Shown here: in pieces, positions 1 to 64,000 of the stretch | Layout of the letters: every line of letters starts with the position of its first letter | Numbering within the stretch: the stretch's first letter is position 1 | Source of the DNA: an uncultured archaeon | GTDB taxonomy: Archaea; Asgardarchaeota; Lokiarchaeia; Sigyniarchaeales; SOKP01 | NCBI GenBank assembly: GCA_964486045.1 | Contig: CAZALK010000001.1 | Location: 616,242 to 680,241, forward strand | DNA length: 64,000 bases | Reading direction: 5' to 3' | Notes under the pieces: generated by a model | What the model saw: the letters and a program-made list of their open reading frames with translations, nothing else | The model's database searches: none | What the model was told of the DNA's origin: nothing | Made by a program: the position numbers and the translations under genes

Positions 1-1239
1 AAAATCCATTTGAAATTCTATTTCATATCTTTTATTGTAAGTTTTATGATTAGGATTTATTATTCGATATTTTTGCGCATATTCCCTAAAATAATTTAAA
101 TTTAGTAAATGATTTTGAGATAAACGAAGTAAACAATAACTCTTAATTATAAAATTAGAACTTTTCATTTTTCTGATAAACTCAGTAAAATCTTCTAAAT
201 AAGGTCTAGGGAGGATAACATAACCACTTAGTTCACAATTAAAACTATTATATGAAATTTTCGGAGAAATGAAGAAGGGAGACTCTTCAATTACCTTAAA
301 TATATCAGTTCTTCTTAATTTAGGATTAAAACTTAAGAATATGGCAATAACACATACATCAAGCGTATTCCAATTTAATTGATAAGAAGGAGAAATATAA
401 CTATATCTTCTTATCCAGTTAATATTGCTAAATAATTTTCTTAAACTTAATTTAGTATCCATCCCCCCAATTTCTTTAAGGTTTTGAAAAAATTTTCTAT
501 AACTTAGGAAATCTTTATACTTCTTTACTTTATAGAAAATATATATTATACATCTAATTGATTCTACGATCTCATCTTTATTCATAGATCTAGATAAATA
601 ATTAGTATACTCGTTGAAGAACACATCATGTATATCTTCCTCATTAAATGTTTTCATTCTATCACTAATTAAAGAAATGTTTCTTCTTAGATATTTAAAG
701 AAAAATTGTGTAGGATTATTGGGTATTTGTTGATGATAGAGTTTGAAAAATCTTTCTAAACGGTCAAATGCAAATAGACGATTTACTCCTTTGGTTAAAA
801 GGTCTGTCTGTTCAAGATTTTCTCTGATAATTGACTTCCATTCATTTAAATGTTTAGATTTATTGAGATCACTTAAAATTATTTGATTGATGATAATTTG
901 TACAAATTCGTAGCTTTTTAATTCTTTTGGAAGAAATAAATTATAAATTTCTCTCAAAATAATAAACGGGAGAAATTTTATATAACTTTCAAAGAATTCT
1001 ATTACTACAACATTACTATCGATATATCGATTAACTCCAATACTAAAAATATCCTTACCCTTTAAGGAATTTGTATCAAGATTTTTATTAAGAATAAATT
1101 TGATTTTTTCATGAAATGGATTTATATCCAAAAATAATTGTATCTCTTTGAAAAAATCCTGAACAATCACTTCTAAATCTTTAATAAGTTCTTCTGCTGA
1201 TAGATTTTCTAAAAATTTTAAATCAGGAAGTTTTAACAT
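1..1239 (-). CDS. Large multi-domain putative regulator, N-terminal 413 aa (runs off window); paralog of the 44777-48414 protein
   Basis: Not in ORF track because it has no stop in the window. ATG at 1239 reads MLKLPDLKFLENLSAEELIK...KFLPFIILREIYNLF...FDRLERFF...ISPSYQLNWNTLDVCVIAIFLSFNP..., colinear with 47071..48414 (KFLPFILLREIYNLF, FDRLESFF, LAPSYHINWNNINVCVI). Confidence 0.85.
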   Translation of the reverse strand, partial: MLKLPDLKFLENLSAEELIKDLEVIVQDFFKEIQLFLDINPFHEKIKFILNKNLDTNSLKGKDIFSIGVNRYIDSNVVVIEFFESYIKFLPFIILREIYNLFLPKELKSYEFVQIIINQIILSDLNKSKHLNEWKSIIRENLEQTDLLTKGVNRLFAFDRLERFFKLYHQQIPNNPTQFFFKYLRRNISLISDRMKTFNEEDIHDVFFNEYTNYLSRSMNKDEIVESIRCIIYIFYKVKKYKDFLSYRKFFQNLKEIGGMDTKLSLRKLFSNINWIRRYSYISPSYQLNWNTLDVCVIAIFLSFNPKLRRTDIFKVIEESPFFISPKISYNSFNCELSGYVILPRPYLEDFTEFIRKMKSSNFIIKSYCLLRLSQNHLLNLNYFREYAQKYRIINPNHKTYNKRYEIEFQMDF

Positions 1240-1391
1240 TTGTATTCTTTGTTACAAGTCGTTTTAATTAAAATTAAAGAATTACATATTTATTTTTTTA
1301 CAATTTAATAATTTTTCTTGCTTTTTATAGTGGTTTAAATAAATTCTCACTAAAAATATGTTGAAAATTTACCTATTTAATGTGTATTTAC

Positions 1392-1505
1392 ATGAAATTA
1401 CAAAATAAAATAAAAGTGTCACTAGCTTTCTTGACTGCGATTTCCATTGGCCTTAAAATGTTAGTTGCTGGCTTAGCTGTTAATGCTGGTGAGGGCGGGC
1501 CTTAA
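1392..1505 (+). CDS. Small peptide 1, 37 aa: MKLQNKIKVSLAFLTAISIGLKMLVAGLAVNAGEGGP
   Basis: Hand-translated ATG..TAA; same length as and alignable to the two downstream peptides; followed by a pyrimidine/T tract. Confidence 0.85.
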   Translation: MKLQNKIKVSLAFLTAISIGLKMLVAGLAVNAGEGGP

Positions 1506-1534
1506 TTATTTCTAAAAATAATAAAGCTAGCGAA

Positions 1535-1555
1535 TATTTTTCTCTTTTTTTCTCT
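1535..1555 (+). terminator. Pyrimidine/oligo-T tract after peptide 1 (similar tract at ~1827-1843 after peptide 2)
   Basis: AAGCTA..ATATTT..CTCTTT..TTTT follows both stop codons; oligo-T tracts are the typical archaeal terminator. Confidence 0.5.
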
Positions 1556-1675
1556 AAATATACAAGACATTTTTTTAATATTAATAAAATCCTCATAGGA
1601 CTACCTTATTTTTAAATTTTTCGGAGTTTATATAGGTTTCTTGCAATACAATTACACCTAATCAAGGTGAATTTA

Positions 1676-1789
1676 TTGAAATTACGAACAAAACTAAGTT
1701 TAATGATGGCTTTTTTAACAGCAATTTCACTCTTTCTTAAAATGTCCATTTTTGGGTTAGCAGTTAATGGAAATGGTGGCGGACCCTAG
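1676..1789 (+). CDS. Small peptide 2, 37 aa: MKLRTKLSLMMAFLTAISLFLKMSIFGLAVNGNGGGP
   Basis: TTG start preceded by SD-like AGGTGA; TAG stop; shares AFLTAIS and GLAVN with peptide 1. Confidence 0.85.
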   Translation: MKLRTKLSLMMAFLTAISLFLKMSIFGLAVNGNGGGP

Positions 1790-1966
1790 ATTACTTTGAG
1801 ATTATTAATTTAAAAAAGCTACATTATATTTCTCTTTATTTTTATATCCTTTTCATTAATTTTCTTGGAATTTATATATTTAAGATTGGAAAAAATCTTA
1901 AGAAAATATAGTCTTCTTGTTGTATTTTCATGACAATTCGTAATAAACTTTTCTTGGTGTATTTAG

Positions 1967-2080
1967 ATGAAAATTCGTACCAAAATTTCAATATTATTAG
2001 CTTTATTAACTGCTATTTCAGCGTGGCTTCAAAAGTCAATCATCGGATTTGGATTCTCTGGTGGCGAAGGAACCCCATAA
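1967..2080 (+). CDS. Small peptide 3, 37 aa: MKIRTKISILLALLTAISAWLQKSIIGFGFSGGEGTP
   Basis: ATG..TAA preceded by GGTG; shares MKxxxK, LTAIS and the Gly-rich tail ending in Pro. Confidence 0.8.
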   Translation: MKIRTKISILLALLTAISAWLQKSIIGFGFSGGEGTP

Positions 2081-2282
2081 ATCAATTTTTTTCAAGATTC
2101 TCCTTTATTAAAAATCTATATATAGATAAATTCCTTAGATTTTTAATATTTTAGATTCTGTTAAATTGCTTCAGTAAATATTTTATTAGACATACCTCTG
2201 TTGAATCATATTCTCCACGAATTTAAAGTGGTCTAAGTTTCAATGGGTGGGAAGCGAAATGGAATTTCTGAAAATTCTTTAG

Positions 2283-2409
2283 ACATTTGTGTCAAATCAC
2301 TCCCACGATTTACCTTTAGAACCCCTCTACTCCTATTATATTTTTTGAGGAAAACATTTATAAGGGAAACTCCCTCCTCTTTTTAATTATAAAAAAAAAG
2401 TGACATTAT
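2283..2409 (+). promoter_or_regulatory. Conserved upstream element of Zn-ribbon gene (copy 1)
   Basis: Blocks ACATTTGTGTCAAATC, AGAACCCCTCTACTC, TTTTTGAGGA and a BRE/TATA-like AAAACATTTATAA recur with similar spacing at 50749-50881. Confidence 0.65.
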
Positions 2410-2601
2410 ATGAAAAACAACTTGATCAAATATAAATGTCCAAGATGTAATGGAGAAAGCACTGTCGACTATGGTGAGACGTTTCAATGTGAAAAATGTC
2501 TATTAGAGTTTTACAAGGAAGATATGGAAACTTACGAAAAGAAAGATATACTAGCAATCTCAGAATTGAGTGCCATTATGAAAGTTTTTGCGAAAAACTA
2601 A
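2410..2601 (+). CDS. Small Zn-ribbon protein (CPRC...CEKC), paralog of 50882..51130
   Basis: Two CxxC motifs; shares KCPRC, LEFxKED and ILxxxE...KVF with 50882..51130. Confidence 0.8.
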   Translation: MKNNLIKYKCPRCNGESTVDYGETFQCEKCLLEFYKEDMETYEKKDILAISELSAIMKVFAKN

Positions 2602-2709
2602 TTTTCCTAATTTTTTTTTTTTCATTTTATTTATTTAATTAAGGAATCAGTTAAGTTTTATTAAGATTTAAAAAAATAGGTTATTGGTTCTAAAACAGTT
2701 GATTTAATT

Positions 2710-2844
2710 TGCTCCTGCCGGGATTCGAACCCGGTTAATGATACAAAACGATAGGATCTGTATTGTCACCAGGGTGAAAGCCTAGCATGCCAAGCCCTTT
2801 CTTTTACATAGGGTGAAAGATTGGCCGGACTACACTACAGGAGC
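2710..2844 (-). tRNA. tRNA-Glu(TTC) with two 30-nt non-canonical introns (~21/22 and ~48/49)
   Basis: Acceptor GCTCCTG/CAGGAGC; anticodon arm CTAGG-CTTTCAC-CCTGG; T arm CCGGG-TTCGAAT-CCCGG. Both inserts fold as bulge-helix-bulge (GGCC/GGCT and GGTG/CATT central helices). Confidence 0.9.
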
Positions 2845-2986
2845 ATGGTACTTTTATTTTATCAAGCTTTTTTTATAAATCGTTTTTAGAACTCTTAAAC
2901 TATTATTAATAGTAGAGTCTGCAATCATTAAAATTTTTCTTTTCTTTAGAAATAAAATGTTGGAAATGTATTAATAAAAGAAAATA

Positions 2987-3071
2987 TGCGGGAAGGGAGA
3001 TTTGAACTCCCGAACTCCTATGAGAATGGATTCTAAGTCCACCACCTTTGACCAGACTTGGCGATTCCCGC
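2987..3071 (-). tRNA. tRNA-Leu(TAG)
   Basis: GCGGGAA/TTCCCGC acceptor, GTGGA-CTTAGAA-TCCAT anticodon arm, long variable arm, TTCAAAT T-loop. Confidence 0.95.
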
Positions 3072-3242
3072 GATTTAAGAACAAATTAAAAATCTATTAT
3101 TTAGATAAGAGGAAATAAAATTAAAAAATTTATGATGATGAAATTCAAATTATATGCGATTGAAATAAATGATAAAACTTTCTAATATTATATAAGAAAA
3201 GATAATTATTATAGCTTAAAGCAAAAAAAATAGGTTTTTTTA

Positions 3243-4241
3243 ATGAGTGTAAGAGATTCTTTAATAAAACATTTAACGTCTATATTACGTGCATCAGAAG
3301 GTACAGTTTTGGTGCTTTTATGTGATCAAAATGGTCTTTCTATCGCAAAGATTGGTAGAAAAAGCGAAATTGATTTAGATCCCAATCAAATTACAAGTCT
3401 CGCAGCAGCAGCTTTTACAGCGAGTGAAGAAAATTGGGAAGATCTGAATATTAAAGAGCAAGTTATTTCATTTTCATATTTTGAGAAGGTGTGTTTAATA
3501 ACAATTAGAATTAATGAAACACTCTTGACTATTGTTCATGATTACCATAAAGAATGGCCATTAGATGCGGATAATCTAGCATCATCAATGTACTATCTGA
3601 AACAAAAATTAGGAGAGTTTTTTGGAACTGGGGATGAAACTGAGGCAGAAATCGAGCAATTTTGTGATAAAGTTCGAAGTGCAATTTATCTTTTCGGAAT
3701 GGGTTCGGAAGTTCCCCTTATTTCTTATAGTCATGAAGATATTGAACTTACTAATTTACTACCGGCAATAAGCACTATTTTAGATTCTCTGCAAAACCCC
3801 ATTTTTATTAGATACGGGTTAGTAGGTGAATCAGGGCTAACATTGGATGCTAGGGAGATAAGTGGTCAAAATTTACCGATATCCATTGAGGCATTTTCTG
3901 CAAATGCGCATGTTGCTTTTCAAAAAATGAAAGAAGAATCTGAGGGGAGCTCAATAGGGAATTTATTATGTTATGTCGCTATTTCTGGAAGTGATGCCGA
4001 AAATTTTTATGGACTAATCTCATGCCCTTCTGGAAAATTAAAATACTCAAATATTGAAAACACATCAAATACTGAAGATATTTCTTTTATTGGATTATTT
4101 TCCCTTACATATGGAGGTATTCCTATTATCTGTGAATCAAGGAATATTATTTATTCAATTATGCAACTATTAGGTAGTGAACAGACTACTGAAAACTTTA
4201 TAAAATCTGTTAATGTTCTTACTAGTTTTAAATATGAGTGA
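3243..4241 (+). CDS. Tandem roadblock/LC7-domain protein
   Basis: Two repeats of the roadblock pattern (LCDQNGLSIA...ITSLAAAAF; LVGESGLTLD...EAFSANA). Confidence 0.7.
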   Translation: MSVRDSLIKHLTSILRASEGTVLVLLCDQNGLSIAKIGRKSEIDLDPNQITSLAAAAFTASEENWEDLNIKEQVISFSYFEKVCLITIRINETLLTIVHDYHKEWPLDADNLASSMYYLKQKLGEFFGTGDETEAEIEQFCDKVRSAIYLFGMGSEVPLISYSHEDIELTNLLPAISTILDSLQNPIFIRYGLVGESGLTLDAREISGQNLPISIEAFSANAHVAFQKMKEESEGSSIGNLLCYVAISGSDAENFYGLISCPSGKLKYSNIENTSNTEDISFIGLFSLTYGGIPIICESRNIIYSIMQLLGSEQTTENFIKSVNVLTSFKYE

Positions 4242-4307
4242 TTAATTAAGAAAAAATTTATGCCTTGAAAATTAATATCGAGAAATTATGACTCCTAAAT
4301 CTTAATT

Positions 4308-4769
4308 ATGAATAGATCCTCTCCAAGCTTGTCGATACCGAAATTGTACTGTCTTCATTATAATGAGTGTGATCCAAAAAAATGTACTGCAACCAAATTA
4401 AGTAAGTTAAATCTTCTGAAAAAAATAAATAGAGTCAAGGGAAATTTAAGAAATGCTATTATTTTAAACCCTTTTGCGCGAAAGATTATCAGCATAAATG
4501 ACAGAGAATTTGTTTTAAAAGATGGTCTTATAGTTATTGATTGTTCTTGGAAAAAAATAATTAAATTGACAGACTTAGAATCAAGTAATGATCGTAAATT
4601 ACCCTCCTTAATAGCCGCAAACTCTACCAATTATGGAAAATGGGAAAAGTTAAGTTCTGCAGAGGCCTTAGCAGCAGCACTTTTTATCACAAATTTTATT
4701 GATTATGGGGATTTAATCCTTTCGAAATTCTCCTGGGGAACTCAATTCAGGGAGTTAAATAATATTTAA
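4308..4769 (+). CDS. tsr3: SSU rRNA aminocarboxypropyltransferase Tsr3
   Basis: ECDPKKCTA, IDCSW, RKLPSLIAANSTNYG, LSSAEALAAAL and FSWG motifs. Confidence 0.93.
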   Translation: MNRSSPSLSIPKLYCLHYNECDPKKCTATKLSKLNLLKKINRVKGNLRNAIILNPFARKIISINDREFVLKDGLIVIDCSWKKIIKLTDLESSNDRKLPSLIAANSTNYGKWEKLSSAEALAAALFITNFIDYGDLILSKFSWGTQFRELNNI

Positions 4770-4801
4770 AAAAATTAGAAAAAATAAAAATAGAATATAG
4801 T

Positions 4802-6406
4802 TTAATCCATTCCGCCTTTAGACAATGTGGATGCTGCTATTACATCATCGATTTTAATAATCATAGAGGCAACTTCAGTAGCAGATTGAATAGCTTGGGT
4901 TAAAATTGATAATGGTTCAAGAACCCCGAGCTCAATCATGTTGTCGGGTTTTCCTGTATCAATATTTATTCCATTAGATTTCCCATCTTCAATTTCATGT
5001 TTTGATCTTAATTCAACTATTAAATCAATAGGATTATAACCAGCATTTTCAACCAGAGTTTTGGGAATTATTTCTAGAGCGTTAGCATAGATTTCAATTG
5101 CTAATTGTTCTCTACCTCCAATTGATCTGGCATAAGCTCTTAATCGTTTTGCTAATTCGATTTCGGACGCACCGCCACCAGGCAAGATATATGGAAGTTC
5201 TATTGCGGCTTTAACAACAGATAAAGCATCATGTAGCATTCTTTCCGCTTCATCTACCACGTGTTCAATACCGGCTCTAATTAATACGCTCACTGCTTTT
5301 GGATCTGCACATTCTGATACAAAAATCATATTGTCATCTCCTATCTTTTTTTCCTCGACTTTTCCCGCACTTCCTATATCATTTGGAGTTACTTCAAATA
5401 TGTTATTAATAATTTTAGCGTGAGTTGCTCTTGCTAACTTTTCCATATCAGATCTTTTTACTCTTCTAACAGTTATTATATTTTCCTTTGCAAGGAAGTT
5501 TTGTGCCTTATCATCAACACCTTTCTGGCAAAAAACTACATTAGCGCCAATTTCTTTGAGTTTTACTACCCGCTTTTTTAACATATTAGATTCTTCTTCA
5601 AGGAATTTACTGATTTGGTCAGGAGTTTGCACTCTTATTTCAGCATCAAACTCAGTTTTTTCTACCTCTAGAGAAGAATTAATTAAGGCTACTTTTGCGT
5701 CTTTTATCGATTTTGGCATCATAGGATGGACGATTTCCTTATCAACTATAATTCCATCAATAATACTGGTATCCAAAAGGCTTTTTCCTTCTTTTTTAAT
5801 AACTTGGATCTGATCAAGATCAATTATAATATTTTCTCCGCGTTTTTCTTTGATTTGGCTTACTGCTTTGACTGCGATATCTGCAATATGGCTTTTTACA
5901 CCGGATATTAATTTACTATTCATAGAAGTTTCTGCAACTTTCAATAATGTCTCTTTATCGTTAGAATCTATCTTTATTGCTAGATCTTTTAAAATTTCTT
6001 TACTTTTTAACAAGGCTTTTCTATACCCTCGAAAAATTATAGTTGGGTGCACCGATTGTTCCATTAACTCTTGCGCTAGATTCAATAATTCTCCCGAAAT
6101 AATAACGCTAGTTGTTGTCCCATCCCCAACTTTCTCATCTTGTGTTTTAGCAACTTCAACTATCATTTTAGCTGCGGGATGCTCAACATCAATGGTGTCT
6201 AATATTGTAGCTCCATCATTTGTAATTGTTACATCTCCTAATGAGTCGACTAACATTTTATCCATACCTTTTGGTCCAAGCGTGGTTCTAACAGATTCAG
6301 CAACTGCTTTTGCAGCAGCAATATTGTTTTTTTGAGCGTCTCTTCCTTGTTTTCTATCTGTCCCTTCTTTTAATATCAGAATTGGGACGCCAGATAATTG
6401 TGCCAT
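4802..6406 (-). CDS. ths: Thermosome (group II chaperonin) subunit
   Basis: [25 protein letters not shown] and GGGASE motifs. Confidence 0.97.
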
Positions 6407-6733
6407 TTCTTATTCACTTTTTTATGTTAAAGTTTATACTTTTATTTATATAGATCTCTAAGTCATAAAATTAAAAAAGTTTACGAAATATCTGTGGTTT
6501 TGATTTTCAATCTCTCCTTTAATAAATCTGAATTGGAATAAACATATAGGATGTTAAGTACTAAGACTAAATCATAAAAAAATTATTATCCTAACTATTT
6601 GGTTGGAATATTACCTCTATATCTAATTTTAATTTATTTCCTATAGTTAAGTCCTAAGCTATTATTGAAAAGTTAGGAAATTATTGAAGTTTTTAAAACT
6701 ACAAGATAATGAAAAGATAAACCTATTATTATT

Positions 6734-8500
6734 ATGCTCACATTCTTAATTTTTTTAAGCCTAAGCGTGCTAAGCCTATTAGTTAATATCATTTTTTATT
6801 TAAATCGAGAATCTAGTTATAGTAGCACTTTTAATAAGATATTGTTAACCATATTATTAATAACCTCAACTATATTTCTTATCCTTAATTTACCATTTTT
6901 TATCTTTAATGATTCAAAATCATTTTTGGAAGTTAGATATGAAATCTTTCTTCCCACAATCTTATTTAATTTATCAATTGCCCTATATTTCACATCTATT
7001 ATACTAAACTTGTTAGCACTATTCCAGGTTGATGAAAGTAGTATAATCTTAGAAAACCCTTCACGTTTAATTTCAAAAAGGGGTAAAATTCCTATAGGAA
7101 GAATTAAAAGGGGGAAAATTAGAAACAATAAGTTTCTCTTATCGAAAAAAGATCTCGAAAAGCATATATTCATATGTGGTGCAACAGGGACTGGTAAAAG
7201 TAACTTTCTTATGAATTTTTTAATTAACTTTTCAAAAATCTATGATATTCCCTTTTTTCTTGTAGAGTTTAAAGGGGAATATCATTTCTTACAAAAAAAA
7301 ATTGAAGACGTTCTTATTTTTTGGCCAGGAGAAAATTTTTCTATAAATATTTTTAAACCCGGTAAAGTAAATCCAATTATTCACGCAGAACGTATCTTTG
7401 ATATTTTAAAAAGTGGAAGGTTTTTGGATGAAAATGCTGAATTTTCTCCACAGATGGAGAAAGTATTGGTAGAGATATTAACAAAAGTTTGTCAAGATGA
7501 TCAATACCAGAATTGGGACGGTTTTGAGCAGGTATGCAGGCTATATCTGAAAAAAAACAAGAATAATATACCCATGCTAAATCAGACGCTTATTAGTATT
7601 AAAAACAGGATCAGAAGATTTTCAAGGGGACCGTTGAAAGCGTTATATGAAGAGAATAATAGCATAACCATAGATGAGTTATTCGAGAGAAATATTTTAC
7701 TTGATTTAAGCTCGATTATCCGTTTAGGAGGTGAAAAAGAAGATGCTCTCTTCTTCTTAAATATGGTACTTAAATATTTATGGGATAAAAATTTGATGAA
7801 AGGTGCCAAAAATTTTAAGGGAATTAAGCATCTTACAATAATTGAGGATGCTCAATATTTTGCCCCTCAAGATTTTGTAAAGAAAAGTAAAATAACTACC
7901 TATTTGGAGGATATTGCATTATTGCAAAGAGGGACAGGAGAATGCTTAATTACTTTAGCAACCCGTCCAGATATAAGCAAAGAAATTCTTGCCAATAATG
8001 GAATTGTATTAACTTTCAAAAACCATTTAGAAAAAGATATAATGTGCGAATTGTTGAATCTTGATAATGAAAATAGAAATTATTTGTCTATTTTAGATGA
8101 AGGTCAGTGCATCATAAGAGTGAATTCAGTTAAAGAGCCATTTTTGCTAAAGGTTCCTTATATCAAAAATGAATTATTATCCTTTAAAGAAATTTACAGA
8201 AATAACAGACATATCCTAGAGGATAAGAGTGGATACAACAATTTAAATTCAAAATTCAGACCCAAAAACCAATTTTCCCGATTTAAAATGATGATAAAAA
8301 AGGTTTTTCTTTTGAAATTGAAAAAAAATGAAACTAAAGAACCAATTATTATGACAAACGTCATGAGTGACTCAAAAAGCTTATGCCCACCCAATATTTC
8401 TGAGAAAAATTTCTGGGAACCTAATAGGGATGAAATATCTTATGAAAACTTAATAAAATATATTGCCAAGTTAGACGAGGAACAAAAGGAAAAGGAATAA
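6734..8500 (+). CDS. Membrane-anchored HerA/FtsK-superfamily (DUF87-type) ATPase
   Basis: Three N-terminal hydrophobic helices; HIFICGATGTGKS Walker A; EFKGEY; IIEDAQ Walker B variant. Confidence 0.75.
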   Translation: MLTFLIFLSLSVLSLLVNIIFYLNRESSYSSTFNKILLTILLITSTIFLILNLPFFIFNDSKSFLEVRYEIFLPTILFNLSIALYFTSIILNLLALFQVDESSIILENPSRLISKRGKIPIGRIKRGKIRNNKFLLSKKDLEKHIFICGATGTGKSNFLMNFLINFSKIYDIPFFLVEFKGEYHFLQKKIEDVLIFWPGENFSINIFKPGKVNPIIHAERIFDILKSGRFLDENAEFSPQMEKVLVEILTKVCQDDQYQNWDGFEQVCRLYLKKNKNNIPMLNQTLISIKNRIRRFSRGPLKALYEENNSITIDELFERNILLDLSSIIRLGGEKEDALFFLNMVLKYLWDKNLMKGAKNFKGIKHLTIIEDAQYFAPQDFVKKSKITTYLEDIALLQRGTGECLITLATRPDISKEILANNGIVLTFKNHLEKDIMCELLNLDNENRNYLSILDEGQCIIRVNSVKEPFLLKVPYIKNELLSFKEIYRNNRHILEDKSGYNNLNSKFRPKNQFSRFKMMIKKVFLLKLKKNETKEPIIMTNVMSDSKSLCPPNISEKNFWEPNRDEISYENLIKYIAKLDEEQKEKE

Positions 8501-8529
8501 GTTATAATATATAGAAATTCAATATACAT

Positions 8530-9744
8530 ATGACATTCACTATAGGAATAATAGGAAAACCTAGTAGTGGAAAAACTACATTCTTAAATGCTTCCTGTTT
8601 GACAAATGCCAAAGTTAGTGAATTACCGTTTACCACAATTGATCCTAATCGAGGTGTTGCTTATGTCAAAACCAAATGTGTTTGCAATGAATTAAATGTA
8701 GAAGATAACCCTAAAAACTCCATTTGTATAGATGGGTTCCGTTTCGTTCCCATTAGCATGTTAGATGTTGCAGGACTAGTTCCTGATGCCCATAAAGGTA
8801 AGGGTTTAGGGAATAAGTTTTTAAATGACTTAATTAAAGCGGATGTGCTTCTACACATTGTAGATATTTCAGGATCTCTTGATAAATCGGGTAATATCGT
8901 TTCCATAGGTAAAACTGACCCTTTTGAGGATATTTTGTTCTTAGAGAATGAAATAAATTTTTGGTTTAAAAACATCATTGAGAGGGAAGATTGGAATAAA
9001 TTCACTAAGATTATGGTAACCGAAAAGCAAAAAATTGTAGAAAGTTTGTACGAAAGGCTCTCGGGAATGAAAATTAATAAAAATCAAATAATTCTATCAT
9101 TGAAAAATTCAAGACTTGATGATAAAATTCCGTCTTCTTGGACAGAGCTGGATTTACTCCTTTTTTCAGAAACGTTAAGAAAAATTTCCAAACCTACATT
9201 GATTGTGGCAAATAAAATTGATAAAAAAACTAGTTTAAAGAATTTAATAGATTTAAAAGAAAAATATAATGGACATGTTATCCCATGTAGTGCTTTAGCA
9301 GAATATTTTTTAAGAAAATATCATGAAAAAAGAATTATCAAATATACTCCTGGTTCTAAAGATTATATATTAATTGAGGAGTCGAGATTAACTGCAAATG
9401 AATTAGGAGCATTAAATAAAATAAAAAAGAAAATTTTAATACCATTTAATGGGACTGGTATTCAAAATATTTTAAATTTTGCTTCGAGTCAGTTGTTAAA
9501 TCAAATTTGTGTTTATCCCGTATCAGATATTAACACACTTTCAGACAATAAGGAAAATATTTTACCAGATGCATTTCTTGTTAAAAAAGGTACGCGTCTT
9601 AGAGACTTTGTTAAAGATAAAATCCATAGTGATTTAGCGGAAAACTTTATGTTTGGGATTGATGCAAAAACGAAAAAAAGGTTAGGAGAAAATTATGAAT
9701 TACAAGATCAAGATGTTATAAAGATTGTTACATCAAACAGATAA
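8530..9744 (+). CDS. ychF: Obg/YchF-family GTPase with TGS domain
   Basis: GKPSSGKTT, PFTTIDPN, DVAGLVP and ANKID motifs; C-terminal IHSDL/TGS. Confidence 0.88.
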   Translation: MTFTIGIIGKPSSGKTTFLNASCLTNAKVSELPFTTIDPNRGVAYVKTKCVCNELNVEDNPKNSICIDGFRFVPISMLDVAGLVPDAHKGKGLGNKFLNDLIKADVLLHIVDISGSLDKSGNIVSIGKTDPFEDILFLENEINFWFKNIIEREDWNKFTKIMVTEKQKIVESLYERLSGMKINKNQIILSLKNSRLDDKIPSSWTELDLLLFSETLRKISKPTLIVANKIDKKTSLKNLIDLKEKYNGHVIPCSALAEYFLRKYHEKRIIKYTPGSKDYILIEESRLTANELGALNKIKKKILIPFNGTGIQNILNFASSQLLNQICVYPVSDINTLSDNKENILPDAFLVKKGTRLRDFVKDKIHSDLAENFMFGIDAKTKKRLGENYELQDQDVIKIVTSNR

Positions 9745-9988
9745 TAATGCAAATTTTCACTTTTCTTGTTTTGAGGTTAGGAGAATGTAAACTAAAATTA
9801 TAATTAGTAATATAATCCCAAAGGTGACCAAGATAAAATTAAATACTTCCAGTGCATCTGTAGTTTGAAAGATAAATAAGACCATTATTAGAATTAAATT
9901 ATATAATCTCATCTTAATAATGGATATTTAATGCAAAATTATAAAATTTCTTATTTTCAAGGAAAACTAAATTTGTGATTTTTTTGAG

Positions 9989-10090
9989 TGGACCTGACGG
10001 GAATTGAACCCGTGACCTCTTGAGTGCAAGTCAAGCTTAAAATTAGCATGCTAAGTGCAGAGTAATGATCTTCCACTGATCTACAGGCCC
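9989..10090 (-). tRNA. tRNA-Ala(TGC) with 30-nt intron at ~25/26, downstream of 16S
   Basis: GGGCCTG/CAGGTCC acceptor; CTTGA-CTTGCAC-TCAAG anticodon arm; insert ATTACTCTGCACTTAGCATGCTAATTTTAA with a BHB-like fold. Confidence 0.9.
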
Positions 10091-10107
10091 CAATTTAAAA
10101 ATTAAGA

Positions 10108-11733
<1,626 letters not shown>

Positions 11734-11979
11734 AGTTATAATTACCTAATTATAACTACATTTTTTATACCGCATTTATGATAAAACTCTTCATTTAACG
11801 GATATTTACCGTAATCCAAGCTTACACCGGTAAAGATGCGATTTGTTCTATATAAAGAAGGAACAATATATTATAAATTTTTTTGTTTTTCTGCTGAAAG
11901 CTTAGTTTAGATTATTAAATTTTCGTAGTTTAAAAATATCTATTAAAATAAAATAGTGTCGTTTCAAAAATAGACCTTA

Positions 11980-12990
11980 GTGTTTAATATGCAGCTCAAT
12001 GAAAAAATAGGGATCCATTTAGACCAAATAAAGCAAATAAAAGGTGTCGAGAATGCTGTTTTAACTCAAAGGGATGGAAACCCAATTCAATCAACAGGAG
12101 TCTGGTTCTCTAAAGATGAAATATTTAACGTTAGCTCAGCTACAAGCGCGATTTTTAACGTTGGGATTCATTTACATCCGAAAGACTTAAAATATATTCT
12201 AATTGAAGGGAAGAAAGCAAAAATTTTGATCGCACCATTGAATAGTCCAATACATAATTCGTTGAATAGAATTTTAGAATCTCAAGGAGTTTTAGATGAT
12301 AAGCACGAATTTTTCATAGCTATTACTGCTCAACCAAATATAAACTTAGGCGGTGTTTTTCTTCAAACTAGTGAATGTTTAAGAAAGATTAAGACGAGTT
12401 TAATAACATCTGGGGAATCTTTTAAACCTCCATTAATTCAATTTAATAGTCAAAAAGTTCAAAATATTATAGAAGGATTTAATATTAAGGAAAATGAAGA
12501 GATGGATTTTAAATTATCTCCTTTCTCATTAAGTTTATCGAAGCCAACGTCAATGAAATTGAGAAAAGTATTGAATAACATCTCTCTCACTGTTCCTGAT
12601 TTGAAATATGCTTTTGTAACGATTGAGGGAGGATTTATTGCTTCCAAGTTTTTAAAAAACTTTGATTTGAGTACAGAAAATTTAGATAAGATTTCTGCGA
12701 TGAGTTATTCCCTCTTTCAAACTGCTAACAGATGCGCTTGGTTATTAAAAAAAATGCATGCTGAAAAAATTTTACTTGACTGTCAACATTCTTTCCAATT
12801 CATTGAAGGGTTGGGGAAATCGATCTTCAGTGCAGTTATTGGGAAAATGAGGCAAAAATTAGGCCTAATTAGATTAATTCTTCCACAGTTTACAAATAAA
12901 ATCAACATTCTTATTAAAGAAGCATCTGAAATTCAAGAATTCCGTACATTCGATATTAAGAGAATGTTGGGAGAATTAATAATAAAATAG
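11980..12990 (+). CDS. Tandem roadblock/LC7 (MglB-like) protein
   Basis: GVENAVLTQRDGNPI...ILIEGKKAKILI...NLG and a second repeat YAFVTIEGGFIAS...KISAMS...KLGLIRL. Confidence 0.8.
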   Translation: MFNMQLNEKIGIHLDQIKQIKGVENAVLTQRDGNPIQSTGVWFSKDEIFNVSSATSAIFNVGIHLHPKDLKYILIEGKKAKILIAPLNSPIHNSLNRILESQGVLDDKHEFFIAITAQPNINLGGVFLQTSECLRKIKTSLITSGESFKPPLIQFNSQKVQNIIEGFNIKENEEMDFKLSPFSLSLSKPTSMKLRKVLNNISLTVPDLKYAFVTIEGGFIASKFLKNFDLSTENLDKISAMSYSLFQTANRCAWLLKKMHAEKILLDCQHSFQFIEGLGKSIFSAVIGKMRQKLGLIRLILPQFTNKINILIKEASEIQEFRTFDIKRMLGELIIK

Positions 12991-13002
12991 AAAGGTGAAA
13001 AG

Positions 13003-13899
13003 ATGAATTTTTTCAAGATCCTAGATAAATTCAAAAAGCATTACAGCTCATTAATTCTTTATTGCCTGTTAGATAGAATTCCTATAATAGTTTTAGGGGA
13101 TAATTCGGATAAAATAAATAATTTTTTGATGGAGTTATCTGAACTTGTACATTTTCGAAGGGAATATGTTTTCTATACAGATTTTATCTCCACGGATGAA
13201 TATGATGATTTAATTACAAATGAAAATTTAGATTATAATTATCAAAGAGCAAACATAAGATGTCCTTGTGGAGTTGCTACTAGAGCTTTAAATACATTTA
13301 AAAATATCGATTCATGGCTAATCGGAATCGTCATTCCGAGAGAAAATAAGGACTTGTTAAAACTAAAAGAATTAATTAATACTAAAACTAACACCATTTT
13401 ATATATTTCCTTCTCTTCGAACAATTTTTCAATGGGTATAGATCAAATAAATTTAAAATCGGTAAATTTGACCCTTGAAGAAAATATACTTAGAAAAATT
13501 TCCCTTGATACCGAAAAATCGTTAATAAAAATGAAAAGAGTACTAAATGACAAAATTACATCAAACCTACTTGACAAGGATTTAGTGGAGACATTATTAG
13601 ATTTCGAAGTGGAAAAAAATGAGTTGAAGAAAAACATATTTAGAAGGGAAATTCAAAATTTCTATTCTGGTTCAAAAAGAGCGTTTTTCATATTATCAAG
13701 ATTGAATTTACTAAATAATATTAAAATATACACAAAGATTAGTAGTAAAACTCTTTTGAAAACAATTGACTATGAAGATGCTCCAATAGAAAGGATGATA
13801 TCATTTATTGGAAAGGAATGGGGTGAAAATTTTTCTGATTTGATTGAAGATGGTAAAAAATCATTTATGGGTGATAAAATAGTATCACTTTGGGGTTAG
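13003..13899 (+). CDS. Conserved hypothetical protein, possibly DENN-core-like
   Basis: ILYCLLDRIPIIVLGDNSDKINNFLMELSELVHF and SWLIGI resemble the cDENN pattern (by eye); operonic with a roadblock protein and a GTPase. Confidence 0.45.
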   Translation: MNFFKILDKFKKHYSSLILYCLLDRIPIIVLGDNSDKINNFLMELSELVHFRREYVFYTDFISTDEYDDLITNENLDYNYQRANIRCPCGVATRALNTFKNIDSWLIGIVIPRENKDLLKLKELINTKTNTILYISFSSNNFSMGIDQINLKSVNLTLEENILRKISLDTEKSLIKMKRVLNDKITSNLLDKDLVETLLDFEVEKNELKKNIFRREIQNFYSGSKRAFFILSRLNLLNNIKIYTKISSKTLLKTIDYEDAPIERMISFIGKEWGENFSDLIEDGKKSFMGDKIVSLWG

Positions 13900-13906
13900 G
13901 TTTAAC

Positions 13907-14500
13907 ATGATATTTGATTTTGAAAATGAAACTTTACAAGTAAAAATTGTTTACTACGGTCCTGGAATGTCAGGAAAAACAACTTCAGTGAAATTTTTAT
14001 TTTCTTGTTTTAACAAAGAAAATTCATTGAAATCTATTGACAGTACTGTAGGAAGGACACTTTTCTTTGATTTTGGAGTTCTTAAATTTAAAGGAGCTAG
14101 ATGGGATTTAAAGTTCTTAGTCTATTCTGCGACAGGTCAAGATTTTTATTCTAGTACTCGACCAGCAACATTGAATGGAGTAGACGGAATAATATTTGTT
14201 GTTGATTCTCAAAAAGAATGCTTGGAACATAATATTCGATCATGGATGGAGTTAAAAACATTATTCGGTAGGGAAATTTTTAACATTCCTATCGTAATTT
14301 CATTAAATAAATATGACTTACATGAAATTAAAAAGATACTTGAAACAGACTTCATGACACACATTAACTATTCAAAGTTTAAACATTTAGCACTAAAGAA
14401 AACGTCTGCTATAAATGGGGAAGGTGTTTTGGATTCATTCAGCCAACTAATTAAGTTTATATTCCCACAACTGAAAGTTAATTTAAAAATAAATAATTAA
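13907..14500 (+). CDS. MglA-like small GTPase
   Basis: KIVYYGPGMSGKTT, RTLFFDF, ATGQ, VDGIIFVVDS and NKYD motifs. Confidence 0.88.
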   Translation: MIFDFENETLQVKIVYYGPGMSGKTTSVKFLFSCFNKENSLKSIDSTVGRTLFFDFGVLKFKGARWDLKFLVYSATGQDFYSSTRPATLNGVDGIIFVVDSQKECLEHNIRSWMELKTLFGREIFNIPIVISLNKYDLHEIKKILETDFMTHINYSKFKHLALKKTSAINGEGVLDSFSQLIKFIFPQLKVNLKINN

Positions 14501-14712
14501 TTAATCTTTTTTTTGGTATTCGTTTTCAATTTTTTGATACATGTTCTTTGACAATCTTTTAATATAACCCTGTAAAACAAATTGTTTCAATAAATTCCTT
14601 ACTTTCCTTTCTTCTGAAGCATCAATGCCCAACAAACTTATAATTTGAAAAATCGAAAATTGTTTAGGCAAACCACCCTTTATTCTATTATAAAGTCCCG
14701 TTATTCACTCAC
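14501..14712 (-). CDS. Small winged-HTH-like protein; apparent 1-nt frameshift near the start (or TTG start at 14671)
   Basis: Open frame ...LYNRIKGGLPKQFSIFQIISLLGIDASEERKVRNLLKQFVLQGYIKRLSKNMYQKI...; GTG AGT GAA at 14712 would join it if one A were added. Confidence 0.55.
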
Positions 14713-15004
14713 ACCTATTTTTATTTAGTTAATCAAAAAAATGAAGAAACATTTTTATATTTTATTCAAACGATGCAAATTTTATTTATTGGAATATAGG
14801 TTTTTATAATCCTCAAGGTAACTATAAATTATCATTCCTACTTTACGTAGATCATCCTTGTCTAGTCATTTTCATTGAATATTTACAACCTATTTTACTC
14901 CATATTCTTTGAAATCAAACTTAATCCAAATTTATTATGGGATGAGAGAATCTTTTTATGATTTTAAATCAAATAAGGATAAAAAATTATAAAGTAATTC
15001 AAAA

Positions 15005-15685
15005 TTAACGAAAATCCTTGAAATTATCTCCAATTGGAGCATTACCATCTCCATATATCTGATAAAACCCGATTCTTCTAGCACATTCAGTAAAACTACG
15101 ATAAACATCTTTTCGTTTTTCGTATAAAGCACATGTATTATAGATTATCGGATTCCATCTATAAAGTTTGTCTTCAGGTTTATACCAAAGTTTTTCATCT
15201 TTTAAAACTTGTTTAAAGTCTTCTTCTCCGATTACCTCAGTGAGATCTTGTTTGTTTAGCATAACAATGAGTGGAATTTCAGTAATTAATTTCCCTCTTG
15301 TAATATTCTTCAATTCCTTTAGGGATTCGATATTATCCTCAAAAAAGTGAGTTTGTGAATCTACAGTGAAGATAACCCCGTCTGTTCCTTTAAATATTTT
15401 TTTTCTTAGGGGAGAAAACCTTCGTTGCCCCGCAACGGTATACACATGATAAAAAACTTTTCCTTGTCTTTTTTGTTTGGTCGATTGAAAAATACCCCTA
15501 TCAAAATAAAGAGTTGATCCACTTGCCATCGAAATTTTTGTTAAATTACCAGTTGGAGTAATATCTTTTTCATTTTCTTTCGACAATCTGTATAATGTGT
15601 CGACTGATGTTGTCTTTCCTGAATTCGCCATACCCCAATAGAGGATCTTTATATATACTTTATGGTCTGCTGTATATCGAACCAT
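15005..15685 (-). CDS. MglA-like small GTPase (second copy)
   Basis: KILYWGMANSGKTT, TLYFD, TVAGQ, DGVIFTVDS and NKQDL motifs. Confidence 0.88.
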   Translation of the reverse strand: MVRYTADHKVYIKILYWGMANSGKTTSVDTLYRLSKENEKDITPTGNLTKISMASGSTLYFDRGIFQSTKQKRQGKVFYHVYTVAGQRRFSPLRKKIFKGTDGVIFTVDSQTHFFEDNIESLKELKNITRGKLITEIPLIVMLNKQDLTEVIGEEDFKQVLKDEKLWYKPEDKLYRWNPIIYNTCALYEKRKDVYRSFTECARRIGFYQIYGDGNAPIGDNFKDFR

Positions 15686-15891
15686 GCAAAATCTACCTTA
15701 TCGTATTAATTATAAAGTAAATAAATCGTTCTTTTGAATTAAAATTAGTGGAAATGAAAAATATTTCTAGTTTTTTAATAAAATAAATAATTTAATACTA
15801 TTATAATTAAGTATTTATAATTCCTTTTTGGTATTTTTACTTTTTTACAAAATAATAATTAAGTAAGAAGTATTCATTCCCTTCACAAAAC

Positions 15892-16125
15892 CTAAAATTC
15901 TACAAAAGTTTCTCCTAATCTAATCTTATAATTACACCATAAAATTAATTCATTGTATTTATCTCCAATTTTATCCTCTCTTATTATCAAATTAATTATA
16001 TCTGAATACATGATTTCTCTTCTACCTTGAAATATTGTGTCTAATTTTTTTTTAATTTCTTGTAGTAATTCAATGTTATTGATTGGGATGATCTTAATCT
16101 TCCTATAACTCTGATCTTTTTTCAT
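15892..16125 (-). CDS. Hypothetical protein
   Basis: 77-aa ORF filling an intergenic gap; no recognisable motif. Confidence 0.55.
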   Translation of the reverse strand: MKKDQSYRKIKIIPINNIELLQEIKKKLDTIFQGRREIMYSDIINLIIREDKIGDKYNELILWCNYKIRLGETFVEF

Positions 16126-16347
16126 TTAACACATCTTTAGACTAATAAGTATTCAAGATTTTACTTAATTCTCTTCTATATTTACCATTTTAAATCCCAT
16201 TTATTTTAGTTCTTATCATCCCCCCCTCTTACACTATTGTAAAAGAGTTCATTACTAAGTAAAACTATTACTTTTAACCTAATTAGAATTACATATAGCT
16301 AAAATAAAGCAGAAATGATATCATTAATTTAAATTTGAATTCTCTAA

Positions 16348-17373
16348 GTGATTGAAATTAGTGATAAAGAAAAATTAAGTGAAACTAGTGAAAAATGCCC
16401 TGAATGTAGAGGAAAAACTATTATTAATAGATTTGAAAAGGTTTGTAGTGCATGTGGATTAGTAATAAATGAGTTATTTAAAGCATCGTCATTTGTGGTT
16501 AATAATACAGACAAATCTGGAAATTCAAGTAAGCAGTATGTCGCATTGGGAGAAAGAACGGATTTTATAGGCGGTCTTGGTTCATTTATTGATTATGAAA
16601 ATTCTAGGTACTTAAAAGATAAAGCGGGAAGGTTGTTACCTCCCAATGAACAAAAATTATTTAGAAGGTTAAAAAAGAATTATGCGCAATTCTTAAGAAT
16701 TAAAAATCACGAGACTGAATATCGAATTTTCAACATTTTAAACAAGGTTTCGTTATATCTTAACCTAAATAAAAATATTCGCAATAATTCAGCATACTAT
16801 TATAAGAAAATACTTAAAAATGAACAAAAGGTTATTAACAATATATCATTAATCGCTTTTTGTGTATTTCTTGCTGTCAGGAAGGAATATCATAATGCAC
16901 CTATTACAATTAATGAAATAGCAAAAGCTTTTCAAAATTTTGGGCATCGCGTGAATCCCAGGTTGATCTTACGGGATGGGATAAGATACAAGCATCATCT
17001 AAATAATGAGTCAATTCCCCATAAAACCGAAGATTATCTTGTAAGGTTAACCAATCAAGTTATAAATCATAAGGATCTCTCAGAAAGATTAGAGAAAAAA
17101 GGATCTTTTTGGATGAAGTATGAATTCCAAAATAATTTGCTGAAAAAATGTAGGGAAATATTGATAGAATTACCATTATTGCATCGTGGTGGAAGAAATC
17201 CTTTTATTTTAACTGGGGCTATAATATATCTAGCAGATAAGGTATTAGCAAAGGAAAATAAGCTGAAAGCAGTTTTAACACAGAAAATTATATCTGAAGC
17301 TACAAATATTGCGGAATATTCCATAAGGGATCATTATGTAAATCTGTTAAAACCTCTTTTTCTCAAAAACTAA
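16348..17373 (+). CDS. Divergent transcription factor B (TFIIB) paralog
   Basis: CPEC...CSACGLV Zn ribbon; two cyclin-like repeats (GRNPFILTGAIIYLA, LTQKIISEATNIAEYSIRDHY). Confidence 0.85.
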   Translation: MIEISDKEKLSETSEKCPECRGKTIINRFEKVCSACGLVINELFKASSFVVNNTDKSGNSSKQYVALGERTDFIGGLGSFIDYENSRYLKDKAGRLLPPNEQKLFRRLKKNYAQFLRIKNHETEYRIFNILNKVSLYLNLNKNIRNNSAYYYKKILKNEQKVINNISLIAFCVFLAVRKEYHNAPITINEIAKAFQNFGHRVNPRLILRDGIRYKHHLNNESIPHKTEDYLVRLTNQVINHKDLSERLEKKGSFWMKYEFQNNLLKKCREILIELPLLHRGGRNPFILTGAIIYLADKVLAKENKLKAVLTQKIISEATNIAEYSIRDHYVNLLKPLFLKN

Positions 17374-17537
17374 ATTTATTACTGTTTTTAAATAAGATTA
17401 GGATATATAGATATCTTGAGAGATTTTTCCCTTATAATTATTTTATATTCTATAATATTAAATTCTATTAAATATTTAAAATAATTTGAATTTATTAAAA
17501 AATAGACTGATATAGTGTTTTAAAGATAAAATATCAT

Positions 17538-17650
17538 GCTTCTGTAGTGTAGACCGGTCAATTTAAGTCGTAGTTATAGATTGATACGATTAAGATCAAG
17601 CATCTGAGGCTCTCACCTTCGGGACCCGGGTTCAAATCCCGGCAGAAGCA
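17538..17650 (+). tRNA. tRNA-Glu(CTC) with 38-nt D-loop intron (~21/22)
   Basis: GCTTCTG/CAGAAGC acceptor; TGAGG-CTCTCAC-CTTCG; BHB GGTC-AAT / GATC-AAG. Confidence 0.92.
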
Positions 17651-17742
17651 TTATTTCTAATCCCTATGTTAAAAGAATAACTTAAACCAAATATACAAAT
17701 TTTATACTGATAATTCTGTTTTGAGATCGAAGTTAATATAAT

Positions 17743-18123
17743 TCATTCATGTCCCTTTTTAAATGTAGGGGGGATACTATTTAATAAACTGAGGAAATTC
17801 GAGATAACATCAATATAACTCCTTATTAATTCGATATCAGTTTCTACTTGTAATTTTTCTATTATCCACTGAACCTTTTTAGATATAACATCCTCTAATG
17901 ATGTATAAATTGCTTCTCTAAAGTTTGGCTTTATATTGAGATTATTCTCGTAATTTAAATTATTCTTTTGATAATATTGAGCTGTTTTATCATTCGATAC
18001 AACAACTTTTCTATCACAACTGGGACAAAACTTATCCCCACTTTTATTTCTAAAAATGGGATTATTACAAACAGGACAAGCTAAGTTTAACATTGTATTA
18101 CCCATTCTAAGAAGATCGGCCAT
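17743..18123 (-). CDS. UPF0148 / Sjogren autoantigen p27-family Zn-finger protein
   Basis: MADLLRMGNTMLNLACPVC...FCPSC. Confidence 0.85.
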   Translation of the reverse strand: MADLLRMGNTMLNLACPVCNNPIFRNKSGDKFCPSCDRKVVVSNDKTAQYYQKNNLNYENNLNIKPNFREAIYTSLEDVISKKVQWIIEKLQVETDIELIRSYIDVISNFLSLLNSIPPTFKKGHE

Positions 18124-18210
18124 TTTTAAAATATTTTTATTAATTTTTATCCCTTCAAATAAGTTATTAAATTAATGTAATTTAAAATGTTTTTTATAAG
18201 CTAGAAGCTT

Positions 18211-18405
18211 TCATTCTCGATTTTTTATTTTTAATAAATTCACAATATACCCAGAAATCCGGTTTCTTAGGTGTTTTGAATCAACTTCAAGATATTTGTC
18301 TAAAAGCTTCTTATTTATTTCAAAATCGGTAGTAAAGACATCAGGATATTTATTTATTAATTCTTTTGATACATTTTTAATTAATAACGTTCTTACTTTT
18401 CCCAT
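18211..18405 (-). CDS. rps17e: 30S ribosomal protein S17e
   Basis: MGKVRT...FTTDFEINK...SKHLRNRISGY. Confidence 0.95.
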   Translation of the reverse strand: MGKVRTLLIKNVSKELINKYPDVFTTDFEINKKLLDKYLEVDSKHLRNRISGYIVNLLKIKNRE

Positions 18406-18512
18406 GGTAATAATTTAATGTTTGCTTTATTATTTCATAATTAAAATATTTGTTAAGATAAATTTTTTTCGTAATTATTTTAGTTTTTATAGTTTTAAGT
18501 AAAAATGTTTAT

Positions 18513-19727
18513 GTGAAAAAAAAACTAATTTTTTTAATTCTAATTGTTTCACTTATCGAAATCCTTAGTATTTCAAATTTTGGTATTAGTTTTGAGTGTA
18601 ATTTAAGCTATATAGAAGTTGATAGAAATAATTATTACCCTGACGAAACAATCAAAATAAACGCCTCTTGGACATTAGATTATAATCCTATCAACGAGGA
18701 AGCTTATATTCAAGTCAGGATCTCAGATGACTTTGATACAGTTGTTTGGAATTCATCAAAATATGATGAAATTGGAAATTTTTCAAAAAATTGGAGTGTA
18801 AATATTAATTTCCTAAATTTAACTCTTAAAAATTATACCAATTATTTATACATAAAATTTGTAAGTGGTTACCACCAAATTGGTACAATGGATATAATAT
18901 CTAATCTTTTAGAAACAATTCAAGTTAAAATACGCAAACGTATCCCATTTTGTCAACTAATTGGATTTAAAGATCAAATAAACTACGGAGACAGTTTAAT
19001 TTTTCAAGCAAGATTTTTTGATGATTTAGTTGAAAATAATACATTCTTGAATAATCAATTAATAAGTTTTCTGATAGAGTCAAATAACTCTACAATTTTC
19101 CAGTCCAATTTCACTACTAATTATTTAGGGAGAATAGATATTTTTATATCTTCAATTGATCATTTAAATTTAGGTGTAAATAATTTGATATTTGAACTAG
19201 AAAAGAATATTGTTTATAATGATTCAAAATTTCAATATGAAGTTTTACTTGAAAAGAATCCTATACTTATTGATGTGATTAGCTTTAAAGAAGATTTGGG
19301 TAATGAAGAAGACTTGATAATGGAGTTATTCTATTACTCTTTTTTCAATAATACGGTAACCCCACTTAAAAATCAAGAAATTGAATTAGTAATTTTAGAT
19401 AACAAAAACATTGTGTACTCACAAGTTTATACTACCGATCTCTTAGGAATATTATCGGTAGCAGTCCCTTATGAATTCATACATTCTAATAAAAATATTA
19501 AGACATTAAAGTTGAATTTAATATTTAATGGTTCCCTTTATTTAGAAAATAGAACACTTTCCCTAAATCTAAACATAAATATCCAGGAAGTAGAGAATGT
19601 AATTCAATTAAATTTTGTATTATTTATCTCTATATTAGTAATAATTTCATTAATTTCATTAACGACATTATTTAAATTTAAAAACGGAGAGAAAAAATTA
19701 TTACCCGATATTACAATTAGATATTGA
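18513..19727 (+). CDS. Secreted, C-terminally anchored surface protein with beta-rich (Ig-like) repeats
   Basis: N-terminal signal peptide, repeated TxxLG and FNG motifs, many N-x-S/T sequons, C-terminal TM helix. Confidence 0.65.
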   Translation: MKKKLIFLILIVSLIEILSISNFGISFECNLSYIEVDRNNYYPDETIKINASWTLDYNPINEEAYIQVRISDDFDTVVWNSSKYDEIGNFSKNWSVNINFLNLTLKNYTNYLYIKFVSGYHQIGTMDIISNLLETIQVKIRKRIPFCQLIGFKDQINYGDSLIFQARFFDDLVENNTFLNNQLISFLIESNNSTIFQSNFTTNYLGRIDIFISSIDHLNLGVNNLIFELEKNIVYNDSKFQYEVLLEKNPILIDVISFKEDLGNEEDLIMELFYYSFFNNTVTPLKNQEIELVILDNKNIVYSQVYTTDLLGILSVAVPYEFIHSNKNIKTLKLNLIFNGSLYLENRTLSLNLNINIQEVENVIQLNFVLFISILVIISLISLTTLFKFKNGEKKLLPDITIRY

Positions 19728-19982
19728 ATGCTGTAACGCTAATCCTTGAATAAATTAATAAAATTTCTTAGGTAATAACCATATAATTGATTAAATTCAA
19801 ATGTATTTCATCCATTTCCTTATAGAAAATCTACAGATCTTTTAAACGACAAAAATTTAAACGGTTTGATTATAATACATTCCATCCGGTTTTTCTAATA
19901 AAAAAACTAATACTCTGTATTTTATTATATACGATCCTCTTTTAAATTTATAATAAACTTCTATTGTGAAATCGGTGTTATT

Positions 19983-21182
19983 ATGGAGTATTTTGAAGAA
20001 CTTTTAAGAAAACCCTCATTATTTCTCGATGAAAGTAAACTCGATATGAATTATGTTCCAGATGAACTACTACACCGAGATAAGGAATTATCCCTTTTAT
20101 CACAGCTATTCCTGACGCTTATTACAAATCCAAATTCAACTTCTAGAAAAATTTTAATAACTGGAAGAACTGGGATTGGAAAAACCGTTACTGTAAAAGT
20201 CTTTGGTGAAATGCTTAGGGAGGCATCAACTAAGAGAAATATATGTATCAAATATGTTCATGTTAATTGTCGGAAGGAAAGAACTAGTTATAAAGTCTTA
20301 ATCAAAATTATTCGATTAATGAATAAGAATTTTCCTAAAAGAGGATATTCCCCTCAGGATTTATTAGAGATTCTAATCGATTTTCTAAATCAGCAAAATA
20401 TACACATCCTAATTGTGCTAGATGAGTTAAGTTATCTAATTAACAAAGGAGAGGATTTGATTTATTTACTAACTCGAATTAATGATGATTCGACAAATGT
20501 TCAACAAAGAGTTTCAATTATTGGAATTGTAAGGGATCTTTCTTGTTTAAATAACTTAGATTATAGCACTATAAGTACGATGCAAAGAAATATAATTAAG
20601 TTCAGTAATTATTCTAAAAAACAGATTTTTGATATTCTAATGTATAGGGCTTATTTAAGTTTAAAAGAAAATGTTTTATCCAAAGACCTGATAAAAATGG
20701 TTGTAGAGTCAACTTATAGGAATGGGGATATCAGGTATGGATTAAACATCTTATGGAAAGCGACAAAAATTGCTGAAAGTAGAGATTTAAAATTTATAGA
20801 TAATGAATGTATCAGACTTGGAAGCCAAGAATTGATCCCATTTTCAACTTTAGATATTTTAAAATATATGTCTCCTCAGAAATTATTTTTTTTGCTTGCA
20901 ATTGTTAAGGGATTAAAAATCTCTAAAAAAACAGAAATTTCCTTTCTAGAAATATCAAAAAGATATCATATCATATGCGAAAATTTAGGTTTAAATCCCA
21001 GATCGAACTCGCAATTATGGAACTATCTTCAAGAATTTAAGCGTGAGAGTATAGTTCTTATTAATATTCTAAGCGAGAAAATAAAAGGAAGAAGAGCCCT
21101 AATTCAAATACCCGAAATAAATTTAGCAAAATTAGAAAAAATTATTATAAATATACTGAAATTAAAAGAAATAAATATCTAA
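19983..21182 (+). CDS. cdc6: Orc1/Cdc6 replication initiator
   Basis: YVPDELLHRDKE, GRTGIGKT, VHVNC, IVLDEL and GDIR motifs; C-terminal wHTH. Confidence 0.93.
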   Translation: MEYFEELLRKPSLFLDESKLDMNYVPDELLHRDKELSLLSQLFLTLITNPNSTSRKILITGRTGIGKTVTVKVFGEMLREASTKRNICIKYVHVNCRKERTSYKVLIKIIRLMNKNFPKRGYSPQDLLEILIDFLNQQNIHILIVLDELSYLINKGEDLIYLLTRINDDSTNVQQRVSIIGIVRDLSCLNNLDYSTISTMQRNIIKFSNYSKKQIFDILMYRAYLSLKENVLSKDLIKMVVESTYRNGDIRYGLNILWKATKIAESRDLKFIDNECIRLGSQELIPFSTLDILKYMSPQKLFFLLAIVKGLKISKKTEISFLEISKRYHIICENLGLNPRSNSQLWNYLQEFKRESIVLINILSEKIKGRRALIQIPEINLAKLEKIIINILKLKEINI

Positions 21183-21184
21183 AC

Positions 21185-21475
21185 ATGATAAATCCGGAAA
21201 ATAAGCCATTAATCGAAGATCTATTAGGATCAAGAGGGAAAATCAAAATTTTAAAAGTTCTTGCTCGGAATGAAGAATTATCTATTTCGCAGATAATTAA
21301 TAAAACTAAACTAAATCATTCAAATGTTAATAAACATCTAAATCACCTTGAAAGTCATGGTTTAATCCAAGAAAAAAAGTTTGGAAGGATTAAAATATTT
21401 AGATATAGAATAGAAAATATAAAAGCAAGGAGTTTAAAAAAGTTTATTGATATTTGGGAAGGAGATTCCTATTGA
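21185..21475 (+). CDS. ArsR-like winged-HTH regulator
   Basis: LLGSRGKIKILKVL...LSISQI...VNKHLNHLESHGLI...FGRIKI. Confidence 0.85.
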   Translation: MINPENKPLIEDLLGSRGKIKILKVLARNEELSISQIINKTKLNHSNVNKHLNHLESHGLIQEKKFGRIKIFRYRIENIKARSLKKFIDIWEGDSY

Positions 21476-21476
21476 T

Positions 21477-22136
21477 ATGATAAAATTGTTTTTAATAATT
21501 TATTATACTTTGACAAGTATATTATTCCTTTCTTTTCTCTATTTAGATTTAAAATTTAGAGTAGTACCAATAAGTTTTTTTAAATTTAGTTATATTATAG
21601 GGTTTGTTTTAAATTTTTTTGAATTCTTAAACTATATCGAAAAGTTTCCAATTATTGTTTATTTAAGAGTTTTTGTGGTATTCTTAGCATTTTCGTTGTC
21701 TTTTATGCTTTATAATTTGAAAATAATTGGTGGTAGCGATGGTAAACTCATGATTTTTATTTTTTTTGTGTATCCTATTATCCTTTTAAACGTAACCGTT
21801 ATTTTTTCTTTTTTCCTAATCTTTTCCCTGTTTTTTGTCATTTTTTTTATAGTAAACCTTATTATCAATAATATTTTTGGAGATAATCTTTCATTCATAG
21901 TCTTCTTCAATTCAAATTTTAAGCTCTCAATTTTTAAAAAAATTTACTTTAGATCGTTTTATAGCTTCTTTGATTATTCAGATCTAAGTCATCATATTGA
22001 TAGTAGATACCCTATAAAATCGTTAAATATAATATATAATTTAAAGAAAAATAAATTTCAGATACTATGCCAAATCCGTCCTCCTCTAATAGTATTTATA
22101 ATTCTCTCTTATTATACAATTTTCTTTTTAAACTAA
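21477..22136 (+). CDS. Prepilin peptidase, family A24 (ATG 21477 preferred)
   Basis: Polytopic membrane protein with both catalytic Asp motifs (YLDLKFRVVP and GGSDGKL). Confidence 0.8.
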   Translation: MIKLFLIIYYTLTSILFLSFLYLDLKFRVVPISFFKFSYIIGFVLNFFEFLNYIEKFPIIVYLRVFVVFLAFSLSFMLYNLKIIGGSDGKLMIFIFFVYPIILLNVTVIFSFFLIFSLFFVIFFIVNLIINNIFGDNLSFIVFFNSNFKLSIFKKIYFRSFYSFFDYSDLSHHIDSRYPIKSLNIIYNLKKNKFQILCQIRPPLIVFIILSYYTIFFLN

Positions 22137-22222
22137 ATCCTTTGCAATTTACTTCGAAGTAATTTTAAATTTAATGATTTTTACTAGAATAATGAATTTA
22201 ATTATTATGTGAAAATATAATT

Positions 22223-22615
22223 ATGGAAATTGAAAAAACAAGAGAAACTTCGTGGAGAATTCAGTTAAAAAATAGGAATGAAAATATTGAAATCACATCT
22301 GTTGAGATAAGTGGTGAAGTTCGGATTATCAAACTAGCAATTCTGAAAAATGAAAAAACATTAAAAGTTGAAATGAATAAGGAAGAATTTTTTAATTTTC
22401 TGTCTCTAATATCTGCCTTCAAAGATGTTGTGATAGGAGATGACTCAGGAACCATTGATGAGGATCCGTCTATAATGGAAATTGAACCTCAAAAGGTAAA
22501 GGATATTTCTGATATAAACAACACGATGTATCCTATTAATTCAGAACCATTAGAAAATAATTTTAAAGAGTCTGAGAAAGATGAATTAAATCCCGAAGAA
22601 TGGGATCCTTGGTAA
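22223..22615 (+). CDS. Hypothetical protein with acidic tail ending WDPW
   Basis: 130-aa ORF; no recognisable family. Confidence 0.6.
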   Translation: MEIEKTRETSWRIQLKNRNENIEITSVEISGEVRIIKLAILKNEKTLKVEMNKEEFFNFLSLISAFKDVVIGDDSGTIDEDPSIMEIEPQKVKDISDINNTMYPINSEPLENNFKESEKDELNPEEWDPW

Positions 22616-22621
22616 TATACC

Positions 22622-23113
22622 TTAATTGCTTTTTATTTCAATTTTAAATTCGCAGTTCTCTAGACTTAAATCTTCAAGGGAACATTGAGTTTCAATAACA
22701 TTAACTCGGTATAATGCGAATTCCCCAAATCCAGCTAATAATCCAGTAATGAAAAAACAAAAATATTTTGATTTATTTTCTAATTCTGAAGAAATATTAT
22801 GATGAAGATCGATAACTATTGAATCCTCGGAAACAATTTTAGGATTAAACCGTCCCCATCCGTGGTTACCTAAGATATTTGTGAATTGATTTACTAAATC
22901 ATCCAAAGATTTTGGTTTTAAATTCTCTTCCCATGTCTGTATCAACTTCCAACCTGCTTTTTTACCTAACCATACCAATAATGATTTTACACCTTCTCCG
23001 TAAATAGAAGCTAAAATATCTATTACATGAGGTGGGAAAAAAGCAAAACGATCATTAAATAGCCGATATTTGCCTTTACTAAATTTTAATCCCTTTAATT
23101 TTAAATTTTTCAT
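22622..23113 (-). CDS. V4R-domain (TRAPP/Bet3-related fold) protein
   Basis: GKKAG, HGWGRF, CFFITGLLAG and ETQC...CEF pattern. Confidence 0.8.
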   Translation of the reverse strand: MKNLKLKGLKFSKGKYRLFNDRFAFFPPHVIDILASIYGEGVKSLLVWLGKKAGWKLIQTWEENLKPKSLDDLVNQFTNILGNHGWGRFNPKIVSEDSIVIDLHHNISSELENKSKYFCFFITGLLAGFGEFALYRVNVIETQCSLEDLSLENCEFKIEIKSN

Positions 23114-23296
23114 AATTATTATCAGCTTTTTTTCTTATATAATATTTTCTAACACAATTTAGTTCTAAGAATCTAATTGATTAAAAAATGTAATATTTTC
23201 TAAATTCAAACTTCATTACGAAGAAAGATAAAAGTTCTTTCTCTCAATCAAACAAGATGTTGACTTTAAATAATTTCGTACGAATTTTTTTAGTGA

Positions 23297-23596
23297 ATGT
23301 TAGAGTTAAATATCCTATTATTAGAAATTTCCATAATTTTAGGTATTATTATTTTAATTTTCATCTTCTCCCTTGTTTCAACTGATCTCCTCATAACGTC
23401 ATTGTCATTTCTAATATTCTTAATTTTATTAATTCCTTTTCATATATTAATAAAGAAATTTGAATTAACTGTATTCGTAAATAATTTAGAAGGTTCTCCA
23501 CTTTACCAATTAATTTTATTTTATTCCTGGCTACTAAATATTTTTATTGGGGGATGTTTATTTATTGAATTGATTTATCTTTTTATTTATTGCTAG
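23297..23596 (+). CDS. Small membrane protein
   Basis: Three hydrophobic helices. Confidence 0.55.
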   Translation: MLELNILLLEISIILGIIILIFIFSLVSTDLLITSLSFLIFLILLIPFHILIKKFELTVFVNNLEGSPLYQLILFYSWLLNIFIGGCLFIELIYLFIYC

Positions 23597-23623
23597 AAGA
23601 TGAAATATTCCCAGTTTTCGTTT

Positions 23624-25147
23624 TCATACGAAATTCGAGATATTTATGAATGTAATTAAAAATGTTAGGATGAATATTATATTTGATGCTAAAATTATTG
23701 GTAATCTTCTTACATGGTATATTATTTTTAAGAAATAATTTGAAGTTATTGAGATACTTGATATCAATACGATTACTATGATGACTATACTGAAAATGTT
23801 AAATGGATTTTCAAAAACCAGCAGAAATTCATTTCCAACTAAATCAATACTTCTAATTATAATGTTAAAAAAAGGTAGTAATCCAGAAATACTTCCTGTA
23901 ATGATTGGGAGAAGAAAAATAAAAAAAAGAATTTTAAACTTCTCACCTTTCATAATAACTTCTAATTTTCTTTCAAGCTTTTGGTGTTTACGTATTATTT
24001 TTAAGAGTTCAAAAATTTTATCAGATGTATAATAAGCGCTTCTTTCAGTAAATTTTTTTATTGCATCTAAAATGATTACATAACGTAAAGATTTCAATTC
24101 TGATTTTAAAAGTTCTAGTATTTCACTAAATGAATATGTAAAATTAAGAAGATAAGAAATTTGATTCTTTAAAGGTTTATTTAAAATTGTAATTACCTTT
24201 TTATTTTGGTTATAAGATTTAAGAAACGCTTTTTCAGGAGAGAAGTTAGTTTTTAAATGGCTAGCAAATCCCCTTAAAAATAAGAGGAATTCTTCATATT
24301 TTTTTCTTTCATGTCTCGAAAAGTCATTTATTAATCCAATCAAATAACCTTGGTTTCTTATAAATTTCCTAAACAATAGATTCATAAATATAGTAAAAAA
24401 TGGAATGAAAAAGATCAAGAATATAATATTTATTAGTTGAAATAAAATAAGAAAACATATACCGATTGGAAAGAATAATCCAATAAAAAATAAGACACTG
24501 ATTTTTGACTGTATTTGCCTGAGATAAATATTAAATTGCTTTTCTAAAGTGTTCTCATTAGCATCTCCATAATCATTATAATTAAAGTTATTGATCAATA
24601 AACTTTTAATAAAATTATCAAAATCATTTGACGGTGTTTTTAATTCAGTTAATTCTTTTTCTGGATTTTTTCCTTCTTGAACTCTTTTAAAAATTGATTT
24701 AAAATAATTTGAAATTGGAATTTTGTATGATTTGACTAATTCAATGAAGCGAAGACAATTATCAGAATTTTCTTTGCTAGTCTTTTGAATTAATGAAAAA
24801 TCGATTTTGATAATGTATAAAACTGAATTTAATAATGATTCTTTTTTCGTAATATCATTAAAAAGAATTGAATTAAACTTGTATGATGAAATCATTGAAA
24901 TTGTTATTGAATAAAGTATAATAATTAAGAAATTAAGAGAAGAAAGGAGTAATGAAATTGTTATTGTAATAAAAAAAGATATTAAAAAAATTATAAAACT
25001 TGCTTTATTGACATCGGCTTCATTAGTATTATATAATGTTCGATATAAATCACAATATCTTTCATCTAATTCCTTATATCTAAGTTTTGGAATTTTATAC
25101 TTATGAAATTTTGAACAAAAATTAGCATACTTTTCAATATTTTTCAT
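23624..25147 (-). CDS. TadB/TadC (T2SS F-like) pilus platform membrane protein
   Basis: Duplicated ...RVQEGKNPEKEL / LKTNFSPEKAF cytoplasmic domains between TM clusters; co-oriented downstream of a secretion ATPase. Confidence 0.7.
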   Translation of the reverse strand: MKNIEKYANFCSKFHKYKIPKLRYKELDERYCDLYRTLYNTNEADVNKASFIIFLISFFITITISLLLSSLNFLIIILYSITISMISSYKFNSILFNDITKKESLLNSVLYIIKIDFSLIQKTSKENSDNCLRFIELVKSYKIPISNYFKSIFKRVQEGKNPEKELTELKTPSNDFDNFIKSLLINNFNYNDYGDANENTLEKQFNIYLRQIQSKISVLFFIGLFFPIGICFLILFQLINIIFLIFFIPFFTIFMNLLFRKFIRNQGYLIGLINDFSRHERKKYEEFLLFLRGFASHLKTNFSPEKAFLKSYNQNKKVITILNKPLKNQISYLLNFTYSFSEILELLKSELKSLRYVIILDAIKKFTERSAYYTSDKIFELLKIIRKHQKLERKLEVIMKGEKFKILFFIFLLPIITGSISGLLPFFNIIIRSIDLVGNEFLLVFENPFNIFSIVIIVIVLISSISITSNYFLKIIYHVRRLPIILASNIIFILTFLITFINISNFV

Positions 25148-25160
25148 AGAATCTACAGTT

Positions 25161-25583
25161 TTAATATAAATTTAAAAAATTAACGATAATATATGATGAT
25201 GGATAAGAAACATTTAAAACATATGTCAGTGAGGGAAGACTACGATAGAAACAATTATGAAAACTTGCGTTATAGGATAAAACTTTATTATATATTTTAC
25301 CTCCAATGAGAAACTCGCTAAGAATATATGCATCAAAAAATGTTAAGTTAATATTACTAGGATATAATATATCTTGTAGATAAGATTTTTCTGGATTTTG
25401 AATAACTAAAAGAACTGCTTCGTTTATTTCATCAAGAAATTCCATATAAATCTCTAATTCACCCTTTTCATTCTCACTATATTTTGTTAATTCGTCAAGA
25501 AATGGAATCAAGATCACAGAGAAAACCGTGAGTAAAAAAATGCTAAAGCCTAGAAGTAATGACTTTTCTAAAAGATTTGTCAT
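25161..25583 (-). CDS. Pilin/pseudopilin-like protein
   Basis: N-terminal LLE plus hydrophobic helix followed by a globular domain; lies between the ATPase and platform genes. Confidence 0.55.
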   Translation of the reverse strand: MTNLLEKSLLLGFSIFLLTVFSVILIPFLDELTKYSENEKGELEIYMEFLDEINEAVLLVIQNPEKSYLQDILYPSNINLTFFDAYILSEFLIGGKIYNKVLSYNASFHNCFYRSLPSLTYVLNVSYPSSYIIVNFLNLY

Positions 25584-25599
25584 GAAAAGGAGTTAATAT

Positions 25600-27759
25600 T
25601 TAAGGATTTAAATCCCCCTTTTTTTTTTTCCAGTCACCCCAGAATTGATGTATAGCATCAACAGAGATGAAAGAAAGATAGGAGATTTTATGAAACAGAT
25701 CTATTAATTCATACTTGTCTATTGAATTTATTTCTGTTAGAAATTCGAAAATTTCTCTGTAAATATTTATAATGGAAGTAAACTTTTCCTTCGATAAATT
25801 TTCACTTTTTTTAAATTCAGTTATAACTTTTGTCTCATAAAGGGATTTTGATAATTTCCAGGTCTCTGAAAGAGGGATATAGTTAAAGATTGAATCATAA
25901 TATTTATCAACCTCATTATTTTCCTTATTTACTTCAGAAATTGAAAGAACACGCCTTAAATTTTGTTCCTTTTTCATCAAAACTAAAAGGTCAAGATCAT
26001 ATAAACATGATTTATTTATATCAAAGTGGTAAAGAAAGCGATTTATTAAAGAGTCTATACTACTTGCATGAATTGTTTGAAAACCCTTTAATCCTGCTGC
26101 TAAACAATGAAACATAGCTTCGGATTCTTCTTTAGTTAAAATCTCTCCTAAATAAATAATATCAGGTGTTCTATGTAATAGCGTTTTAATTATATTACTC
26201 TTTGAATATTTTTGGGAAAATTGATTTTCTAATGAATCTACTTGATATTTTAATTGATGTTTTCCCATATCAAACTGTTTTAATGATTCCGTTACATTTT
26301 CAACATAAATTTTCCTAAATTCTTTTGGGGTCAGTAAATCTAAAGCATTAATTAAAGTTGTTTTACCTGAATCTGTTTCACCAGTAATCGTTATATTTGA
26401 TTTTCTTAAAACATTAAAGTATAGAAATGCTGCCATTAAGGAATCTAAAGTTCCGTTTTTCAAAAGATCTTGAATCGTGAAAATATTTCTATTTAATTTC
26501 CGAATATCTAAAGCAAAATTATGTAGCTGGATAGGATCAATATCAATTGCAAGTCTACAGTAGAAATAATTGTTCTTTATCACCAATTTTATACTCGGAT
26601 TTGTGTAATCAAGTCCTTTACCGCTATATAGTCTAGCCATTGTTTTCAGGCGATCCATTTCTGTCGATGTTAATTTTATCATGGTCCGACATCGACCATA
26701 TTTTTGATGATTTACATAAATATTATCATAGGGTGAGTCCAAGAATATTTCTTCTACTAGATCATCAATTAATAGTGGGAATAATTTTTCGAGTCCTAAT
26801 TTCCTTATAGCTACTAATAGTCCAATCCTTTTTATTTCCAGCTCTGGGAGATTGTATTTTGAATTCAATAATTCAATAGATTCGTTTTTATAGACATTTA
26901 TTAGCGTTTCTAAAGGAATAATATTGTCAAATTCACCAACGTCTATATTTGATAGAATATTTTTTATAATTTTCTCGGTATAATCTTTTTCTTTATCTTT
27001 CTCAAGGAATAATTTTATTCTATAAAATTTCTCACTTTCAAATGATCGCTTATAAATACTAACCTGAAAACTGTGATACTGACCAATATTGTAAGTCTTT
27101 AATAACATTTCACTTTTCTTTAACTTAAATTCTAGAATTTCAGGATTTGCATGATCAGCATAAATGGTTTTAGAAAATAAATATTCATAAAAACTGACAT
27201 TTTTATTATGAAATTTTTTAAAATATTGAATTCCCTTTAGGTTATTAAAAATCGCTAAAATTGATTTTGATAGCTTTTCAATGTAATCCAAGCATTTTTT
27301 ACAAGCTAAATTATTTAATTGTACCTTATTAGGATTTGGATCCACGTTAGAGATAACCTGGTATACATAGAGAAGATCATAAAATTCAGATTCTTTTATT
27401 CTTTGTAATTTGGTAAAATTGGGAGAGAATCCACACTTAAATTCATCGAAACGACATTTAATCGTTCTCACATTTACTAACTTTTGTATGATTTTTCTGA
27501 TTTTTTTGATTTTTTTAAAGTATTCCAAAAATAATTCAATTTTATGAGATTCAATTAGAAATCCATTCCATGAAATTGAACTAATATTAGCGCTTTTGTG
27601 AAGAAATAAATTATAAAATAAACAGTGTAAACATCTGCTATTTACGTTAAAAGTTTCTTTTCTTGAAACACATTTATTACAATCAATAAACAGTACTAAA
27701 TCTCTTTTTCCGAATAAATTTTCTTTTTCTTGAAGGTAACTAACATTTTTTAAAATCAT
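25600..27759 (-). CDS. Type II/IV secretion ATPase (TadA/CpaF/VirB11-like) with Cys-rich N-terminus
   Basis: GETDSGKTT, RTPDIIYLGEI, QTIHA and LDIRK motifs. Confidence 0.88.
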   Translation of the reverse strand: MILKNVSYLQEKENLFGKRDLVLFIDCNKCVSRKETFNVNSRCLHCLFYNLFLHKSANISSISWNGFLIESHKIELFLEYFKKIKKIRKIIQKLVNVRTIKCRFDEFKCGFSPNFTKLQRIKESEFYDLLYVYQVISNVDPNPNKVQLNNLACKKCLDYIEKLSKSILAIFNNLKGIQYFKKFHNKNVSFYEYLFSKTIYADHANPEILEFKLKKSEMLLKTYNIGQYHSFQVSIYKRSFESEKFYRIKLFLEKDKEKDYTEKIIKNILSNIDVGEFDNIIPLETLINVYKNESIELLNSKYNLPELEIKRIGLLVAIRKLGLEKLFPLLIDDLVEEIFLDSPYDNIYVNHQKYGRCRTMIKLTSTEMDRLKTMARLYSGKGLDYTNPSIKLVIKNNYFYCRLAIDIDPIQLHNFALDIRKLNRNIFTIQDLLKNGTLDSLMAAFLYFNVLRKSNITITGETDSGKTTLINALDLLTPKEFRKIYVENVTESLKQFDMGKHQLKYQVDSLENQFSQKYSKSNIIKTLLHRTPDIIYLGEILTKEESEAMFHCLAAGLKGFQTIHASSIDSLINRFLYHFDINKSCLYDLDLLVLMKKEQNLRRVLSISEVNKENNEVDKYYDSIFNYIPLSETWKLSKSLYETKVITEFKKSENLSKEKFTSIINIYREIFEFLTEINSIDKYELIDLFHKISYLSFISVDAIHQFWGDWKKKKGDLNP

Positions 27760-27880
27760 TTAAACTTTTTTTTAAAAAGAAAAATATAAATCACCCCATT
27801 TTATTCATAAGAGAATTTCAGTATATTTAAAAAAGAATGAAAAAATTTATTTATTTTGTAAAATTAAATTCCAAAAGTTA

Positions 27881-28909
27881 GTGATTGTTATGGGTCATCG
27901 AAAAAAACACGCACCAAGGCATGGATCATTAGCATTCCTCCCAAGAAAAAGAGCCGCTTCTATAAAAGCTCGAGTAAGGCACTGGGAAGATAACTCAGAA
28001 CAGATAAATTTTCTTGGGTTTGCTGGTTTTAAAGCAGGAATGTCTCATGTACTTTATATTGAAGACCAACCAAACAGTCCATATTACGGAAAAGAATTAA
28101 TGAAACCTATTACCGTAGTTGAGGTTCCCCCATTAGTGCTTATTGGGGTTAGAGTATATGGTAAAGATGATTATGGTAAGTACATTGTAGGAGAAATATT
28201 TACAAATGAGTTTAATAATTTTATAGTTCGAAAAGTGAGTCTTCCAAATATCGAAAACTATGATATTGCAAAAATTAAAAACAAAATTCTAAAAGAAATA
28301 GATGAGACATGTGAAATTAGAGGAATATTTCAGACTCAGCCATATAAAACTTCACTACCTAGAAAAAAGCCAGATATTATCGAAATTAAAGTTAATTCTT
28401 CGAATAAGCCAAACGATGAATTTAACTTTGCGCTAAAAAATTTGGGAAAAGAATTTAGAGCTAGAGACATATTAAATGAGGGTGAACTGATAGATACCAT
28501 AGCGGTAACCAAAGGGAAGGGTTTTCAAGGTCCGGTTAAAAGATTTGGGATTAAAATCTTAACTAGAAAAAATAGTAAAATAAAGAGAACAGTTGCTTGT
28601 ATTGGCCCTTGGCACCCCGCGAGAGTTCTTTATACTGTCCCGCGAGCGGGTCAAATGGGATTTCATCAAAGAACGGAATACCATAAAAGAATTATGTTAA
28701 TCGGAGAGAATGAGGAGGAAATCAACCCAAAGGGTGGATATATTAGATACGGAAAGATCCAAGGGGATTATTTATTAATACTTGGTTCTATCCCCGGACC
28801 AAAAAAAAGATTAATTCGAATAAGGAAAACAATAAGACCACTAAAATCATTTGTAGTCAAAGCTCCAGAAATTACCTTTATTAGCCGAGAAAGTCACCAA
28901 CGAAAATAA
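27881..28909 (+). CDS. rpl3: 50S ribosomal protein L3
   Basis: APRHGSLAFLPRKRA, GFKAGMSH, TKGKGFQGPVKRFG. Confidence 0.98.
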   Translation: MIVMGHRKKHAPRHGSLAFLPRKRAASIKARVRHWEDNSEQINFLGFAGFKAGMSHVLYIEDQPNSPYYGKELMKPITVVEVPPLVLIGVRVYGKDDYGKYIVGEIFTNEFNNFIVRKVSLPNIENYDIAKIKNKILKEIDETCEIRGIFQTQPYKTSLPRKKPDIIEIKVNSSNKPNDEFNFALKNLGKEFRARDILNEGELIDTIAVTKGKGFQGPVKRFGIKILTRKNSKIKRTVACIGPWHPARVLYTVPRAGQMGFHQRTEYHKRIMLIGENEEEINPKGGYIRYGKIQGDYLLILGSIPGPKKRLIRIRKTIRPLKSFVVKAPEITFISRESHQRK

Positions 28910-28928
28910 ATAAATTTAAAGCGTTATT

Positions 28929-29717
28929 ATGGAAAAAATTAATGTTTATGATTTAGATGGGAAGAAAAAAGGATTAATTGATAAACCTGAGGTATTTAGC
29001 GTAAAACCTAGAATGGATCTTATTCAAATGGCTCATAATGTAACTATTAGTAAAAACAAGCAAGCTCAGGGAAGGGATCGAGGAGCAGGATTAAAAAATA
29101 TTTCAGAAGGGTGGGGTACGGGTTATGGTATGTCTCGAGCACCTAGAAGGAAGGGATCTGGTTTCCCTACTTCAAGACATGTAGGAAGGGTTCCTTTCGC
29201 TAAGGGTGGCCGCCGTACTCATCCGATTAAATCCGAGAAAATAGGTAAAAAAAAAATTAATAAAAAAACAAATAAAGCCTCAATTATTTCAGCCATTTCT
29301 GCTTCTGGGGATAGGATGTGGGTAAAAAAACGAGGGTATGATATCGATAATATTTCTGAATTACCATTAGTCGTTGATGACAAAATTCAGACAATCAAAA
29401 AAACAGAAACAATTTATTCCGCTTTATGTAACTTAGGACTGAAAGAGGAATTACTTAAAACAAAAAAGAAAAGAAAAATAAGAAGCGGAAAGGGTAAAGC
29501 TAGGGGTCGTAAATACAAATTTAAAAAAGGAGTATTAATCATCATAAAAGAGGATTTTGGGATTGTTAAAGCCTCAAGAAACATTTCTGGAACAGATATC
29601 ATTAAGCTAGATAATATCTCCATTAAAAAATTAGCACCAGGCGGCGTTTCAGGAAGATTAATTCTATGGTCACAATCAGCTTTTAGTGATTTAAAAAACT
29701 ACGAGGAGTCAATTTAA
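28929..29717 (+). CDS. rpl4: 50S ribosomal protein L4
   Basis: [24 protein letters not shown]...GRL. Confidence 0.97.
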
Positions 29718-29718
29718 T

Positions 29719-29982
29719 TTGGAGAGATTTTATTCATTAATTAAAAGGCCTATGATTACTGAAAAAACATTTGACCTAATTGAAAAGGAAAATAAACTTG
29801 TGTTTATCGTCAGTAGATTTGCAAATAAAGGCCAAATTAAAAGAGCAATAGAAAAAATACACAATGTGAAGGTGATTAAAGTAAACACAATGATAACAGT
29901 AAAAGGAGAGAAAAAAGCTTTTGTTAAACTTCACTCAGATAATTCCGCACAAGATATTGCAATCGATTTAGGAATTTTTTAA
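29719..29982 (+). CDS. rpl23: 50S ribosomal protein L23
   Basis: [25 protein letters not shown]. Confidence 0.97.
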
Positions 29983-31095
29983 TTGTCGCTTGAAGATATT
30001 GAAATCAAATTTTGATATTTCTTCTAAATTTAATATCTGGACATTCTTTATATTTGTAAAATTTTTAATTTCAATTAACTTTTTTGAGTCCTCTTCATTA
30101 AGAATTAAAATATAGATAAAATACTCAGATAGATATTTTTTAATTATTCGTTGGATAAATTTGGATCTTAATTTTGGCAAAGTTAAGAATAAATAGGCTC
30201 GCTCAATAAACAGTAAGTAGTCACTAAACCTAATGAACTTTACGTTATTTTTTATCAAACATTGTTCAAACTCTACATTAAATGTTAATATATCATAAGA
30301 ATCATTTAGATTGTTCGCTGGAAATAGTTGTGAGTAGTCTTTTAGTAAAAAATAATTATCGGAGATTCCTATTCTCCATAAATAATTATGGAACTCTTTA
30401 AGCTTCAAGTTTTGCTTTTTCATAATATTACAATTAAAGAAATTATTAATATTGTTCTCTGTAATAAAAGATTCATCTTTTTCAATAATTAATTCACTGA
30501 AAAAAAGAGAAAATTTAATTTCTTCATCATTGTTGCATAAAAATGTTATAATTAAAAAACCCCTCCTATTAAAATTGTTGATAATGCTAATGAAATTATG
30601 TAAAAAGGAGTTTTTTCTGTCTAATCTGTCTATATTAATTGAAAAAAAATCCAATTGAAATTGAGTTTCATTATTTGTCACCAATATCGATTCAGCAAGT
30701 TTCCTTAAGCTTGTACTTGAATCAGCTTTTGTCAGAATTAAATCTAAGAATTTTTGCTCTAAAGTGGAGTCTATGTGAAATTTGCATGGTAGATTCTCTT
30801 CAGCAAAATTTTGGCGTATTATATTAAATAACTGTACAATATTTTCTTTTCTGATCTCCTCAAAATTTAATAAAAAAAGTATTGTTTTCTCTTGTAATGT
30901 ATTTAATTGAATTGAGTAATATTGAATAAATCGTTTCTTTAAAAATCCATTCAAAATCGGAATAATCCGATTGAACGTGCTAGCTTCAAAAATCGCAAAA
31001 GCGATGATTTTCCTATTCCTATTCAAACTTTTATAAAAAATTAAGTGCTGATCAACTAAATATGATAATAATTGATACTTACCTTTTTTGACCAT
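29968..31095 (-). CDS. Hypothetical protein
   Basis: 375-aa ORF, no recognised motif. Confidence 0.65.
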
Positions 31096-31240
31096 ACATT
31101 AAATATGTTGTAATTAAATTATAAAAACATAAATTTTTTGTTATCCAGATATAATTTTCATGTAGTGGAAATGAGATGCAAAATGAAAAAATTATAATTT
31201 ATTAGATATTTTATATTTTAAACAAGGCGGGAAAATTAAA

Positions 31241-31411
31241 TTGAGCAAATTTGAAAGATATAAAAAAAAAGCAGAACCATATATTTATCCTCATAAACAT
31301 TGTAAGAAATGTAACGAAATGATTACAGAAGCTTTCACTTATTGCCCTGAATGCTACAATAACTTAAAAGTGAAAAAAAAAAGAAAATTTTTCAGGAGGA
31401 AAAAAAAATAG
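31241..31411 (+). CDS. Small basic Zn-ribbon protein (DUF2116-like), 56 aa
   Basis: Hand-translated from TTG: MSKFERYKKKAEPYIYPHKHCKKCNEMITEAFTYCPECYNNLKVKKKRKFFRRKKK; below the track cut-off. Confidence 0.75.
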   Translation: MSKFERYKKKAEPYIYPHKHCKKCNEMITEAFTYCPECYNNLKVKKKRKFFRRKKK

Positions 31412-31566
31412 ATTCATTTCTCTCTATAGTTTTTTTAATAGTTTCATCTAAACAGTGAATTGGAAAATTTTAATTCAAATATTCATTAATATTCAACCTA
31501 TTCTTTATTGATTCAATGAATAGATTTATTTAACATTTTTAATTTAGGATAATAGTGATTTAAATA

Positions 31567-33381
31567 ATGAGAATTGCAGTTTTAAATAAGGATTTTTGTA
31601 AACCAAACAAATGTAGTCCTTATGGAGAAAAACCATGCATAAAATACTGTCCTAGAGTGAGAACAGGAGATAAAACTATTGTTCTAAATCCAGATGAAAA
31701 ATATGTTACAATTACTGAAAATCTCTGTTCAGGTGAAGGTATTTGTATTAAAAAATGTCCTTTTAAGGCAATTAGCATTGTAAATTTGCCGGATCCTTTA
31801 AAAAATCAGATTACATATCGATATGGCCCAGATCAGTTTTCTTTATTTCGAATGGCAATACCAAAAAAAGGAAAAGTTCTTGGATTAATCGGTCAGAACG
31901 GTATTGGGAAAAGCACAATGCTAAAAATTTTATCTAATGAATTGAAATTAAACCTCGGTAAGTTTGGGGATGGTGCTCCTGATTGGAAGGAGATTATTGA
32001 ACATTTTAAAGGTTCGGAATTGCACCAATATTTCATAGATTTGAGGGAAGGAAAGTTGAACTTTGTGTATAAACCTCAAAATATTACGATAATCCCAAAA
32101 TATGTTACCGGGAGGGTTATCGACCTTTTAAATAAAAATGATACTGGGAAAAAATTAGATCAGATTGCTGAGAAATTAAACCTCGCTAAGATTTTAGAGA
32201 GGAATATTTCTGTGTTATCAGGTGGAGAACTTCAAAGAGTGGCTATTGCAGCTGCTTATCTTAAAAATGGGGATGTATACCTTTTCGATGAACCCAGCTC
32301 GTATTTAGACGTTAGTGAAAGAATAAATATGGCAAAATTAATAAGGAGTTTATCTGCAGAAAATAAGACAGTCATTGTAGTAGAACATGATTTAGCAATA
32401 TTAGATTATCTTAGCGATTATGTTTCTGTTTTATATGGTGAACCCGGAGTTTATGGTATTATTTCTCATCCTCAAGGAGTGAGAGTCGGAATTAATATAT
32501 ATTTAAATGGGTATATCAAGGATGAAAATGTTCGATTTAGAGAGGATCCTATAGTATTTCATGAACGTCCACCTCAAGAATCTCTATACAGTATTGGAGA
32601 CGTTATTTTTTCTTATGATGATGTAAAAATTTCTCTTGGTAATTTCGAATTTGCTGCTTCTGGTAGTGAAATTCATTCTGGAGAAATAATTGGTATTTTA
32701 GGACCAAATGGGATAGGTAAGACAACATTTATTAACACGATTGCTAAAATAATGGATAATGAAATCCAAGGGAGCATAAATGATGAACAACAAAACCAAA
32801 TAAATGTATCTATGAAATCCCAATATATTAAAATTGATGATGATGGGATAGTCTTAGATCTTATTACTAAAATAAAACTAGCTCCCCATCTTAGTCAATC
32901 CTATAAAAAGAGGTTAATAAATACTTTAAAATTAGAGCATATAAGAGAACGTGCTATTTCAGAGTTAAGTGAGGGAGAATTACAAAGAGTTGCGATTGCT
33001 AAATGTTTATCAGCAGATGCGGACCTTTATCTTTTAGACGAACCTTCAGCATTTTTAGATGTTGAGATGAGACTTCAAGTCGCTCAGTTACTTAGGAAAT
33101 CAATTGAGGAATTAAAAAAAGCAGGTTTTGTTGTCGAACATGATATAATTACGCAAGATTTTATTGCTGATTCGATACTTGTATTTGATGGCATTCCTGG
33201 ACTTAAGGGAAAGGCTTTGGTACCTCAAAGTTTAAGAGATGGGTTTAATATGTTCTTAAAAATGATGGGAATAACATTCAGAAGAGATTCAATAACTAAG
33301 AGACCGCGAGTAAATAAAATTGGAAGTAATAAGGATGTTTACCAAAAGAGAATTAATGAATTTTACTATATTCCTAAATAA
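31567..33381 (+). CDS. abce1: Ribosome recycling ATPase ABCE1/Rli1
   Basis: N-terminal FeS Cys cluster; two ABC domains (GQNGIGKS, LSGGELQR; GPNGIGKT); TFRRD...RPRVNK. Confidence 0.97.
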   Translation: MRIAVLNKDFCKPNKCSPYGEKPCIKYCPRVRTGDKTIVLNPDEKYVTITENLCSGEGICIKKCPFKAISIVNLPDPLKNQITYRYGPDQFSLFRMAIPKKGKVLGLIGQNGIGKSTMLKILSNELKLNLGKFGDGAPDWKEIIEHFKGSELHQYFIDLREGKLNFVYKPQNITIIPKYVTGRVIDLLNKNDTGKKLDQIAEKLNLAKILERNISVLSGGELQRVAIAAAYLKNGDVYLFDEPSSYLDVSERINMAKLIRSLSAENKTVIVVEHDLAILDYLSDYVSVLYGEPGVYGIISHPQGVRVGINIYLNGYIKDENVRFREDPIVFHERPPQESLYSIGDVIFSYDDVKISLGNFEFAASGSEIHSGEIIGILGPNGIGKTTFINTIAKIMDNEIQGSINDEQQNQINVSMKSQYIKIDDDGIVLDLITKIKLAPHLSQSYKKRLINTLKLEHIRERAISELSEGELQRVAIAKCLSADADLYLLDEPSAFLDVEMRLQVAQLLRKSIEELKKAGFVVEHDIITQDFIADSILVFDGIPGLKGKALVPQSLRDGFNMFLKMMGITFRRDSITKRPRVNKIGSNKDVYQKRINEFYYIPK

Positions 33382-33656
33382 AGATCGTAATTAATTCTCA
33401 AAATATTTGTATGCTTTAGTATACTCCTTTATTTCCATTGGAAATTTTTAATTTGTTTTCTGTCATAAATGATATTTTGTTAAATTTCTAATAAGATAAT
33501 TTAAATATAATTGAATAATTTTTAACTGGGGCCCTATTTTATATAATATAAGTTTTTTTTAGTTTTCACTATTTTAAATTAAATTTTGGATACGAAATTA
33601 AGGAGTGTCTCTTAAAAAACTATTGTTATAATAAAAAAGAAAAAAAGAAAATCGTT

Positions 33657-33911
33657 TTAAACCTTAATTTTCCAGAATACTAAAGGACGACCCCTTTTCC
33701 CATCAGTACGAGAGAATTTCTCTATTAACTTACTTTTTTGAAGTTTCACTAAATTATCATAAATGGTTGTCCTTGCTGTGTTTAAATGTTTAACCAAGTC
33801 ATTACGAGTAGAGGGACCTGTTTTTTCTAAGGTTTTAAGTAAATTTTGTTGAATTGGTGACAAAAAGTCTTTAGGCTCAAGAAATTTATCAATTTCAATT
33901 CTATTAGACAT
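33657..33911 (-). CDS. Winged-HTH transcription regulator (TrmB/ArsR-like)
   Basis: TRNDLVKHLNTARTTIYDNLVKL...RGRP. Confidence 0.85.
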   Translation of the reverse strand: MSNRIEIDKFLEPKDFLSPIQQNLLKTLEKTGPSTRNDLVKHLNTARTTIYDNLVKLQKSKLIEKFSRTDGKRGRPLVFWKIKV

Positions 33912-34119
33912 TATTATACCTTTAAGTTTTTAATTGATTCTAAAACGACAATTTCTCGACATTTTTATCTCATTGTAAAGAAACGGTTTTATGATCATAA
34001 TAATCTCAAATGATATATAAATGATGTTTATTTATGCATTATTATCATCAATAAGCACAAAGATTTAAAACTTAGAATCACTTTTTAAAAATTGGTTTAA
34101 AAATTCTAACAGTAATATA

Positions 34120-34506
34120 ATGACTGAAACATCAAGGACGACAGTAACTCTAAATAATAGCTATATGAGATTGGTGGAGGAGCTTGTAGATGTTTTTGGG
34201 GCAACTAAGGCTCAAGTAATTAGTAATATCGTAGAACGGTTTTTTAATGATAATAATAATGATGCTCTGTTAGAGAAATTAAGAGCGAGGAAGAGAAAAG
34301 AAAATCCCCCTGAAAAAGCTGAAATAGATGAAAGAATTAAAAAATATTTAAAAATATCAGACAAAATACCATTTGATGTGTTTGTAGATCATTTAAATCT
34401 CGATGCCGAATTTGTAATAAATAATCTCGATAACTGGGGGGAAACCTATAAGTTTTTGTTTTTGGACAACAAGATAATTAAAGTGAAAGAAGATAAACCT
34501 ACATGA
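34120..34506 (+). CDS. Ribbon-helix-helix-like DNA-binding protein
   Basis: RTTVTL...LVEELV...TKAQVISNIV pattern; divergent from the HTH gene. Confidence 0.6.
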   Translation: MTETSRTTVTLNNSYMRLVEELVDVFGATKAQVISNIVERFFNDNNNDALLEKLRARKRKENPPEKAEIDERIKKYLKISDKIPFDVFVDHLNLDAEFVINNLDNWGETYKFLFLDNKIIKVKEDKPT

Positions 34507-34523
34507 ATTATTATTTCTGTAAT

Positions 34524-34754
34524 TTATCCTCCAAAAATGTTAAAGAAGTCATTTGAAAGTCCAACAGTCCAATCAAGTATGGATGTAATTACACCGGTGA
34601 TAATAAAAAACACAAATAAAGCAAAACCAATGAGTAAAGCGTATTCTACAAGATTTCCACCGTAATCATCTGAAAAAAATTCCTTAATTTTAAAACCTAG
34701 TTTTTTAAAAGCATTTATAATAGTCATTCTTGTTTTACGTTTAAAAATACCCAT
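34524..34754 (-). CDS. Flp-type (type IVc/Tad) pilin
   Basis: FFSDDYG|GNLVEYALLI matches the Flp motif F-x-x-D-x-x-G|x4-E-Y, followed by a hydrophobic helix; short mature pilin. Confidence 0.75.
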   Translation of the reverse strand: MGIFKRKTRMTIINAFKKLGFKIKEFFSDDYGGNLVEYALLIGFALFVFFIITGVITSILDWTVGLSNDFFNIFGG

Positions 34755-34789
34755 TTAAACTAAACAGTAATAAAAAAAAGAGCAAAAAA

Positions 34790-35203
34790 TTAGACCTTCA
34801 ATTTTATTAGAATTTCATTAAGATCTTTATCACTAGCCTGATTTCGTGGTATCTTCACCCCAACTTTGTTATCATCAAAGCTTCTTGGAATAATGTGAAA
34901 ATGGAAATGATTGATTATTTGACCGGCAGCTGTAAAATTGTTCTGGAGGATGTTGTATCCATTAATTTGTAGTTTTTGATGAATTCTCATCGAATTTTTT
35001 TTTACTACTTTAATAGTCTCAGCTAGATTATGATTAGGAATATCTTCTAACGTAGAATAATGATTTTTAGGTATAACTATCGTGTGTTCTTTGAATATAG
35101 GTGAAATATCTAGAAAGGCTAAATTTAGATCATTTTCAAACACGATCTTAGATGAGATTTTTCTTTCTATAATTTTACAAAAAATATAAGAAGTATCTTT
35201 CAA
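34790..35203 (-). CDS. HIT-family nucleotide hydrolase
   Basis: IFCKII, AFLDISP, AGQIINHFHFHIIPR. Confidence 0.92.
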   Translation of the reverse strand: MKDTSYIFCKIIERKISSKIVFENDLNLAFLDISPIFKEHTIVIPKNHYSTLEDIPNHNLAETIKVVKKNSMRIHQKLQINGYNILQNNFTAAGQIINHFHFHIIPRSFDDNKVGVKIPRNQASDKDLNEILIKLKV

Positions 35204-35339
35204 TCAATTAACCCCTTTTCAAATAGTAAGTTGTTTAATATTGTTGTGTGTTTTAAATTAAAATTAAAAAACCATTACTGAGATTTATCATAATAAGTTA
35301 TAAAATTTTTCATATTATGAGTAAAACGCTCTGATTATC

Positions 35340-36155
35340 ATGTTTCTTCAAGAAATACAATCAATCATATTAGAGAAATTTTTTCCCAAAAGTTTTAAAT
35401 TAAACTCTGAGATTTATGGGTTGCAATACGACCAGAACAGAGTCAACAAATTAATAAAAAAAGTAATGTTAACAATTGATTTAAGTATAGGGGCATTACA
35501 TTTTGCTGTAAAAAATAAAGTAAACTTAATAATTTCCCATCATAGCTTAATTAAGGAACCAATTAAAACATTTAATCAAAACCTAATCAATAAATTAACT
35601 TTCCTAACTAAATATCCAATTTCAATATTTGTGTTAAACTCTTCATTTATAGCAGCAGAGGGGGGGGTATCAGAAACGATAGCTGAAGCACTCTATTTGA
35701 ATTTAGAAAGAACTTTTGAAATTAAAAATCATAGAGGGATTAAAGTTCCAATTGGACGAATTTGTACTCCAAAGTATTATTTAAAGAAAGATCAAAAAAT
35801 GACTTTAGAATATTTGTTGAAGAGAATTAAAACAAACTTAGAATTAACACATGTGTCATATGTAGGTAATCTCAAGACTACAGTAAATAAGATTTGCATC
35901 GTTGGTGGAGACACATCTAATATTAATTATCTAAAAAAAGCTCTGAATTTAGAATGTGATTGCTTCATATCAGCTAAAATTAACTATACAGATGCAATCT
36001 TCGGAAGAGACACAGGGCTTGCTTTAATTGAGGCGTCACATTATAAGATTGAAATACTAACATTGAAAAAACTCTCCAATATTTTGAGTTTAGAGTTCCC
36101 CTATGTCGAATTTTTATTATTTGAGTCAGGTGATCCATTTAAAATTTCTTTTTAA
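35340..36155 (+). CDS. Nif3-like dinuclear metal-centre protein
   Basis: VMLTIDL, LIISHH, ASHYKIE motifs. Confidence 0.85.
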   Translation: MFLQEIQSIILEKFFPKSFKLNSEIYGLQYDQNRVNKLIKKVMLTIDLSIGALHFAVKNKVNLIISHHSLIKEPIKTFNQNLINKLTFLTKYPISIFVLNSSFIAAEGGVSETIAEALYLNLERTFEIKNHRGIKVPIGRICTPKYYLKKDQKMTLEYLLKRIKTNLELTHVSYVGNLKTTVNKICIVGGDTSNINYLKKALNLECDCFISAKINYTDAIFGRDTGLALIEASHYKIEILTLKKLSNILSLEFPYVEFLLFESGDPFKISF

Positions 36156-36289
36156 AAAGTCATTGAGGGAATTACCATGCTAAGTAAAGTTAAAGATTCT
36201 TAATTATAAGCTTAAATTTTTTGAGATAGGACGTGATTTTAGAAAAATTTTATATCTTTTACTTATTCAGTATTATTAGTGAAATTAAA

Positions 36290-36871
36290 ATGCCAATTAT
36301 TGAATATAACGGGAAAAAACCCGAGATAAGTTCAAATTCTTACGTGAGCCCCCAAAGCACAATAATTGGGGATGTAAAGATAAATGATAACGTGATCATT
36401 TGGCCAGGATCAATAATCCGAGCAGAAAACTCTCCAATTGTAATTGGTGAATATTCAACGATTTTTGATGGAGTAATGATGCTTACACGATCTCAGAGAA
36501 GTTCTATTAATATTGGCAGATACTGTATAATTGAGTCCGGTGTGGCTTTACTAGGTTGTTTTATGGAAGACTATGTTCAGATAAAGGAAGCAACTCTTAT
36601 CTTTGAAGAAGCATCAATAGGTGAGGGTGTAATTATTTTGAAAAAAAGCCAAGTTCCCCCTGGATTGATTATTCCCGCTCGTACTGTCATGAGAGGGAAT
36701 CCTGTAGAATCAATTAGAGAACAAACCAGAAACGATATATTAAAACAGAAGGAACGCGCAGAAAACTATTCTCAATTATTTGTTAAAATAATAAATCAAC
36801 TCCCAAATGCTCAGGGTTATCTATTATCTTTACCTGATTTCTTAAAATTACTAATAAAAAAGGATGAATAA
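36290..36871 (+). CDS. Gamma-carbonic-anhydrase-like hexapeptide-repeat protein (ATG 36290 preferred)
   Basis: YNGKKPEI...IIGDVKI...IWPGSIIRAE; hexapeptide repeats; Zn-ligand His residues absent. Confidence 0.8.
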   Translation: MPIIEYNGKKPEISSNSYVSPQSTIIGDVKINDNVIIWPGSIIRAENSPIVIGEYSTIFDGVMMLTRSQRSSINIGRYCIIESGVALLGCFMEDYVQIKEATLIFEEASIGEGVIILKKSQVPPGLIIPARTVMRGNPVESIREQTRNDILKQKERAENYSQLFVKIINQLPNAQGYLLSLPDFLKLLIKKDE

Positions 36872-36897
36872 AAAAAAAATAAAATATGAGTTTATAG

Positions 36898-37785
36898 TCA
36901 GACCATAATATTTAACATTTTAATTAACTCTTTATACCTGGAACGAAGTGTTACTTCTGTTACTCCAACCAAATTTGCAATTTCCTTCTGAGAAACTCTC
37001 TTATCCTTCATTTTGCAGACTAAATAAAGAGATCCTGCACATAAACCTTTAGGATCCTTCCCGGAAGTAGAGAATTTGGATATGAATGATTGTAAAATTT
37101 TAATGGTTGCGTTCTCCGCATCAGCATCTAAATCTAATTCTGCGATAAACCTTGGGATAAGAGAAATTGGATCAGTAGAGGGTACTTTCAGATTTAATTC
37201 TCTGATTAATGTTCTATAACATCTTCTAACATTCTTGGCACTAATAGATGTTTCATCTAGAATTTCCTGTAACGTTCGGGGAATTTTCCTTTCTCTGCAA
37301 GCAAAATATAAACAAGCTGCTACCATTCCATTAATAGATCTTCCCCTAAGTAATTTTTTCTTAAAAGCCTCTATATAAAGTCGGATGGCAGTCTTTTTCA
37401 CATGATTGGGCAAATTTAAATTGCTCGCAATTCTTTTCAATTCAGTTGTTGCTATTAACATATTGCGTTTGTCCCAGGTCATTCGAGAATTCCATTTAGC
37501 AGCCCTTTTTAAGTCAGGATTTTTAATGCTTGTTTTATCGATGATAGTACTTAATCCCATATCAGGTAATAGAATTGAGATGGGAGATCCTGTACGTTCT
37601 CTACTTTCTTTTTCCTGTTTTGTAAAAGCTCTTTTGCCGCTATGAGCCGTATCAACTATCCTCTCATTTATTACCAATCCACATTGACCACAAACTATTT
37701 CTCCCTTTTCATGAAGAGGAATAACCTTACCTCCACATTCAGGGCATGAATTTGTAAAACTTCTTATATATGATTCTATATCCAT
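36898..37785 (-). CDS. tfb: Transcription initiation factor IIB
   Basis: CPECG...GEIVCGQCGLV, RGRSI, PRTL, GKDPKG, VTEVTLRSRYKE. Confidence 0.96.
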   Translation of the reverse strand: MDIESYIRSFTNSCPECGGKVIPLHEKGEIVCGQCGLVINERIVDTAHSGKRAFTKQEKESRERTGSPISILLPDMGLSTIIDKTSIKNPDLKRAAKWNSRMTWDKRNMLIATTELKRIASNLNLPNHVKKTAIRLYIEAFKKKLLRGRSINGMVAACLYFACRERKIPRTLQEILDETSISAKNVRRCYRTLIRELNLKVPSTDPISLIPRFIAELDLDADAENATIKILQSFISKFSTSGKDPKGLCAGSLYLVCKMKDKRVSQKEIANLVGVTEVTLRSRYKELIKMLNIMV

Positions 37786-38054
37786 AACAATAACCTATTA
37801 TTATATTTAAAACAATTAAAATTCCTTATACCACAATATAAAATTTGTTCAATTGAAAATTAACCCGTGCACCGAATAGAAAATTATTTAATAATAATTT
37901 CGAAATTTTTGTGACTGAAACTCGAAAACAATCTCTGATGCAAATATTAAATAGATAAATAGACTATATAAATGTTTCGCTCGAAAATTTGTTTGCCTAC
38001 TAGATAACGAATTAAAAAATTTGAATTGTTCCTGAATTAAAATAAATTTAACAA

Positions 38055-38687
38055 TTATAAGAAAAATGGGAGATAAGTAGTAAATCCAAACAAAATTCCC
38101 CCTCCTATACCTGTAAATAAGACTCCAAAAGCTCTTTTGGGATTGTTAATTAATCGGTTATTATTCACTAGGTACCATAAACTCAAGAGTATATCCAATA
38201 CAGAAATAAGCGATCCTAAGGAAAAACAGTAATATATGGTTTTTTCATGAGGATATTGGGAAGCGGAAATATCCATTATTCCATTTAAATAAAAGGGATC
38301 TATACCACTGAAATCTATGAAACCATAAATTAATTTATCCGGTATAGGATCGAAGATCCAAATTAAAAAGTATGTAAAGTAATTAAATAAGATCCCAAAA
38401 CCTAGAAATAAATAAGATAAACCTAAAATTAATCTTGGTTTTTTAAAGACCTCTGCTTGCTTATCTGAGTTTACTAACCTCTCTTGACGGTAGACACCTC
38501 TTAATCGGAATAATGTTAAAATCCCTATCGATATGATAATTAATACAAAAACGAATTTGATATATTTATAGAAGAGCAAAATGAAATTGTTAAATGCTAC
38601 ACACCAATTTTCTAGCCCAATGATTATATCTTTTAGTATGTCGCCTGTAGACTGGGTGATTCTCCGAAGATTTAAAAGATTAAACAT
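38055..38687 (-). CDS. Hypothetical membrane protein
   Basis: About four TM helices. Confidence 0.65.
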   Translation of the reverse strand: MFNLLNLRRITQSTGDILKDIIIGLENWCVAFNNFILLFYKYIKFVFVLIIISIGILTLFRLRGVYRQERLVNSDKQAEVFKKPRLILGLSYLFLGFGILFNYFTYFLIWIFDPIPDKLIYGFIDFSGIDPFYLNGIMDISASQYPHEKTIYYCFSLGSLISVLDILLSLWYLVNNNRLINNPKRAFGVLFTGIGGGILFGFTTYLPFFL

Positions 38688-38759
38688 TCCATAAAAGAGT
38701 TAGGAATCTTGTATTTAAAGTCTACAAAATAATCCTTAGCGGAGAATTAAACAAGATTT

Positions 38760-39191
38760 CTAAGATATTTTTTCACATTCACTATTAATAACTTTCAATG
38801 TTGTGTTAAAATCTTGCCACCAATCTTGACCTTGTTGAGCAACTAACATTGAATCGACCTTTTTAGAGTCCAAACACCTAATTTCTTCCTTATGAGCTTT
38901 AATCTTCGTTTTCCAAATTTCAGAAAAAATCCCTTGTATATTGATTTTAACTTTTTTAATTAATTCTTCATAAGAAACTGATACGTCTTCAATTTTTTGT
39001 AGTTTTTGAAGTTGCTCAAATTTCACTTTTTCTTTAGCCCTGTTCAAATCTCCACAACTTATTTTGATCGAAAATGACTCCTCTTTGCCCCATTTACAGA
39101 ATTTTTGAATTTCACATAATGAACAATAAATCTCAAAACCAATTGTATAATCTTCTAACCCAACAATAGAGTAATTTAAAGTTTTAGGCAT
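38760..39191 (-). CDS. Hypothetical Cys-containing protein
   Basis: CSLCEIQKFC...C possible metal site. Confidence 0.6.
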   Translation of the reverse strand: MPKTLNYSIVGLEDYTIGFEIYCSLCEIQKFCKWGKEESFSIKISCGDLNRAKEKVKFEQLQKLQKIEDVSVSYEELIKKVKINIQGIFSEIWKTKIKAHKEEIRCLDSKKVDSMLVAQQGQDWWQDFNTTLKVINSECEKIS

Positions 39192-39338
39192 GATTCTCTC
39201 TTTTTATTTAAATAAAAATATAATCTTATCTCTAATATAATTTAGGTCAAAAAATTTTTTAAACACTATTTATTAAATTATTCGTTAAAGAACGTTTTTT
39301 TAAACTTAACCTTTAAGAGTTCTTAAATTACCCGGTGA

Positions 39339-39412
39339 GGGAGAGTGGCTTAGCCTGGTATAGCGCACGGCTGATAACCGTGAGGTCGGGGGTTCGAAGC
39401 CCCCCTTTCCCA
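39339..39412 (+). tRNA. tRNA-Ile(GAT)
   Basis: GGGAGAG/CTTTCCC acceptor, CACGG-CTGATAA-CCGTG, GGGGG-TTCGAAG-CCCCC. Confidence 0.95.
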
Positions 39413-40856
39413 CTTATTAGATAGACATGTGGTAGACATACTCACCATATTTTTTTATCTTTGTCTAATACAGGAAGTTAAAAAAAATCCTAGAGAGTTC
39501 TAAATTTTTAAGTCTTGAGTATATTTTAGATAATTTCTGAAAAACCAACCTACAAAAATCATATCATCTTCTTTCAGATTAGCTCTTTCTAAGGCATTAT
39601 AATAATATTTTCGGATAATAAAAGGAATATCAAACATAGGATAATTATTCTTATACAAAATATAATTCATAACTAATCTCGATATTCTTCCATTTCCATC
39701 TGAGAAAGGATGGATTGAAACAAACCTAAAATGCATTAAACATGCTAATAATACAGGATCCATTGATTGTTTTTTTTCATTATACCATTTAAAGAGAAGA
39801 TCCAATAATTCTTCACATACAAATCCTCCTAATGGAGGAACATAATTACTTCCAGAGATAAAAGCTTTATCTTGTCTTATCATACCGGCAAAATTATTTC
39901 TGTTAGGATGCAAACTAAATAGTTTTCCATGCCATTCTAAAGTTTTTTCTAATGATAATCCAGAATCCTCTAGATTCTTTGTAAATTCATTGTATAAATC
40001 CCAATGTAGTTTAGCTTCGACAATATCGTTTGTAGATTTGTTAATTGGAACATCAGGCTCATCAACAACTAGCGCAACTTCTCTATGTGTTAATGTTGAG
40101 CCTTCAATTTTATTGGTATGATAAGTGAATCTAATACCAAAGCTCTTCAAGAATTCTAATTTTCGATATTTTGGTAATTTATCTAATTTGGAACTATATT
40201 TTTCTTTAATTTCTTCTATGGATTGATTCCATCTCTTATTTAAAATTTCCTCAATAAATTTTTCTTTAATATCCTCTATGTCTTCAGGAATCTCTTTTCC
40301 AATTTCCTTATATAAATTCCTTATATTTCTATTTTCCCGATAAGAATATTGTAGTGAATAATACTCTTTTCCTTCAATTTTTCTTTTTATCACACTTACC
40401 ATAATTACATATTACAAATACAATTATATAAATCTACTTACTTTTTTCCAAAATGTAATTGTAATTACAACTACTCTCTTATTGGTTAAATATAAATAAT
40501 CGAATTTGTAATTGTAATTATAAATACTTTTCAATCTTTTTTATATCTTTTCTCCGATTTGTAGTTGTAAATATTTCTATGATGCATACTAAAGAGAAGG
40601 TGCATCCATATCTCGCATATTTTTAAATAAGAAAAAGTATCTTCACTTGAGAATGGACAACTTATTCCTCTATTTTAGAGTAATCTTGATTCATCTCATT
40701 AATGTTGTACATCTCTGTATTTTTGAAATCTTGAGAAATTCATTTTTTTATGTCAGAAGTTTTCGACGAGTTAAAGATTTGTTTACTATAAATGTAAAAA
40801 AATGATATATCATGTCTATCGCATGTCGAATTGTAGGTTGAAATCCCCCTTTCCCA
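39401..40856. mobile_element. Small integrase-less islet at the tRNA-Ile 3' end carrying a Fic gene
   Basis: tRNA 3' end CCCCCTTTCCCA (39401-39412) repeated at 40845-40856 within GGTTGAAATCCCCCTTTCCCA; internal inverted repeats at 39424-39439 and 40812-40827. Confidence 0.7.
39500..40402 (-). CDS. Fic-domain protein (AMPylase) with intramolecular inhibitory motif
   Basis: HPFSDGNGRISR catalytic loop; TNKIEG fits (S/T)xxxE(G/N). Confidence 0.93.
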   Translation of the reverse strand: MVSVIKRKIEGKEYYSLQYSYRENRNIRNLYKEIGKEIPEDIEDIKEKFIEEILNKRWNQSIEEIKEKYSSKLDKLPKYRKLEFLKSFGIRFTYHTNKIEGSTLTHREVALVVDEPDVPINKSTNDIVEAKLHWDLYNEFTKNLEDSGLSLEKTLEWHGKLFSLHPNRNNFAGMIRQDKAFISGSNYVPPLGGFVCEELLDLLFKWYNEKKQSMDPVLLACLMHFRFVSIHPFSDGNGRISRLVMNYILYKNNYPMFDIPFIIRKYYYNALERANLKEDDMIFVGWFFRNYLKYTQDLKI

Positions 40857-40913
40857 TTAGTTAATTTCAATAATCTTCATTTACATGATTAATTATCAAA
40901 CCCAATTATAAAT

Positions 40914-41513
40914 GTGAAAATGAAAATTATTATTATCTCTGGGACTCCTGGTTGTGGTAAAACCTCTGTAACCAAAGTATTGTCTAAGTTAATAGATGCT
41001 AAGATCATTTTCTTAAACGAATTGGCAGTTTCAGAAGATTTTTCTTTCGAATATGATAAAGAAAGGAAAACTTACATAGTAGATTTTAAAATATTTCTTC
41101 CCTATATCATAAACAAAATCAAAGTAATAAAAATAGATGATCCTAAATTCTTAATAATAGAAAGTCATTTCTCAGACATCATTCCTAAAAAATACATGGA
41201 TTACGTTTTTATTTTGAGGTGTGACCCAGATGAATTGACTAAACGGTTGAAGGAAAAGAACTTTGATATAAATAAAATAACAGAAAATGTGCAAGCAGAA
41301 ATTTTGGGAAATTGTGTGAATTACTTAGTTCAAAAAAAAATAAAAAAACCTATTTATGAAATTAATACTACGAATCTAAACATTGAATCAGTAGCTAAAA
41401 CCATAAATAATATAATATTTGGAAAAAAAGATGTGGAAAAATATTATTTGGGTAAAATTGATTGGTTAGAAAAGTTATTTCAAGAAGACCGGCTAGTCGA
41501 ATTTTTCGATTAG
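40914..41513 (+). CDS. Adenylate kinase AK6/Fap7 family
   Basis: ISGTPGCGKT, IESH, LRCDP, ENVQAEI. Confidence 0.9.
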   Translation: MKMKIIIISGTPGCGKTSVTKVLSKLIDAKIIFLNELAVSEDFSFEYDKERKTYIVDFKIFLPYIINKIKVIKIDDPKFLIIESHFSDIIPKKYMDYVFILRCDPDELTKRLKEKNFDINKITENVQAEILGNCVNYLVQKKIKKPIYEINTTNLNIESVAKTINNIIFGKKDVEKYYLGKIDWLEKLFQEDRLVEFFD

Positions 41514-41525
41514 AAGCAAAATATA

Positions 41526-43187
41526 GTGAGTGTAAGAATTTTGAAATGGGAGATAACTGATATTGATGCTTTAGGACGGATTGGAAAATTAACCGTAAAT
41601 CATAAGAAAATAATTACTCCAAACTTATTTCCAGTTGTCCATCCTTACAGAAATATTCTTAACCTTTCAGATTTAAAGAACATAGGTGCTCAATGTGTTT
41701 TCACAAATGCTTATATCATTAATCAGAACCCTGAAATTCGAGATATCGTCTTAAATAAAGGTCTCCACAAATATTTGAATTTTGATGGAATAATCGCTAC
41801 TGATAGCGGCGCATTCCAGAAATATATGTATAATAAAACTGATTTTGAGCTAAATGCTGAAGCCATAGAAAAATTCCAAGAAGATATTGACTCAGATTTC
41901 TCTGTAATTTTAGATGAACCAGTCCAACCAGATGATAGTTATGAAACTGCTAAAAGGAAAGTTAATTTATCAATACAACGTGCTAAAGATAACACTAATC
42001 GACGAGTCAAAGATACGTGCCATTGGTTTGGACCTATTCATGGTGCAAATTATATGGACTTATTAAAATTCAGTACTATCGAAATGAGTAAATTAGATTT
42101 TGATGTTTATGCGATTGGAGGCTTAGTAAAATCGTTCTTAAATTATCGGTTTGACTTAGTAATTAAAGCACTTTTAAAGGTTAAAGAAAATATCATTTGG
42201 AACAAACCAATTCATATGTTTGGGCTTGGATTACCGCAATTCTTTTCTTTAGCTATAGCGTGTGGATGTGATTTAATGGATTCCGCAGCCTATATTCTCT
42301 TTGCTAAAGAAAACAGGTACTTTACTTTATCTACTGGAACAAGGAATTTAGAAGAATTAGAGGAATTTCCCTGTCATTGTCCGATATGCTGTAAATATGA
42401 ACCCAAAGAGGTAAAGAACTTCGATGATGACTTGAGAACTGAAATACTGGCGAAACATAATTTATACCTATCCTTTTCGGAATTAAGAACAATACGCCAA
42501 GCTATTAAAGAGGGGAATTTATGGGAACTCGTAGAACAAAGAATAAGAAATCATCCCAGTTTAGTAGATGCGTTCGGTATAGTTAAGTCAAATTTCAAAT
42601 TATTTGAAAAACATGAAAAGGTGTATAAACCACATGGAAGATTATTCGCGTCTCCAGAAAGTATGCATAGACCTTTGCTTTATCGCTATGATGCAAAGAT
42701 TGAGAGCAATTATAGAGTTCCACATGAAGCGAAATTTCTAATCCTTCTACCTGAATTAGATGTAAAAGGGTATAAGTCACCGAGTATTAATGATTGGTTG
42801 GAAGAGATTGAAACTAATACAATCATTCCGAGGGAATTTCTTCATATTGCGTTTATTTCCGATTTTTTTGGGATTATACCACTTGATTTGAGTTATACTT
42901 TCCCGATGGGCCAATTTGAGTCAATAAACGGGTTAATAACTAATGATATTATATATCAAAACTTTGCCCAAAGAATTGAGAATTTCTTTAAATTTCATGG
43001 AAAGCATTATGTTAAATGTGGCATATTAGCTCCAGACCTGTATATTAATCAATTCAATGAAGATACTGGATATTTAAAAAAAAGCGCTATTACGAGCATA
43101 ATAGATAAGGAGAGATCTAAATTATCATTAAATTTCTCCATTTTTGAAGATTTACACGGGATTCTGCAATTTTTCAAGGATGATTAA
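41526..43187 (+). CDS. tgtA: tRNA-guanine(15) transglycosylase (archaeosine)
   Basis: TDSGAFQ, HMFGLG, CDLMDSAAY, CHCPIC, GNLWELVE. Confidence 0.95.
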   Translation: MSVRILKWEITDIDALGRIGKLTVNHKKIITPNLFPVVHPYRNILNLSDLKNIGAQCVFTNAYIINQNPEIRDIVLNKGLHKYLNFDGIIATDSGAFQKYMYNKTDFELNAEAIEKFQEDIDSDFSVILDEPVQPDDSYETAKRKVNLSIQRAKDNTNRRVKDTCHWFGPIHGANYMDLLKFSTIEMSKLDFDVYAIGGLVKSFLNYRFDLVIKALLKVKENIIWNKPIHMFGLGLPQFFSLAIACGCDLMDSAAYILFAKENRYFTLSTGTRNLEELEEFPCHCPICCKYEPKEVKNFDDDLRTEILAKHNLYLSFSELRTIRQAIKEGNLWELVEQRIRNHPSLVDAFGIVKSNFKLFEKHEKVYKPHGRLFASPESMHRPLLYRYDAKIESNYRVPHEAKFLILLPELDVKGYKSPSINDWLEEIETNTIIPREFLHIAFISDFFGIIPLDLSYTFPMGQFESINGLITNDIIYQNFAQRIENFFKFHGKHYVKCGILAPDLYINQFNEDTGYLKKSAITSIIDKERSKLSLNFSIFEDLHGILQFFKDD

Positions 43188-43189
43188 TA

Positions 43190-52793: not shown

Positions 52794-55025
52794 TTATTTT
52801 TTTTTAAATTTAGAATATAGTGCTTTATCTAGTAAGCGCCCGATTCTTTTAGCTAATTGTGTAGCAATTTCATATCTTTCACCGTCAAGTAGATCTGGTT
52901 TATCTTTTAGGGTTTTGGATGAACCTACTCTTTTATTTATAACACTTAAGCTTAAATCACTTACTGTTTTCTTAATTTTTTCATAATCTGGAAAAATTAC
53001 TTTGGGATCAAAAGATTTGATTTTTTCTACAGCAAAATTAAAAAATTCGCTCATTAAATCTATTGGCTCACCTTTTAGTTCACTATGAAGTTTGATGTTC
53101 TCAATAGCAGTTTTAGAATCTTTTTCTTGCCAATACAGTTGATTCGGGTTAATACCAGGACTGTTAATTCTCATAAGGGAACCTGTAATTCTTCTTTCAA
53201 TCCAATTTAAAGTACTTAGTTCTTGTTTTTCACGTAATTTCTGGGATTCTGTTTCTTTTTCTTTCTCTTTTGCTTTAATTTTTTGTTCTACTTCCGATTT
53301 CCGTGTTTGTTCAACCTTTTCTAACCTCTTGACTAGATCATACCCAATACAATAAGAAATGGGCGAGATCAGATCAGATTTTAATTTTAATACAGCTATA
53401 TCCTCGTAAATTGGGCTAACCTCATTTTCTAGCTCCGAAATTCCCTCTTTTAAAGAAGTTTCAATAAGTCGTGCTAAAATAAATCCATTGACTAAGAATG
53501 GTTGGTTCGAAGCATTAAAGACAATAACCAATTCTTCTTGTCTTTTAATTATACGCTCAATTATTAATTCTTCTAACTTAATTCTTACCCAATCTTCTGA
53601 ATTTGTTGTACCAAATATCTTTTTCAGGGCTAAAAGGTATAAGGATCTATCATTAGATACTTTAAAAAATGATTCAATTATTCTACTGAGTTGCCTTAAA
53701 ATTTTGGATAAGATATAGAAAAAAATGTCTTTCACTATTTCATTGATAATTTCATCAAATTCTAGAACAAATATTATATGGGAATAATTTATTAATTCTA
53801 ATTCATCAATGAATACTCTATCGATAATTTGCTTTTTTGTTTTATAATCTTCTATATCATTTTTATTATGTTTTTTATCATTTAACGCTACGATGTCAAG
53901 TTTATTTAGATTGTACCTGATCATATTTCTTTTTACTTTTTCAGATAAATCGTCGTCTATATTTAAGAGGTAGAAAATGTTAAAAACTCCGTACTTATTC
54001 AGCATATAGATAATTTCATCAAAACTAGATTCATTTAAACATTGTATATAATAGATAAAATCGTTCGGATTTTCTTTCAATTTTCTGATTAAAATAAATT
54101 TTAAATAATTAAGATTTTTTTTCTCAAACTGTTCATAATTTATTTTTTCTTTAAGACCATCTTCAATATTTCTTATTAAATCTTTTTTAATCTCATTAGC
54201 TTCTTCGAAAGCTTTCATTCCAGGAATGGAAATAGGAAAACGCTCAAAATTATAATCTATCACTCGTTTTTTAATCATTCTAACAGGCATTGCTTCAATT
54301 TGTAATTCTTTATATGACCTAAACTCAAAATCCAAACGGATTTTATCTATTATTCTCCCCAGTGAGGTTAATTCGATCAACTTATCTTCCTTTTCTTCTG
54401 ATTCCAATTTTTTTTCAATATCTACGGAGATTTCTTTGAAGGCGGAACTTTCTTCTAAAATTTCAGTCTTAACTTTATTAACTAGACCAATAAGATCACC
54501 AATTAAATCATAAAAATAAAATGGTGGATAATTCATTAATGTCTCTTGTATTTCTTGTTCAATTCGACTCTCAATATCCTTGAACTTTTTTTCTCTTTCA
54601 GTTTCTTGGAGATCTGAGGATCTATCATCAATCAGGAAGGAAAGAAAACTATTTTCAAGATCGATTATCTTATTTAAAAGGTTCACCTCTAAAGAAAACG
54701 AATTTTTTAGAAGGATTTCTACTTCCTCAAATAAACTTCTTTTTTCTAACAATTCTAACTTTCTAGTTGACTCAAAGGTAAATTTACTTGCGTCCAGTGT
54801 ACTTTGTACTCGAATCCCTAAATTATGATATATATGGATCGTAGCCGTTGCAATTAATAAATCATTAAAGGTTGTATCTTGCGTAACGAGCTCAAAAATT
54901 TTACCCATATCTGCTTCTCTTTTGAAATGCGAAATTATTAAATCAACTGTTTGAAAAAATCTAGATGCACTTTCAACTGCCGTTGTCTTTCTCTTTACGC
55001 CACTTATCATACTTATTTCATCCAT
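52794..55025 (-). CDS. Large alpha-helical/coiled-coil hypothetical protein
   Basis: 743-aa ORF with E/K-rich helical segments; overlaps the upstream gene's stop (operon). Confidence 0.75.
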   Translation of the reverse strand: MDEISMISGVKRKTTAVESASRFFQTVDLIISHFKREADMGKIFELVTQDTTFNDLLIATATIHIYHNLGIRVQSTLDASKFTFESTRKLELLEKRSLFEEVEILLKNSFSLEVNLLNKIIDLENSFLSFLIDDRSSDLQETEREKKFKDIESRIEQEIQETLMNYPPFYFYDLIGDLIGLVNKVKTEILEESSAFKEISVDIEKKLESEEKEDKLIELTSLGRIIDKIRLDFEFRSYKELQIEAMPVRMIKKRVIDYNFERFPISIPGMKAFEEANEIKKDLIRNIEDGLKEKINYEQFEKKNLNYLKFILIRKLKENPNDFIYYIQCLNESSFDEIIYMLNKYGVFNIFYLLNIDDDLSEKVKRNMIRYNLNKLDIVALNDKKHNKNDIEDYKTKKQIIDRVFIDELELINYSHIIFVLEFDEIINEIVKDIFFYILSKILRQLSRIIESFFKVSNDRSLYLLALKKIFGTTNSEDWVRIKLEELIIERIIKRQEELVIVFNASNQPFLVNGFILARLIETSLKEGISELENEVSPIYEDIAVLKLKSDLISPISYCIGYDLVKRLEKVEQTRKSEVEQKIKAKEKEKETESQKLREKQELSTLNWIERRITGSLMRINSPGINPNQLYWQEKDSKTAIENIKLHSELKGEPIDLMSEFFNFAVEKIKSFDPKVIFPDYEKIKKTVSDLSLSVINKRVGSSKTLKDKPDLLDGERYEIATQLAKRIGRLLDKALYSKFKKK

Positions 55026-57307
55026 TCTCTATAAACTTCTTTAAAATTATCTGATAGTTCGAACCGAACATTGTTATGCCAAAACTTAAAATTTATTACA
55101 TGAAAAAGATCCCCCTTAAATAATTCTTTTTCTTTATTTGTTAAATTATGCTTTAAAATTAAAGAAAGTGGCCTTGGAATAAGTTTTGAAAAGTATTTTA
55201 ACATTGTATTTTCGATATAACTATAATAGGTATCATTATTATTCATGCGGAAGAAATTAATTGGATACCTTTCTTCAATTTGAAAATCCAATATGTTTAA
55301 TGCATGTTCTATTTTTTCCTTAACATATTTTGGGAATTCCTCGTTGATTCCTAAGCTTAATTCATAATTATTGTAAAAATCAACTAATTTTTCTTTCACT
55401 TCAACATTGGAGATTTCTGCAATATAATTATCCAAGAATTCCAAAAATTTCTTTAGTTTCTGTTCACTAGCTTCTCGATTTTCAAGGTATTCTAAGAAAT
55501 TATTGTAAACCTCAGGTAAAGTCCAGTCCTTTCTATCCTCAATTTTTAGAAACTTTTTAGAATAGTCATTTATCCACTGTAAGACATACGATTTCCACTC
55601 TAGATTAATTCCACCAATCCTTTTTTCTAAAAAACGATAGAATTTATTAGCGAAACTAATAGGATCTTGGATTTCACTTTCTGATTCATCCTTAATAAAG
55701 CGATTTATTGTTGAATGCCTAAGTATATAACTTAATAAGTAATCTAATTCACTTGAGAATTTTTTAAATTTTTTTATGTGAAATATGATTAGATTAACAT
55801 CCTGATCCATTTGAATTTCAGCAAACGAGACTAAATCTCCTATCTTCAACCTAATATTATCAAAAAAAAAGTCAATGTTATTCTTAACTAAATTACGGAA
55901 CTCTACTATAAGTTTTTTTTCATCAAAAAATTTTGACACATTGATCGATTGAACTTCTATTAAATTAGAAAGATGTTCTTTAAATTTCTCAATTAAATTT
56001 AATCCCAAAATTTTAGCAGGTTTTTGCTCCTTATCAAATTGAGCTTTAAGATTTTCTGTTAATTCAATTACCAATGTTTTTAATCGACGATGAGAAAAAT
56101 AAGCTGGAAATGATCTTCTTATCATTTCCAAGCTTCTCTTAACAATTTCTGAAAAATAGTTAAACACAGAACTTAATTCCGAAACTCTTAAATTCTCCGT
56201 CTGGATAACTGACTGGTTCATAAACTTGATAGCAATTCCGCAAATTTCCTCAAAATCTTCATTTTCTAATTTTCCCTTATTTGCGATAAAAAGTGTGTAG
56301 TTCTCTACTAATATTGATAAATCTCCCATTTCTCCTAATTTGAGAAAATCAGATGAATACTCCAAAAATTTATTTAAATACCTTTCCAGGGTTAATAATA
56401 TCCTAGTTGTCTGGGAAATTAACCATTCTCCTGTGTGAAGTTCTTTAGAATCAATGATTTTTTTTCTGATTCTTTTTATCAGATATTTTACTAATTCATC
56501 TTGATATTCATCTAATGTTCCAATATTTGCTAGATTAATAAGACTTGATCCTAGATTTAATGTCTTATCAACGATAAAATTCGCACTTGGTTCAGAAATC
56601 GAATACTTAAGATGTTCTAGTGCCTCTCGACCTTCAAAAGGCATCTTTACCTTTTCATATCTACTGTTTAATAAATTCATTTCAACTGGTTTTTTATACC
56701 ATAAAATCTTCACATCGGACAAAATTTTAGCATATGTGTTTAATTTCTCTTTTTCTGTTGGAAGTGATGTACTTAGCCCAATTAGTTTCTTATTCCATTT
56801 CTCTTCGATTAATTCTCCAAAAAGCCTTTTGCTAAACCTTGTAGCAAACTTGTTATAAAAATTTTGTTTACTAACATTAGAAAGATCTGGTCGGTCAGCA
56901 AACTCTTCCACTTCATAAAATAATTTGCTTATATTATTCATTGAGGTTCTAGTTTTGTGAACATCCAAGTAACCTGTTTCTGGTTTTAATGCAAGGAGTA
57001 AACTTTCACAGTCTTTATACCCTCCTGGAATATATATCATCGATTTTGGGTAAATTTGCGTTTTTGAAGCGCTTTCATCAAGATTATATAATTCAAATTC
57101 AATACTAAATACTTCCGCTCCAGTGTAATCCCTCAATATCGCATTATACATTGATAAATATTTAATAACTTCCCGTGAAAGTTCATTTACTTTGTCTTTA
57201 GTTAATCTTCCTGGTCCAATAACGTCACCCGCAATGATATCATTTGGAGATGAATATCCAAATATCAAGGAAAACTGGTAATTAATAGATTCTCGTGTGG
57301 TTATCAT
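55013..57307 (-). CDS. Large hypothetical protein; N-terminus possibly longin-like, remainder helical
   Basis: 764-aa ORF; first ~160 aa show a beta-beta-alpha-beta-beta-beta-alpha-alpha pattern by eye. Confidence 0.7.
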   Translation of the reverse strand: MITTRESINYQFSLIFGYSSPNDIIAGDVIGPGRLTKDKVNELSREVIKYLSMYNAILRDYTGAEVFSIEFELYNLDESASKTQIYPKSMIYIPGGYKDCESLLLALKPETGYLDVHKTRTSMNNISKLFYEVEEFADRPDLSNVSKQNFYNKFATRFSKRLFGELIEEKWNKKLIGLSTSLPTEKEKLNTYAKILSDVKILWYKKPVEMNLLNSRYEKVKMPFEGREALEHLKYSISEPSANFIVDKTLNLGSSLINLANIGTLDEYQDELVKYLIKRIRKKIIDSKELHTGEWLISQTTRILLTLERYLNKFLEYSSDFLKLGEMGDLSILVENYTLFIANKGKLENEDFEEICGIAIKFMNQSVIQTENLRVSELSSVFNYFSEIVKRSLEMIRRSFPAYFSHRRLKTLVIELTENLKAQFDKEQKPAKILGLNLIEKFKEHLSNLIEVQSINVSKFFDEKKLIVEFRNLVKNNIDFFFDNIRLKIGDLVSFAEIQMDQDVNLIIFHIKKFKKFSSELDYLLSYILRHSTINRFIKDESESEIQDPISFANKFYRFLEKRIGGINLEWKSYVLQWINDYSKKFLKIEDRKDWTLPEVYNNFLEYLENREASEQKLKKFLEFLDNYIAEISNVEVKEKLVDFYNNYELSLGINEEFPKYVKEKIEHALNILDFQIEERYPINFFRMNNNDTYYSYIENTMLKYFSKLIPRPLSLILKHNLTNKEKELFKGDLFHVINFKFWHNNVRFELSDNFKEVYREWMK

Positions 57308-57590
57308 AATTTTATTAATGGAAAATATTTGTTCCTAATTTTTAAAATAAATTGTAGTATTTTTTTTAAACAAAATATGCAAAAATTTAGGAGTTGGGTT
57401 AAATATTTATAAATTTATATAATATTAAAATTTAATTTTGAATGATAAGTTGTTATATCATCTAGATCTCCACAATGAATCGTTCTTTTCAATCTCTATT
57501 AATTAAAAATATAAAAATATAATAAGAAAAACATTTATTATAATTATAACAATTATTAAAAATTCCTTATGGCACTAAAGGTGTAGGTTT

Positions 57591-57995
57591 ATTCAGTTTG
57601 GATCTGATTTAGGAATAAATCAAGAAGATATAGAGAAAATTAGTCCTCAAATTACGTTTATTACATCTAATGCAGATATTGAGGCTATTGCGCTTGTAAG
57701 TTCTGAGGGTTACCAGATTGCATTTTCAGCATTACCCCAATATCATGCTGATGGAGATCAGTTTTGCGGTCTTGCAAGTGCATTATTGATGACAGGGAGA
57801 TCTACAATTCAAACATTGTTTCAAGAGGATTTAAGTGAAATCATTGTAAGAGCAGAAAATGGCTACATAATCATAACCAATGCGGGACGATTAGTAATAG
57901 TATGTGCGGGAACTATTATTGATACTTTGATGAAATCTGTGAAGGTCATGCGCATTGCGGCTAAAAATTTATATAAGATTTTCGAAAATAGATAG
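57591..57995 (+). CDS. Roadblock/LC7 protein (longer than the track call; start uncertain)
   Basis: Frame open from 57579: ...IEAIALVSSEGYQIAFS...FCGLASALLMTG...EIIVRAENGYIII; no ATG/GTG/TTG before 57786; ATT at 57591 follows AGGTG. Confidence 0.75.
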   Translation: MQFGSDLGINQEDIEKISPQITFITSNADIEAIALVSSEGYQIAFSALPQYHADGDQFCGLASALLMTGRSTIQTLFQEDLSEIIVRAENGYIIITNAGRLVIVCAGTIIDTLMKSVKVMRIAAKNLYKIFENR

Positions 57996-58178
57996 AATTT
58001 CCATTCTTATTTTCCTCAACCATTTTCTCGATAAATAAGACTATACATTAATTTATCATTAATGTAATGTTTGGCTCTCAACTCTATAATGCTATTTCAA
58101 AAATATCAATCGAAAAGAGTTAACTTTTTAAACCTTAAAATAATCAATATCATTAAATTATCTTTTAATAATTGATTT

Positions 58179-58253
58179 ATGACACTTGCTAGAAACCTAT
58201 TGTGGTGTTGGCAGTGGCCTTGGCGTGGCGATACCGCCTTATCATTGGAATAA
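58179..58253 (+). CDS. Trp-rich leader peptide (TrpL-like), 24 aa: MTLARNLLWCWQWPWRGDTALSLE
   Basis: ATG..TAA with TGG TGT TGG CAG TGG CCT TGG; 133 nt upstream of trpB2; locally GC-rich. Confidence 0.8.
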   Translation: MTLARNLLWCWQWPWRGDTALSLE

Positions 58254-58268
58254 TTAATTAAAAACACA

Positions 58269-58294
58269 TCTCTCTTACTCTTTTTTGTCTTTTC
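58269..58294 (+). terminator. Pyrimidine/oligo-T tract between the leader and trpB2 (candidate conditional terminator)
   Basis: TCTCTCTTACTCTTTTTTGTCTTTTC, 15 nt after the leader stop. Confidence 0.55.
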
Positions 58295-58386
58295 AAAAAA
58301 AAATTATATCTTATGTGCATTAATCTGTTGATATCCAATAAATTAATGACACACATTTAATATAAAGAAAAAAAAGTGAAACTAAA

Positions 58387-59790
58387 ATGATAGATTATTT
58401 CAAAGCAAGGATATTTTTAGAACCAAGCGAGGTTCCAAAGGAATGGATAAATATCATACCAGATCTACCCACTCCTATAACTCCATTGGTTAACCCAATG
58501 GATGGAAAACCTGCACCGCCAGAAATGGCATTTGCAATTTTTCCCAAAGAATGTGTACTGCAAGAAGTATCACAAGAGAAGACAATTCCTATCCCAAATG
58601 AGCTGAGAGAAATTTATGCTAAAACTTATAGACCAACACCCCTCCATCGCGCCTTAGGGTTAGAGCGGGAGTTGGGAATAGAAGGAGATGATATTAAAAT
58701 ATTTTATAAGAACGAATCAACATCTCCTACGGGATCACATAAACCAAATACTGCGATAGCTCAAGCATTCTATGCAAAAAAAGATGGATTAGAAGGGTTA
58801 GTTACAGAAACAGGGGCGGGACAATGGGGATCCGGCTTAGCGTACGGATGTAATTTATTCGATATCAAATGTACAGTTTACATGGTCAGAGCAAGTTTTA
58901 TACAAAAACCAGGTAGAAAAATCTTAATGAGGTCTTATGATGCTGAAGTTCATGCAAGTCCTTCAAGATTTACAGAATCAGGAAAAAGCTTTTTAGAAAA
59001 AGATCCAGATCATCCTGGAAGCCTAGGAATTGCAATCTCTGAAGCTATTGAACATAGTATGAGTAGCGATAAAATAAGGTATTCTTTAGGATCTGTAGTA
59101 AATTTTGTGCTTTTGCATCAAACGGTTATTGGGCAAGAAGCTAAGATACAATTAAATAAGGTGGGGATCAAAGATCCTGATATAGTAATTGGTTGTATGG
59201 GCGGAGGATCTAACTTCTCTGGGTTAATGATTCCTTTCGCTAGGGACAAATTAACTGGAGTTAACTCAGAAATTGAGATTATTGGGGTGGAACCACGAGC
59301 CTGCCCAAGTGTGTGTAAGGGAGAGTATCGGTGGGATTTTGGGGATACCGCAATGAAAGGACCTATCGCTAAGATGTACACATTAGGTCATACTTTTATT
59401 CCAAGCCCGATTCACGCTGGTGGATTAAGGTATCATGGAATTGCTCCAATAGTTTCAATTTTATACGACAATAAGGTAATATCAGCGACTATGCATCATC
59501 AAACCGAAGTTATCAAAGCTGGGATTCAATTTGCGAAAACGGAAGGAATTCTCCCCGCACCTGAAACCGCACATGCTATAAAAGAAACCATCGATCAAGC
59601 TTTAAAAGCTAAAGAAAACAACGAAAAGAAGGTAATTCTCTTTAATTTTAGCGGTCATGGATACTTTGATTTATTAGCTTATAAAGAATTTATGACAGGT
59701 GCATTAGAAGACTATGAATTACCAACCGAGAACATTCAAAAAGCCTTACAGTCAGAAGAAATGCCCAACATCAATGAAGCAGAATTTTAA
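58387..59790 (+). CDS. trpB2: Tryptophan synthase beta chain, TrpB2 type
   Basis: RPTPLHRA, GSHKPNTA, TETGAGQWG, PGSLGIAISEA, GGGSNF, HAGGLRYHG, SGHG. Confidence 0.96.
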   Translation: MIDYFKARIFLEPSEVPKEWINIIPDLPTPITPLVNPMDGKPAPPEMAFAIFPKECVLQEVSQEKTIPIPNELREIYAKTYRPTPLHRALGLERELGIEGDDIKIFYKNESTSPTGSHKPNTAIAQAFYAKKDGLEGLVTETGAGQWGSGLAYGCNLFDIKCTVYMVRASFIQKPGRKILMRSYDAEVHASPSRFTESGKSFLEKDPDHPGSLGIAISEAIEHSMSSDKIRYSLGSVVNFVLLHQTVIGQEAKIQLNKVGIKDPDIVIGCMGGGSNFSGLMIPFARDKLTGVNSEIEIIGVEPRACPSVCKGEYRWDFGDTAMKGPIAKMYTLGHTFIPSPIHAGGLRYHGIAPIVSILYDNKVISATMHHQTEVIKAGIQFAKTEGILPAPETAHAIKETIDQALKAKENNEKKVILFNFSGHGYFDLLAYKEFMTGALEDYELPTENIQKALQSEEMPNINEAEF

Positions 59791-59898
59791 ACTGTAAAAT
59801 CATTATTTTTTTTTATTTTTTTTTAAAAACTTGATTTTGGGAAAATCTTAAAATCTAGGGATGCTTTAGATATTAAAATTTTAAGAGTTTGGTAATTA

Positions 59899-60966
59899 GT
59901 GAATATAACTTCGGTTATAATTTTATTTTTCCTCTATTCTTATAGTCTAATTCTGCTTTATATCACTTATTTAACAAAAAAAAAAGGTGATAAAGGAGCG
60001 TTCATCAACAATGCTGCGAATTCCATCGTTCTTATAACTTCAATTACAATTAACTTAGTTCTTATTCATGTTATTAATCCAATCAGAGTCCATTTCGTAG
60101 CTTTTCCTTTTGATCTATTGATGGTTTGTTTTATTCTGCTATATATACCCCTTTATACTCTTCTAGTACTAAAAGAAAAGAGAAAAGTAAGTAGAGGAAT
60201 GGGTTCATTAGAAGAGATTAGACCTAGGGCAAGAGATTTGCCATTAAAATATGATATTTATAGAAAATTAACTCATTTTGTCGTTCTGGGAATTATTTTC
60301 TTCTATTTTACTTTGGGATTTTTAATTCAAAATTTTTTTGTTTATATATTAGATTTTCTTCCAGATTTTTTTATTAGAATGTTTGATTTAGGTGATAATG
60401 TAATGATTTTTACTCAATATTTAGTGCTTTTCCTAGTAGGTGCGTCTTTAATTGGCCTATTAACAGCAGATTTCACTAGAATTTTAACACCAAAATATTA
60501 TCCTCTAAAGATAGTAAATCTATTACTAAAAAAAAAAGAGTTACATATGAGATTAGGACCTCATATCTCTATGAGCATTGGTTGTTTTTCAATAATCTTA
60601 CTATATGGTTTTATTCAACCAATTGGACCGTTGATAATTTGCTCTTCAATGGTTATGGCCGTTCTTGGTGATACATCGTCTAATTTAATTGGTAGGTTAA
60701 TTGGAAAAAAGAAGATCCGCACTACAAATAAAACCTACGAAGGACTATTTGCTGGAATTATTGTTGCCTTCATCTCCGGATTTATAGTTTTGTTATCACT
60801 TAAAGATTTTTACTTCCCAAAGAACCAGGGCTTATTTTTTATACCCTTTATTGGGGCTATAATCATTGGTTTGGTTGATTATTTTGATCTTGAAATTGAC
60901 GATAATTTATCCTATATATTCATTCTATCCACAGTACTATTTTTTAGTACACTCCTTCTTTTTTAA
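59899..60966 (+). CDS. Dolichol/phytol kinase-like (SEC59 / CTP-transferase family) membrane protein
   Basis: YRKLTH, GDTSSNLIG...NKTYEG and DDNL motifs. Confidence 0.82.
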   Translation: MNITSVIILFFLYSYSLILLYITYLTKKKGDKGAFINNAANSIVLITSITINLVLIHVINPIRVHFVAFPFDLLMVCFILLYIPLYTLLVLKEKRKVSRGMGSLEEIRPRARDLPLKYDIYRKLTHFVVLGIIFFYFTLGFLIQNFFVYILDFLPDFFIRMFDLGDNVMIFTQYLVLFLVGASLIGLLTADFTRILTPKYYPLKIVNLLLKKKELHMRLGPHISMSIGCFSIILLYGFIQPIGPLIICSSMVMAVLGDTSSNLIGRLIGKKKIRTTNKTYEGLFAGIIVAFISGFIVLLSLKDFYFPKNQGLFFIPFIGAIIIGLVDYFDLEIDDNLSYIFILSTVLFFSTLLLF

Positions 60967-61023
60967 GTCAATATACTCAAATTAGCTTTAACAAAATCTT
61001 TTTCAATTAAGTTGATTTAATTT

Positions 61024-61533
61024 ATGAAAATGATGGAAGAAAAATTAAAAATTGTTAAAATTTCTAAAGGGACTGTTATCGACCATATTGATGCGGGATA
61101 TGCTTTAACAATTCTAAACCTAACTGGTCTTGATGAAGTAAAAAATTTAATAACTATTGGCGTTAATGTCTCTTCTAAAAAATATAATACAAAAGATATC
61201 ATCAAAATTGAGAACGTATTTTTAAATGAAACTCAAATGCAACAAATCTCTATACTCTCACCAAATGCTACTATATCTTTAATTGAAAGCAATAACGTAA
61301 TTGAAAAAAAAAAAGTAAAATTGCCAAATACGATAAAAAAACTCATACTTTGTGTTAACCAAACCTGTATTTCAAATTCAGATGAACCAATATCAACCGA
61401 ATTTACGGTTCTTGAAGAAAAACCGTTAAAAATACAGTGCATCTATTGTGAGCGAATTTATAAATTAGAAGAAATAGTATTCACATTAAAAGAAAAAAAG
61501 GAAAAAATAGTGAAACAGCGAATTCTATTGTAA
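61024..61533 (+). CDS. pyrI: Aspartate carbamoyltransferase regulatory chain
   Basis: GTVIDHI, KDIIKIE, SPNATI, C..TCISN, CIYCE. Confidence 0.95.
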   Translation: MKMMEEKLKIVKISKGTVIDHIDAGYALTILNLTGLDEVKNLITIGVNVSSKKYNTKDIIKIENVFLNETQMQQISILSPNATISLIESNNVIEKKKVKLPNTIKKLILCVNQTCISNSDEPISTEFTVLEEKPLKIQCIYCERIYKLEEIVFTLKEKKEKIVKQRILL

Positions 61534-61551
61534 CGTAATGATCAATTGTTA

Positions 61552-62001
61552 TTATGTAAATAAACCTAATATTGAAGAGAAATCTTGAATAAAAAATAGT
61601 ATAGTGTGAATCAAAACACCACTAATCATAAACATAAAGAAAAATATACCTATCCCAGGCAATACAATCTTTTTCCAATTCCATTCTTCTTTATCATATT
61701 CGTATTTTAAAATAAAAAAGCTTACAATAAAAGGAAAGAGAAACCACCATATTAACATCCATAAAAATAAAAACCATCCAATTAACCCAAACATTAATCT
61801 TCCACTAATAGCACATAAAGCACCGGTAATAGCTCTAATCCAATAAAGTTTTGTTTCTTTTTCTAGTCGAATATCTAAATCTGTTGCAGGGACTTTTATT
61901 CCTTTTTCTCCCTTAACTGATTTATGTTTAAATTCTTTCTGTTTCTCCTTTATTAACCTTTGCCTTCTTTTTCTAATATCTACTTTCTTACTCTTTCCCA
62001 T
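61552..62001 (-). CDS. EMC6/Rab5ip-like three-TM membrane protein
   Basis: KLYWIRAITGALCAISG...GLIGW...GIGIFFFMF resembles EMC6 topology. Confidence 0.6.
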   Translation of the reverse strand: MGKSKKVDIRKRRQRLIKEKQKEFKHKSVKGEKGIKVPATDLDIRLEKETKLYWIRAITGALCAISGRLMFGLIGWFLFLWMLIWWFLFPFIVSFFILKYEYDKEEWNWKKIVLPGIGIFFFMFMISGVLIHTILFFIQDFSSILGLFT

Positions 62002-62071
62002 ATTAATAATATAAATATTATTTACTATAAAAATAATTATATATCTTGATAAATTAAAAACTAGACAAACT

Positions 62072-64000
62072 ATGATGAAAATCGCTAAAGAATTCTCTAA
62101 CTTCGATGTATTCGCAATTGTAAAAGAACTAGACGCGATCTTAATAAATGGTTCAATCTCTAATATTTACGAAGTTCAAGATTTGCTTATTTTAAAAATT
62201 AATACTAATTTTGGGAAAAAAAATTTAATTATTAAAAAAGATTCTCGGATTAATTTAACTGAATATGATTATCCTATCCCCGATTTTCCCAACCAGTACA
62301 TCAGGAGTTTAAGAAAGTTACTCAAAAATAGAAGAATACTTAATATCACGCAATATAAATTTGATAGAATAATAGTAATAGAATTAACCAACAGAGAGGG
62401 TGGGTCTGGGAAATTTATTGTTGAGTTGTTTAATAAGGGTAATTTCCTTCTTTTGGATCAAAATAACATTATAATTGTAGCAAAAAAATACCGGAAATAT
62501 AAGGACAGAAGTATTCTGCCTAAGAAGGAGTACCTTTTTCCTAAATCCAATCAAAATGACTTCTTTACTTTAAATAATGAAGATTTTAAAGCCTTTTTTG
62601 AAAATTCTGAAAATGAAATTGTGAGAGAAATATCAAGAAAATTAAAACTATCTGGATTATATAGTGAGGAGTTATGTTTTAGAGCAAATGTAAATAAAAA
62701 AGGCATCGGGAAAAATCTGAATGATGATGATTTCTCTAAATTATATGATTCATTTAAAAAAATAAGAAATGAAATGCTGTTTGGTTTAATTAAAGCCCAT
62801 ATTGTTTTTAATGAACAAGAAGACGAAATAGCTGTGTTACCATTCGAAATCGAGATTTTTAAAGATTACAAAAGGAAAGAATTTTCTTCTTTTAATGAAG
62901 CTGTTGATGAATTTTATTCAAAAATCGATTATGAATCAGTAAAAAGTCCAAAAGATAGAAAAATTGAACAGATGATTAAAAATCAACAAAAAATATTAAT
63001 AAATCAACAAGAATATCTTGAAGAACTTAAATTAAAAAAAAAAAAATCTTATGAATTAGGAGATTTTTTCTCTATGAATTTCAATAAATTTGAAAAGTTA
63101 ATTTCAGTGATATTAGGCGCGAGAAAAAAAGGATACTCGTGGAAAGAAATAAATTTTAAATTGATAAAAGCAAAGGATGAAAAGTTGAATGGTGCAGAAT
63201 TTTTTAATAAAGTCAATCCCTCTACGAACCAACTCTTAGTCAAAATAAAAAAAGATGATGTCTATCTAGATTTAAGAAAATCTATTGGTGAAAACACAAA
63301 TTTAATATATTCTAAAGGAAAAAAAGCTGAAAAGAAAATAAAAGGAACAATTTCAGCTATAAAGAAAACCGAGGACAAGGTCACCAATCTGAAACTCGAA
63401 AAGGAATCACTGGAAATGGGTATTGATTTCCTTGTTAAAAAGCCAAAGAAAAAATGGTATGAAAAATTCAGATGGTTTAACTCATCAGACGGGTTCCTTA
63501 TTATAGGGGGGAGAGATGCTGCTTCTAATGAAATAGTTTTCAAGAAATATTTGGATCCCTATGATTTAGTCTTCCATACTAACTTCCCTGGTTCACCCCT
63601 AGTAATTATTAAGAATTCCGAAGATAAAGAAATTCCACCAAATACTATTGAAGAAACATCAGAATTTGTTGCGAGTTTCTCCCGAGCTTGGAAAGAAAAT
63701 TGGGGTGTGGTTGATACTTTTTATGTAAATAGCAACCAGATTACGAGATCGCCACCCACGGGAGAATATTTGCAAAAAGGTTCATTTATTATTTCAGGGA
63801 AAAAGAATTTTATAAAGAATGTCAAAACTGAAATAACAATTGGTTTGGTTTTTGTTGAATTAGAAATGAGTTCAGATAGCCAAAATAAAGGTTATTTTCC
63901 AAAAGTTATTTCTGGGCCAGAAACGGCAATTAAAAAGTATACTAATAAAACTATTACAATAATACCAACCAAATCAAAAAGTTTTACAAAAGGAAAATTA
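62072..64000 (+). CDS. rqcH: Ribosome quality-control factor RqcH/NEMF (NFACT), partial
   Basis: Not in track (no stop in window). MMKIAKEFSNFDVFAIVKEL...FDRII...ELFNKGN...KKWYEKFRWFNSSDGFLIIGGRDAASNE. Confidence 0.92.
   Translation, partial: MMKIAKEFSNFDVFAIVKELDAILINGSISNIYEVQDLLILKINTNFGKKNLIIKKDSRINLTEYDYPIPDFPNQYIRSLRKLLKNRRILNITQYKFDRIIVIELTNREGGSGKFIVELFNKGNFLLLDQNNIIIVAKKYRKYKDRSILPKKEYLFPKSNQNDFFTLNNEDFKAFFENSENEIVREISRKLKLSGLYSEELCFRANVNKKGIGKNLNDDDFSKLYDSFKKIRNEMLFGLIKAHIVFNEQEDEIAVLPFEIEIFKDYKRKEFSSFNEAVDEFYSKIDYESVKSPKDRKIEQMIKNQQKILINQQEYLEELKLKKKKSYELGDFFSMNFNKFEKLISVILGARKKGYSWKEINFKLIKAKDEKLNGAEFFNKVNPSTNQLLVKIKKDDVYLDLRKSIGENTNLIYSKGKKAEKKIKGTISAIKKTEDKVTNLKLEKESLEMGIDFLVKKPKKKWYEKFRWFNSSDGFLIIGGRDAASNEIVFKKYLDPYDLVFHTNFPGSPLVIIKNSEDKEIPPNTIEETSEFVASFSRAWKENWGVVDTFYVNSNQITRSPPTGEYLQKGSFIISGKKNFIKNVKTEITIGLVFVELEMSSDSQNKGYFPKVISGPETAIKKYTNKTITIIPTKSKSFTKGKL

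Follow-up and report, generated by a model that had tools for sequence, protein, structure and literature searches.

Does a very large gene lying beside a row of tiny genes in an Asgard archaeon mark a peptide-signalling system? Bacteria and eukaryotes both have peptide pheromone systems, we know of no described archaeal one, and a literature search for archaeal peptide pheromone systems found none. The question is raised by two loci, which we refer to as A and B, in a 64,000-nucleotide window (the whole stretch of DNA that was analysed) from a Lokiarchaeia genome, for which a first-pass annotation had proposed a peptide sensor system analogous but non-homologous to the Rgg/SHP pairs of Firmicutes. 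At locus A the layout it described is confirmed throughout. The large gene is on the minus strand, the first 413 of its 1,220 codons occupy positions 1..1239, and the rest lies left of the window (whole 1,220-aa gene, G000:C1:613818-617480). Divergent from it, with 152 nt between the two starts, is the first of three plus-strand peptide genes, each of 37 codons and a stop: A1 (1392..1505, coding 1392-1502, tail VNAGEGGP), A2 (1676..1789, coding 1676-1786, tail VNGNGGGP) and A3 (1967..2080, coding 1967-2077, tail FSGGEGTP). A gene for a 63-aa Zn-ribbon protein follows on the same strand (2410..2601), and then an intron-interrupted tRNA gene on the minus strand (2710..2844), read from the sequence and missed by ARAGORN and Rfam, whose 5′ end and 3′ T-arm/acceptor are directly readable, the T-arm/acceptor end from ~2710.

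Locus B repeats the order and orientation of locus A in all parts but the peptides. A paralog of the large protein (44777..48414, minus strand; 47% identity to the locus A protein over 413 aa) is divergent from an MFS transporter gene (49327..50565, plus strand; PF07690, E 6e-16), followed by a Zn-ribbon paralog (50882..51130, plus strand; 82 aa, 39% identity to the locus A protein, E 2e-8) and, 100 nt further on, a tRNA gene (51230..51290, minus strand). The paralog is split into ORFs of 447 and 760 aa by the loss of one T in a T-run at ~47123-47127, which may mean a pseudogene, a mistake in the assembly or a programmed shift. Peptide-like mini-ORFs with a GP-stop tail had also been reported here; the sole such frame is a 9-codon ORF (49000-49029), and neither a protein HMM nor nhmmer with a DNA profile of the peptide genes recovered a peptide gene in the interval 48415-49326. 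A frameshifted join of 48938-49000 to this 9-codon frame, considered by eye as a peptide relic, had no similarity support and was set aside.

The mini-genes of locus A belong to a real peptide family whose members always stand alone. A search of 1.84 billion proteins returned 12 cluster representatives of 28-43 aa, none within a longer protein, and the peptides at large-gene loci are 37-40 aa long. The paralogs A1, A2 and A3 are 46-59% identical with 13 invariant columns, and their differences fall ~10:10:20 across codon positions 1, 2 and 3. That such ORFs are merely non-coding chance frames in an AT-rich spacer is hardly credible: they are short, many orthologs start without ATG (TTG, with a few CTG, CTA or ACG) and few are annotated (7 proteins in a 5.8-billion-protein set), yet ~50 intact copies keep a constant length and an invariant end across genera, substitutions between paralogs are biased to third positions, and an SD-like GGTG precedes the starts (in A2, GGTGA lies just before a TTG start codon). 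Most of the family escapes gene callers, chiefly on account of short length and TTG or near-cognate starts.

In alignments and database members, the precursors consist of a basic MK..K start, 13-21 hydrophobic residues, a G/A-x-A motif and a Gly-rich, usually aromatic tail of 8-11 residues ending in G-G-x-Pro-stop. All features of a Sec-type signal peptide (basic n-region, hydrophobic h-region, small residues at -3/-1) can thus be read from the alignments, the G/A at -3 and the Ala at -1 recurring across subfamilies, and the peptides look like a Sec signal peptide with a short tail. Only the terminal G-G-x-P is universal in the tail, and the 3-4 residues ahead of it vary between tandem paralogs. 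Greater conservation of the tail than of the body was ruled out among close pairs (0.77 vs. 0.81). A Class III (pilin-type) signal, PGF-CTERM, GlyGly-CTERM and a double-glycine leader were rejected by eye, as the motif positions do not fit, and an origin of the peptide genes as remnants of a first MFS helix was also rejected, as the peptide profile matches no MFS N-terminus.

The survey covered 70 large-gene loci in 61 related genomes. At 23 of the 70, peptide genes are found no more than 1.3 kb away from the large gene, across several genera and peptide subfamilies, with one to four tandem mini-genes per peptide-linked locus and a spacing of 70-1,200 nt; 16 of these loci have them upstream and divergent, five upstream and co-directional, and two downstream. 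Conversely, 17 of the 23 significant peptide matches in 161 genomes adjoin a large-gene homolog, a linkage conserved far above chance. On a FastTree tree of the large protein, which contains some long-branch joins, the peptide-linked state is clustered, requiring 8 changes vs. 15.9 in shuffles, with none of 500 shuffles as low, and the peptide subfamilies track the large-protein clades. The commonest neighbour of the large-gene family is nevertheless an MFS transporter (28/70 loci), which co-occurs with a peptide gene at one locus and lacks one at the other 27. Homologs without adjacent peptide ORFs, which the first-pass annotation had held would speak against its proposal, account for 47 of the 70 loci, mostly MFS-paired and including one whole clade of 29 copies; the remaining 23 do carry peptides. 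Orphan peptide genes without a large gene also occur, two in this genome and others elsewhere, among them three in a genome from another family, in which no large gene was found. Homologs of the locus A Zn-ribbon protein are present at seven of the 70 loci, six of them with peptide genes, and no further gene for biosynthesis or export is conserved around the 70 loci. The peptide gene and large gene form a conserved, undescribed gene pair in one Asgard (Loki-type) family, which, judged from sequence, could be an archaeal peptide-signalling system.

The large protein, which has at least 226 homologs and was found in one archaeal family only among the genomes searched, matches no Pfam or NCBIfam family. 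Predicted structures, modelled as aa 1-445 and 436-1220, show an M1-aminopeptidase-like domain (~aa 15-218) followed by approximately four Lrp/AsnC-like units, each with a winged helix and RAM domain, the first at ~aa 219-385. This first unit matches full-length Lrp/AsnC chains (Foldseek probability 0.99; VIA Z 8.0-8.3 over 138-148 residues), whilst the best structural match to aa ~835-1211 is NirDL, a fusion of two Lrp-like units (272 residues, E 3e-6, Z 11.0). In the Atlas, archaeal HTH_AsnC-type arrays match with a TM by target of 0.58-0.67, and PF13404/PF13412 clusters with 0.5-0.67. At the level of fold, the models thus show the winged helix and, after it, the beta-alpha-beta-beta-alpha-beta ligand domain. 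At the level of sequence, neither HTH_AsnC nor AsnC_trans_reg matched in Pfam and NCBIfam, even at E 5, and a profile search of PDB sequences was empty. A B-block_TFIIIC Pfam match (E 0.12) and an Atlas feature match (0.81) are leads only. The top structural matches to both models include no TPR receptor, which bears out the earlier description of the system as non-homologous to Rgg/SHP.

Residues ~15-218 align to the catalytic domain of six M1 entries (Z 7.5-8.0, 173-181 residues), and since these values are near the tool's background Z, homology to the M1 domain is probable, not proven. The equivalent of the M1 zinc site reads R96-E97-I-Y-N100, with N118-Q119 nineteen residues on, and HExxH-X18-E is absent. 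Across 40 homologs R96 and E97 never vary, Q119 is near-invariant, and all three zinc ligands are replaced family-wide. When aa 1-445 and the 37-aa precursor were modelled as a complex, the score was 0.00, which is no verdict and counts neither way.

We consider it quite possible, if short of probable, that these genes form a lineage-specific two-part module in which a giant Lrp-type regulator controls an adjacent exported-peptide or transporter gene. The first part would be the cytoplasmic ~1,200-aa protein, with its dead M1-like domain and its fused Lrp/AsnC-like units, which we infer to be a ligand-responsive DNA-binding regulator acting on the gene transcribed from the common upstream region. 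The second would be the regulated neighbour, an MFS transporter in one large clade and the tandem mini-genes in other clades, including locus A, where signal-peptidase cleavage of the exported precursor would, as its sequence suggests, free the 8-11-residue tail outside the cell. Lrp-type regulators are usually divergent from their targets, as Lrp is from brnFE in Corynebacterium, and the MFS partner at 28 loci fits this layout. Against the regulator reading stand the missing sequence-level HTH or AsnC match, the same fold in NirDL, which is a non-regulator enzyme, the search of 69 upstream regions, which found no palindromic operator shared by at least 8 of them and is in itself not decisive, the orphan peptide genes and the conserved hydrophobic segment of the peptides.

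This last feature bears on an alternative in which the large protein only regulates the mini-proteins, and these stay uncleaved as single-pass proteins (N-in, short Gly-rich tail out) that act within the membrane, for example as modulators of a transporter or an envelope complex. Within subfamilies, conservation of the hydrophobic segment is high, beyond the generic need of a signal peptide, and an uncleaved membrane helix fits too; its core, in which a mid-helix Ser is conserved and a Pro frequent, matches the tail in conservation, and subfamily 2 has an unbroken hydrophobic stretch of ~21 residues. Bacteria are well known to have small membrane proteins that tune transporters, and at other loci the MFS gene takes the same position as the peptide genes. 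Subfamily 1, however, has a Lys or Arg within the hydrophobic stretch, the near-invariant G/A-x-A right before the tail is typical of signal-peptidase sites, and peptide and MFS genes are seldom found together. We regard this alternative as unlikely. Less probable still is that the large protein is an enzyme or chaperone, acting on the peptides in a RiPP-like maturation or on hydrophobic membrane-protein clients. NirDL provides a precedent for fused Lrp-like units acting as an enzyme, the protein contains a peptidase-derived domain, and RiPP clusters often hold their precursors in tandem arrays, yet the zinc ligands are lost throughout the family, the precursors start with signal peptides of the Sec type, not with leader peptides, no other conserved biosynthetic or export gene lies nearby and the MFS-linked clade has no adjacent peptide substrate.

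A closed autoinducer loop goes further than the regulator-and-neighbour module: the exported 8-11-mer would build up outside the cell, be re-imported by Opp-type or MFS carriers, bind the large protein and switch transcription of the peptide genes. All of the adjacency and precursor evidence is consistent with such a loop, as is the range of layouts, since the tiny genes of RRNPP systems likewise occur in divergent, co-directional and downstream positions. The tail residues that vary ahead of G-G-x-P between tandem paralogs do so as pherotypes do, and genes for Opp/Dpp-type binding proteins (PF00496) occur at no fewer than four sites of the genome. Such a loop would be an archaeal counterpart of Rgg/SHP, PrgX/PrgQ or PlcR/PapR. 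In one possible variant, the peptide would bind in the groove of the inactive peptidase domain; an M1-like substrate-binding fold that is kept whilst its metal ligands are lost suits binding without cleavage. The loop has to contend with the 47 large-gene loci that have no peptide gene, the MFS transporter that partners the same architecture instead, the orphan peptide genes and the lack of any importer linked to the locus, the PF00496 proteins lying elsewhere. We consider it possible but unlikely, and hold it similarly unlikely that Asgard cells signal to one another with G-G-x-Pro 8-11-mers freed by signal peptidase and sensed by a giant receptor-regulator through a dead-aminopeptidase pocket, with the paralogs as pherotypes. 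Of the peptide sensor system first proposed, the conserved linkage, the build of a secreted precursor and the regulator-like Lrp/AsnC fold have stood, whilst the locus B peptides have fallen away and the unlinked loci and orphan genes weigh against it.

The candidate is a precise one, open to synthesis and testing: precursor genes, a partner protein and predicted mature peptides, octa- to undecapeptides, in the archaeal lineage nearest to eukaryotes. If the signalling reading is true, the receptor would have no relative among those of bacteria. Even on a conservative reading, the models point to a new ~1,200-aa architecture that joins a dead M1 peptidase domain to four Lrp/AsnC units and that, in the genomes searched, is confined to a single Loki-type family. 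Also new are a family of largely unannotated, predicted exported mini-proteins, and evidence that such putative regulators swap a transporter partner for a peptide partner.

Among known systems, the RRNPP families of Firmicutes (Rgg/SHP, PrgX/PrgQ-iCF10, PlcR/PapR, Rap/Phr) are similar in that a tiny gene adjoins the gene of a large, cytoplasmic, regulator-like protein, the precursor amounts to a signal peptide plus a short C-terminal tail and little else, and tandem or paralogous variants occur. The Asgard system differs in its archaeal host, in a large protein that has a dead M1-like domain and four Lrp/AsnC-like units rather than a TPR fold or Xre-type HTH, in having no linked Opp genes, and in that most family members have an MFS transporter instead of a peptide; export, re-import and binding of its peptides are putative, read from genes and models. 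The siroheme decarboxylase NirDL/AhbAB shares two fused Lrp-like units with residues ~835-1211, at 9-12% identity and in a protein of very different size, and no haem-pathway genes surround the large gene; as the match is one of fold alone, the enzyme function is not transferable. Residues ~15-218 align with the catalytic domain of M1 gluzincins (LTA4 hydrolase, tricorn factor F3, PepN), and the motif spacing appears to resemble the GxMEN ... HExxH-X18-E arrangement of these enzymes (LTA4H numbering), but R96, N100 and Q119 stand in place of the three metal ligands. The Lrp/AsnC regulators share the winged-helix and RAM unit and the divergent placement beside a transporter or target gene; they are built from ~150-aa oligomerising subunits, whereas here approximately four such units are fused in a single 1,220-aa chain, which also has a long helical stretch and, at its N-terminus, an additional domain.

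Three 37-codon genes lie on the plus strand near the left edge of the window (1392-1505, 1676-1789 and 1967-2080, the second with a TTG start), the first beginning 152 nt upstream of a divergent, minus-strand large gene whose 5' part occupies 1-1239 before it runs off the window (P0001; 1,220 aa in the 5.18-Mb, 30% G+C genome, where the window spans 616242-680241 of contig C1). Together with the downstream 63-aa Zn-ribbon gene (2410-2601, plus strand) and a tRNA gene (2710-2844, minus strand), this locus was found as the first-pass annotation had described it. The three peptides share 46-59% identity with 13 invariant columns; their genes differ at codon positions 1, 2 and 3 in a ratio of about 10:10:20, with nucleotide changes in the block A-[FL]-L-T-A-I-S almost confined to third positions, and are therefore coding. 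Shine-Dalgarno-like, GGTG-type elements directly precede their starts. A 37-nt tandem duplication (1905-1978; its copies are 81% identical) spans the ribosome-binding region of the third gene together with its first codons, and yields a second ATG in a different frame. The tRNA gene has clear 5' and 3' ends and was called by neither ARAGORN nor Rfam because it is interrupted, apparently by two introns. At 2869-2933 (minus strand), between two tRNA genes, the sequence weakly matches a C/D-box sRNA (snoR25, 22 bits, E 0.46).

The cassette had been thought to occur twice; at the second locus the large gene, Zn-ribbon and tRNA do recur, whereas the peptides do not. The large-gene paralog there (44777-48414, 47% identity) has a broken frame, with one T missing from a T-run near 47123-47127; restoring it gives a frame matching the family consensus, and both flanking parts are otherwise intact and conserved. 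The break may reflect misassembly, recent pseudogenisation or a programmed frameshift. Upstream, in the order seen at the first locus, come an MFS gene, a paralog of the Zn-ribbon gene (39% identity) and a tRNA. Protein and DNA profiles of the peptide genes matched nothing at this locus, and the mini-ORFs reported there come down to a single, 9-codon GP-stop frame. Elsewhere in the window are a 16S rRNA gene (10166-11657, minus strand), two tRNA matches (9989-10090, minus strand; 17538-17650, plus strand) that are probably intron-bearing, being longer than a standard tRNA, and a gene for a 243-aa protein (51667-52398, plus strand) that weakly matches PD-(D/E)XK nucleases (E 5e-3).

The large protein belongs to no Pfam or NCBIfam family, and no solved structure is related to it in sequence. 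Its homologs, about 1,210 aa long, number more than 226 and all come from Loki-type archaea; public records label the genome's close protein relatives Promethearchaeota/Lokiarchaeota. A search with the C-terminal third detected the protein in 22 of the 25 genomes from its own family and in none of 126 genomes from 26 other families of the phylum; its profile had no match in five sister-family genomes. Most genomes carry one copy, the genome under study four. One of these, the intact paralog C on contig C1, has just upstream of it an 82-aa fragment (L006:11272-11517) that resembles the large protein's N-terminus (34% identity) and is a duplication remnant.

A profile built from three peptide sequences gave 23 significant matches in 161 genomes of the class, 17 adjoining a large-gene homolog, four elsewhere and two on contigs too short to decide. 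We located 73 large-gene matches in 61 same-family genomes, each at least 90% complete, and scanned 70 loci (58 of these pooled with a further 12) with the profile and with a simple rule that asked for a hydrophobic stretch, two or more Gly among the final 12 residues, and Pro-stop. The expectation that peptide ORFs accompany the large gene is borne out in 23 of the 70 loci, but most homologs lack one. These loci hold one to four peptide genes 70-1,200 nt from the large gene, upstream and divergent in 16, upstream and co-directional in five and just downstream in two. Applied to the whole 5.18-Mb genome, the rule returned 28 frames, five of them true family members: the three described here and two second-subfamily orphans (contigs C5 and C15) that have no large gene close by. 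A fourth copy in this genome, missed by the rule and matched by the profile, sits 430 nt upstream of paralog C and has ACG where the start codon would be. Most orthologs (peptide genes of L009 and L039-L046) start with TTG; four otherwise intact copies (L038:2562-2723, L041:9044-9172, L042:5798-5920, L006:10916-11056) carry CTG, CTA or ACG where the start codons align, one of them preceded by AGGTG, and represent either near-cognate initiation or decaying copies. At L041 (G087:C84) the large-gene copy stops after 583 aa and a Zn-ribbon gene comes directly after it, with two intact peptide genes upstream. The L042 peptide gene (G093:C84:5798-5920) is an orphan in a position syntenic with the first locus, where the large gene is absent; it adjoins the ortholog of a plus-strand gene at 3243-4241 of the window, whose 332-aa product has a weak roadblock/MAPKK1_Int match (E 1e-4).

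Clustering of all ORFs flanking the large gene in the 70 loci showed that its commonest neighbour is an MFS transporter homologous to that of the second locus (25-32% identity), present in 28 loci and usually 270-550 nt upstream; a peptide gene is absent from 27 of these loci. A FastTree phylogeny of 62 near-full-length copies, some of whose deep joins are long-branch joins, contains a 29-copy clade (support 97) without any peptide gene, whilst peptide-linked copies group in clades apart from this one and on deeper branches. Peptide linkage changes 8 times on this tree against 15.9 times in shuffles (0 of 500 as low), a clustering that kinship inflates. The family thus has two alternative partners at the same position, a transporter or mini-peptides predicted to be exported. 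The Zn-ribbon gene is confined to the clade of the first locus (7 loci, 6 with peptides).

The peptides form several subfamilies: 'LALLTAIS', 'IGIASFLPM', 'PGC' (which contains Cys) and, in L117, an array of four genes. All begin with a basic MK..K segment, continue through 13-21 hydrophobic residues to a small-x-Ala motif (mostly G/A-L-A), and finish in a tail of 8-11 residues that often opens on W, F or Y and closes with G-G-x-P. A Sec signal peptide joined to a short secreted tail is built in this way. Across 1.84 billion representatives, an exhaustive search with the peptide profile recovered no more than 12 clusters, all of 28-43 aa and none inside a larger protein; only 7 members are called in a 5.8-billion-protein set, and the family is therefore essentially unannotated.

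AlphaFold models of the large protein from 40-sequence alignments (pLDDT 81 for residues 1-445, 76.5 for 436-1220, all numbered as in P0001) best match an M1 aminopeptidase catalytic domain at about 15-218 (Z 7.5-8.0, 173-181 aligned, six entries), full-length Lrp/AsnC regulators at 219-385 (Z 8.0-8.3, Foldseek probability 0.99) and NirDL, two fused Lrp-like units, at 835-1211 (E 3e-6, Z 11.0, 272 aligned); between these lie a helical region (about 445-650) and an ACT/RAM/PII-like beta-alpha-beta-beta-alpha-beta domain (670-759, Z 8.9). Atlas matches are archaeal arrays with HTH_AsnC-type/HTH_24 domains (TM 0.58-0.67 by target). The modelled M1-like domain is best read as an inactivated peptidase, since the helix expected to bear HExxH reads R96-E97-I-Y-N100 and N118-Q119 replaces the third-ligand Glu; Q119 is almost invariant, R96 and E97 entirely so. 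G68-V69-N70-R71 presumably occupies the GxMEN position, taking the spacing from LTA4 hydrolase numbering.

An Lrp-type protein head-to-head with a transporter or other exported product is a classic regulator-target layout, and for this reason our best, still tentative, reading is that the large protein is a giant, covalently fused Lrp/AsnC-type regulator that would control the adjacent exported-peptide genes. The closed peptide-signalling loop of the first-pass annotation seems unlikely by comparison: a peptidase domain unable to cut would be a natural peptide pocket, residues preceding the invariant G-G-x-P differ among tandem paralogs, the genome encodes Opp-type binding proteins, and precursor design and the layouts of the peptide/large-gene pair mirror PrgX/PrgQ and Rgg/SHP, but the majority of homologs have no peptide gene and orphan peptide genes occur. 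The well-conserved hydrophobic segment would also suit uncleaved small membrane proteins, an explanation we consider similarly doubtful.

A limited full-text literature search found no archaeal peptide pheromone system and no account of the large-protein family, and signalling, if true, would be a first for archaea. Compared with known systems, the finding is a variant of a regulator-plus-target or pheromone-like cassette, in which the protein architecture and the largely unannotated peptide family are new.

Follow-up and report, generated by a model that had tools for sequence, protein, structure and literature searches.

The gene for a stand-alone tryptophan synthase, trpB2, in an uncultured archaeon of the Asgard class Lokiarchaeia is preceded by a 24-codon open reading frame (ORF) in which four Trp codons fall within seven, and this leader is real, conserved, and very probably regulatory. 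It was found in about 100 relatives overall, and it is considered highly likely to be some form of Trp sensor that works through the ribosome. A more specific model, in which the ribosome senses the charging of tRNATrp and thereby gates premature transcription termination by aCPSF1/FttA, stands at about even chances. From the sequence and its comparison among relatives, we infer translation of the leader, stalling on its Trp codons, the direction of control, and the entire output step.

In the 64,000-nucleotide stretch of DNA analyzed here (the window), the leader ORF occupies positions 58179–58253 on the forward strand, with Trp codons at 58203, 58209, 58215, and 58221 (codons 9, 11, 13, and 15). 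A conserved archaeal promoter precedes it, and trpB2 follows, with its start located 133 nt 3′ of the end of the ORF; a re-reading of the sequence bore out the description of the ORF in the first-pass annotation of this DNA. The putative regulated gene (58387–59790, forward strand; 467 codons) encodes a tryptophan synthase beta of type 2 and exceeds the cut-offs of TIGR01415 (589.9 bits; cut-off, 518.85) and PRK12391 (642 bits), in agreement with the earlier gene call. Its nearest TrpB2 relatives are found in Promethearchaeota metagenome-assembled genomes (93% identity), which supports the Asgard assignment made from the letters alone, and Candidatus Lokiarchaeum ossiferum B35 provides a genome of the same order. 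The gene 5′ of the leader (57591–57995, forward strand) encodes a Roadblock/LC7 protein (PF03259) and has no ATG, GTG, or TTG at its N-terminus; in its relatives, a conserved ATT/ATA codon follows 7 nt after a retained AGGTG Shine–Dalgarno (SD)-like motif, which suggests a conserved non-AUG start.

A BRE–TATA-like promoter is located at 58118–58134 on the forward strand (TATA, 58125–58132), where it forms a conserved block in the alignment of relatives (A1). A matrix for this element was built from 28 leaders and applied to 48 held-out leaders. Its only strong match in the window starts at 58118 and includes TTTTTAAA at 58125–58132 (15.3 bits; next best, 0.7), the TATA-like element that the first-pass annotation had placed at about 58125. 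For 46 of the 48 held-out leaders, the best match was positioned 50–90 nt 5′ of the leader ATG, and the upstream match was stronger than any internal one in 47 of 48, with means of 11.4 bits upstream versus 2.6 bits inside the leader. The matrix gave no support for a promoter inside the leader, including the AT-rich stretch 5′ of trpB2. Because the promoter, by motif, is upstream of the short ORF and none was detected internally, the ORF is very likely contained in the trpB2 transcript; the usual archaeal TATA spacing would put the start site near 58155–58158, about 22 nt before the leader ATG. Four leaderless orthologues have a similar motif 74–95 nt before trpB2 itself. A genome-wide TATA-to-ATG profile was flat and uninformative.

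The element is specific for its cognate amino acid. Among the 2,256 genes of the whole genome that have an intergenic short ORF within 400 nt upstream, only two show four Trp codons in eight, and both are trp genes, trpB2 and trpD. The second such ORF, of 16 codons (L031:5751–5801, forward strand; contig C17 of the host genome, G000), precedes trpD, with which a trpD-C-F-B-A-E-G operon opens, and is accompanied by two of the RNA hairpins described below, H2 and H4. Matches to the core motif in metagenomes were upstream of trpB2 in six of six cases. As side observations on the operon, six of its seven proteins contain no Trp as called, and an AAC(3)-family N-acetyltransferase-like gene (below cut-off; L031:4759–5592, forward strand) lies directly 5′ of its leader.

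Conservation extends well beyond the host genome. The leader was present at all 28 same-genus trpB2 loci fetched first and at 76 of 86 non-redundant close trpB2 loci, with 10 lacking it. In other Promethearchaeia, a W-x-W type ORF end shortly 5′ of the stop was found at 18 of 20 trpB2 loci, a count that covers class-level loci with upstream sequence outside the host's family, and 13 of 15 trpD operons have such a leader (for one of them, the sequence read contains no in-frame start). Cultured Lokiarchaeum ossiferum has it at both trpB2 and trpD (L040, L070). The proposal that Trp-rich short ORFs be sought at trp genes of other Asgard genomes was likewise fruitful: the Trp codons are in frame and conserved in relatives, and in other Asgard classes Trp-rich leaders occur in families f8, f9, f19, f21, f23, f27, and f12, with none seen at the loci examined in f10, f14, f17, f18, and f20. 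The first-pass annotation had named loss of the Trp codons in relatives and a trpB2 start site downstream of the short ORF as grounds for refutation, and on both points the sequence comparisons favored its interpretation. Since kin are not independent, these counts reflect inheritance under selection rather than independent origins. Most same-genus genomes contain trpB2 and yield no trpD match, so that the leader often heads the sole Trp-making gene. TrpB2 probably has a role in indole salvage.

The distribution of the leader is largely complementary to that of the repressor TrpY. No TrpY match was obtained in the host genome, which is 99% complete, or in its family (0/40). In the two class-level genomes that lack the leader at both trp loci (trpB2 and trpD), trpY is encoded divergently from trpB2, and ten further loci with adjacent trpY all lack the leader. 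Exceptions to this exclusion are G056, in which both occur at one locus, and f12, in which a leader is combined with TrpY elsewhere. The f12 leader (L219, L223, L225, L226, L228, L229, L256, L261, and L262) is 17–20 codons long with one or two Trp codons, lies 150–230 nt before trpB2, mostly has a fixed GPRGPV-type end, and is located 3′ of TGTACA-like repeats; these repeats resemble TrpY boxes, and a repressor and a leader may act jointly there, or the peptide may be of the arrest type. At L203–L206 and L242 (f14, f20), where neither leader nor trpY was seen, a small HTH-like ORF directly precedes or overlaps trpB2 and is possibly a third regulator.

The leader RNA can be divided into several predicted elements on the forward strand. 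H1 (58183–58216) is a tentative helix from single-sequence folds, in which the first codons would pair with the W-Q-W codons; its covariation did not exceed that of shuffles, with three outer pairs tested one column off the folded register. H2 (58218–58248) is a hairpin identified from folds and an alignment of 69 leaders, which spans or adjoins the leader stop and has a 5′ arm that begins within the last Trp codons. It consists of a core at 58227–58238, an alternative register from 58222, and basal pairs between 58218–58223 and 58242–58248; four basal pairs are present in 95% of cells across the 69 leaders, and an equivalent stem is found in distant lineages. The stability of H2 relative to shuffles is modest (mean z, −1.6 in the family and −0.8 for the host copy). 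The first-pass annotation had pointed to a GGCG-ATAC-CGCC hairpin (58227–58238) with a second GGCG partner (58222–58225). Both are present, and both registers appear in constrained folds. UGGC units pair with the 3′ arm in two ways, and the two GGCG partners are two registers of one local hairpin and not the arms of a terminator/antiterminator pair.

Downstream of H2, a pyrimidine- and U-rich tract (58269–58294) with two U4 runs constitutes a candidate site for aCPSF1/FttA loading and termination. The tract, whose position after the stop had been noted before, begins 16 nt past the stop and 20 nt past the extended H2, and 24 of its 26 nucleotides are pyrimidines, a value reached by only 0.1% of 1,813 upstream windows in the host genome. 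Across leaders, the 50 nt 3′ of H2 contain a mean of 2.4 U4 runs versus 0.7–1.1 in control intergenic regions, and two or more runs occur in 80% of leaders versus 18%–31% of control regions. Several distant leaders have C-rich tracts without any U4 run. The 3′ half of the tract forms a weak A–U hairpin, H3 (58281–58300), in the constrained fold. In agreement with the first-pass annotation, a bacterial terminator scan detected no classical hairpin-plus-U terminator, and a hairpin followed immediately by U's was seen in family f2 only. An Rfam search of the leader returned no family, only two chance matches (E values of 5.7 and 9.8).

Farther downstream lies H4 (58310–58357), a conserved bulged hairpin confined to trp leaders of the host's family, which was defined by covariation and captured in a model (R1). 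The tested structure shows 40 two-sided changes, many of them G–U, versus 15 in shuffles. Model R1 has two significant matches in the genome, both in trp leaders; H4 is present in 74 of 101 family genomes, and all new matches with a readable leader precede trpB2 or trpD. Two genomes, G089 and G221, have no H4 match at trpB2 (G221 was checked and also lacks the leader there) and carry the element at trpD instead. At three further loci (L131, L133, and L194), the Trp ORF has been lost and H4 kept, 40–90 nt before trpB2, which makes them natural deletion variants; L194 also retains the 3′ arm of H2. A DNA operator is disfavored as an interpretation of H4, one-sided changes being mostly G–U; by eye, it lacks the tandem G–A pairs of a K-turn; and, as it was not found at the Cys leader (below) or outside the host's family, a general leader element was also rejected. 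The loop and 3′ strand (58336–58342) contain a nearly invariant UCCAA that resembles the tRNATrp anticodon loop and is complementary to UUGG, and one C of the loop is conserved despite having no partner in H4. H4, the basal extension of H2, and the paralogous trp-operon leader are all additions to the first-pass annotation.

To model the effect of translation, the 69 leaders were folded under constraints representing six ribosome states, with the ribosome placed on the individual Trp codons or on the stop, using the archaeal footprint of 27 nt (PMC7261190). H2 alone responded to ribosome position. Accessibility of the U tract remained at 0.44–0.47 whatever the position, and the SD/ATG region (0.57–0.59 unpaired) and H4 (0.35 unpaired) were likewise constant in all states. 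With the ribosome at the Trp codons, H2 is at its leading edge, and the footprint stops short of the U tract and causes no refolding there. No mutually exclusive terminator and antiterminator were obtained in the host's family in these folds, and a possible 2:3/3:4 pair was seen in L077/L078 only. Because only H2 changes, the switch cannot be simple refolding, and the insensitivity of the SD region, H4, and the U tract disfavors both a classical switch and SD sequestration in the host's family. The expectation that the mechanism would differ from that of E. coli was right. As to the two outputs first proposed, termination at the U tract or initiation at trpB2, the termination branch of the presumed regulation is better supported, since SD/ATG accessibility is constant, U4 runs are enriched, and aCPSF1 is encoded in the genome (TIGR03675, 878.7 bits, above cut-off).

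Based on these data, a simple model would suggest that the ribosome controls access of the termination factor to the nascent RNA. Loki-aCPSF1 reads U4 tracts and terminates transcription in vivo in Methanococcus (PMC8716108); FttA requires nascent RNA of about 36 nt in which positions −30 to −36 are U-rich, and a coupled ribosome has been hypothesized to exclude it sterically (PMC11616081). Transcription would begin 5′ of the mini-gene, and a ribosome would translate the leader ORF. When charged tRNATrp is plentiful, the ribosome would clear the Trp codons, reach the nearby stop, and leave; naked U-rich RNA would then exit RNA polymerase, and aCPSF1 would load, cleave, and terminate transcription ahead of trpB2. 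Under Trp scarcity, the ribosome would linger at the Trp codons, right behind the compact hairpin H2 and so close to the polymerase, and aCPSF1 would be excluded during transcription of the U tract. Next, H3 and H4 would fold, the remaining leader being A-rich, and the polymerase would read into trpB2, with H4 as a candidate shield of the read-through transcript. According to You et al., Rho-type factors terminate upon translation arrest, a polarity opposite to that of the model unless the stalled ribosome stays beside the polymerase.

Alternatively, the output may be post-transcriptional, with a stalled ribosome shielding the mRNA from 5′–3′ or endonucleolytic decay, or with H4 mediating trpB2 initiation. 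The strong conservation of H4, its position some 30 nt 5′ of the trpB2 start, and its persistence at the three ORF-less loci fit such a role, as do the nuclease activity of aCPSF1 (PMC11616081) and the precedent of mycobacterial Cys leaders that act on a ribosome-binding site (10.1101/834739). This output is nevertheless unlikely: pairing of the SD/ATG region and of H4 is independent of ribosome state, and a seven-gene operon preceded by the same leader would be controlled more simply at transcription. A candidate switch in which the 3′ arm of H2 would pair at long range with the loop of H4 was rejected on account of frequent middle mismatches and a lack of covariation.

The response of H2 to the ribosome also admits a version of the same sensor in which H2 is itself the "on" structure. 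Here, H2 would fold when the ribosome stalls on the first Trp codons and hide RNA that the termination factor needs, and a ribosome at the stop would melt it and allow termination. In most lineages examined, H2 indeed persists when the ribosome is stalled at the first Trp codon and disappears once it occupies the last one or the stop, a geometry equal to that of the E. coli 2:3 antiterminator. In family f2, moreover, a longer stem with compensatory changes always begins 5 nt past the last Trp codon, whereas the position of the stop varies. However, in the host's family the U tract starts 3′ of H2 and is equally accessible in every modeled state, and H2 would refold once the ribosome leaves the stop, making this variant quite improbable.

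A ribosomal sensor entails translation of the leader, and the alignment, anchored on in-frame starts, was analyzed for a coding signature. The start codon is retained in 69 of 69 aligned leaders, TGG occurs 272 times in frame versus 49 and 12 times in the other two frames, and Trp spacing differs by whole codons, a signature that supports translation, short of proof. The last Trp codon is 1–5 codons from the stop in 46 of the 47 leaders examined, Cys leaders included. The host copy is the exception, with its stop 10 codons past the last Trp codon because of a 1-nt deletion; the same deletion in its two closest relatives (L002 and L003) rules out a sequencing error as the cause of the longer ORF. 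The codon after Trp begins with C in 239 of 272 cases, which generates UGGC units, and the peptide outside the Trp codons is free to vary across families.

This conservation of UGGC at the nucleotide level could instead point to a non-ribosomal mechanism, in which a Trp-responsive protein binds the repeats as RNA or DNA, in the manner of Bacillus TRAP, or in which the ORF encodes a trans-acting micropeptide. The invariant bulge and loop bases of H4 are typical of a protein-binding site. The in-frame starts, the whole-codon shifts in spacing, the proximity of the stop, and the own-codon runs at the same position before other amino-acid genes (below) all speak against it, and such a mechanism is very unlikely. 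Least probable of all is a TnaC-like nascent peptide whose sequence arrests the ribosome on free Trp or indole rather than on uncharged tRNA: the host's family shows good conservation of the WQWPW core and of the N-terminal MAT, and f12 keeps its GPRGPV ending with so few Trp codons, but beyond the Trp codons the peptides vary freely between families, their length ranging from 11 codons to about 65, the C-initial following codon points to a constraint at the RNA level, and the Cys, Leu, Arg, and Ile leaders employ their own cognate codons.

These other leaders were recognized in the same genome. In an unbiased scan of the 3′ ends of short ORFs, the trpD leader ranked second, and rank 1 was a 23-codon ORF with seven terminal Cys codons (L051:6081–6152; G000:C25:32080–32151, reverse strand) before a cysteine-synthase-family gene. 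This Cys leader is conserved in five of five orthologues, its stop lies inside a hairpin loop, and its transcript is probably leaderless. Short ORFs rich in Leu (G000:C34:9111–9260, reverse strand), Arg (G000:C14:22301–22372, reverse strand), and Ile (G000:C1, about 43570–43650, forward strand) precede leuA-like, argJ-like, and ileS-like genes, respectively. Together, these leaders suggest a general system; that Asgard archaea use leader attenuators genome-wide for Trp, Cys, Leu, Arg, and Ile, with a stalled ribosome gating aCPSF1/FttA in each, is a tentative extension with slightly less than an even chance. As a separate observation, a conserved 60-codon Cys-rich, zinc-ribbon-like ORF before a second cysteine-synthase-family gene (L101, L103–L105, and L108–L110) looks like a real small protein rather than a leader.

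No report of leader-peptide attenuation in archaea was found in the literature searched, which included few subscription journals. Archaeal Ribo-seq papers list short ORFs in 5′-UTRs and assign them no amino-acid-sensing role, and a 2019 paper on archaeal trp control names TrpY and Tar as the only regulators. If the leader model is true, ribosome–polymerase coupling in Asgard archaea is tight enough for gene regulation, and control is exerted via the ancestor of the eukaryotic cleavage and termination nuclease. If the genome-wide reading also holds, attenuation would depend on neither Rho nor an intrinsic terminator, and the leaders would provide direct functional evidence of transcription–translation coupling in the lineage closest to eukaryotes. 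The element is compact, about 200 nt, and is present in cultured L. ossiferum, and Loki-aCPSF1 complements in Methanococcus (PMC8716108); a natural switch would make the hypothesis of mutual exclusion between ribosome and FttA (PMC11616081) directly testable in that host.

Among known systems, TrpY of Methanothermobacter and Tar (TK0271) of Thermococcus (PMC6737238) adjust trp expression to Trp supply, as proposed here, and TrpY adjoins trpB2 in other Asgard families. Unlike the Asgard leader, both are DNA-binding proteins that act at initiation (PMC6737238). In its general plan, the leader resembles E. coli trpL (Rfam Trp_leader) and the actinobacterial trp and ilvB1 attenuators (PMC1262725; PMC13236596), with a short co-transcribed 5′ ORF that has cognate codons close to its stop, a hairpin readable by ribosome position, a pyrimidine tract 3′ of it, and parallel leaders for other amino acids. 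It differs from trpL in its archaeal TATA promoter, in the lack of an SD before the leader, of a G–C terminator hairpin abutting a U run, of an exclusive terminator/antiterminator pair, and of an Rfam match, and in its alternating W-x-W in place of tandem WW. By analogy, the element most likely functions like trpL but is no classical attenuator.

TnaC responds to an excess of free Trp and controls a catabolic operon, whereas the signal here would be a shortage of charged tRNA at a biosynthetic gene. Rho-type leader control, as in E. coli tnaC and in the model proposed for actinobacterial cys leaders (PMC1262725), nonetheless shares with the Asgard leader the absence of an intrinsic terminator, a pyrimidine-rich loading tract right after the leader stop, and a stalled ribosome that would bar the factor, which in Asgard archaea would be aCPSF1/FttA, a CPSF73-family nuclease, in place of Rho. 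The leaderless polycysteine short ORFs of mycobacteria (the "Cys ribulon"; 10.1101/834739) likewise have cognate codons at the stop, overlap with a stem, and occur at several independent loci per genome, and the Cys leader of the host genome shares their layout; the mycobacterial stem hides a downstream ribosome-binding site, and no such pairing was found here. The layout of the Asgard leader is thus closer to factor-dependent leader control and to the mycobacterial Cys leaders.
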